The notes beneath the pieces were generated by a model. The model was not told the origin of the DNA and did no database searches. It worked only from the letters and a program-made list of their open reading frames with translations. This document shows, piece after piece, positions 1 through 23,645 of a stretch of 23,645 nt of DNA (positions are counted from its first letter, which is position 1; every line of letters starts with the position of its first letter). The DNA comes from an uncultured cyanobacterium (lineage in GTDB: Bacteria > Cyanobacteriota > Cyanobacteriia > Cyanobacteriales > Cyanobacteriaceae), in assembly GCA_963749915.1 (NCBI GenBank), contig CAVVOP010000013.1, positions 1 through 23,645 on the forward strand, written 5' to 3'. The position numbers were made by a program, and so were the translations under genes.

Positions 1-57
1 ATTCATAATTCCCCCATCATTCATAATTCCCCCCTCATTCATAATTCCCCCATCATT
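1..57. repeat. 18-bp tandem repeat ATTCATAATTCCCCC(A/C)TC x3
   Basis: Units at 1-18, 19-36 and 37-54, differing at one base; the array may continue beyond the window edge. Confidence 0.85.
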
Positions 58-633
58 AATCTGTCCTTCCCCCGTCCTCAACTGCCATGATTATTTGACT
101 GAGAGGGCTATCGCTTCCAGTGTATTAATTGCTAATTTGAAGGATCAAATTACGAAAATAGGAGAACATATAAACTATTTAGAGGAGAAGATTCGATATT
201 ATCAATTATGAAATTGGACTAATTTTATTACTTTAGAACCAGTGAAGTTAATTCAGAATCTTTTTGGTGGTGGTGATGTGCAAAGAAATCAATTAACTAT
301 TACTGATATTGAGGTCAAAATAAACAGTTTAAAAGCCAATAAAAATAGTTTGGAAAATCAATTAATTGTTGAGAAAGATAAGGTTAAAAATGAGGTTGCG
401 ATTCCTCATTAAACATTGAAGAAAGTAGAGAAAGGATTAAATTAATTAATCAGAAAAAGAAAAAAGTTAATTTACAGTCTCAAGTATTTTTCATTAAATA
501 TAGTAATGGAGAAGGAACGACAAATCAGTATTTAAACTATCAGGAAAATATCGATAAACTTGATTTTGATTTACTTCAAGCTACTAATGATTATCGGCAA
601 AATTTATCTAAATTGATGTTGTTAGTTGAGTAG
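1..633 (+). pseudogene. 3' part of a frameshifted coiled-coil hypothetical plasmid protein
   Basis: Manual translation gives ...NWTNFITLEPVKLIQNLFGGGDVQRNQLTITDIEVKINSLK... and ...YLNYQENIDKLDFDLLQATNDYRQNLSKLMLLVE* in changing frames; stop at 631-633. Confidence 0.5.
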
Positions 634-830
634 GCCTAAACATAGGGTTCTTGTAACGAGGGGCAGCGTGCAAAAGCTAGATAAAAAGGGCTGAAACCAT
701 TATTATTTCCTTGCTTCCCCGTAAAATACAAAATTAATACAAGAGAAAAAAGTCAAAGGCTGAAACACTTATAAATAAAGAGTTTTAACTTCAAGTTGCA
801 CGCTTGTTGCACCGAGCCTATGTTTAGGTC
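633..830. mobile_element. 198-bp MITE with terminal inverted repeats and 5-bp target duplication
   Basis: Left end GGCCTAAACATAGG, right end reverse complement GACCTAAACATAGG (13/14). Inner AGCGTGCAA/TTGCACGCT pair. GAGTA on both sides (628-632, 831-835). No ORF. Confidence 0.8.
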
Positions 831-916
831 GAGTAAAAGAACATGCAGAAAATGGATTGAGATGAGAGAAGATACATTTTTACCTTCTTCATTAGTATAT
901 CCACTAAAACCTAGAA

Positions 917-1002
917 ACCTAACGGTTGAGTTCAGCGGCGGCTATTAACCTTTTTATCCTAGCCAACCGTCTTTATTCCGCCGCTGCAACGATTTGTTAT
1001 GC
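917..1002 (-). other. Integron attC recombination site
   Basis: Minus strand reads GCATAAC-AAATC-GTTGCAGC-GGCGG...CCGCC-GCTGAAC-TCAACC-GTTAGGT, the R''-L''...L'-R' layout with an extra base in L''. It lies about 24 nt after the stop of the RM gene. Confidence 0.85.
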
Positions 1003-1025
1003 CCTAATGCCTGATTTAACTATGC

Positions 1026-3683
1026 TCAAGATAAATCTTGGCCCACTATGACGTTATCGTTATCACCTTGTTGGGCTATATTCTTCTTCAGCAATCCCGC
1101 CATTTCTGCTGACATTAATTTAAGGGATATTTCTATATTTTCTTTTGCTTTCACCATATCTCTGGCTGCATTTATAATATTTTCTACAAGCTTCCAGTCA
1201 TCTGGAATTGGAATTAAAATCGAGGATATATGCTTCGGTTCCAGATGTTGTTGAACAGAACCATACTCGTTTCTGATCATCTGATCATATCCTGCAAACG
1301 ACTGTAAATATGCGTATACGTAAAGGCGCAACTTTTCATCAGAAATTCTTACACCAATCATATCGTCAGAGACAATCACTCCTACGAGCTTTTTAGTTGC
1401 ATAGGCTACACGTCCAATTGTCCCAGATCGCGTAACTAAAATATCTCCATGATTGACCCTTAAAGCCTTGATTGTACGAAGTTGATTTGTAGATGCTCGT
1501 GATATATCGATTGGCTTAGCACTCTCAGATTTTTCTTGTAGCACAGCCATTGGTGGATAGTAGAGTTCTGATCCCCTTGAAGCATCATCAACGACCAAAT
1601 TTTCTGTCTTAATTCTTGGCCCTTTAAAGATTGCAACATCCTTTGATATTTGTCCAAGAGTTGATACAGTCCATCCGTCAATACCATCTATCTCTTCAAT
1701 TCCTTTAATTGTCCTGTTTAAGTTAGGAAGATAGAATTGAGGGTTTATACACAAAGTTTCACTTAGATTTGTTCGCTCAACGGAAAATCTATATTCTGAC
1801 TCCTTCAGAGTATTTTTTTCAAAATCTCTATAATCAGATAATATTTCGTTCAAATCATGATTGATAATATCTGTCTCTGTATTCTTATCATCGCGCTTAA
1901 ATATTGGAATACCTTCGCTATCTTGTCCAACTTTTTTAGAAACTCCCATAAAAATAGAATAATTTGTGCTAATTTTCTCCCCCTCTTTTGGGCGATAAAT
2001 AAATACCAAGCAAGTTCTTACACCCGTATGTGGTTGAAAGGTGTTTTTATGGCAATTTACAACTGCTAAAAGTTTGTATCCATTGAACAATTGCTTTCGT
2101 GCGGGATAATAAGTTGTTGTGTCTAAAAAACTTTTTGGCATTACTATCCCAATTTTTCCACCAGGTGATATCCATTTAAGGCAACGCTCAAAGAACAGCA
2201 TTTCAGGTGGAACTCCATCATCTATAATTTGTGAAGTAAACTCAAACTTACCTTCCACGTTCTGTCCACTTCATCCCACAAGAGTAATTGTCTAGTATTT
2301 TCTTGTCAGTGATCCTACCTTCACCAACTCCACCAAAAGGGGGATTAGTAAGTATTATTGTAGGCTTACCTTCACCAGCACGAGCTATCACATGATCGTC
2401 AAGTTTAGCAAAAAGCCCAAGACTATCTCCTTGCGTCATGCCTGCGTGACCATCGCCATTTAAAATCATTGCAGTTTTTGCAATTTTCACCAACCGCTTG
2501 AGCTTTGCTCAATTATAAACAAATTTGTTCTATGTTTATCTAATGCGCGCTCTTTTGATATTTTTGTTCCAGTACCTGTAAGAATATTCTTTCGGATAAA
2601 GCGCATAGCAACTGTAAGAAATCCACCTGATCCACCCGCAGGATCAAGAATAATATCCCTATAATCAGGGTTTAAGATGGCTACCATCAAGTCAATTACT
2701 GGACGATTGGTAAAAAATTGCCCCTGTTGCCGCTTTAGATATGAAGCTGTATATTGCTCGTATGCGCTTCCCATTATGTCCCAATCATCGGAGTCATGGA
2801 GATTGCTTAACAACCTAAAACTTTGCAGTTCATTCACCACGTCACAAATAGCACGCTCCCCAACAGTAATTCGCTCAGTTTCACTAAATACCAATGGATT
2901 GGTAGAAACTGCTTCCTTAAACAAGTTTTGAACTCTCAGAGCTACAGATTTACGTCCTGCATCACTACCATACTCTTCTGGAGTGCAATAAATATCAGGC
3001 ATCTCTTCAGACTTCTCCTCATCTATTGCTTTGGCAAGAATCCGACGAATCATATCCATTGTTAAATCATCCTCATCACCATCAATCCCTCTACCATGCA
3101 ATTTGTTATGGCAACGACGAAGTAATCCTTTTATGTCTTTGGGTCTTAATAAATCTGACTTATTTCTGCGCCTAGTCCAATCCCATACCTCCCCGTTACG
3201 AGGTAGCCCTGTCCAATCGATTAGAATGTTTGAAGGGTTACTAAGTCTACGAAAATACTTAACATTGTCACCGTTGAACCATGCTGCACCATTTGAACTA
3301 GTATTGAAAATATATGAAACTAATTGGTTATAACCATTTGTTTCGCTAGGAGCCTTGCACTCTACAATTATGTCAATCTGACCTTGGTTTCTTTCCTTAC
3401 AGGCTTTGGGGTTATTGTAAACTACAATATCTGCTCTTACTGGGTTTCCTTCTTTGTCTTTTACTTCACTTCTTCCGTAGTAAATTGGAACTGTACGAGG
3501 ACGAACACTTTTAGGGTAATTATATTCGTAGTGAAGTGTTCTCAAGTACAGTTGCCTAACATATTCCTCAGGTTTTGGTTCAAGTTCAATAATTGAAAGA
3601 AAGTCAACAATCTTTCCATTTTCGTTTAGCGGTATATCAAATGAATTCTGAGGATTGCCCATTTTCAAGTTTAGTGTTTCCAA
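1026..3683 (-). pseudogene. Fused restriction endonuclease / N6-adenine methyltransferase / specificity-domain protein (type IIG/IIB-like), split into three ORFs by two frameshifts (~2490, ~2255)
   Basis: N-terminal HsdR_N-like PD-(D/E)xK (PEEYVRQ...RADIVVY...IIVECK); GQFFT; motif I ILDPAGGSGGF; motif IV NPPF in 2248-2493; HsdS-like C-terminus (GDILVTRSGTIG, GSVQQHLEPKHISSILIPIP). Confidence 0.85.
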
Positions 3684-4125
3684 CTAGTAAAGTTTTTATG
3701 CCTAAATTCTAGGGTCTCGCCATAATTAAGTTAAGAGGTGCAGGACTAACCCAACATAAATATATACAATCTATGACATCTACAACCAACTATCTTGCTT
3801 ACCCAATCTTGGCGAAAACAGATAGCTTCAGGAGAGGGATCACTTTTCAGCATAACTATTTATTATAATGAAACTTTCTGGATAACATACCAAATAGTTA
3901 TATTATCAAGAAATATTCTGTATATCAGATTATGGTTAAAATCTACCAAAAAATTTCTTATAAATTTATTTTATTCAATATAAGTATAAGTAAAAAACCA
4001 TTACCGAGATATTTTTCTTAATATAAATATATATTACCCATACATTTTTTAATATTACCTATAAATCTTTTTCTCTAAAAACACTATAATTACTTAATAA
4101 ATTTTAACAATTTCTGTGTGAGGAA

Positions 4126-4352
4126 ATGTCAAACTTAATATTCATCGAAGCTCGTGGTGGGTTAACTACGGGTGAAACGCTTTTAGAGTTAATTAATCAA
4201 TATCCGCAAGGCTGTACTATAAAACATCTCAGTAAAGCTATTAACCGCCCTGTTAGTCAATGATTAACTTATCCCTCAAGGCATTGATTAGTAACAAACA
4301 GGTTAAGGTAAAGCTGATGGGAATGCAGAGATTGATTTATCCTAGAGTTTAG
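4126..4352 (+). pseudogene. Small winged-helix DNA-binding protein, frameshifted
   Basis: GAGG then ATG 4126: MSNLIFIEARGGLTTGETLLELINQYPQGCTIKHLSKAINRPVS, continuing in another frame as MINLSLKALISNKQVKVKLMGMQRLIYPRV*. Confidence 0.55.
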
Positions 4353-4366
4353 TTTTATCTGAAGTC

Positions 4367-4624
4367 TTAAATATCTCCTTTATAACTCGATGACCAACCA
4401 AATAATTTTCGTAGGCGTTGAGAAGGATTAAATTTAAACACTGTACTATCCCTTTTTCCTTCAATATAAAATGTTCCAAAATTTCTTAAATTGACACTTT
4501 CTTTATCTTTTAAACAATCATATATTTCTTCTAAGGTGGCATTAACAATTTTTTCGACAATCTCATCTTTTTGATTAATTTTTTCAGCAATACGTTTTAC
4601 TAATTCTTTCTGATTAATAGACAT
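4367..4624 (-). CDS. HU/IHF-family DNA-binding protein with shortened beta-arm
   Basis: INQKELVKRIAEK...V.LRNFGTF...FKFNPSQRLR matches the HU body; the RNPxTG arm is absent. Confidence 0.8.
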   Translation of the reverse strand: MSINQKELVKRIAEKINQKDEIVEKIVNATLEEIYDCLKDKESVNLRNFGTFYIEGKRDSTVFKFNPSQRLRKLFGWSSSYKGDI

Positions 4625-5193
4625 TTTATTTCTGTGGAGTCTCCATAAAACCTAAATGTTTCTAAATATCGATGACGAATCGAACCACAATTAACATTTT
4701 CCTCGACTTCAATACTTATAGTCGGAGATAACAAACTATAAGCTACTCTCCATTGACTATTCCCGACTAATACACCAGCCGTTTTCGGATTGAGTTTAAT
4801 GACTTCACCAAACAGTTCATTTCCTTGTTTATCTTTGAAACAAACGTGGTCACCAACTTTAATATGATTTTTGTTAGTTTTTTGTTTCGCTTTAAGATTA
4901 ATGTCAATATCTAAATTATCGATATTTATACAACAATAAGGAATATTCCATTGACCTCCATCATGTTGATTCTCAATCAAAACTTTCGTTGTTTTTAGTT
5001 GAATGATAGTAGCTTTGATTAAACGATTTTCTGTTAGATCAAAATAGCTAATTAATTGACCTACTTTGAGATGATTTTTAATTAAACTTAACCTAATAGG
5101 ATCATTTAATTGTTGATGAATAGCCACATTTAATCTATATAAGTCGAATAATGAGGCTTTATTTAACTCCGTTATTATTGCTGTATAATCCAT
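4600..5193 (-). CDS. Hypothetical protein with two SH3/KOW-like repeats
   Basis: Likely ATG at 5193 (MDYTAII). Repeated LKVGQLISY...W.IPY and IKVGDHVCF...WRVAY segments. Confidence 0.7.
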   Translation of the reverse strand: MDYTAIITELNKASLFDLYRLNVAIHQQLNDPIRLSLIKNHLKVGQLISYFDLTENRLIKATIIQLKTTKVLIENQHDGGQWNIPYCCINIDNLDIDINLKAKQKTNKNHIKVGDHVCFKDKQGNELFGEVIKLNPKTAGVLVGNSQWRVAYSLLSPTISIEVEENVNCGSIRHRYLETFRFYGDSTEIKCLLIRKN

Positions 5194-5206
5194 ATTTCTC
5201 AAATAT

Positions 5207-5463
5207 CTAAATATTAAGAGATAACTGACCAATAAGGATATTACCTTTACCGCCTTGATGATATTGGAGATGACAGGTATTGCATAAAGCTACTAAATTC
5301 TCTACTCTGTTATCTTCTGGTATTCTGTTCCAGTGGTGTACTTGCAGACAGTTACCCCTAGTTGATTTTCCTTAAAGTCTGCACCGCAGTTACTACACTT
5401 CCAGTTTGTCTTCTCTTTAACTGTTGTGGCTATCTCCTGCCAATCTTTACTATATCTGCTCAT
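5207..5463 (-). pseudogene. HNH endonuclease, one frameshift
   Basis: MSRYSKDWQEIATTVKEKTNWKCSNCG... then LQVHHWNRIPEDNRVENLVALCNTCHLQYH...GQLSLNI*; CxxC, HH-N-H and CxxCH motifs. Absent from the ORF track. Confidence 0.8.
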
Positions 5464-5522
5464 AAATCACCCTAACTCTCTCAGTCCATTGTAGGGCTTA
5501 TTTCTTACGAATTTAATAGAAT

Positions 5523-5609
5523 TGCGTCTCAATCGCCGTTGCTGTCCGTCTCGGTGGGGATTCTGTTTGTGGCTTTGTCTGGGTTGTTTCCGTCACCGTT
5601 GTCCGTTAA
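5523..5609 (+). pseudogene. 3' remnant of an adenine-depleted gene paralogous to 15519-15803
   Basis: Translates CVSIAVAVRLGGDSVCGFVWVVSVTVVR*, matching SAVAVRSCPAVAGCWVVSVPVV. Only two A in 5533-5606. A T-run follows at 5628-5635. Confidence 0.65.
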
Positions 5610-5943
5610 GTGTTTCTCGTTGGGGGCTTTTTTTTATCTTTCTAATAAGTGTATTAAACTTTACATTACTGGTAAAATACTTTAATTTTGGTTCTAGTAC
5701 TTTACTTAGTAAATTATTTTACAACTACTCTTAAATACACTTAGTAAAACACCAATATTTGAATAATCACAAATCCTTATTCTAAAAGACATAAAGCCTC
5801 ATATCTTCTCTTAAAGTACATATCTACTAAATCAATTAAAAGGCTAGATTAAATTGCTTATAAAAAACTTAATAATTCATTTTCGTACTTTCGCAGTTTT
5901 CATGGATAAAATGAAAAAGTATGAAAATTGACGAGATCATATT

Positions 5944-6540
5944 ATGAATGACATAGAAAATAAAAATACAATAGAAATAATCGAAATAAGTGCGGAAACA
6001 CATAAACGTATTACGGAAGTGACCGAAATAATCGGAGTCAAAAATACAACTCTTTACAAAGATTTAGAGTTTTTAAAAATTAGCACAATTAAAGATAATG
6101 AGAATCTTTCTTGGATTAGTAATGAAGATTTCGAGAGACTTTTGCTATTAAGGAAGTATATAGAAATTAATGGTCGTAGAACAGGATTTGATGAGAAAAA
6201 AATGGGTGAATTAGTAACTGTAGAAAATAATAAAATTACTAATAATAGTAATAATGGAAATGGTCAAATAAGTAATCAAGAAATCTATGTTACTCCTGAA
6301 GATCCCAAGGATAATATGGATTTAGATAATATTGTGAGAAAGGGTGCTGAATTAAAGGCTCGTGAAATTGCTATGCCTCATTTAGTTGTCAGGGCGATCG
6401 CTGATAAATTGGAAGAACATGAGTTACCTGAAGATTTACAGGAAAAGATTGAGGATGCGAGGGAAGCAAGTAACCCAAAGTTTACGCCGTCGGAGGTGGC
6501 GGATTCAATCTTGATGAGTTATCGCCAAAACTTAGCTTAA
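5944..6540 (+). CDS. Hypothetical plasmid protein, possible N-terminal HTH
   Basis: Intact 198-aa ORF; ITEVTEIIGVKNTTLYKDLEFL is HTH-like; contains a HIP1 site. Confidence 0.7.
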   Translation: MNDIENKNTIEIIEISAETHKRITEVTEIIGVKNTTLYKDLEFLKISTIKDNENLSWISNEDFERLLLLRKYIEINGRRTGFDEKKMGELVTVENNKITNNSNNGNGQISNQEIYVTPEDPKDNMDLDNIVRKGAELKAREIAMPHLVVRAIADKLEEHELPEDLQEKIEDAREASNPKFTPSEVADSILMSYRQNLA

Positions 6541-7353
6541 ATGATGACCAGTTAAACAAGATAGTTCAAATACTTAAAAATAGAACTAGTTTAATTATTA
6601 TTGCGGAAACGGGAAGTACTGAATACCTACCAGAATATTTATTCTGTTCTTTGGCTGATTATTACTCCTGTGCGATCGCCACCTATAAAGGCAGTGCTAA
6701 AAAGTTTATTGAAAAGGTAGCGTTTGATTTAAGCATTGATACCACAGAGCCTAAATTTAACAATAAGGGTGATTGTACTGGTGAGCGACGACTTACTGTG
6801 GATGAACTGAAGGAGGCGATCGCCGAATCATGTGATGAAGATACTACGATAATTATTCCTTTTGCTAATCGTTTACCAACGTCAATTAGATATTGGTTGG
6901 AGGATTTGATGAATATAGGGGTAACTATTTGTGCGATCGCTAACAATAATCCTTGTAAAGATATTTTCCTAGAAATGCTGGAGACTGGAGTTAGATTTAC
7001 CCAAGGATAAGCAGATTCGGGAAATAATGAAGGATGAAGCCCAGAGGTTGGGGTTGAGTTTGAGCGATCGCAAATTAGCTGAGTTACAATCTTATGTAGG
7101 TAAGAATCCGATGTTAGCCCGTAAAGCTATTCAGAATGAGTATCTGGGACTGAATAAACAAAATCCTCAGCATACCCAATATGTGGTGATTATGCCGATA
7201 ATTATTGCTATTTTGATGGGTTTTGGCATCGTTAGATTTATCGGTCTGGGAACAGGGAATAAGTCACTTTATATCTTTGGTGGTGTCACACTTGTGGCAG
7301 GAATGACTTTAAGGCAGTTAGGTAAAGTTTCAGGAGCGAGGAGGAAACTATAG
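6474..7353 (+). pseudogene. Degenerate P-loop ATPase-like protein with C-terminal membrane helices, frameshift near 6984
   Basis: Frame open from 6474 with no ATG. IIIAETGSTEY resembles an eroded Walker A. Removing one base joins IFLEMLE to LELDLPKDKQIREIMKDEAQ. Two hydrophobic segments at the C-terminus. Confidence 0.55.
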
Positions 7354-7403
7354 GATAATATCTTTATAAATAAATAGTGGCTTAAGAGGAGTTTATTTTG
7401 TTG

Positions 7404-7817
7404 ATGAAAAAGCAGAATTGGATTACTGATCCTTCAGTTATTGGGGTTTGAGTAGCAACGGCGTAAGAAACAACGTTAAGGACTTTTAGCCGAGCCAAAT
7501 TAACGAATTTAGTAGGGTTTTAGCCTTCAAAATCTTATTCAGATTTATAGATTACCTGCTCAATTAGTAAATATGTACGCAATCAAAATTCTTACTATGA
7601 CTGAGTTTCAGGCTTAGCGTTGTTTTCTGTTCACTTGCTACTCAAACCCCTTATTACGGAATTAGTTAGATTCGATTCTCAAGGAACAGCGACGGTAGTT
7701 GCTGATATAGAATATGGTAATTTTCTTTCTGCTAATCTTACCCCTGGGAATTATGGCTTAAGTTTTTTTGTGGAAGGAGATTTAATTGATTATCAAGTAA
7801 ATGCTCAATTCCTCTGA
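7404..7817 (+). pseudogene. ~66-aa ORF interrupted by the Tn3-type MITE
   Basis: GAGGAG then ATG 7404. Removing 7443-7655 gives in-frame MKKQNWITDPSVI-TELVRFDSQG...VNAQFL*. Confidence 0.55.
7443..7650. mobile_element. 208-bp Tn3-family MITE
   Basis: 38-bp IRs GGGGTTTGAGTAGCAACGGCGTAAGAAACAACGTTAAG (7443-7480) and reverse complement GGGGTTTGAGTAGCAAGTGAACAGAAAACAACGCTAAG (7613-7650), the GGGG...ACG[C/T]TAAG Tn3 pattern. Perfect 5-bp TSD TTATT. Confidence 0.92.
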
Positions 7818-8121
7818 ACTTGATTAATTTCTACAGAGGATTATTGATTAGACTCCCACAAAAATTAGGTCTAACATTTTAGCCGTCGGGTTATTGTAAT
7901 CAACAATAGTAATTGATGCTAATAACGATTAATTAATAACAGATTGTGACAGAGATATATTTGTTAGCCATTTTGGGCAGAATTTATTTATAGACTAAAA
8001 TTCCCTGAAATTCGATTGAATTAAATGTTTGGTTTTTGAGGTCAATTTGCTACTTCCCTGAATAGTTACCAATAAAATCAAGAAAATTAACATCAAATGA
8101 ATAAAAATTAAAAAACATCAA

Positions 8122-8673
8122 ATGAATAAAAATTTGTTTATTATTGGTTTACTATTATCTAATGTCATGATTAATAGTCATCCAGTAACTGCACAACAGG
8201 AATTATGTCGAGACATTGGTTTTGTTGAAGCCTCAGAAACTTATCGCACTTTAGAACTTCCCCAGTTTGGCATTAATATTGATATACCTGAAAACTATAG
8301 AGCAATAGCCCGAAATGATGGTTCGATCGAAATTTTAGATCCGGGAAATTTTGAACTAATATCATGTATAGCAAGAGGAGGAAAGGTAGTTTCTGCTAGA
8401 GGGGGTGCTGGTGGTTTAACGATTCGCTTAGTCAAAAACCCAAGAAATTTACCACTTTTAACGCTACTTCGGCAAGAAAAGGTCTATTACAATAACTATT
8501 ATCGTTATAACTTAAGTGGAGTAGAAGTCGTAATTACGGATGCAGTGTATACTATTGAGGCATGGTTTTCCCCGCCTAAAATTAACGGTGTGGTTGTTAT
8601 GGATATTAGTTCCGATATTGAATTGAGTAAAGATGACATTATTGAGGAATTAGATAGAACTCATCTACGATGA
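8122..8673 (+). CDS. Exported hypothetical protein
   Basis: Intact 183-aa ORF with a signal-peptide-like N-terminus ending VTA-QQ. Confidence 0.75.
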   Translation: MNKNLFIIGLLLSNVMINSHPVTAQQELCRDIGFVEASETYRTLELPQFGINIDIPENYRAIARNDGSIEILDPGNFELISCIARGGKVVSARGGAGGLTIRLVKNPRNLPLLTLLRQEKVYYNNYYRYNLSGVEVVITDAVYTIEAWFSPPKINGVVVMDISSDIELSKDDIIEELDRTHLR

Positions 8674-8748
8674 TATGATAAATTTATTATTGAAAACCAA
8701 AGATTAGATAGTATTTAACTACAAATGTAGATATGAGAGATTCAATCA

Positions 8749-8908
8749 ATGGTAAATCTAAATCTTGGAGTCGGATTAACTCTCGTTGGTCATTATCAAA
8801 AGCAACCACAAGAGAATGAGGAGAGGGAATCTGGGTAATAACTCCTTCCAGTCCACCAAAATAATGATTATCTTTGATTCTGACGCGATCGCCAATGGAT
8901 AAGGGATT
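8749..8908 (-). repeat. Diverged duplicate of the KOW/SH3-like coding segment at 10124-10282
   Basis: NPLSIGDRVRIKDNHYFGGLEGVITQIPSPHSLVVAFDNDQRELIRLQDLDLP versus NPLSVGDRVKVKDNHYFGG..GVVTQIPSPHSLVVAFDNDQRELIRLEDLDLP. Confidence 0.85.
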
Positions 8909-9047
8909 GAGCCGAGATAAGTGTAAAAGAGTGCAAAATTTCAATGTTCTAATGGTAATATTAAATATCCTTGGGGACTTTAGAAATATTAATTTTTGCA
9001 TATTTAGTAATAGCTAATGTTATGAAAAAATTTTATAAAATTGTAAT

Positions 9048-9578
9048 ATGATACAAAATATAGTTCAAAATCATTTAAATATAATATATAAAATCTTAAA
9101 AATAAAACCTAAAAGATTCTTAAAATGTATTCCTGTAATTTTAGCTGTTGTTTTCTATTCAAATAAAGGTTTTGCAAAACCTTTATTTTCATTGCTAGGT
9201 ATAGGTCATGTTCATGCTTATTCAGGTTTGAATACACAACAAGCAACTATAATTACTACACCTATTTGGGAAGAACTTGAAAATTTGTGTGATAGAGGAG
9301 TTGGTGGTGGAAAAATTCATAATAGACAAGGATATGAAAAATGTCTTCAAGATTCTAAAAAACAACTACAATTAGGCAATCTAAAGAAAACAATTCGTGT
9401 TAATTGCTTGGCAATGTTAGTTCAATTTGAAGGTTATCCACCATCCTATATTGACAAAATACAAGGCGATGAAATAAGTAATCCCGAAGCACCTTTATAT
9501 AAAGCTTTTTGGATAGCTTGCCCATCACATTCGTATTCAAAAACTTTAGAATTTTTTAATCAATATATTGTTAATTAA
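9048..9578 (+). CDS. Hypothetical protein, probably exported, Cys-containing
   Basis: 176-aa ORF with basic then hydrophobic N-terminal stretch (CIPVILAVVFY) and four further Cys; start uncertain. Confidence 0.6.
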   Translation: MIQNIVQNHLNIIYKILKIKPKRFLKCIPVILAVVFYSNKGFAKPLFSLLGIGHVHAYSGLNTQQATIITTPIWEELENLCDRGVGGGKIHNRQGYEKCLQDSKKQLQLGNLKKTIRVNCLAMLVQFEGYPPSYIDKIQGDEISNPEAPLYKAFWIACPSHSYSKTLEFFNQYIVN

Positions 9579-9595
9579 ACAAAATATTCTTACAC

Positions 9596-9638
9596 GGCGA
9601 AAACATAGGGTTGGTGACACCAACCCTATGTTTTCGCC
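9596..9638. repeat. Perfect 43-bp palindrome
   Basis: GGCGAAAACATAGGGTTGGTG-A-CACCAACCCTATGTTTTCGCC, lying between convergent genes. Confidence 0.9.
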
Positions 9639-9797
9639 CACCCCGCATTTTTTCCAAACTAAGGGTTTGGCACAGAGGTGGTAGACATCTGTAAATTCTT
9701 GAATAGCTTTTTACATATTATGATTGTTTTCTAGAAAAATATACAGAATTATAGTTAATTGATTCGCTGCTTCAATAAGCTGACGATCGCAAAAGCG

Positions 9798-11408
9798 TCA
9801 GAGCAAAGCTCTGAGTGCTTCCTCCCCATGGTTATTAACGTACTGCTGTATTATATTTAGAGTAGTAATCGAAACATTTAATGATTTAAGAGGACTATTA
9901 AATTTGGGGAAATTATAAGTTTCCTGTTTCTTGCTCTGAGCTAAAAAACGAGTTAAAGCACCGTCAATAGTAATAGCACCAGTTTCAGCCCGAAGATTTT
10001 GTAACTGATGATAGGTTTTTTCCTCCACCTCTATATACCATTTACAACCTTCTCCTGCTTTATAGTTAAGTCCTTCTTTAATCAGAATTTCTTTCTTCTG
10101 AGGTTTTTGTGGTTGAGATAATGATGGTAAATCCAAGTCTTCGAGTCGGATTAACTCTCGTTGGTCATTATCAAAAGCAACCACAAGAGAATGAGGAGAG
10201 GGAATCTGGGTAACAACTCCTTCCGCCCACCAAAATAATGATTATCTTTTACCTTAACTCGATCGCCTACAGATAAAGGATTAGTTATTTTCTGTTTTCC
10301 TTTAGTGGGTTTGACATTGGTAGAATCTATTAATTCAGCAGTAGTAACAAGGGGAGTGGGGAGTTGGGAGTTGGGAGTGGTGTTTTCTTCTTCCTTTACC
10401 TCATCTTCTGATAGTTGTTCAGAAATTATCTGATTATCTTCTGCTGGTGGGAATGATTCTGATGACTTAGGTTTACCAATGTTGGTGGTGTCCTGAATAT
10501 AGGTTTTTCCTCCTCGTTTTACTTTTCTCTGATTGTTAAGTTTGTATCTTCGGTTATTGTGCGTTAAGCATAGAATTGCATTTTTTAGATTTATTCCGAA
10601 GAGTACAACAAAATGTTCGGAGACCCACACTGTTTAGCAATTTCCGATTACTCCATTGACTCCATTCAGAATCTTCAAGTAGAGTCATTACAGCCTTACG
10701 TTTATCCTCATTACTACGGCGTAAACCATGAGTAGAATTGACACGTCAGAGAAAATAATAAAGCTTCTCGGTAAGTACCAGATTTTTCGATAAAGGGTAA
10801 TTCAGTTATTCCTGCTTGTTTCGCCGCTTCTACTCGGTGAAAGCCATCAACCAAATAATAACGGGGAGTGGGCAGTGTACTTTGACTGGGTTCAGTAACC
10901 AGAGAGTCAGCAGTGGAGGTTAATTCAGAATTATGAGAATCAATTACTTGATTATTGTCACTACTCCCTACTCCCTGCTCCCATTCCCTACTCGCTCACT
11001 ACTCCCTACTCCCTGCTCCCCACTCCCTTCTTCTCTCCAGACGGTTATAGGAGGAAGTTCGACACCTTCAGAATAAGCCTGAGCATAATCATCCACCACA
11101 GAATCATTAATCTCTACCCTCTGCTGTAGGTTGACATCAATGGTAAGTAAAGTTAGCTTAATCTTTCCTGATACTTCCCGAATGCTATCTGAAATCGCCA
11201 TCGGTTTATTAACCTTCTGAAGATTGTTAGCCAGTTCGGGGCTAGGAACATTAGAACTATCCCAATTAACCCAAAACTGCAACATCTTGCCGTTATTAAC
11301 GTGAATGTCAGTTACTTTGCCGACATTCCCCCTCGCAAATACCCAATCACCGATTCCAATGTGATTAGGATTGAGAGAAAAGTCAGGATAATTTTTAGGT
11401 TTAGGCAT
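9798..11408 (-). pseudogene. ParB/Srx-like nuclease-domain protein with HTH and KOW segments, multiple frameshifts
   Basis: QQRVEINDSVVDDYAQAY...LPPITVW, YYLVDGFHRVEAAKQAG and NSTHGLRRSNEDKRKAVMTLLEDSEWSQWSNREIAKQC in successive frames; spans ORFs 10968-11420, 10151-10630 and 9798-10184. Confidence 0.75.
10910..10969. repeat. 60-bp core repeat, copy 1, flanked by heptamer tracts
   Basis: GCAGTGGAGGTTAATTCAGAATTATGAGAATCAA.TA.TTGATTATT.TCACTACTCCCT, also at 11558-11617. Flanks are GGGAGTG/GGCAGTG and CTCCCTA/CTCCCCA heptamers. Confidence 0.85.
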
Positions 11409-11557
11409 TTTGACCTCCACCCATGGATTTAAGCCATTGAGCTAAACGATTTTGGAAATTCTCATTAACGGGTATTTCTTCGGCAGATTCCTTGGTATAG
11501 GTTTTATACTTTTTCCCCTCAGCATCAGTAACAGAGGGAGTGGGCAGTGGGCAGTGG

Positions 11558-11617
11558 GCAGTGGAGGTTAATTCAGAATTATGAGAATCAAATAATTGAT
11601 TATTTTCACTACTCCCT
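11558..11617. repeat. 60-bp core repeat, copy 2, flanked by heptamer tracts
   Basis: Near-identical to 10910-10969. Confidence 0.85.
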
Positions 11618-12400
11618 TTCCCTGCTATTTCCCACTGCCTCTTGTCACTATTCCCTACTCCCGTCTTCCCTATTCCCTTCTTTTACTTGGGGTAATTGAC
11701 GAATAATGATTTCTTCAATACTGCCTACTTCCTGTTGACTACTCCCTTCAAAAGATACTGATTGTTCTGAATCTAAGGGTTTAAGGGCAGACAACAGGTC
11801 GATGGTCTCCTGTTGTTGTTCTGGGGAAATGGTACAACCATTATCGAGACGATTTTTAATGTTCTGAACTTTAGCGAAATACTCTTCTTGGTACTGTTCC
11901 CAACGAATAGGCAGTTTAGCAGGATCATTACGGAAATAAGCCAGTACATTCGCCTTAGACTCATAAATATCGCAATCTTGATACTTAACCACCCATTTCT
12001 TCGCTAACCACTCCTGAAAGGCTGGATCTAATTTGCCGTTAACATTCCATGCACCCTCTAGCAACCACTGCCAAATCGAATTACGAGTTCTGGATGATGA
12101 ATAATTAATATCCTCTTGTTTCTTGCTTGTTTCTGTTCCTTGACAACAATACTACCAGCCGAGACATTTTTCTCGACCTTGAGGTTATGGGAGACAGCTA
12201 GTAGGATTAGCAGTATTTCTGTATTAGATTCTTGGTTAAGAGAACTAATATACTGTTCTACCTGATTATTTTCTTCTTCTTCAGCAATACTCCAATAATC
12301 TGTGTGTGTGTCACAGTCTGGATACGTATGAATAGTTTTATTAGTCTGAATAGTCTGAGAGAGGGCAGAATCAAGTTCTGGCAATGGTTCTGGCTGTTGA

Positions 12401-12500
12401 TTTTCTGAGATCTCAGAATTTTTTCTGGGATCTCGTAAATTATTCTGGGATCTCAGAATTTTTTCTGGGATCTCAGAATTTGTTCTGGAATCCCGTAAAG
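12401..12500. repeat. Five tandem 20-bp dyad-symmetric repeats (putative ori iterons)
   Basis: Units start at 12401, 12421, 12441, 12461 and 12481; consensus TTTTCTGGGATCTCAGAATT. The first core TTCTGAGATCTCAGAA is a perfect palindrome. Confidence 0.85.
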
Positions 12501-12871
12501 TTTCAGGAGGTGGAGAATCATGTTCTTGGCTCAAATCCACCGACAAGGTAGTGTACTGATCTTATCTTTAACCCACTCAATAATTACCTTGCCCTTTTTA
12601 ATCAAGAGGATTCCCAATTTCTTCAGTTTGCCAATGGCTTCATAAACACTACTTTCGGGAATGTTCCAAGCCAAGCCAAATTCTTTGGGATTAATTTCTA
12701 CTGGGCGATCGCAAAATGGATTTTCATACCGCAGTGCTAGGTGGACAAAAGCAGTATTGTTAATGAGCTTGGCTTTTCGTAGAGCAATTAACTCTTGCTT
12801 TTGTAAAGGATAAAATTCTCCTTGTACTTTGTTATTGGTTCTTTGAGGGGTGGGAATATTAGATGTCATAA

Positions 12872-12982
12872 TTACACCTCCTCTTCTGCGGTAATAAGAG
12901 CCAAGGCGATGCAATTTTGTTGATTGGTAATGTTAACCGAACCACTATGGGAAAAGGTTAACATGAAAAATCTTTCATTCAT
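12872..12982 (-). CDS. 36-aa putative leader peptide upstream of the rep-like gene
   Basis: MNERFFMLTFSHSGSVNITNQQNCIALALITAEEEV*, with AAGGAG upstream; its stop is 2 nt before the rep ATG. Confidence 0.45.
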   Translation of the reverse strand: MNERFFMLTFSHSGSVNITNQQNCIALALITAEEEV

Positions 12983-12996
12983 GATATAATAGACTC

Positions 12997-13106
12997 CTTA
13001 TATATAAACCCTTGTATATAAATTGAAACTTGTAACTAAAGATTTTCAACACGTTAGTTACTTGATTATTTAATAAAAATCGAGAGACTCCTTCGGGGGT
13101 CTTTTT
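12997..13106 (+). ncRNA. Candidate antisense (copy-control) RNA
   Basis: Extended -10 TGATATAAT at 12982-12990; stem GTAACTAA/TTAGTTAC at 13032-13061; terminal hairpin GAGACTCC-TTCG-GGGGTCTT plus T-run; no ORF. Confidence 0.45.
13084..13106 (+). terminator. Intrinsic terminator with UUCG tetraloop
   Basis: GAGACTCC TTCG GGGGTCTTTTT. Confidence 0.7.
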
Positions 13107-13174
13107 GACTATTTAACTTTTTTTTGACCTTGATTTTTGCCAGTTTTTACTATTTAGTTAATTTTACCTCGTAT

Positions 13175-13202
13175 TATTATAATTTGATCTCAAATTATAA
13201 TA
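13175..13202. promoter_or_regulatory. Perfect 13-bp inverted repeat with TATAAT boxes on both strands (putative operator)
   Basis: TATTATAATTTGA-TC-TCAAATTATAATA, between the divergent rep-like and XRE genes. Confidence 0.6.
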
Positions 13203-13253
13203 GCTTAATTTGTTTATTTTTTTAAGTAGAAGAAATAAAATCATTGAGTTAGT

Positions 13254-13607
13254 ATGAGTTACTCAATGGATAAAAGAGAAAGAAATTTATCAAATCTTTT
13301 ACTTAGATTGAAAGATAATAAGAGTGAGAAAAAATTAGCTCAGAACATTGGAGTAAGCCAATATGCTATTAATCGTTGGTTAAATAATAAGCATTTTCCT
13401 GATACTAAGAATCTGAAAAAGATAGCTGATTACATGGATATATCCATCGATCAATTATTATCTCAATTAAATGAAGAAGAAGCTTATAAATTAGAAGAGA
13501 TCAAGACTGCACAAGGAATATTCAATTCTATTATTCTAAACCTGCCTCTTAAAGAAAAGCTCATCTTAATTAAACTTATAGCTAATAACGTTGAAGAAAA
13601 TCTGTAA
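13254..13607 (+). CDS. XRE-family HTH transcriptional regulator
   Basis: SEKKLAQNIGVSQYAINRWLNNKHFPDTKNLKKIADYMDISIDQLL is a canonical Cro/CI HTH. Confidence 0.9.
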   Translation: MSYSMDKRERNLSNLLLRLKDNKSEKKLAQNIGVSQYAINRWLNNKHFPDTKNLKKIADYMDISIDQLLSQLNEEEAYKLEEIKTAQGIFNSIILNLPLKEKLILIKLIANNVEENL

Positions 13608-13747
13608 TTTTTTACACTTTTCCTGTATAGTGAACAGAAAAAACTAACTGGAATTGATAATTGATGCAGTTAAATTAATTATCTTTGTATTTTTAGTATC
13701 TCTCGCTTAATTGACTTTTTAAGGTAAACTTTCAGGCAATCCCATCT

Positions 13748-14083
13748 TTATTCATAACTCGTACCACACTCTGGACAATCCCAGAATAAAGGTTTTCTCG
13801 GATATTCATAACCACAATTATGACAGCTTCCTGTAAATGCTGGGTGATTGTTTAAAAGCCAGAGCTGTCTTTCCTTATCAGGTTTATCTGTGGTAATTTT
13901 ATCAATTCATTATCACAGTAAATATAACCTTCAGGACACCATTGTTCGATGGAAAATATAGTCAGGATTAAGACGATAATCAATGCAAGTATGAGTATCA
14001 ACGCCTTGAGGATGTACGGCACAGACTAAATGAGGATTATTCGAGTAAAATTGACAACTATCACACTGCTTAATCTTAGGCAT
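13748..14083 (-). pseudogene. Cys-rich zinc-binding hypothetical protein (DUF6464-like N-terminus), frameshifted
   Basis: MPKIKQCDSCQFYSNNPHLVCAVHPQG...C.DY, then HPAFTGSCHNCGYEYPRKPLFWDCPECG in another frame; family name from recall. Confidence 0.6.
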
Positions 14084-14154
14084 AATTTAGACTTTTCTTT
14101 TTATGATAAAGCGATTAAGAGTGTCGATAAGTAAAGTTCTAGATAGAGGTAACT

Positions 14155-14379
14155 ATGACATCGTCATCAATTTGGAAGTATAAGCCTTGGTGGTGTCAAC
14201 CTTGGTCAATTCTGCTGACAGGAATCGTGATTATCGCAGGAAGTTGGCTGTTGTTTCAACTAATCTGGCTAACAGCTTTGTTTTTCACGTTGATCAGTCT
14301 TTGGTGGTTTCTTTTCCTGATCCTCATTCCCTATTTGTTCACAAGACAAGAAACTATTAATACCCCCAAAACCGAATAA
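14155..14379 (+). CDS. Small cyanobacterial membrane protein (DUF6737-like)
   Basis: WKYKPWWCQPWSILLTG signature followed by two hydrophobic helices; family name from recall. Confidence 0.75.
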   Translation: MTSSSIWKYKPWWCQPWSILLTGIVIIAGSWLLFQLIWLTALFFTLISLWWFLFLILIPYLFTRQETINTPKTE

Positions 14380-14434
14380 TCAAGATGCCTCCCAATATCT
14401 GATAATCTTAATTTAACCAGTTAGCTGAGGATAA

Positions 14435-14462
14435 AGTTGTGATAATAACTGTTTTCACAAGT
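14435..14462. other. Putative tyrosine-recombinase core site (11-6-11, dif-like geometry)
   Basis: AGTTGTGATAA-TAACTG-TTTTCACAAGT, arms 9/11 complementary, 27 nt before the recombinase ATG. Confidence 0.5.
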
Positions 14463-14489
14463 TGAATCATTGGAGGTTGAACTATTATT

Positions 14490-15442
14490 ATGACAAGCAT
14501 TCAGCCAATTCGACCCAATATTACCTTTTTAGCTCCCGTCTCCTCAAAGGTGGATTGGGAAAGGGTTGTTAGTGACTGGATTAAAACAAAGCGATCGCAC
14601 CATACTCAACGGGCATATTCAAAGGATCTAAACTACTTTTTAGCCCATGAACAGGGTTTAACGGTGGAGAATTTTCTCAGGGATAGCCACCTGCCTACGA
14701 AATTTCCTCTCGTTATCGGGGAAGACTCATCGAACAAGGCAAAAGCGGTGCTACCATTAACCGAAGGCTATCAGCTTTAAAATCCCTCACCGCCTACTGC
14801 TACCAGTGCGGACATTGTGAATTTACCCTCGAAGCTGTGAAATTGGAGAAGTTGAAAACTTATCGGGATACTTCAGGTATCGATGTTACTACCTATAAAG
14901 AAATCCTAGAAATCTGCGAACGTACTACGATTCGAGGGCTAAGGGACTATGCTATTCTCACCCTGCTTTGGTCTAATGCTTTGCGTCGTTCGGAAGTGTC
15001 TAAGTGCAATGTGTCGGACTTTAATCCCCAAGGGCGAACTCTAAAAATCTTTGGTAAAGGTCGAGGAACTCAATCAGAAATCATCACCCTGGGGCAATCA
15101 ACGGTAAAGGCGATCGCCAACTATCTTGAAACTCGAATAGCTTTACCCCATGAGCCATTATTTGTTGCCCACAAACCAGGTTATGAAGGTAGGCGACTAT
15201 CAACTAATTCTATTTATAATATTGTCCGCACTCGTGCTACTGAGGCAGGAATTACTAAGGTGATGAGTCCTCACAGGGTAAGGCATAGTGCCATTACTAC
15301 TGCTCTCGATGTCACTGGGGGAGATGTGCGACGGGTGCAGAAGTTGAGCCGTCATAGTAATCTTAATACTCTGATTATTTACGATGACAACCGTATCAAT
15401 GCCCAAGCCCAAGTAACGGAACTACTGGATGGGTTGGTGTGA
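14490..15442 (+). pseudogene. XerC/D-like tyrosine recombinase, frameshift near 14690
   Basis: N-terminal SHHTQRAYSKDL, then ATINRRLSALKSL in the second frame; catalytic R (NALRRSE), K (GKGR), HxxR (HRVRHS), H (LSRHS) and Y (IYDD). Confidence 0.88.
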
Positions 15443-15478
15443 TGGGTTGGGGAAATTATAGATATTATCCTTAACGAC

Positions 15479-15511
15479 AAAAAAAAGAAGGCAGGGGCAA
15501 CAACCCCCACC
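15479..15511 (-). terminator. Adenine-free intrinsic terminator
   Basis: Minus strand GGTGGGGG-TTGTTG-CCCCTGCC-TTCTTTTTTTT, just after the TAG at 15519-15521. Confidence 0.65.
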
Positions 15512-15518
15512 AGAGCCA

Positions 15519-15803
15519 CTAGGGAAGAGAAGCCCAAGCACCCCACCCACGAACGGGCGAGGACGCAGGAACAACAACGGGAACAGACACAACCCAGCAC
15601 CCCGCAACAGCAGGACAAGAACGAACCGCCACCGCCGAGAAACCACAAGCACCAGCCCACCGCCGAGCAAAACCCGAAGCCAAAGCCAACGAACCAAACC
15701 GAGCAACCAAACGGAAGCCACCACCAGAACGCCCCGGACGCAACCACCAAGAACAACAGCCACAAGCCAACGCCGAACCAGAAACACAACGGAAAGAAAC
15801 CAC
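15519..15803 (-). CDS. Adenine-free small protein (94 aa from GTG; frame open to 15857)
   Basis: No A on the sense strand except in TAG; codons mostly end in T; followed by a terminator; paralogous fragment at 5523-5609 supports this frame. Start uncertain (GTG 15803 or CTG 15839). Confidence 0.7.
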   Translation of the reverse strand: MVSFRCVSGSALACGCCSWWLRPGRSGGGFRLVARFGSLALASGFARRWAGACGFSAVAVRSCPAVAGCWVVSVPVVVPASSPVRGWGAWASLP

Positions 15804-16217
15804 AGCAACAACCGCCCACGAGGACGAACGAAAGAACAGCTTTCTTCTTGCCCGACCTCATTTTTCACAGAGCGCTTGAAATGGGCGCAAGGCAGGCGCA
15901 GTCGCCGTTACGAAGACTATAAGCAAGTAGAACTAAACTATGGCGGCGCAAGTCGCCTAGTCGCCCCACGATAAAGGGCATAATAGAAAAGCTGTCGTTC
16001 ATTATCCTCACCAGTTCTAGCCACGCAGTGGCCAGTGAAGGCAAAAAGACTATGTTTTTAACCACTAATAATGTGTTGAAAAGTGTTTTCTATAGTAGCT
16101 GTATTTCAAGCTAGATATTAATATATATTAAGAAAAATATCTAGGTAATGGTTTTTACTTATACTTATATTGAATAAAATAAATTTATCAGAAATTTTTT
16201 GGAGTTGATAAGAAATT

Positions 16218-16568
16218 ATGTCTAAACAAGCCTGGCTTCTCTTTATTGATGGCCGTATTGCTCAGGAACAAGGTGATATAGACTTAGCATTGCTGAAAAT
16301 TAAGCAAGCTCTCGATATCACCCCATCAAATCCTTCTTTCTTACGTGCTTATGCTTCTGCTCTTTTACAGAAAGCAAGTTCTTCATCTGCAACCGGTTCT
16401 GACATTGAAAACAGATATCAGCAACTGGCTGCTGAATTGGCGTTCGCCTCTGAGTCTGACACACCCAACAACTGGATTCCTGCTCTTGAGGAACTCAAAC
16501 AATCCCTAGAATCAGCCCCACTTCCTGCTCCTGGTGCAGCCGCGTTAGTATCGGCCGTAGCTTGGTAA
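16218..16568 (+). CDS. TPR-like small protein, putative precursor with C-terminal core AAALVSAVAW
   Basis: GGAG upstream; AWLLFIDGRIAQEQGDIDLALLKIKQALDITPSNP is TPR-like; ends LPAPG-AAALVSAVAW; directly upstream of a radical SAM gene. Confidence 0.75.
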   Translation: MSKQAWLLFIDGRIAQEQGDIDLALLKIKQALDITPSNPSFLRAYASALLQKASSSSATGSDIENRYQQLAAELAFASESDTPNNWIPALEELKQSLESAPLPAPGAAALVSAVAW

Positions 16569-16604
16569 ATGCGGGTATCGTGACTTAATATAAGCGAAAC
16601 AAAC

Positions 16605-16649
16605 AGAAAAACACGATACGATGTTTACTACATCATTACGTGTTTTTCT
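16605..16649 (+). terminator. Stem-loop between putative precursor and radical SAM gene
   Basis: AGAAAAACACG...GATGT-TTACT-ACATC...CGTGTTTTTCT. Confidence 0.55.
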
Positions 16650-16698
16650 ATCCTTCATTGATCAATGGTAATAAGGTGCATAGAAATATCTTAAAATA

Positions 16699-18117
16699 AT
16701 GAAACTTCAACATGGACATCTAATAGCATTTGATAGGTTTATGCCAATTTATAATTGGTACTACCCCATATATAATACTGTTTACGACACCCAATTAAGT
16801 AATCCCTGGGATATTTATTCACATGTCAATATTGAGGGAATTAATAGTAGAGCACTTTATATTCATATTCCATTCTGCGAAACCATATGTTCGTTCTGTC
16901 CTTTTTCACGCACAACTTTTGCCTCTTATAGCAATGTCAAGAGATATGTTGAAGCACTTATTAAAGAGATCACTTTAAAGTGTAAACATAAAACAATTAC
17001 AAATATCCCGATCTCTGCGATTTATTTTGGGGGTGGAACCCCATCTGTTCTAGAACCTGACGAGATTATTTTAATTGGTCGGGTAATTAGGGATAACTTC
17101 GATCTCTCACAATTATCTGAATTTTCCTTCGAGTTTGAAGTCAAAAGTGTCTCAAAGGATCGAATTGATGCGCTCAAACAAATCGGTGTTACCCATGCTC
17201 GATTTGGGCTACAGACTTTCTCAGAGAAATATAGGAAACTATTCAATCTTACGTCATCATTAGAGCAAATTTATGATGCTTCATCAACACTCGTTGAAAA
17301 TTTCGATTACGTGTCCTTCGATATGCTCTATGGCATGCACGGCCAAACTGATGAAGAGTTTGTGGCTGACATCATACAAGCTACAAAAATGGGAACGAAT
17401 AATATAGATTTCTATCCAATTAACAATCTTGTCACACAGGATATATTACGAAAAAACTATGATAGGGATGGTTTAAAGGCAAGTAATGGTCTACGAAAAC
17501 TACACCTGAACGTGCTGTTAAGAGAATATTTAGCGAAACTTAATTTCTTTCCCCATAATGGTCATGGCTATGTTAGAGATGGATCAGGAAACAATGTGAA
17601 GAAAGAGTGCATAACTACCGATAAATACATCTTCAACTATCATAAACATGTCTACGGATACAGTGATACAGATCTTCTCGGATTTGGAAATGGGTCCATA
17701 TCATCTTTCTCAAATATTACAGTCACAAACTGTGATGATCGTGAGAAGTATATTGATAGTATAAATAGTGATCGAATTTTTTATCAAGTTGGTGAACATG
17801 AGCATGGTGCGTTTTATAACAAACCAATCACGATGCATTTACCTTATTTTGGATACCTTGATAAAAATTTAGTCAACTGGAACAATGTAAACCCATTTAT
17901 TATTGATAGCTTGGAAGAGCTTAAAAAGTATAGGCTTGTTTATGAAAACGAAAACGATTTTTATCTAACATTTATCGGATGGCTTTGGTATGTAAACCTA
18001 TTTTATTATCTTTCATCACCATGTGAGCGTCTCGGACTTGACATGCTAATTAAGCGTTTCCAAGACGAAATATCATACAATCCAAGTGAGGAGTATGAAA
18101 TAAAAATCCCGCGCTAA
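16699..18117 (+). CDS. HemN/HemW-like (class C-type) radical SAM enzyme
   Basis: LYIHIPFCETICSFCPF (CxxxCxxC), YFGGGTPS, RFGLQTF, FDMLYGMHGQT and LLGFGNGSIS. The N-terminus has PIYNWYYP where HemN has PRYTSYP. Confidence 0.92.
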   Translation: MKLQHGHLIAFDRFMPIYNWYYPIYNTVYDTQLSNPWDIYSHVNIEGINSRALYIHIPFCETICSFCPFSRTTFASYSNVKRYVEALIKEITLKCKHKTITNIPISAIYFGGGTPSVLEPDEIILIGRVIRDNFDLSQLSEFSFEFEVKSVSKDRIDALKQIGVTHARFGLQTFSEKYRKLFNLTSSLEQIYDASSTLVENFDYVSFDMLYGMHGQTDEEFVADIIQATKMGTNNIDFYPINNLVTQDILRKNYDRDGLKASNGLRKLHLNVLLREYLAKLNFFPHNGHGYVRDGSGNNVKKECITTDKYIFNYHKHVYGYSDTDLLGFGNGSISSFSNITVTNCDDREKYIDSINSDRIFYQVGEHEHGAFYNKPITMHLPYFGYLDKNLVNWNNVNPFIIDSLEELKKYRLVYENENDFYLTFIGWLWYVNLFYYLSSPCERLGLDMLIKRFQDEISYNPSEEYEIKIPR

Positions 18118-18135
18118 TTAACATGTTCTACTGGT

Positions 18136-18747
18136 CTATAACATAGGTGGTTGTCCAGTTGGCCCTTGAGCAGAGGGGAGTTTCCTCAATATCTTTATAA
18201 ATTCCTGTGAGGAATATAGTGTTCCATATTTCAAATAGTCTAGATATTGCTCTGGAGATTTAACGAGTAAGATATTATTTCGGGAATTCTCATTCAGCCA
18301 AAATGTATGCATATGAAACTCTGGTATTAGTAATAACCTGACGACTGGATCTCCAAGGACATTCCTATCTACCCAATCAGTCGCCTTTGAAATAGCTCTA
18401 CTAACCTGTGAATTGGACGAGACTCGTAGGACAGACCAGTCAGAAGATTTGTCATCATTTGGTGGTCGTGTTTCTGCGAAGCTAATATCAGAGTCATCAA
18501 TTGAGATTTGGTGATGCCAATGATTTAGAGGTTTAACATAGTTCCCAAAGGAACCACTATCTAATTTTAGGGAGTAAACGCTACATTTGAAAGTCCAAAT
18601 AGATAACGTTTCCTTTATTTCAGCCTCCGGCAGAGCTCCTCCTGGTGGTGGAAGGAAATCCTTTCTTATTAGTGGATTCAGCCGTTCTCCAATTAGCGGT
18701 GCAATTATGTCAATTGCATTATCTGGTAAGGTATCTGTGTGTGTCAT
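18136..18747 (-). CDS. Hypothetical protease-partner protein
   Basis: Intact 203 aa, 21 nt downstream of the protease. VRLLLIPEFHMHTFWL resembles an uncharacterised family I recall next to papain-like proteases. Contains LPPPG. Confidence 0.75.
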   Translation of the reverse strand: MTHTDTLPDNAIDIIAPLIGERLNPLIRKDFLPPPGGALPEAEIKETLSIWTFKCSVYSLKLDSGSFGNYVKPLNHWHHQISIDDSDISFAETRPPNDDKSSDWSVLRVSSNSQVSRAISKATDWVDRNVLGDPVVRLLLIPEFHMHTFWLNENSRNNILLVKSPEQYLDYLKYGTLYSSQEFIKILRKLPSAQGPTGQPPML

Positions 18748-18768
18748 AAATCAGTTGCGTACTCTTTT

Positions 18769-19311
18769 TTAATTAGATGTAATATTAGTGTATGTCAATA
18801 CCCAATCTCCAAGATCATATGCCGATAAGACATATTCATATGAACATCGACTAGTTTCAAACCATGGATCGTGAACCTCTACATCACCATTAGAATAGTA
18901 ACCTCTAACGATTGCAACATGAGAATTACCACTATTCCAGAGAAAATATGGCTCAATCGGTTGTCCAACATCTAACTGATCTTGTAGTTCATCTTTACTC
19001 AGTGCTCGCTGCACTCTATCATATTTAATATTCCAATTTGAATACGATCTATCAGGCCATCTAGCCTGATTACAAGAACTTGGCAGCGGATTTTGATCAA
19101 GTGGACATTGATCCCCGAGCTCAAATGATACAATCTGCTCCTGAGTAACATTATTTATCCCATAATGAATAAAAACCATTTCACAGCAAGCAGCCCAACA
19201 CCAATTAGTCATATTTTGTTGTCGGTATGGAATTGCTAAAATAAGATCTATACTACCTGGTGGTGGAAGAGATGAAGGAATCTTCTTTCCTGACGAAACC
19301 TTTAGTGGCAT
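18769..19311 (-). CDS. Papain-fold cysteine protease (C39-like / AvrRpt2-like)
   Basis: IPYRQQNMTNWCWAAC (oxyanion Q, catalytic C), SHVAIVRGY (H) and VHDPW (D); no signal peptide. Confidence 0.88.
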   Translation of the reverse strand: MPLKVSSGKKIPSSLPPPGSIDLILAIPYRQQNMTNWCWAACCEMVFIHYGINNVTQEQIVSFELGDQCPLDQNPLPSSCNQARWPDRSYSNWNIKYDRVQRALSKDELQDQLDVGQPIEPYFLWNSGNSHVAIVRGYYSNGDVEVHDPWFETSRCSYEYVLSAYDLGDWVLTYTNITSN

Positions 19312-19419
19312 AGTTGGAATTTCTTAGAATATAAGATTATTGAAAATAATCTTATATTCTAGATCAAAATCGTTCATCTTTTATTAAAGATGGTTCCGCT
19401 CCAAAAAACGCCAGATAAG

Positions 19420-19457
19420 GGGGTTTGAGTAGCAACGAAACAGAAAACAACGCTAAG
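19420..19457 (+). mobile_element. Solo Tn3-family 38-bp terminal repeat
   Basis: GGGGTTTGAGTAGCAACGAAACAGAAAACAACGCTAAG followed by CCTGAAACTCAATCATAG, matching the right end of the MITE at 7443-7650. Confidence 0.85.
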
Positions 19458-19571
19458 CCTGAAACTCAATCATAGGCGTAGATCGAAGGTTAGCGCAACT
19501 AGGGGCAATCAATTCAAATGTACTCTTAAAACCCCAATTTTTAACGATGATTAATAAGAAATATCTATCTG

Positions 19572-19604
19572 AACATTGCCTAGTTTGTCCTTTTAGGCAA
19601 TGTT
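19572..19604. repeat. 11-bp inverted repeat
   Basis: AACATTGCCTA-N11-TAGGCAATGTT followed by Ts; terminator-like. Confidence 0.5.
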
Positions 19605-20024
19605 TTTATATTCAAGAATGTGATTATAATGTTTGAAGAGTGGTATTTTAAGGTATTCCAACTTCCGTTTTAGGCAAAGTCTTTTTACTGATTTGTATAA
19701 CTTATATTTAAGCGTTTATTAAACAAAGTTTCTTAAATCTCTGTATTGCTTATAGACCAAGACTTTGACGGGTATGTTGCCCCTCATTGCAGCAACCTTC
19801 TATTTCCGCCTACCTGAGCATTATCTGATCGGTTTATACTATTAAAGCTGGTAAATTAACAGTTTAATATCAGATTTTAAGTTAGTTATAACTCCAATTA
19901 TTACAGTAATTAAATTGAGGATTATTAGGTTTATTTTTATCAGAAACTAAGTTAATTATTTCACAGTCATAAATTAGTAATTTTTGTATAGTTTTAAGGG
20001 GCTATTAACCCCTAATAAAGTTAA

Positions 20025-20574
20025 TTATTTAATTGATAGATAAGTTGATTTTTCTCCTAGTTCTGCATACTTTAAGGCTTCTGCATCACCATTAATTACT
20101 GCTTCTTTAAGTGCCTTTTTATCTACTTCTATTGTTACCTTCTGGTATTGTTGAGGATAGCTTTTAGCATCTTCTCTGAGTAAATGTAAGGGAGCTAACC
20201 GATGCTTTTCTGATGGATATATTAAACTTATTTGTTCTGAACTTAGTTTTACCTATTTTCTCTAAATGTTGTTTAAGATATTCTTGTAACCATTCAATAG
20301 TTTTCTCATCCTTTTTAATTAATTTGTTCAGTCTTTCTGCCTCTGCTTTTCTCATTTCTAACCATCTTTTTCTCGACTGAATTAAGCATAAAATTGAATC
20401 AATTTTATCAATAAATTTATCATTTGTTTCTTCTGCTTCTGCTAATAATTCTAAGTATTCCAAATGTAAATCAGCCGGTATATCTACACCCTCCAGATTC
20501 TCTATTGTCTCCTCTAATTCCTGAAGGCGATTGCTTAATTGATAGAGTTTGTATCTACCTTTAGTTTCTGTCAT
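20025..20574 (-). pseudogene. Siphovirus Gp157-family protein, one frameshift near 20190
   Basis: KLYQL...KIDSI...KAEAERL...LQEYL...KFRTNKFNISIRK, continuing as ...YQKVTIEVDKKALKEA...AELGEKSTYLSIK*. Confidence 0.8.
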
Positions 20575-20627
20575 AGTTTTTTCCTTAATTTTAATGTTTA
20601 ATGAGGGCGGTTAAACCCTCTAATTTC

Positions 20628-20969
20628 TTATTTATTTACCTTTTTTCCTCCTTTATTTTCTACTTTAGGTTTTGGTGATTCTACTTGATTAGCATAGACA
20701 AATAGCTTACTTTTTTTCTCTCCTTCTTCTGTTTCCCATGAATTCTGCTCAATTTTTCCTGATACAATTACATAACTTCCTGAGTGCAAATAATTATTTA
20801 CAAACATTGCTTGATTTCCCCAACATTCTATAGGTATCCATGAGGTTTTTTCCTCTCCTTTTATTACTGTATTTACCGCTATACTAAAGCTCACTTTTGT
20901 CGAGTTCTCATAAACATTCATGGTAGGTTCTGCACCTATATAACCTGCTATTGTTACTGTATTTATCAT
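20628..20969 (-). CDS. ssb: Single-stranded DNA-binding protein
   Basis: MINTVTIAGYIGAEP...FSIAVN...TSWIPIECWGNQA...GSYVIVSGKI...WE; OB-fold SSB motifs; ATG at 20969. Confidence 0.92.
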   Translation of the reverse strand: MINTVTIAGYIGAEPTMNVYENSTKVSFSIAVNTVIKGEEKTSWIPIECWGNQAMFVNNYLHSGSYVIVSGKIEQNSWETEEGEKKSKLFVYANQVESPKPKVENKGGKKVNK

Positions 20970-21176
20970 TACTATTTTTTCCCTTTTTTTATTGAATTTA
21001 CTATGATTTAAGATTAGTATTAAGACTTTTTTCTCTCTCTTAATCTTTTCCTTTGTCACTCCTTTATTTTAGCAAATATTCTTTGCAATTGCAAGTAAAA
21101 TATTTAAAAATATAAAGATTATAATAAAGATAATATGATAGAATAGAATAGAAATAAGTAAATCAAAATTGAATTT

Positions 21177-21689
21177 ATGGATAATAAATCAGAGATTCAG
21201 GTAGTTGATAAAGGCTTAGTCAATGTTCCCCTAACTTTTAATTTATTAGAGGATGAAGACATAGAACAAGCTGATTATGTCTTCTCGGCAATGCGTACTT
21301 ATGTTAAGCGTTATTTAGTAGAAAAAATAGATTATGGTACTATTCCTTATTGTGGCAATAAAGAGGTTTTATTTAAAGCTGGTGCTGAAAAATTAGTAAG
21401 ATTATTTAAACTACGTCCTACCTTTGATTTAATTGATAAAATTGTAGATTATGAGACAGAATTATTCCATTATCATTATCGTTGTTCTCTTTATCGTTTT
21501 GGTGAATTGGTAGGTCAATGTGATGGGATTGCTAATAGTAGAGAAAAAAAATTTATTAAACAGATTAATAATAAAGATTATAGTGTTATTAATACTTTAT
21601 GTAAGATGGCACAAAAAAGATCCCTCGTTGGTGCTGTACTCATTGTTTGTGGTGCTTCTGAATACTTTACTCAAGATTTAGACGACTAA
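21177..21689 (+). CDS. Phage-type protein, possible single-strand annealing/recombination function
   Basis: DYGTIP...LFKAGAEKL...NTLCKMAQKRSLVGAV...SEYFTQDLDD resembles a phage family I recall in recombination modules; adjacent to ssb and gp157. Confidence 0.65.
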   Translation: MDNKSEIQVVDKGLVNVPLTFNLLEDEDIEQADYVFSAMRTYVKRYLVEKIDYGTIPYCGNKEVLFKAGAEKLVRLFKLRPTFDLIDKIVDYETELFHYHYRCSLYRFGELVGQCDGIANSREKKFIKQINNKDYSVINTLCKMAQKRSLVGAVLIVCGASEYFTQDLDD

Positions 21690-21891
21690 TTTATAATAAA
21701 AAAGGGGTTAATTCCCCTAATTACAAATTCAATAAAAAAAAGAAAATTACAATATATATGTATTTATTCTTGTTCCTTATTTCTATGATAACAGATTTAG
21801 TATTGGTAAAAACCTTATTACCCTATACTTTTTCTTGGTATATTCTTTAATAATTGTTATAATTTACCTATATTTTAAATAATAATTTTTT

Positions 21892-22263
21892 ATGGTTAAA
21901 CGTAAAACAAGTAAGGTTTTTCCTGATGACTATAAAGAAAAGGCGATCGCTAATAATATTTCTGTAAATACGGTTTATAGTAGATTAGAACGAGGTTGGG
22001 ATTTAGATAAAGCTGTAACAACTCCGCCAATTAGAAAAACCTATATTCATGAAGCTAAACGAGAAGATGGCTGGGTAATTCCTAGTGATCGTCCTCGTCT
22101 TAAGAAGTCAATGAGTGTATCTCTTTATCAAGATTTAGAACCATTATTCAATGAAGCTCTGGCAGATAGCGGTTTATCATGTAGTGAATTTATAGCAAAT
22201 GCAATTGAACAATATTTATTAAAGTTATGGACTCCAAAGAAAAATCTCAGCAAAATAAAATAA
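21892..22263 (+). CDS. Putative DNA-binding protein (HTH-like plus ribbon-helix-helix-like)
   Basis: NNISVNTVYSRLERGWDLDKAVTTP; C-terminal SMSVSL...GLSCSEFIANAIEQYL. Confidence 0.65.
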   Translation: MVKRKTSKVFPDDYKEKAIANNISVNTVYSRLERGWDLDKAVTTPPIRKTYIHEAKREDGWVIPSDRPRLKKSMSVSLYQDLEPLFNEALADSGLSCSEFIANAIEQYLLKLWTPKKNLSKIK

Positions 22264-22407
22264 TTACAGTGGATTTCTCGAATAGGGAAACAGGGAATGT
22301 AGAGATTTACACAGAACAACCTAAGATTATTAATCATCCAATAATTAGAGAAAGACGGAAAAGATTAGGATTAAAGCTAAAAATTAATAAACAATGGTTT
22401 TAGGTTT

Positions 22408-22428
22408 GGGCGAAAAGCCCTTTTTTTC
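22408..22428 (+). terminator. Intrinsic terminator
   Basis: GGGC-GAAAA-GCCC followed by T8. Confidence 0.55.
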
Positions 22429-22558
22429 TGACTCTTATCTAGGAAAGGTGTTAGGATTTATGGTTTTTTTTCACCGTCATGAAAAACCGCTTCGCTAAGG
22501 ACTTTTCCATAGAACTAGGCATACAAGGGAACAGGGAACGGGCAATTTTCCCTATTCC

Positions 22559-22973
22559 CTACTCCCTGTTAAGGATTAACTGGTGATGATGACAGGTAAC
22601 AGGAAAGTATCGGAAAAACTGCGGTAATTCCTGAGATCGCTTCTGTCTCAATCGAAATAATGGACAATTGCAGGAAGTTGGGGTAACAGTGTAATAAGGT
22701 TTGCTTGCTTTACCCTGTACTATATAAATGTTTTCTCCTACTTGTTTATAAGGTAATTGATAGGCTTTTCCTTGGGTGTAGAGCAAGAGAAATTCGGCAT
22801 AATCTTGATAACTGATAATACCTGATAAATTAGTCCATAAACCATTGAACCATAAATCTAGTTTTAAGGTCTTGGTAACGGTAATTATAATGACTGCGGT
22901 CAAGGTGATATAAGGCTTTATCGATTAAGTAATGGGTGAAATGTTGAGAGATTAATTGATGTGATGGATTCAT
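22559..22973 (-). pseudogene. SWIM-type zinc-finger protein, frameshifted
   Basis: ATG 22973 (MNPSHQLISQ...) shifts into LDLWFNG...YYTVTPTSCNCP...CHH. Confidence 0.6.
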
Positions 22974-23006
22974 GATAAATAACCCCATTGCTGGGGTTGT
23001 AAATTT

Positions 23007-23569
23007 TTACATTCCTCGATGAGCTTCGTAATTAGCTATCTCTCGATCTAATCTTTCGTATTCTTCGATGTAATCAAATTCACCATTAATTAAATGGTAA
23101 TAGTCTTGTTGTTCCTGATGTTCCTGATATTGGCGGTTAATTTTTTCTTCTTCGGTGAACTCTAGGTATTCCTCAAAGCTATTAAAACCTAGATAAGATA
23201 AAAGGGCGTAACCGTGTTTGCATAAGGCTTTTTCTCCTTCAAATACGATCCACTGGTTGCCATAATCAGGGCAGGTGCAATCAATAAAGCAATCATTCGG
23301 GGTTAAGGTGTATTCAGTTCCTTTGATGGTGTTTTTAGCAGTGTAGGTATTATCTTGATTATCGATAATTTCAATGTCACTGCTTCGGGTTTTGCGCGAT
23401 CGCTTCCCATCAATTTCTTAACTTCTTGGGTTGTAACCTTGATAATTTCTCCTGAGTGTAGATGAACGGTGCAATATTTGTTACTGCTAACCTTGATCAT
23501 CTTTATTTCCTTACGGTCAATCCATGTAATTTTCTCTATGTTTGAGAAATTAAATAATATGTGTGTCAT
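23007..23569 (-). pseudogene. SWIM zinc-finger protein, frameshift near 23390
   Basis: Second frame ...EYTLTPNDCFIDCTCPDY...ALCKHGYALL... ending HRGM* at 23007; CxC...CKH. Confidence 0.7.
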
Positions 23570-23645
23570 GATTGTAATTTACTCTTCTTTTTATTGAATT
23601 ATTGGGTTTCCCCTATGTATCTATTATACAATAAATTCTTTAAAA

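Follow-up and report, generated by a model that had tools for sequence, protein, structure and literature searches.

The window, i.e. the whole 23,645-nt stretch of cyanobacterial DNA analysed here, contains a gene-sized tract of which one strand is almost devoid of T and the other of A. This raises the questions whether the tract is a gene and, if so, why a gene should be written without adenine.

Composition and features of the tract

The plus strand at 15473-15840 consists of 153 A, 135 C, 79 G and a single T at position 15520, in agreement with the original prediction. The T-free runs on either side are 320 nt (15521-15840) and 47 nt (15473-15519) long, while the next longest T-free run elsewhere in the window has 25 nt. 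The window contains 35% G+C and 33% T, and approximately 4e-53 T-free runs of at least 320 nt are expected in it by chance. The run at 15521-15840 is the longest single-base-free run of the entire 4.69-Mb genome. The tract is not a tandem repeat, a scan for such repeats having found none. The following features were assigned:

15519..15803, minus strand: adenine-free gene, here called ORF-A (GTG start, TAG stop, 94 aa; E = 6.8e-26 against an ORF-A profile built partly from its close relatives)
15521..15840, plus strand: T-free run of 320 nt, forming with 15473-15519 a 368-nt tract with a single T
15804..15839, minus strand: A-free in-frame extension to a CTG, leader or alternative start (CTG kept in the paralogs)
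15841..15861, minus strand: leader with the sole A-rich patch (15841-15849) and an out-of-frame ATG (15861..15859), from fold and alignment
15862..16204, minus strand: upstream region common to the paralogs, presumed promoter and leader (paralog comparison)
15479..15511, minus strand: A-free hairpin resembling an intrinsic terminator (stem 15511..15490) with U-rich tail (15489..15479)
14490..15442, plus strand: tyrosine recombinase gene in two frames, 14490-14780 and 14837-15442 (Phage_integrase, E = 9.9e-25)
5523..5640, plus strand: A-poor putative remnant resembling the C-terminal half of ORF-A, with a terminator-like end (7 A in 118 nt)

The T at 15520 falls within a CTAG and gives rise to the minus-strand TAG (15521..15519) that terminates the 94-aa frame. 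The sole A in the sense strand of the gene is thus part of the stop codon, as originally described. Two A-free in-frame start codons are available, GTG at 15803 and CTG at 15839, whereas the ATG at 15861..15859 is out of frame. The homologues P0124-P0127 begin where the window gene has its GTG; the CTG is conserved in the paralogs and in G003 and is replaced by TTG in G010. T makes up 41% of the sense strand, and the translated product is composed only of F, L, S, C, W, P, R, V, A and G, the ten residues named in the original prediction.

The A-free terminator with G-U pairs was recovered by a scan. Its stem comprises nine pairs, six of them G-C and the rest G-U, and is followed by the tail TTCTTTTTTT; the folding energy of the hairpin is -17 kcal/mol (z = -2.9). 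With a G+C-rich hairpin, an immediately adjoining U-run and a stop codon upstream on the same strand, a rho-independent terminator is predicted. Hairpin and tail are retained in all four paralogs, and analogous structures follow the genes of G003 and G010. In the minimum-energy fold, the A-rich patch of the leader pairs with the 3' U-tail. An assembled contig from an RNA library spans 15480-15856 and gives a weak hint at the 5' end of the transcript, as such contigs show neither ends nor strand and may contain DNA; no weight was placed on uneven sequencing depth across the window or on gaps in the coverage of single runs. No site was obtained for the gene in a sigma-70 consensus promoter scan. 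The far part of the upstream region (approx. 16115-16202) is a short AT-rich repeat with a second copy at 3946-4034. Rfam 15 gave no match in the window at gathering score, and the two matches at E <= 5 were at chance level and outside the tract; a tRNA/tmRNA search returned none.

The tyrosine recombinase gene is convergent with ORF-A, and 30 nt separate its end from the terminator tail. The paralog remnant proposed at 5523 is weakly supported at the protein level, where frame 2 of 5470-5670 matched profile positions 46-80 (E = 4e-4 in a 3-sequence search), but not at the nucleotide level, where no match was found.

Coding frame

Since each stop codon requires an A (or, read from the other strand, a T), all six frames of the tract are open, and an open frame by itself is therefore no proof of a gene. 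The coding frame was fixed by homology. The homologues of G003 and G010 are alike in the sense frame and in the antisense frame sharing its wobble position (z = 33.7 and 25.0, respectively; all other frames <= 9.0). In the antisense frame no start codon is possible, while the sense frame aligns with annotated proteins of normal amino acid alphabet. The window ORF-A was aligned with 34 homologues, seven of which are normal-alphabet proteins. Nei-Gojobori analysis of the four paralogs alone was ambiguous, as two frames, one sense and the other antisense, had pN/pS of 0.64 and 0.66. Indel lengths among C13, C23 and C8 are divisible by three. A reading of the T-free strand as coding for a hydrophilic protein was rejected, as this protein could have no start and a TAG opens the conserved antisense frame.

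The tract might instead be a non-coding RNA or DNA element whose open frame is merely a by-product of the lack of A. The necessarily open frames, the ATG of the window copy, which is out of frame relative to C23, C8 and G003, and the absence of Rfam, Pfam, PHROG and NCBIfam matches would suit such an element. However, conservation is frame-specific, homology to normal-alphabet proteins can be read in one frame only, the indels of C13, C23 and C8 preserve the frame, the predicted folds are confident and fusions of ORF-A with a second gene (ORF-B, see below) exist, which together make a non-coding element extremely unlikely. The region 15803..15519 is very probably a real gene, the adenine-free state of which is maintained by selection.

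The ORF-A family

ORF-A represents a family unnamed until here, which was defined by alignment A3 and comprises 512 representative clusters, from proteins of the normal 20-letter alphabet through fully A-free ones. Four diverged copies are found in the source genome, all of them A-free. The window frame 15522-15857 covers profile positions 2-92, and E values of independent members in other phyla range from 1e-19 to 1e-27. The motifs taken as conserved in the family are R-x-S-x-R-S-x-[ST]-G-[FYW]-V, then V-R, and then V-S-[VI]-P. The first of these is altered in the subgroup of the window protein (RPGRSGGGFRLV), which keeps the invariant R34 and P87 and the near-invariant F48, F57, V72, R73, V84, S85 and V86.

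The ORF-A product is predicted to be a small alpha/beta protein of 90-135 aa. For the window protein, AlphaFold2 (pLDDT 78.9, pTM 0.73) modelled a small a-b-b-a-b-b unit without a Rossmann fold. No clear fold relatives were found (best Z 6.0), a Foldseek search against the PDB gave only weak or generic matches, and Pfam, PHROGs, NCBIfam and PADLOC contained nothing meaningful. Furthermore, a nucleotide search of a plasmid collection with the tract gave no match. When 20 genomes of the family were scanned for single-base-free runs, the two additional runs (in G002 and G013) were simple tandem repeats.

Integrases are located approximately 0.3-1.2 kb from the C23 and C7 paralogs. Near the window gene there are also radical SAM and C39 peptidase genes. 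A reading of the hydrophobic product as signal peptide, lipoprotein or RiPP precursor was discarded, given that such genes are absent beside the three remaining paralogs and the homologues.

Selection against adenine

The claim that nucleotide content itself is under selection was supported. The four paralogs have diverged without gaining A: in 282 aligned columns with 38 variable sites, at least 41 changes have occurred, only one of them involving A (P <= 1.3e-6). In addition, the comparison of synonymous sites across homologues that had been suggested as a check revealed a near-absence of A. In 24 distinct A-poor ORF-A genes, A makes up 39 of 6903 nt and occurs in 8 of 1933 codons for L, V, S, P, A, G and R. 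A set of 69 ORF-B genes has 872 A in 36246 nt and 344 A-containing codons out of 9915 for the same residues, compared to 17390 of 65371 in the flanking open frames. Synonymous A use thus amounts to 0.4-3.5% of codons versus 27% in flanking frames. Residual A is about evenly distributed over the three codon positions (260/348/264). On this comparative sequence evidence, nucleotide content is shown to be under selection, and the choice of amino acids alone is insufficient to account for it.

Start and stop codons are affected as well. GTG replaces ATG in fully A-free members, and the stop codons (n = 68) are 53 TAG (78%), 12 TGA and 3 TAA, compared to 57, 70 and 91, respectively, in flanking frames. 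Beyond the stop codon the 3' UTRs are partly depleted, with an A frequency of 0.09-0.10 in the first 20 nt, which is back to 0.25 by 50 nt, and a median distance of 9 nt from the stop to the first A; A accounts for 0.6-2.4% of the coding part versus 9-15% after the stop. At locus L118 the A-free run begins directly after a TATAAT box. The leaders in the group of the window gene contain 8-10 A, and some members keep ATG and Lys or Glu codons N-terminally; avoidance is therefore not absolute across the transcript.

Free use of A by homologues, which would have spoken against selection, was seen in some distant relatives (7 of the 35 rows of alignment A3; about 14 of 150 representatives with at least 30% A-requiring residues), but not in most. 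Since normal-alphabet relatives exist, the adenine-free state is derived, and as judged from the alignments adenine avoidance is a graded trait. A was purged and residues were swapped for the nearest ones with A-free codons (I to V, T to S, H to R, E to V, Y to F or S), while the fold was kept. A is replaced by T, C and G alike.

ORF-B and genomic context

In other genomes, a second A-free family, ORF-B, is encoded downstream of ORF-A or fused to it. Its alphabet consists of the ten amino acids with one Asp in addition. The fold of ORF-B is a DprA/SLOG-like Rossmann fold (predicted model, pLDDT 85.0), with DprA (3uqz, Z 8.9; 3maj, 8.8; 4ljk, 8.6) and the SLOG domain of ThsA (7uxs, 8.1) as top structural matches, while Foldseek against the PDB gave only generic Rossmann or weak matches. 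It also carries the SLOG motifs GSR, GxAxGxD and SGSxxS. Pfam DNA_processg_A matched weakly in 8 of 33 members, and all curated cut-offs were missed (best Pfam E = 0.0031; 13.5 bits versus 191 for TIGR00732). Atlas neighbours of ORF-B are DprA-domain and YAcAr clusters, many of them from phages.

ORF-B comprises 120 clusters, and 98 genomic relatives were found at 78 loci in several phyla. Members are found in cyanobacteria, Bacteroidota, Ignavibacteria, Competibacteraceae and Acidobacteria and on viral contigs; 24 of the latter (IMG/VR) carry relatives, 16 of them with less than 6% A. A tblastn search of plasmid and phage collections with ORF-B gave no match. In view of the 24 relatives in IMG/VR, this may be due to the low-complexity filter. 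ORF-A and ORF-B occur together at 27 of 80 loci, ORF-A being directly upstream of ORF-B in 21 of 29 pairs; they are fused at five loci and in 23 of 120 database proteins. The source genome yielded no ORF-B at E <= 0.01 and hence no ORF-A/ORF-B pairing, and the four G000 copies, searched in all frames with the ORF-B profile, gave no match either (best E = 0.2).

The regions in which the pair is located are of phage or integrative-element origin and also encode integrases, ArdA, SSB, DdrB and nucleases, together with recombination genes of the Gp157/Rad52/YqaJ type; ArdA is encoded downstream of members at L061 and L055. This location near anti-restriction and recombination genes would fit the putative anti-defence or stress-proof role originally suggested. 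What the ORF-A and ORF-B proteins act on is probably single-stranded DNA that is entering the cell or recombining, or else a nucleotide signal.

Possible causes of adenine avoidance

The selected property would be that of the mRNA, and we tentatively propose that it is a message which adenine-dependent ribonucleases cannot cut. A translated part without A would offer no target to endoribonucleases requiring adenosine, among them MazF-type ACA cutters, ToxN-type enzymes, ribosome-dependent HigB/RelE-type toxins acting at A-rich codons, adenosine-specific Csx1/Csm6-type enzymes, some Cas13 collateral activities and RNase E at A/U-rich sites. Without A, the tract has no ACA, AAAU or AAA. The element would keep making its ORF-A and ORF-B proteins while toxins of the host or of rivals and abortive-infection RNases destroy ordinary messages. 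ORF-A and ORF-B could then form, in many bacterial phyla, a small phage or integrative-element operon rewritten without A, down to the choice of start and stop codons and in some cases the terminator. Its message, an early and nuclease-proof one, might be uncuttable by, or independent of, agents requiring adenosine, a view we hold with reservation. Circumstantial support comes from the 14 HigB-family toxin genes of the source genome, from the pairing of the only A-rich patch of the transcript with the U-tail and from the RNA-library contig, which spans just 15480-15856. On the other side stand the empty consensus promoter scan, the 8-10 A in the leaders of the window's group, the only partial depletion of 3' UTRs (first A at a median of 9 nt past the stop), the lack of ORF-B in the source genome and the lack of a clear fold relative of ORF-A (best Z 6.0). 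Furthermore, MqsR-type GCU cutters would cut an A-free message regardless, and we know of no RNase that needs any single A whatever, so that full avoidance looks like overkill for one enzyme.

Protection might also act on decoding or on the DNA, each of which we consider unlikely. A-free codons can be read by tRNAs with U-free anticodons and require none of the tRNAs for Lys, Glu, Gln, Asn, Asp, His, Tyr, Thr, Ile and Met, so that the proteins could still be made while those tRNAs are cut. The latter are the usual targets of anticodon nucleases (e.g. PrrC, AriB of PARIS, colicin E5 and Cas13a collateral cleavage), which are triggered by anti-restriction proteins of the ArdA type. The stronger avoidance in the coding part (0.6-2.4% A) than after the stop (9-15%), the involvement of all three codon positions and the ArdA genes downstream at L061 and L055 point in this direction, and the source genome has a U-free-anticodon tRNA for every A-free codon except GTG and GGG. 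The window gene, however, uses exactly these two codons, for which U34 tRNAs are needed in the source genome. Moreover, elongator tRNAs read neither stops nor starts, yet TAA is avoided (3 of 68 versus 91 of 218 in flanking frames) and GTG is used instead of ATG in fully A-free members, and in the group of the window gene the terminators are A-free as well. A T-free template and A-free sense strand, in turn, would be immune to strand-specific agents such as DarT, which ADP-ribosylates thymidine in single-stranded DNA, excision of uracil or modified thymine, and UV dimers that block RNA polymerase, so that the gene could be transcribed early even while its DNA is entering the cell or is damaged; type I sites and A/T-containing palindromic sites are impossible without A on both strands. 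Protection of this kind would explain a strictly strand-specific, frame-independent bias that includes start, stop and terminator in the window's group, and would be in line with the location in early, recombination and anti-restriction regions with SSB, DdrB, Rad52 and ArdA and with the resemblance of ORF-B to the single-stranded-DNA protein DprA. Nevertheless, the rest of each element is rich in A and T on both strands and is not shielded by protecting 0.3-1.7 kb, there is no evident reason for a bias in the 3' UTR below that of the coding part, and a sense strand with 41% T in the window gene is itself prone to thymine damage.

Transcription without ATP is a very unlikely cause. An A-free message could be elongated under ATP depletion, which is conceivable through ATP-degrading defence effectors, RADAR-type deamination or, in cyanobacteria, darkness. 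The tract is A-free from near the predicted transcription start to the terminator, and the stops with the fewest A are used, but window-type transcripts have 8-10 A within their first 20 nt, translation needs ATP for the charging of tRNAs and the family is also found in non-phototrophs. Hardly any probability is given to a mutational origin, in which A was erased through repeated copying by an adenine-mutagenic RT of the diversity-generating retroelement type or by adenosine deamination and only indispensable A was kept by selection. Such an origin would agree with a tract matching the extent of the transcript and with the replacement of A by T, C and G alike; a complete retroelement of this type (FGE-sulfatase-domain target, bAvd and RT) is present on contig C1, and contig C8 contains another RT, with a copy of the upstream flank of the element approximately 120 nt away. 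In contrast, the surroundings of the C8 RT showed no direct repeat, no RT was found among the 126 + 32 flanking ORFs of 17 loci or the 27 window ORFs of at least 90 aa (which include no Avd either), and no A-bearing template copy was seen, all copies in the genome being A-free. Folds and motifs are conserved across phyla. As the replacements are not dominated by A-to-G, a deamination footprint was also dismissed.

Significance

Full-text searches of the openly accessible literature found no account of adenine-free genes occurring naturally in bacteria or phages. If selection strips a base from whole genes, nucleotide content itself, beyond the avoidance of motifs, would be a target of the arms race between element and host. 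The same protein, encodable with or without A, would provide a handle on toxins, CRISPR-associated RNases, anticodon nucleases, nucleotide depletion and DNA-modifying defences. Hundreds of natural, foldable ten-letter proteins beside normal-alphabet homologues are of interest for minimal alphabets and protein design; if this holds true, about ten amino acids (F, L, S, C, W, P, R, V, A and G) would suffice to form alpha/beta folds. For annotation, gene callers face six open frames in such tracts and low-complexity filters hide real genes.

Comparison with known systems

Engineered ACA-less messages reportedly escape the mRNA interferase MazF in single protein production. As in the genes described here, the target is removed by codon choice; there, however, the change is engineered, concerns one trinucleotide and leaves the protein unchanged, whereas here it is natural, includes every A as well as start and stop, and results in a ten-letter protein. 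Restriction-site avoidance, which occurs in phage and plasmid genomes, is similar in that host nucleases select the composition of mobile DNA, and an A-free strand excludes A/T palindromes. It differs in acting genome-wide on short words, while the avoidance found here concerns one base on one strand in one or two genes, namely the sense strand in every locus examined. Diversity-generating retroelements are, to our knowledge, the only natural process acting specifically on transcript adenines. A cassette of this type is present in the source genome, but the A-free genes have no template repeat, Avd or RT, and the variable regions of these retroelements are short and not A-free.

In the adenine-poor signal-sequence coding regions of vertebrate secretory mRNAs (PMC2100147), a coding stretch reportedly also lacks A and is read as an RNA-level signal above the coding of hydrophobic residues. 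These regions are eukaryotic, extend over tens of nt and are tied to nuclear export, in contrast to the whole genes of 0.3-1.7 kb reported here. ORF-B shares its fold (Z 8.9-7.9) with the SLOG superfamily, which includes DprA/Smf, LOG, YpsA, YspA/YAcAr, the SLOG domain of ThsA and ShosA (PMC6459960, PMC7272460); ORF-B is nevertheless below curated cut-offs and uses ten amino acids and Asp, and the ORF-A of the window is not of the SLOG fold. Lysine deserts (PMC10169902, PMC10665810) likewise represent the functional absence of a kind of residue. They are a protein-level trait restricted to one residue, whereas ten are missing here and the synonymous sites point to the nucleotide as the cause.

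An adenine-free tract and its copies in the genome

T is absent from the + strand of the window between 15521 and 15840 (320 nt), and the base count of 15473-15840 (A153 C135 G79 T1, with the sole T at 15520) agrees with the original prediction, as does the empty result of a tandem repeat search of the tract, which had been described as not being a simple repeat. The window overall contains 33% T, its second-longest T-free run is 25 nt, and the chance expectation for T-free runs this long is about 4e-53 in the window. The whole genome (G000; 4.69 Mb, 37.5% G+C, 34 contigs) was scanned for runs lacking a single base, and runs of such kind were found at four sites only.

Adenine-free runs in genome G000 (contig:coordinates)
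C13:15521-15840, window copy
C23:14291-14601
C8:877342-877652
C7:9342-9667, 196 and 129 nt with a single A between them

Beyond these sites, the longest run without any one base is 115 nt. The four copies (87-96% identity in the conserved part) have about 360 nt of upstream sequence and the terminator in common, giving a unit of approximately 730 nt (window 15471-16204); three partial copies are also present in the genome. Across an alignment of 282 columns, 38 sites vary among the paralogs, with at least 41 changes between them, and A is involved in a single one of these (P <= 1.3e-6, assuming that a third of changes lead to A). The lack of A was therefore maintained while the paralogs diverged.

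The window also contains a 107-nt G-free run (4009-4115) within very AT-rich DNA, and an 89-nt AT-rich repeat (3946-4034 and 16115-16202, the latter in the far upstream part of the element; 93% identity), of which a further copy is found on contig C21. A complete diversity-generating retroelement is encoded on C1 (111-4695 of the stretch C1:20000-28000), comprising a 1001-aa nSTAND1/FGE-sulfatase target, bAvd and a 356-aa reverse transcriptase (RT), and is followed on the other strand by a HigB-like/HTH pair. A 384-aa RT gene on C8 (3833-5227 of C8:884000-893000) is surrounded by IS fragments and a truncated integrase; about 120 nt past its stop, in the same orientation, the upstream flank of the element is present as a copy that lacks the A-free gene. 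No direct repeat of at least 40 nt was found in these 9 kb.

Reading frame and transcript of the window gene

A strand without A has no stop codon in itself or in its complement, so that all six frames are open across the tract and the coding frame had to come from comparison. Among 61 related genomes searched, weak nucleotide matches were obtained in G003 and G010, in both cases inside a tract of approximately 540 nt with only four A, with the same 5' motif and with a hairpin and U-run at the end. Translated in the frame of the conserved 5' motif, the two tracts align with a score of 439 (z = 33.7). Apart from this frame, only the antisense one with the same wobble position is conspicuous (z = 25.0; four other frames, z <= 9.0), and it was rejected because it is opened by TAG and cannot start, there being no start codon without T. 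The sense frame of G003 and G010 has an ATG, rare A in Asp, Glu, Met and Gln codons, and a stop just before the terminator. The tract is a gene, and its coding frame is the sense frame, as fixed by these distant homologues.

In the window the frame is intact from CTG 15839 (or GTG 15803) to TAG 15519, and the database homologues P0124-P0127 begin at the GTG position in the alignment. The ATG at 15861 falls in a different frame, as the A-rich leader of the window copy carries one additional base; the ATG of C23, C8 and G003 is in frame. A terminator-like hairpin is predicted on the minus strand (stem 15511..15490 plus tail), and a promoter scan found no consensus site. The sole A-rich patch of the presumed transcript (15841-15849, minus strand) and the U-rich terminator tail (15479-15489) are complementary, as is readable also in C23, C8 and G003; in the minimum-energy fold of 15856..15473 the two pair (whole-fold z = -2.3), and such pairing in the transcript may serve as a lead only. 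A 383-nt contig from an RNA library spans 15480-15856 and, as an assembled contig, shows neither ends nor strand. Assembled freshwater-sediment, lake-water and bioreactor metagenomes contain variants of the element.

Two adenine-poor protein families

The 110-aa intact paralog of the window protein (family ORF-A) has nine close database relatives among 21 candidates, and with a profile built from these, the domain was recognized in 29 open-frame segments across the loci retrieved. Four of the segments encode normal-alphabet proteins (22-36% A).

Normal-alphabet ORF-A homologues matching the profile (locus:coordinates)
L008:468-857
L092:5585-5830
L065:6214-6474
L053:5627-5872

These four and three further normal-alphabet homologues align with 28 A-free members (35 rows). 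Among 1.84 billion representatives searched, 512 belong to ORF-A at E <= 0.001 and 182 at E <= 1e-10. Across the best 150 of the 512, residues with A-requiring codons make up 0 to 50% (<2% in 49, 2-5% in 23, 5-10% in 22, 10-20% in 26, 20-30% in 16, 30-40% in 12 and above in 2). Adenine poverty is a graded trait in ORF-A. Whether homologues use A freely, a point on which the original prediction had made itself depend, is answered in two parts: some distant ones do, as normal-alphabet proteins; most do not, and intermediates exist. The window protein is predicted to fold as helix-strand-strand-helix-strand-strand (pLDDT 78.9, pTM 0.73), and comparison with the PDB gave no clear relative (best structural Z 6.0; Foldseek E >= 0.16).

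The G003/G010 protein represents a different family (ORF-B), whose profile the window protein does not match in any frame. It comprises 120 database clusters at E <= 0.01 among 788 candidates, all labelled 'hypothetical' and without any Pfam domain. Nearly all members use F, L, S, C, W, P, R, V, A and G, with 1-15 exceptions; GFSGSR, VGCAxGxD, RS and GSGSWxSxAxAxG are invariant in an alignment of 33 members. The AlphaFold2 model is an alpha/beta fold (pLDDT 85.0, pTM 0.79), for which exhaustive structural comparison ranked DprA first (3uqz, Z 8.9; 3maj, 8.8; 4ljk, 8.6), followed by LOG-like proteins, the ThsA SLOG domain (8.1), YpsA and ShosA. Foldseek alone returned generic Rossmann matches only, Pfam DNA_processg_A matched 8 of the 33 members weakly (best E = 0.0031), and ESM Atlas neighbours are DprA-domain and YAcAr/YspA SLOG clusters, many of them phage-derived.

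ORF-A and ORF-B occur together in 27 of 80 loci. Of 29 pairs, 21 have ORF-A immediately upstream of ORF-B and on its strand, with a spacing of mostly 22-137 nt; five loci and 23 of the 120 database proteins have both in one open frame. In such cases the A-poor tract spans 0.8-1.7 kb.

Examples of A-poor tracts
L112, 1118 nt, three A (two stop codons and an Asp codon)
L118, 966 nt, one A
L083, 1687 nt, seven A

In G000, a profile search found four copies of ORF-A and no ORF-B. In G003 the A-free ORF-B is preceded, at about 650 nt, by an ORF-A in the normal alphabet. The homologues in L092, L065 and L053 (cyanobacterial) are found downstream of an A-poor ORF-B at a distance of 66-731 nt, so that the members of a single pair can be entirely unlike in how much adenine they hold.

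Distribution and genomic neighbourhood

ORF-B relatives are encoded in 98 stretches (one genome per species), of which 78 loci were retained. According to the record titles, they belong to many cyanobacteria (Microcystis, Pseudanabaena, Nostoc, Anabaena, Microcoleus, Synechocystis and others), Bacteroidota including a complete Roseithermus chromosome, Ignavibacteria/Kapaibacterium, Competibacter/Contendobacter, Blastocatellia, Abditibacterium, Anaerolineae and Desulfobulbus. At their A-poorest, these loci have 0-29 A in a 300-nt stretch, mostly <= 10. ORF-B was also found in 24 viral contigs of IMG/VR, with <6% A in 16 of the 24 matches compared to 15-36% in the rest of the locus.

Linkage to mobile or phage DNA is evident from the neighbours. 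The 126 flanking ORFs of 14 loci include tyrosine and serine recombinases, ArdA (two loci), Sipho_Gp157 with Rad52, DdrB, YqaJ, PDDEXK DUF3799 (two loci), SNase (two loci), KilA-N, SymE and terminase, and no reverse transcriptase. The window encodes an integrase, an HTH protein, SSB, Gp157 and pieces of a restriction-modification methylase, while the other three paralogs neighbour integrases, ParA/ParG, Gp157, a Gp49/HTH toxin pair and transposases.

The tyrosine recombinase beside the window gene is split over two frames (14490-14780 and 14837-15442, + strand), either as a frameshifted pseudogene or by sequencing error; it converges with the A-free gene, whose terminator tail is 30 nt away from the recombinase stop. 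The region immediately upstream of the element (16218-19311) encodes a TPR-like ORF, a 472-aa radical SAM protein and a C39-like peptidase, which could form a peptide-maturation cluster; this set was not found beside the other three paralogs. Two adjacent ORFs at 1026-3683 (minus strand), which may be one split gene, contain type I/IIG restriction-modification pieces (HsdR N-terminus, N6 methylase, specificity domain).

Selection against adenine

Codons were counted in 24 distinct A-poor ORF-A genes, 69 ORF-B genes and flanking open frames (stop-to-stop segments of at least 200 aa, i.e. putative genes).

Adenine in A-poor genes and flanking frames
A among all nucleotides: ORF-A, 39/6903 (0.56%); ORF-B, 872/36246 (2.4%)
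L/V/S/P/A/G/R codons with A: ORF-A, 8/1933; ORF-B, 344/9915 (3.5%); flanking, 17390/65371 (26.6%)
Codons for A-requiring residues: ORF-A, 27/2301; ORF-B, 484/12082 (4.0%); flanking, 47483/120549 (39%)

Residual A is spread evenly over the codon positions in ORF-B (260/348/264; flanking frames, 20363/23928/18076). Compared with normal homologues, I has given way to V, T to S, H to R, E to V and Y to S or F, and A-to-G changes do not dominate. Stops in ORF-B are TAG (53), TGA (12) and TAA (3) (n = 68, the 69th gene being cut off by a contig end), compared to 57/70/91 in flanking frames. TAG predominates over TGA (loci L008-L118) though both hold a single A, possibly because TGA permits readthrough and A-free sequence leaves no room for a second stop behind it. 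Behind the stop, the frequency of A is 0.09-0.10 for 20 nt, 0.14-0.19 to 50 nt and 0.22-0.30 thereafter; a run of at least five T lies within 90 nt of the stop in 46 of 67 cases. The bias is on the nucleotide, and selection acts against A.

The selecting agent we infer from what has to be explained: frame-independent avoidance that includes start and stop codons, is always on the sense strand, is graded among homologues, and is strongest in the translated part and partial in the 3' UTR. An mRNA resistant to cleavage by free, A-dependent endoribonucleases would account for all of this, and is what we propose tentatively. A purely tRNA-based (decoding) model is unlikely, as it leaves the choice of start and stop unexplained and fails for GTG and GGG codons in G000, while cutting purely at the A-site by HigB-type toxins leaves the loss of ATG unexplained; the 14 HigB-family toxin genes of G000 show opportunity, not cause.

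Protection at the DNA level is similarly improbable: it explains neither the difference between coding part and UTR nor the restriction of the protection to such a small portion of the element. Transcription independent of ATP conflicts with the A-rich leader and is very unlikely. For a mutational origin via an adenine-mutagenic RT, the complete retroelement on C1 and the RT on C8 beside a copy of the element's flank are circumstantial evidence, but no RT is located near 17 other loci, and this origin is highly improbable.

Relation to known systems

Full-text searches of openly accessible articles found no account of natural genes, bacterial or phage, from which one base is missing; this may be their first description, although others could have priority. 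The nearest literature concerns adenine-poor signal-sequence coding regions in vertebrates (a synopsis), lysine deserts and the SLOG family.

Follow-up and report, generated by a model that had tools for sequence, protein, structure and literature searches.

Two neighbouring gene pairs in a cyanobacterial mobile-element cargo slot: a HemN-like radical SAM enzyme beside its tryptophan-terminated candidate substrate, and a putatively split papain zymogen

The four ORFs at positions 16218-19311 of the window (the whole 23,645-nucleotide stretch of uncultured cyanobacterial DNA analysed here) are genuine, yet they are two unrelated gene pairs rather than one system. Our preferred reading, to which we assign a probability of roughly 0.7, is that these pairs are independent neighbours, both sitting in a cyanobacterial mobile element at a slot with variable cargo. 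In this reading, module A (a 116-aa TPR protein and a HemN-like radical SAM enzyme) would represent, in minimal form, a RiPP-like family that is widespread, and module B (a papain-like peptidase and a 203-aa protein) a split papain zymogen. The first-pass annotation had described two convergent pairs of intact genes, and the ORF list of the window bears this out by coordinates, with all four frames uninterrupted. It had also proposed a compact four-gene architecture in which the protease releases the modified peptide, and this part was not supported, as discussed below.

The first gene of module A (16218-16568, forward strand) encodes the 116-aa protein, a precursor or carrier with a TPR-like helical N-terminal part and a hydrophobic tail ending in Val-Ala-Trp-stop. 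Pfam matches a TPR at residues 4-57, below the cut-off. In the family alignment (27 members) the terminal Trp is found in 27/27 TPR homologues, preceded at position -2 by Ala, Val, Ile or Ser, against a host-genome background of 35 Trp-ending proteins in 2996 long ORFs; this is also the conservation expected earlier for the C-terminal Trp. At L082, L083, L085, L086 and L208, a TPR homologue is encoded ahead of the same enzyme. A search of viral loci for this carrier family found none. Given the co-occurrence with the enzyme and the invariant last residue, it is very likely that the radical SAM enzyme acts on the 116-aa protein, which would combine a TPR-like leader with a tail ending in Trp, much as first suggested. 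That the free C-terminal Trp is the reacting residue is strongly implied by the same sequence comparisons. A complex prediction for the enzyme and the 116-aa protein scored 0.04 against a mark of 0.32 and was given no weight in either direction.

The second gene (16699-18117, forward strand) encodes a 472-aa HemN-like radical SAM enzyme of class C type, belonging to an uncharacterised subfamily, as judged from Pfam (Radical_SAM), NCBIfam, alignment and fold. Class C features are present in 59/59 aligned family sequences, namely C60, C64 and C67 of the CxxxCxxC motif, Y54, GGGT (G111-113) and D208, and the family signature comprises H166, R168 and HNGHG at 286-290. Radical_SAM is the only Pfam domain detected; we looked for an RRE or its equivalent, and the alignment contains a conserved N-terminal extension. 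The HemN-type two-SAM scaffold is shared with NosN/NocN and TbtI, which are class C enzymes from thiopeptide RiPP pathways (PMC10114718, PMC12871812), and the SAM-II stacking Tyr (Y34) and bridging Asp (D196) of NocN correspond to Y54 and D208 here. In contrast to those systems, module A comes without thiopeptide machinery, its apparent target is a genetically encoded terminal Trp, and SpeD and MFS genes are linked to the enzyme family.

A further difference from NocN concerns the Arg pair that binds the methionine parts of SAM (R153 and R171), which is not kept in the family alignment and is replaced by His166 and Leu184 in the window enzyme. Mapped by alignment only, the R153 position is H166 in 56/59 family sequences and R in 136/145 controls, and the R171 position is L184 in 58/59 family sequences and R in 90/145 controls. 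Mapped in the same way, R168 is invariant in the family while controls have S in 144/145, and this new Arg may compensate for the lost SAM-binding Arg. Since L184 is shared with two outgroup loci, L006 and L090 (L007 has I), and with SpeD-less basal loci, it does not track SpeD; H166/R168 does, though as one clade and thus as one event. The family clade received an SH-aLRT value of 99, and the window enzyme sits on a long end branch (0.96), both in a quick tree with support by SH-aLRT only and long outgroup branches.

The enzyme family is present in several phyla, and its gene is typically preceded by a small Trp-ending frame. A Trp-stop ORF lies within 1.2 kb upstream of the enzyme in 31/34 family loci, as compared to 19/113 distant HemN-like control loci. 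The 34 loci include the window and leave out L209, which has too little upstream DNA; without the window the count is 30/33, or 29 once a spurious frame in L165 is dropped. L088 was removed as a duplicate of L087. Family members made up 5/80 of the matches listed in the genome scan and 8/80 of those listed in the metagenome scan, generic HemN motifs being common to these matches, and the rest served as controls. As 19/35 family loci come from related Burkholderiaceae genomes, the counts overstate independence. The distribution is patchy and mobile (1/401, 2/401 and 19/346 genomes, with five genomes unscored in the 346-genome set).

The carrier is exchangeable within the family: it may be a peptide of 10-30 aa (about 23 aa), a TPR protein or a protein with a TIGR03067 domain, the last ending in Trp at L087 and L226. 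Over 35 family loci the partner genes are SpeD (SAM decarboxylase) in 27/35, an MFS transporter in 27/35, a P450 in 6/35 and SpeF in 4/35; one actinomycete cluster adds a Trp-dioxygenase-like gene. With transporters this frequent, the earlier argument that the product acts inside the cell, as no transporter was seen, is weak. As a check on direct use of decarboxy-SAM, spermidine synthase was sought in five cluster-bearing Burkholderiaceae genomes; it was above the cut-off in 0/5, with sub-cut-off matches in 4/5, which decides neither way. No dedicated leader peptidase is co-conserved with the enzyme across the 35 loci; many RiPP clusters rely on host proteases. We found no description of this Trp-tail enzyme and carrier family in the literature searched, and on sequence grounds the enzyme with its Trp-ending partner looks like a widespread, undescribed peptide-modification system. 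The window copy, which has none of the usual accessory genes (SpeD, MFS, P450), is a minimal or truncated form of it.

As to the chemistry, the helical TPR-like part would probably act as a recognition handle, and the enzyme would bind two SAM-type molecules and form a SAM-methylene radical, as is established for the HemN-like class. By analogy to NosN, C10P and ChuW, the most likely outcome, at slightly better than even odds, is that one carbon is added to the indole ring (+14 Da; capture of the methylene by the terminal carboxylate, a backbone nitrogen or an amine would instead give +12 Da). On a peptide-borne indole, NosN installs a methylene (PMC10114718, PMC12871812). ChuW/HutW and C10P/YtkT catalyze the radical addition of a C1 unit to a pyrrole-type ring (PMC10114718). 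The C1-transferring HutW family (TIGR04107) is the best NCBIfam match of our enzyme, its 165 bits being less than half of the cut-off; in contrast to both of these systems, there is no heme-uptake or NRPS context here, and a peptide or protein partner is co-conserved.

The main rival chemistry, which we regard as rather unlikely, is that the terminal Trp is oxidatively decarboxylated and becomes an indolyl-enamide (-46 Da), a reaction of the kind carried out by HemN and MftC. The terminal Trp could be seen as an aryl-CH2-CH-COOH unit resembling the HemN propionate. MftC of mycofactocin is a SPASM-type enzyme that acts on Val-Tyr with an RRE partner, and it differs from our enzyme in not being HemN-like. 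It decarboxylates a C-terminal Tyr (PMC10288494). Transfer of an arm derived from decarboxy-SAM or a polyamine is an unlikely outcome. SpeD, found at most family loci, is missing at the window locus, but the host chromosome has a SpeD-like gene. Because the family lacks a conserved protease of its own, the product would be cut by housekeeping peptidases or remain a modified small protein.

We may tentatively go one step further and imagine a widespread, so far undescribed class of Trp-terminus modification, an idea that is possible at odds well below even. A HemN-like enzyme whose SAM site has been remodelled, with His in place of the SAM-II-binding Arg and a new Arg in strand 4, would derivatise the last Trp of interchangeable carriers, using decarboxylated SAM or a polyamine from the linked SAM decarboxylase, and so attach a portable C-terminal tag. 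If true, the forms with carrier proteins would represent protein modification and not a classic leader-core RiPP. The tight linkage to SAM decarboxylase, together with the altered SAM-binding residues, makes a radical SAM enzyme that works with decarboxy-SAM conceivable; neither this linkage nor the exchangeable carriers had been noticed at first. HemN-like enzymes are a very large and mostly mis-annotated group with few known reactions, and one widespread subfamily now has a candidate substrate, a free C-terminal Trp. The fact that three unrelated carriers share this terminus suggests a short, portable recognition rule, which would be useful for site-specific indole chemistry on proteins.

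Module B lies on the reverse strand. Its peptidase (18769-19311) is a stand-alone papain-like cysteine peptidase of 180 aa (Pfam C39_2, E 6e-10; C70, E 1.8e-8) with catalytic residues Q32, C38, H131 and D148 kept in 6/6 aligned sequences. The 203-aa protein (18136-18747) has a staphopain pro-region fold according to its structure model (pLDDT 92.1) and fold searches. Its top match is prostaphopain B (1x9y_A, residues 42-191; Z 8.7, rmsd 5.1, 138 aligned, 15% identity), a moderate one with the next at Z 6.0, and Foldseek likewise placed 1x9y_A at rank 1 (E 0.01, prob 0.99). A word-based search retrieved only the protein itself, an exhaustive one 405 homologues; among 149 of the homologues there was no papain fusion, and the protein had neither a plasmid match nor a solved-structure match by sequence (for the peptidase, 3 of 7 plasmid matches were examined).

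On the basis of this model, the 203-aa protein is a probable inhibitor or chaperone of the adjoining peptidase. Fold and gene order suggest a split papain zymogen, in which the catalytic gene precedes a second gene for a staphopain-like pro-domain, and this pro-domain would restrain or fold the protease. Prostaphopain (MEROPS C47) and pairs of the SpeB-Spi type similarly combine a papain-like catalytic domain with a pro-region fold. However, the pro-domain of module B is a separate downstream gene and not part of one chain as in prostaphopain, and its catalytic domain scores as C39_2/C70, with no C47 match in Pfam. A related papain fold is also found in the C39 leader peptidases of PCAT transporters (PMC10318531), from which module B differs in having a stand-alone 180-aa domain and no ABC transporter, next to a precursor family without a double-Gly leader. 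The pair points to a family of more than 400 stand-alone staphopain-like pro-domains.

Could the four genes nevertheless form one system, in which the papain peptidase cuts off the TPR leader and frees the modified Trp tail, perhaps after a recent local recruitment? The four genes adjoin one another, the enzyme and 203-aa genes converging with only 18 nt between their stops, and fill one unique block; the enzyme family has no other conserved peptidase, and the carrier consensus has a single Gly about 10 residues ahead of the Trp. On the other hand, the double-Gly motif is absent from the precursor alignment, the peptidase is not of the transporter-fused C39 type, and the partner resembles the peptidase's own pro-domain. 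Moreover, the protease and partner genes occur in 1/35 family loci, the window only (either gene in 0/34 others), so that the predicted neighbourhood stood for the small Trp-ending gene and not for the protease pair. The partner family was not found in 7/7 enzyme-bearing genomes searched whole, and the pair occurs without the enzyme at four loci (L172, L173, L166 and L223); the three genomes of these that were searched have distant HemN-like genes only, at about 100 bits. The Streptomyces peptidases L167 and L168 were excluded from this count for their different downstream protein (E 0.03 and 0.21). Finally, the cargo slot itself (16205-19414) is a block unique in the genome within a multi-copy plasmid- or prophage-like element. 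Its recurring flanks, 15471-16204 and 19999-20550, match G000:C8 at 877702-876962 and 874738-874190, where the copies enclose different, unrelated genes. A single four-gene system seems quite improbable to us, although the comparison covers only 5 TPR-type loci besides the window, only 3 of them with at least 2 kb downstream, so that a rare TPR-type protease linkage may exist. Independent neighbours may also have arrived jointly, since GC3 (0.33, 0.32, 0.32 and 0.23) does not separate the modules and both share one unique block.

It is similarly improbable that module A was left over in the window from a longer operon (precursor, enzyme, P450/MFS, SpeD), module B having taken the place of the downstream genes, and that it no longer makes a finished product. 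In most family loci a same-strand gene directly follows the enzyme, and here the 203-aa gene on the opposite strand stops at a distance of 18 nt; besides its long branch, the window enzyme deviates at near-invariant sites such as Y109 (F in 58/59) and F384 (H in 54/59). Yet both ORFs are intact, the enzyme keeps every invariant column of the 59-row alignment, L086 and L087 also lack the SpeD, MFS and P450 genes, and the host chromosome has a SpeD-like gene. Far less probable still is a heme-related HemN, HemW or HutW beside an unrelated small gene. Database names ('coproporphyrinogen III oxidase', 'anaerobilin synthase') and the best fold of its model (pLDDT 91.6), HemN 1olt at TM 0.69, speak for it. 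However, the enzyme scores far under all curated NCBIfam cut-offs (HutW 165/400, HemN 114/325, HemW 104/205 bits), in agreement with the earlier view of it as a RiPP enzyme, and the enrichment of upstream Trp-stop ORFs is strong and the distribution patchy. A Pfam scan of the 29 window ORFs confirmed the absence of heme genes, and none were among the annotated neighbours of the enzyme-family loci.

Several minor observations concern the DNA between and around these genes. HIP1 sites are indeed absent from the 3.1 kb, but with 1.0-1.4 expected (P(0)=0.24-0.35) this is at chance level, and we rejected it as a sign of foreign origin; the wider 6.8-kb gap has a P of 0.04-0.10. A promoter scan returned 17 hits against 15.1 expected, which is also chance level. 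Of the four proteins, PADLOC matched the enzyme alone, and weakly (E 3e-5, 107 residues), which gives a defence role no support. One RNA-library run showed a small share; its contigs left the enzyme and protease genes uncovered, which says nothing either way. The stem-loop noted after the small gene was confirmed at 16605-16649 (forward strand), between the precursor and enzyme genes, with 20-nt arms at 16605-16624 and 16630-16649 that are 85% complementary. The intergenic fold has -26.3 kcal/mol (z -2.29; 4/200 shuffles were equally good), the consensus scan made no terminator call there, and the structure is possibly an attenuator or a stabiliser favouring the precursor mRNA. Just upstream of the peptidase start, an inverted-repeat search found a perfect 17-bp inverted repeat (19325-19361), a possible operator or hairpin.

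The four ORFs of interest, namely those of the 116-aa candidate precursor (16218-16568, + strand; TPR matches in Pfam are sub-threshold), the 472-aa HemN-like enzyme (16699-18117, +; Radical_SAM in Pfam), the 203-aa protein (18136-18747, -; no Pfam match) and the 180-aa papain-like peptidase (18769-19311, -; Peptidase_C39_2 and C70 in Pfam), are all present and uninterrupted, as the first-pass annotation had it, and the stem-loop it placed after the small gene is there as well (16605-16649, z -2.29). The absence of HIP1 from the four-gene region, which it also remarked upon, is true, but chance alone predicts it (P 0.24-0.35). HIP1 density speaks for a cyanobacterial source. The window, which is the whole of contig C13 of a 4.7-Mb genome, carries integrase, HU, SSB, Gp157 and restriction-modification genes (Pfam), and its backbone is repeated on many contigs of its own genome; 16205-19414 is unique DNA there. 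The four genes sit in a variable cargo slot, and since contig C8 has these two flanks around other genes (an ORF of 226 aa and a pair which, in our reading of the sequences, resembles a toxin-antitoxin module), the adjacency of the four by itself says little. The left flank of this slot (15471-16204) is G+C-rich and strongly skewed; on its minus strand three open frames overlap, and it recurs on contigs C7, C8, C9 and C23. A restriction-modification gene at 1026-3683 (-; HSDR_N_2, N6 methylase and specificity domain) is broken over three overlapping frames, probably reflecting a pseudogene or assembly frameshifts.

The proposed pairing of precursor and enzyme was borne out by comparison of 35 enzyme-family loci (the window included; 19 are Burkholderiaceae kin and non-independent). 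A same-strand ORF of at least 15 aa, ending in Trp-stop and lying no more than 1.2 kb upstream, was found in 31 of the 34 loci with enough upstream DNA, versus 19 of 113 distant HemN-like control loci. One of the 31, at a locus disrupted by insertion sequences (L165), is a spurious frame. As for the three loci without a scored ORF, the Trp-ending ORF of L164 has 10 residues, with a strong ribosome site before it, the candidate precursor of L004 precedes its operon, and the enzyme gene of L210 holds stops. Three sorts of carrier, unrelated to one another, occur: peptides of 22-29 aa at most loci, 110-126-aa TPR proteins (the window, L082, L083, L085, L086 and L208), and, at L087 and L226, TIGR03067-like domains that bear a tail. 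The precursor alignment that had been suggested placed Trp last in all 27 members of the TPR family, the background being 35 of 2996 long ORFs. For seven of the remaining 26 TPR-family matches the longest contig has exactly the length found for a top enzyme match, which is an indirect sign of linkage.

The shortest carrier seen is the L164 candidate (about 5860-5895, Alicyclobacillus plasmid), 10 residues in which a four-residue Trp-ending unit occurs twice, and at locus L002 (5351-5553) two tandem genes encode an identical 23-residue Trp-ending peptide. By eye, a Phe about 14-16 residues ahead of the Trp is common to the short peptides, and in many TPR types one stands 13 residues ahead; this Phe might possibly mark a common recognition helix. 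A 225-nt RNA-library contig equals the precursor gene at 16241-16465 with zero differences, but a contig is no proof of transcription, and such a library may contain DNA.

The best NCBIfam matches of the enzyme are HutW (165 bits, cut-off 400), HemN (114, cut-off 325) and HemW (104, cut-off 205), all far under cut-off. A sequence search gave 6188 matches in 8000 candidates, and the best 119 other than itself (42-50% identity) come, by source names, from Proteobacteria, Actinobacteria, Bacillota, Chloroflexota and Cyanobacteria. Counting its own genome each time, it is present in one of 61 relatives, one of 401 genomes of the phylum and two of 401 of the order. In a quick tree the family enzymes form a single clade (SH-aLRT 99), with that of the window on a long branch inside a subclade rich in TPR-type loci. 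Judged from sequences, the precursor and enzyme would resemble class C radical SAM RiPP maturases in mode of working, and they match no class that could be found. The full-text literature searched, which includes few subscription journals and was judged by titles and the openings of abstracts, gave no description of a HemN-like enzyme accompanied by SpeD or by a precursor that ends in Trp. We consider it rather unlikely that the pair has already been described somewhere; PMC10288494, which compiles the radical SAM enzymes of RiPPs, has a supplement that may bear on this.

What might the enzyme do? Precursor and enzyme are co-conserved, Trp is invariant at the terminus of the one, and the other has the HemN fold (TM 0.69 to 1olt) and the two-SAM residues (C60/C64/C67, Y54, GGGT and D208). 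The terminal Trp would be the target. In this enzyme family the SAM-methylene radical is established either to add to an sp2 carbon, as in NosN (on indole), C10P, TbtI and ChuW, or to abstract hydrogen and drive decarboxylation, as in HemN (PMC10114718). We favor one-carbon addition to the indole of the terminal Trp (probability about 0.55), because the nearest profile is that of the C1-transferring HutW family. Oxidative decarboxylation of this Trp to an indolyl-enamide would account for the need of a free terminus, but seems improbable to us.

The least likely of the three readings is a decarboxy-SAM or polyamine adduct, which would account for SpeD and SpeF. It could also draw on two residue changes. 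Arg153 of NocN, which binds the methionine part of SAM-II (PMC12871812), corresponds in our alignment to position 166, where 56 of 59 family members have His and 136 of 145 controls Arg; at position 168 all 59 have Arg, and 144 of the 145 controls have Ser. Both basal SpeD-less loci retain Arg and Ser at these positions. The change is, however, confined to one clade and thus counts as one event, and Arg168 could equally hold the carboxylate of the peptide.

Among the 35 loci, tblastn found SpeD in 27 (26 being full ORFs) and an MFS transporter likewise in 27; six have a P450, four an ornithine decarboxylase and one ATP-grasp ligases. Five SpeD examined passed the TIGR03330 cut-off, and the aligned copies retain a His-x-x-Pro motif as well as Glu-Ser-His at the processing site; PMC10407285 names a conserved Pro, perhaps this one, as telling true AdoMetDC from arginine decarboxylases. 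None of these accessory genes was matched by tblastn in the window, and the host chromosome has a SpeD-like and a SpeE-like gene, the latter sub-cut-off. As loci L086 and L087 likewise lack tblastn matches to them, the minimal form recurs. In cyanobacterial L226 (G1243:C117, 8032-11944) a Trp-ending TIGR03067-like carrier is followed by a 606-aa gene, whose product by our own reading resembles a cobalamin-dependent radical SAM enzyme, and then by the HemN-like enzyme; nothing within 17 kb matches SpeD, MFS or protease. The fullest TPR-type locus seen is L208 (G764:C74), with precursor, enzyme, P450, class I methyltransferase and SpeD. Nocardiopsis codii L004 (3281-11554) is a larger cluster: besides enzyme, MFS and SpeD it has a candidate peptide ending in Trp, three ligases that are probably of the ATP-grasp type and a gene like that of Trp-2,3-dioxygenase, a content that suggests a Trp-derived small-molecule product.

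The first-pass annotation had further united all four genes in one RiPP-like system with a releasing protease. In the neighborhood comparison the enzyme does co-occur with a small Trp-ending ORF, but neither the protease nor the 203-aa gene occurs in any of the 35 family loci except the window, so on present evidence the protease does not belong to the system. Nor was the 203-aa family found in any of seven enzyme-bearing genomes, each searched whole. The four-gene unit, too, does not hold on present evidence, as the protease and 203-aa pair stands without the family enzyme elsewhere. The claim that is left is wider than the one first made: a candidate family for the modification of a Trp terminus, widespread and with carriers that can be exchanged.

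For the 203-aa protein 405 homologues were found; among cyanobacteria it occurs in three of 401 genomes, among actinomycetes in one of 351. In all four readable outside loci (L223, L172 and L173 from two congeneric genomes, and L166, to which the peptidase led) the gene immediately upstream, on the same strand, is papain-like, and in the three of their genomes that were searched HemN-like genes were distant only. The AlphaFold model of the 203-aa protein (pLDDT 92) best matches the prostaphopain B pro-region (Z 8.7, rmsd 5.1 over 138 residues; next Z 6.0), which Foldseek also ranks first (E 0.01) and to which an embedding search leads with a low score (0.77). The peptidase retains Q32, C38, H131 and D148. 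The simplest reading is that the two form a split zymogen or a protease-inhibitor pair with a separate history, for which no description was found in the literature searched, again with few subscription journals in it. A perfect 17-bp inverted repeat (19325-19361) lies directly upstream of the peptidase start codon. Among 149 homologues of the pro-domain-like protein none is fused to a papain domain; fusions to Ycf66_N, patatin, sigma-54 activator and membrane domains do occur (P0150, P0206, P0219, P0256 and P0264).

Follow-up and report, generated by a model that had tools for sequence, protein, structure and literature searches.

A shared LP[PA]PG word as a likely cleavage tag in a cyanobacterial island that pairs a papain-fold protease and its prostaphopain-like partner with a Trp-ended precursor

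The window, by which we mean the whole stretch of 23,645 nucleotides that was analysed, contains an island of four genes in two convergent operons, one with a likely precursor gene and a HemN-like radical SAM enzyme (rSAM), the other with a cysteine protease and a partner protein. The features considered below are the following.

16218 to 16568, forward strand: likely precursor, an ORF of 116 aa with TPR-like N-terminal helices, a Pro-rich linker and a C-terminus ending in AVAW.
16521 to 16535, forward strand: LPAPG tag of the precursor (aa 102-106), with a predicted cut after Gly106.
16536 to 16565, forward strand: AAALVSAVAW, the core predicted to be released.
16605 to 16649, forward strand: stem-loop between the precursor and rSAM genes (20-nt arms, 85% complementary; spacer folding z -2.3).
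16699 to 18117, forward strand: HemN-like rSAM enzyme of 472 aa (PF04055; family loci).
18136 to 18747, reverse strand: partner of 203 aa, resembling a free-standing staphopain pro-region (405 relatives at E<=1e-3; model pLDDT 92).
18163 to 18171, reverse strand: A193-Q194-G195 of the partner, predicted from contact pairs in the complex model to lie over the catalytic Cys38/His131.
18640 to 18654, reverse strand: LPPPG tag of the partner (aa 32-36), in the modelled loop that leads from helix 11-30 to strand 42-53.
18769 to 19311, reverse strand: papain-fold cysteine protease of 180 aa with Q32, C38, H131 and D148 (PF13529 and PF12385 above cut-off).
19269 to 19255, reverse strand: LPPPG tag of the protease (aa 15-19) at the end of its disordered N-terminal extension, a predicted self-maturation site after Gly19.
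19325 to 19361, no strand: perfect 17-bp inverted repeat ending 13 nt ahead of the protease start codon (folding z -6.5, equalled in 0 of 200 shuffles).

Three of the four island proteins carry LP[PA]PG followed by a small residue, A in the precursor, G in the partner and S in the protease; the positions that the first-pass annotation had assigned to these tags hold in all three proteins, as does the C-terminal 10-mer it had read in the precursor. The window, read in all six frames, has no match beyond these three, and neither has any other of the 3875 ORFs of at least 100 aa (1.25 million residues) in the whole genome, for which composition predicts 1.9. The chance of meeting the exact motif in three of four island proteins is roughly 1e-10, and that of the looser [PA]PG[GAS] roughly 7e-6; both values overstate the rarity because the motif was chosen after being seen. 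The protease and partner copies are identical over 14 bases between unrelated flanks, for which the chance is about 0.02 given their own codon use, and these two tags are therefore perhaps not independent. We consider the shared tag likely to be a real processing tag with its site at Gly.

The protease scores 34.9 bits against PF12385 (gathering 19) and 40.3 against PF13529 (24), and its C38, H131, D148 and Q32 are invariant in 24 sequences. The closest fold to its model is staphopain C (Z 17.7, rmsd 2.3, 153 aligned residues), followed by C39 domains at Z 15.5-16.1, with AvrRpt2 (6hqz) at Z 11.3. The exact LP[PA]PG turned out to be private to this locus, being absent in relatives (LP.PG occurs in 1 of 149 partner relatives, at another place in the chain); what is conserved in most close protease relatives is a Gly-ending tag before the catalytic domain, with PG there in 20 of 24 aligned proteases (the island protease included; one is without that region). 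Residue 1 of mature staphopain aligns to residue 18 of the protease model, about the place of the tag. That the island protease has specificity for the tag we believe with fair confidence, and its self-cleavage at the tag seems probable.

The partner has zero Pfam matches. Its model matches residues 42-193 of prostaphopain B (1x9y) at Z 8.6 with rmsd 4.7 over 134 aligned residues (next match Z 6.0), Foldseek gives E 6.5e-3 to the same structure, and Atlas places it at 0.77 to a cluster in which 27% carry PF14731. Binding of the partner to the protease is predicted by a complex model scoring 0.90 against 0.01 for the best control, with runs agreeing in at least 97% of contacts and partner pLDDT at least 87; the mark for a complex is reached by 116 of 157 solved pairs and 2 of 215 mismatched pairs, and part of the score may come from likeness to the solved prostaphopain. 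The two proteins are separate ORFs, protease first and partner downstream, in equal order across cassette loci, and no peptidase domain was found in the eight longer partner matches scanned. A profile-free full scan returned the 405 partner relatives, whereas a word-index search returned only the query itself. Among 400 other genomes of the phylum the partner profile has matches in 2; two further groups, with 401 and 301 genomes, gave 0 matches at 1e-10, and 5 named entries likewise gave 0; a single-query search found the protease absent in 60 relatives, the viral and phage collections gave nothing relevant, and plasmid searches with a partner relative and with the L098 neighbour described below were empty. 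Protease and partner form a widespread, portable two-gene cassette, which we consider likely to work as a split prostaphopain.

At several other cassette loci the neighbours carry the tag of their own protease. At L100 (near copy L099), a protease with SAPG-A and its partner lie directly downstream of a lanthipeptide-type precursor of 344 aa and of genes for a kinase, a HopA1-family protein and a LanC-like protein. The precursor has VAPG-G at the end of its leader and 15 GPG-G as junctions between its 16 units, a match weakened by the Gly-rich units, which also contain GG. L098 has APPGA in the protease and the next gene and DAPG-A in the partner (expected 0.003), L097 has SAPG in the protease and the next gene (expected 0.026), and at L168 (near copy L169 alike) the tag is switched to [DE][ST]LG in all three genes, DTLG in the protease, ESLG in the partner and DSLG in a gene of 128 aa next to them (expected 0.012). 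At L097, L098 and L168 the matching words were selected by eye. Against a shared tag count L104, whose neighbour has LPAPG-A beside a protease without PG, and the lack of such sharing at most deeper cassette loci. Protease and partner linkers covary as well (9 of 14 versus 1 of 17; permutation p 0.003), but we do not take the Fisher and permutation tests as proof because the signal comes from one clade and a control loop also passes (p 0.007). As to the nature of the neighbours, the tag-bearing genes at L097 and L098 are lipoprotein-like, the cassette neighbour at L116 is a CHAT-TPR protein, and the 128-aa gene at L168 is unrelated to the island precursor.

Rather than a plain substrate, the partner is more plausibly a pro-domain or an inhibitor, with G195, not the tag, as its conserved active-site Gly. 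The G195 position is Gly in 91 of 105 aligned relatives, among which the tag loop is variable (PG 19, LG 22, other Gly 45, no Gly 19), and residues 191-197 belong to the predicted interface whereas residues 29-37, the tag loop, do not. This would also be expected if the tag were the true site in precursor and protease only, the partner being an uncut inhibitor or chaperone with G195 as its functional Gly and its LPPPG a copied or decoy loop; the 14 identical bases, and the 5 of 14 PG proteases whose partner has no PG in the tag loop, agree with such a scenario. However, an exposed loop is the expected target of a protease acting in trans, and at L168 (LG), as at 9 of 14 PG loci, the tag of the partner agrees with that of its protease; we regard an uncut partner as unlikely. 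Cleavage of the partner loop is nevertheless the weakest step of the processing reading that we prefer, and its chances are perhaps a little short of even.

Turning to the other operon, the rSAM has HutW/HemN as its best NCBIfam models, all below cut-off, and its only matches in the PDB at 1e-10 are HemN and NocN. Its Y54, C60, C64 and C67, invariant in 41 sequences, supply the CxxxCxxC motif and the SAM-II stacking Tyr. Of 400 other genomes in the order, 1 has the enzyme; of 170 others in the phylum, 0 have it at 1e-90. In 16 of 22 family loci a short Trp-ended ORF precedes the rSAM gene, in one case with the end AVAW; three actinobacterial loci lack such a peptide. These precursors have 23-25 residues with Trp at the end. 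The end class [AGVS][AGVS]W, present in 3 of 3867 genome ORFs, is found in 12 of 15 of them, so that the arrangement by which RiPP clusters are recognised, a precursor beside its maturase with a core conserved across loci, is seen here. A SpeD-like gene accompanies the rSAM in 10 of 13 family loci having long flanks; P0298, tried as a precursor-rSAM fusion, is a SpeD-rSAM joined protein.

The island precursor gave weak TPR matches at aa 4-57, each below Pfam cut-offs, and its tag stands exactly 10 residues from the Trp end. The family leader (Phe 15-17 residues before Trp) is not recognised in it, and the possibility that it keeps this leader was rejected on the profile rank of its C-terminal 30 residues (71 of 1682). 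Comparison of the C-termini supports the view that the island precursor ends as do the Trp-ended substrates of a real rSAM family, and its C-terminal Trp region is likely modified by the enzyme. In an RNA-library run holding 5% of words, one 225-nt contig matches 16241-16465 exactly, which is not proof of transcription, with zero coverage of the other three island genes; Rfam gave zero matches.

The proposal of the first-pass annotation that the tag ties both convergent operons into one system finds no support at other loci: the cassette is in 0 of 22 rSAM loci (9 of them with flanks of only ~1.5 kb), and a scan of 86 other loci for the cassette, many of them short, met this rSAM in 0. That the two halves never occur together elsewhere in the loci scanned is what one would expect if the Pro/Gly words were flexible turn linkers of a protease clade, if cassette and rSAM operon had come to lie side by side on a mobile element by chance, and if host peptidases trimmed the precursor; P-x-G turns are indeed frequent in partner loops, and rSAM-family precursors elsewhere have no such protease nearby. 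Yet the five-residue match is exact and has no other occurrence in this AT-rich genome, the tag keeps its ten-residue distance from the Trp end, and it is shared repeatedly with unrelated neighbours at four other loci; we consider mere turn linkers quite improbable.

We favour, with somewhat better than even confidence, the explanation that the shared LP[PA]PG is the site cut, after Gly, by the protease of the cassette acting as a split prostaphopain. The partner would grip N-terminal residues 1-16 of the protease and lay its C-terminal tail (Gly195) across the active site, keeping the protease folded and off. A cut after protease Gly19 would then sever the N-terminal tether, and one after partner Gly36 would free helix 1 of the partner, probably in trans, giving switch-like activation. 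Perhaps after the HemN-like rSAM has modified the Trp end, most likely by placing a SAM-derived carbon onto the indole, the active protease would cut the precursor after Gly106 and let AAALVSAVAW out; cleavage of the precursor by this protease we hold to be reasonably probable. The earlier idea of one specificity for self-maturation, partner processing and 10-mer release gains from the tag before the catalytic domain and from the words shared with neighbours elsewhere, and loses at the partner, where the conserved Gly at the active site is not that of the tag. A signalling or defence switch, in which the TPR-like domain is activated or moved elsewhere once it has lost the modified hydrophobic tail, leaving the 10-mer as a by-product, would suit an island without exporter or signal peptide (judged by eye), the large cassette neighbours at L097, L098 and L116 and a phage- or plasmid-like element, but the tail resembles the free precursors of the rSAM family, PADLOC has no match for precursor, partner or protease and one weak match for the rSAM, and this we think very unlikely.

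More tentatively, and with chances below even, the mobile cassette may be a general-purpose maturation switch, in which the protease tether and the trans-encoded pro-domain carry the recognition word and any cargo acquiring that word is processed, be it a multi-core lanthipeptide precursor, a lipoprotein-like protein or, in this island, a TPR-fused precursor; the cassette would then mature here the first example of a RiPP class not yet described, with a SpeD-linked HemN-like enzyme modifying a C-terminal Trp. With the word in tether, pro-domain and cargo, specificity would be readable from DNA alone (PG and LG types). If this is correct, cut sites could be predicted by rule from sequence in an uncharacterised family of proteases that has no fewer than 405 partner clusters. 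Peptide maturation would gain a new kind of protease, one that stands alone and is paired with a pro-domain from another gene, and small proteases specific for Pro-Gly or Leu-Gly, each with its own means of being kept off, would become available as tools. A widespread family of HemN-like enzymes with very short Trp-ended precursors would come to light as well, and the literature searched gave no account of its chemistry. That search, of main texts and with few of the subscription journals that are a frequent venue of RiPP enzymology, returned no description of the cassette or of the rSAM family.

Among known systems, staphopain and prostaphopain B (C47; PDB 1x9y, 8oig) are the best VIA-align match of both models (protease Z 17.7, partner Z 8.6). 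The staphopain pro-region blocks the cleft. Unlike in prostaphopain, where it is covalently N-terminal, the likely pro-region of the island is a separate gene 3' of the protease and is predicted to be tethered by the short N-terminal extension of the protease; identity is 12-16%, and no signal peptide was seen by eye in the island proteins. AvrRpt2 (C70, PF12385; PDB 6hqz) shares a C70 Pfam match above cut-off and the Cys-His-Asp set, and self-processes at a site resembling its substrate sites (PMC5091034). Its consensus there is PxFGxW, therefore only 'Pro ... Gly' of the AvrRpt2-like motif first proposed for the island remains, LP[PA]PG-[AGS] being otherwise unmatched; the fold match is also weaker (Z 11.3) than that of staphopain, and AvrRpt2 is an injected effector needing host cyclophilin, whereas the island protease has a dedicated partner gene.

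C39 (LahT, ComA) and C1A PoyH leader peptidases are described as cutting at the end of the leader, behind the Gly of GG/GA/GS, in a review whose leader-peptidase section names C39, C1A and C96, with 0 occurrences of 'C70' and 'prodomain' in that section (PMC10885120). The PCAT C39 peptidases resemble the island protease in papain fold (6mpz Z 16.1) and in the cut after Gly that we predict for it; the island protease differs as a stand-alone 180-aa ORF that is not fused to an ABC transporter, with no transporter in the island, and in having a tag with Pro at P2 where a helical double-Gly leader is absent. Precedents for a self-cleaving maturation protease are AvrRpt2 (PMC5091034) and LicP (PMC6054071); LicP and CylA become active leader-removing enzymes by self-cleavage, as we propose here, but are serine proteases of the subtilisin type that are secreted and have their pro-sequence covalently attached. 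Lastly, the class C rSAM enzymes NosN/NocN and TbtI are likewise HemN-like, with CxxxCxxC and a Tyr six residues ahead of the first Cys (NocN Tyr34/Cys40), and NosN adds a carbon to indole, as proposed for the island enzyme; unlike these, the island is without thiopeptide genes, its rSAM substrate is seemingly a short Trp-ended peptide, and a SpeD-like gene accompanies most long-flank family loci.

The tag LP[PA]PG is a real feature of the island, and we consider it fairly probable that it marks a Gly cut site of the island protease, which would act in trans to release the C-terminal precursor 10-mer AAALVSAVAW once modified by the radical SAM enzyme (rSAM). The island consists of two convergent gene pairs, and direct inspection bears out the positions of the three tag copies, which the first-pass annotation had assigned to a single protease specificity:

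Plus strand: 116-aa ORF (likely precursor) and 472-aa radical SAM gene, by ORF call
16521-16535, plus strand: tag in the precursor (aa 102-106)
Minus strand: 180-aa protease and 203-aa partner genes, by ORF call
18654-18640, minus strand: tag in the partner (aa 32-36)
19269-19255, minus strand: tag in the protease (aa 15-19)

A stem-loop lies between the precursor and rSAM genes. A perfect 17-bp inverted repeat (19325-19361) sits 13 nt ahead of the start codon of the protease gene and might regulate that gene, either as an operator or as a hairpin in the 5' RNA. The window is an entire contig of 23,645 bases; because it carries integrase, SSB, Gp157 and restriction-modification genes, it is a plasmid- or phage-like element, and gene content suggests a cyanobacterial host. 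The tyrosine integrase beside the island is apparently split into an N-terminal SAM-like and a catalytic ORF (14490-15442), the restriction-modification gene, with HsdR_N, N6 methylase and specificity domains, is apparently broken into three ORFs (1026-3683), and positions 15480-15880 are GC-rich with strong A/C skew and overlapping ORFs, unlike the remaining contig.

The protease exceeds the Pfam cut-offs for both C39_2 and C70, and Q32, C38, H131 and D148 are invariant in all 24 aligned sequences (taken from 27 matches). Its model has pLDDT 90, with little order in residues 1-20, and matches staphopain C best in VIA-align (Z 17.7, rmsd 2.3, 153 aligned), above C39 domains (15.5-16.1) and AvrRpt2 (11.3); Foldseek E-values do not separate the three. 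Model residue 18, beside Gly19, aligns to staphopain residue 1, and the linker contains PG in 20 of the 24 aligned proteases, with the caveat that it is rich in Pro and Ala; self-cleavage after the tag Gly is likely in our estimate. Four Cys (58, 69, 70, 80) are kept among protease relatives; in the island protease (18769-19311) 58 and 70 are both gone and 69 and 80 remain, the pattern that two pairs would give.

The partner has no match in Pfam or NCBIfam and 405 relatives at E<=1e-3. Its model (pLDDT 92) finds prostaphopain B residues 42-193 first in both VIA-align (Z 8.6, rmsd 4.7, 134 aligned; runner-up 6.0) and Foldseek (E 6.5e-3), a model-based match that is suggestive, by itself not strong, and consistent with the staphopain match obtained independently for the protease. 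The staphopain pro-region is inhibitory. The predicted protease-partner complex scored 0.90 (highest control 0.01), passing a mark that 116 of 157 solved pairs attained, as did 2 of 215 mismatched ones, although resemblance to solved prostaphopain may have helped this score; runs agreed on at least 97% of contacts, with partner pLDDT of at least 87. In the prediction, partner residues 193-195 contact protease residues 35, 36, 38, 130 and 131, and protease 1-16 also contacts the partner; Gly195 is retained in 91 of 105 partner relatives. Because the cleft is already filled in this complex, cutting is probably in trans. We give cleavage of the partner loop after its tag Gly slightly less than an even chance, and regard a partner that stays uncut as unlikely. 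The loop (29-37) is not among the residues named for the predicted interface. Among 105 partners, this loop contains PG in 19 cases, LG in 22 and some other Gly in 45; the remaining 19 have no Gly there. In P0228, P0236, P0178 and P0122 the partner domain occurs as a fusion, joined to a membrane-type domain, to a patatin domain or to Ycf66_N.

That the tags are chance linkers seems to us quite improbable. LP[PA]PG matches only the three island copies among 3875 genome ORFs of at least 100 aa, and the rough odds of its presence in three of four island proteins are 1e-10 (exact) or 7e-6 (loose motif), both overstated because the motif was picked after being seen. Two copies are identical over 14 bases (chance ~0.02) and, judged from these bases, may stem from a single copying event.

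The expectation that the tag would co-vary in homologous clusters stood only in part. Across 31 loci (duplicates or near-duplicates L085, L086, L100, L149 and L169 and broken L133 dropped, L168 missed by the pattern), PG occurs in the partner loop at 9 of 14 loci with a PG protease and at 1 of the 17 whose protease lacks it (p 0.003 by permutation); since 13 of the 14 fall in a single branch and a control loop also 'covaries' (p 0.007), this is no independent proof. Third genes unrelated to protease or partner give better evidence; their matching tags were chosen by eye. At L168 (near copy L169), which comes from the taxonomic order of the host, all three genes have switched jointly, to DTLG (protease), ESLG (partner) and DSLG (adjoining 128-aa gene), the sort of co-variation that the first-pass annotation proposed to look for. 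L100 (near copy L099) encodes a kinase, HopA1-family and LanC-like proteins and a 344-aa precursor, then protease (SAPG-A) and partner; the precursor leader ends in VAPG-G, and its 16 units have 15 GPG-G joints. APPGA is carried by the protease and next gene of L098, and SAPG by those of L097, at the same tag position as in the homologous L098 gene; the L095 neighbour sequence ends short of this site. Against the tag rule, the L100 units are Gly-rich and contain GG too, and the L104 neighbour has LPAPG-A yet its protease lacks PG. The lanthipeptide-type cluster (L100:1473-7300, and L099) has near-identical Thr/Cys units, and the genes after the cassette in L095, L097 and L098 are homologous, lipoprotein-like (~520 aa) and without Pfam match, the tag being described as behind a hydrophobic segment.

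The partner gene lies after the protease gene in 15 of the 16 best loci, and at E<=1e-10 in 33 of 80 metagenome loci (best 80 of 277 confirmed by protease profile). Apart from the window's own locus, the island rSAM turned up in none of the 86 loci, many of them below 3 kb. No cargo is clearly recognisable in the short loci L088-L092, L094 and L103, and deeper loci have no common tag. Large ~1000-aa proteins adjoin deeper loci L116, L119, L129, L135, L149 and L167, the first CHAT-TPR by domain scan and the others resembling it at their ends. There is, we think, a slim chance that the cut serves signalling by setting a TPR-like part free.

Returning to the proposed peptide release, the precursor would likely be cut after its tag Gly, the rSAM first modifying the Trp. 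Relatives of the rSAM at 42-50% are numerous; only HemN and NocN match in the PDB at 1e-10, and Tyr54 and CxxxCxxC are invariant, with spacing as in NocN, for which the consulted portion of PMC12871812 describes carbon addition to an indole. Among 22 family loci (the incomplete L004 and the duplicate L178 were set aside), a short Trp-ended ORF lies within 900 bases upstream of the rSAM in 16. Outside these 16, L083 is a doubtful case, the Trp end is missing at L012, and three actinobacterial loci lack such an ORF. Phe lies 15-17 residues ahead of the Trp in the 15 distinct peptides profiled, one ending in AVAW, and the precursor's end class recurs in 12 of the 15 and in 3 of 3867 genome ORFs. 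The family leader was not detectable in the island precursor by profile, and the cassette is absent from all 22 loci. A 151-aa protein with an SQW end, two genes upstream of the L174 rSAM, is a candidate second long precursor on sequence grounds; it is TIGR03067-like, and the L174 rSAM relative (36%; L174:6032-9944) adjoins a B12-dependent rSAM. A SpeD-like gene occurs in 10 of 13 long-flank loci, SpeD and rSAM are joined in one protein, and a single SpeD-like gene is present in the host, located on a different contig. L002, L003, L005, L008, L009, L082, L084 and L179-L187 hold unannotated 23-25-residue precursors with Phe near position 8 and C-terminal Trp, often with SpeD and MFS genes, and at some loci with genes of ornithine decarboxylase-like or P450 type. 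The consulted portions of PMC10114718 and PMC9062424 name no such HemN-like family, nor was a description found in the literature searched, which mostly excluded subscription journals.

The AvrRpt2 precedent cited by the first-pass annotation holds only in part, the tags failing the AvrRpt2 consensus; the protease also lacks the transporter fusion of PCAT C39, and protease and partner lack the covalent pro-region of staphopain, so the system is assigned to none of these classes. In its proposed working it resembles LicP and AvrRpt2 by self-processing and C39 by cutting after Gly: in the portions of the sources consulted, the former is described for LicP (PMC6054071) and AvrRpt2 (PMC5091034), the latter for C39 (PMC10885120).
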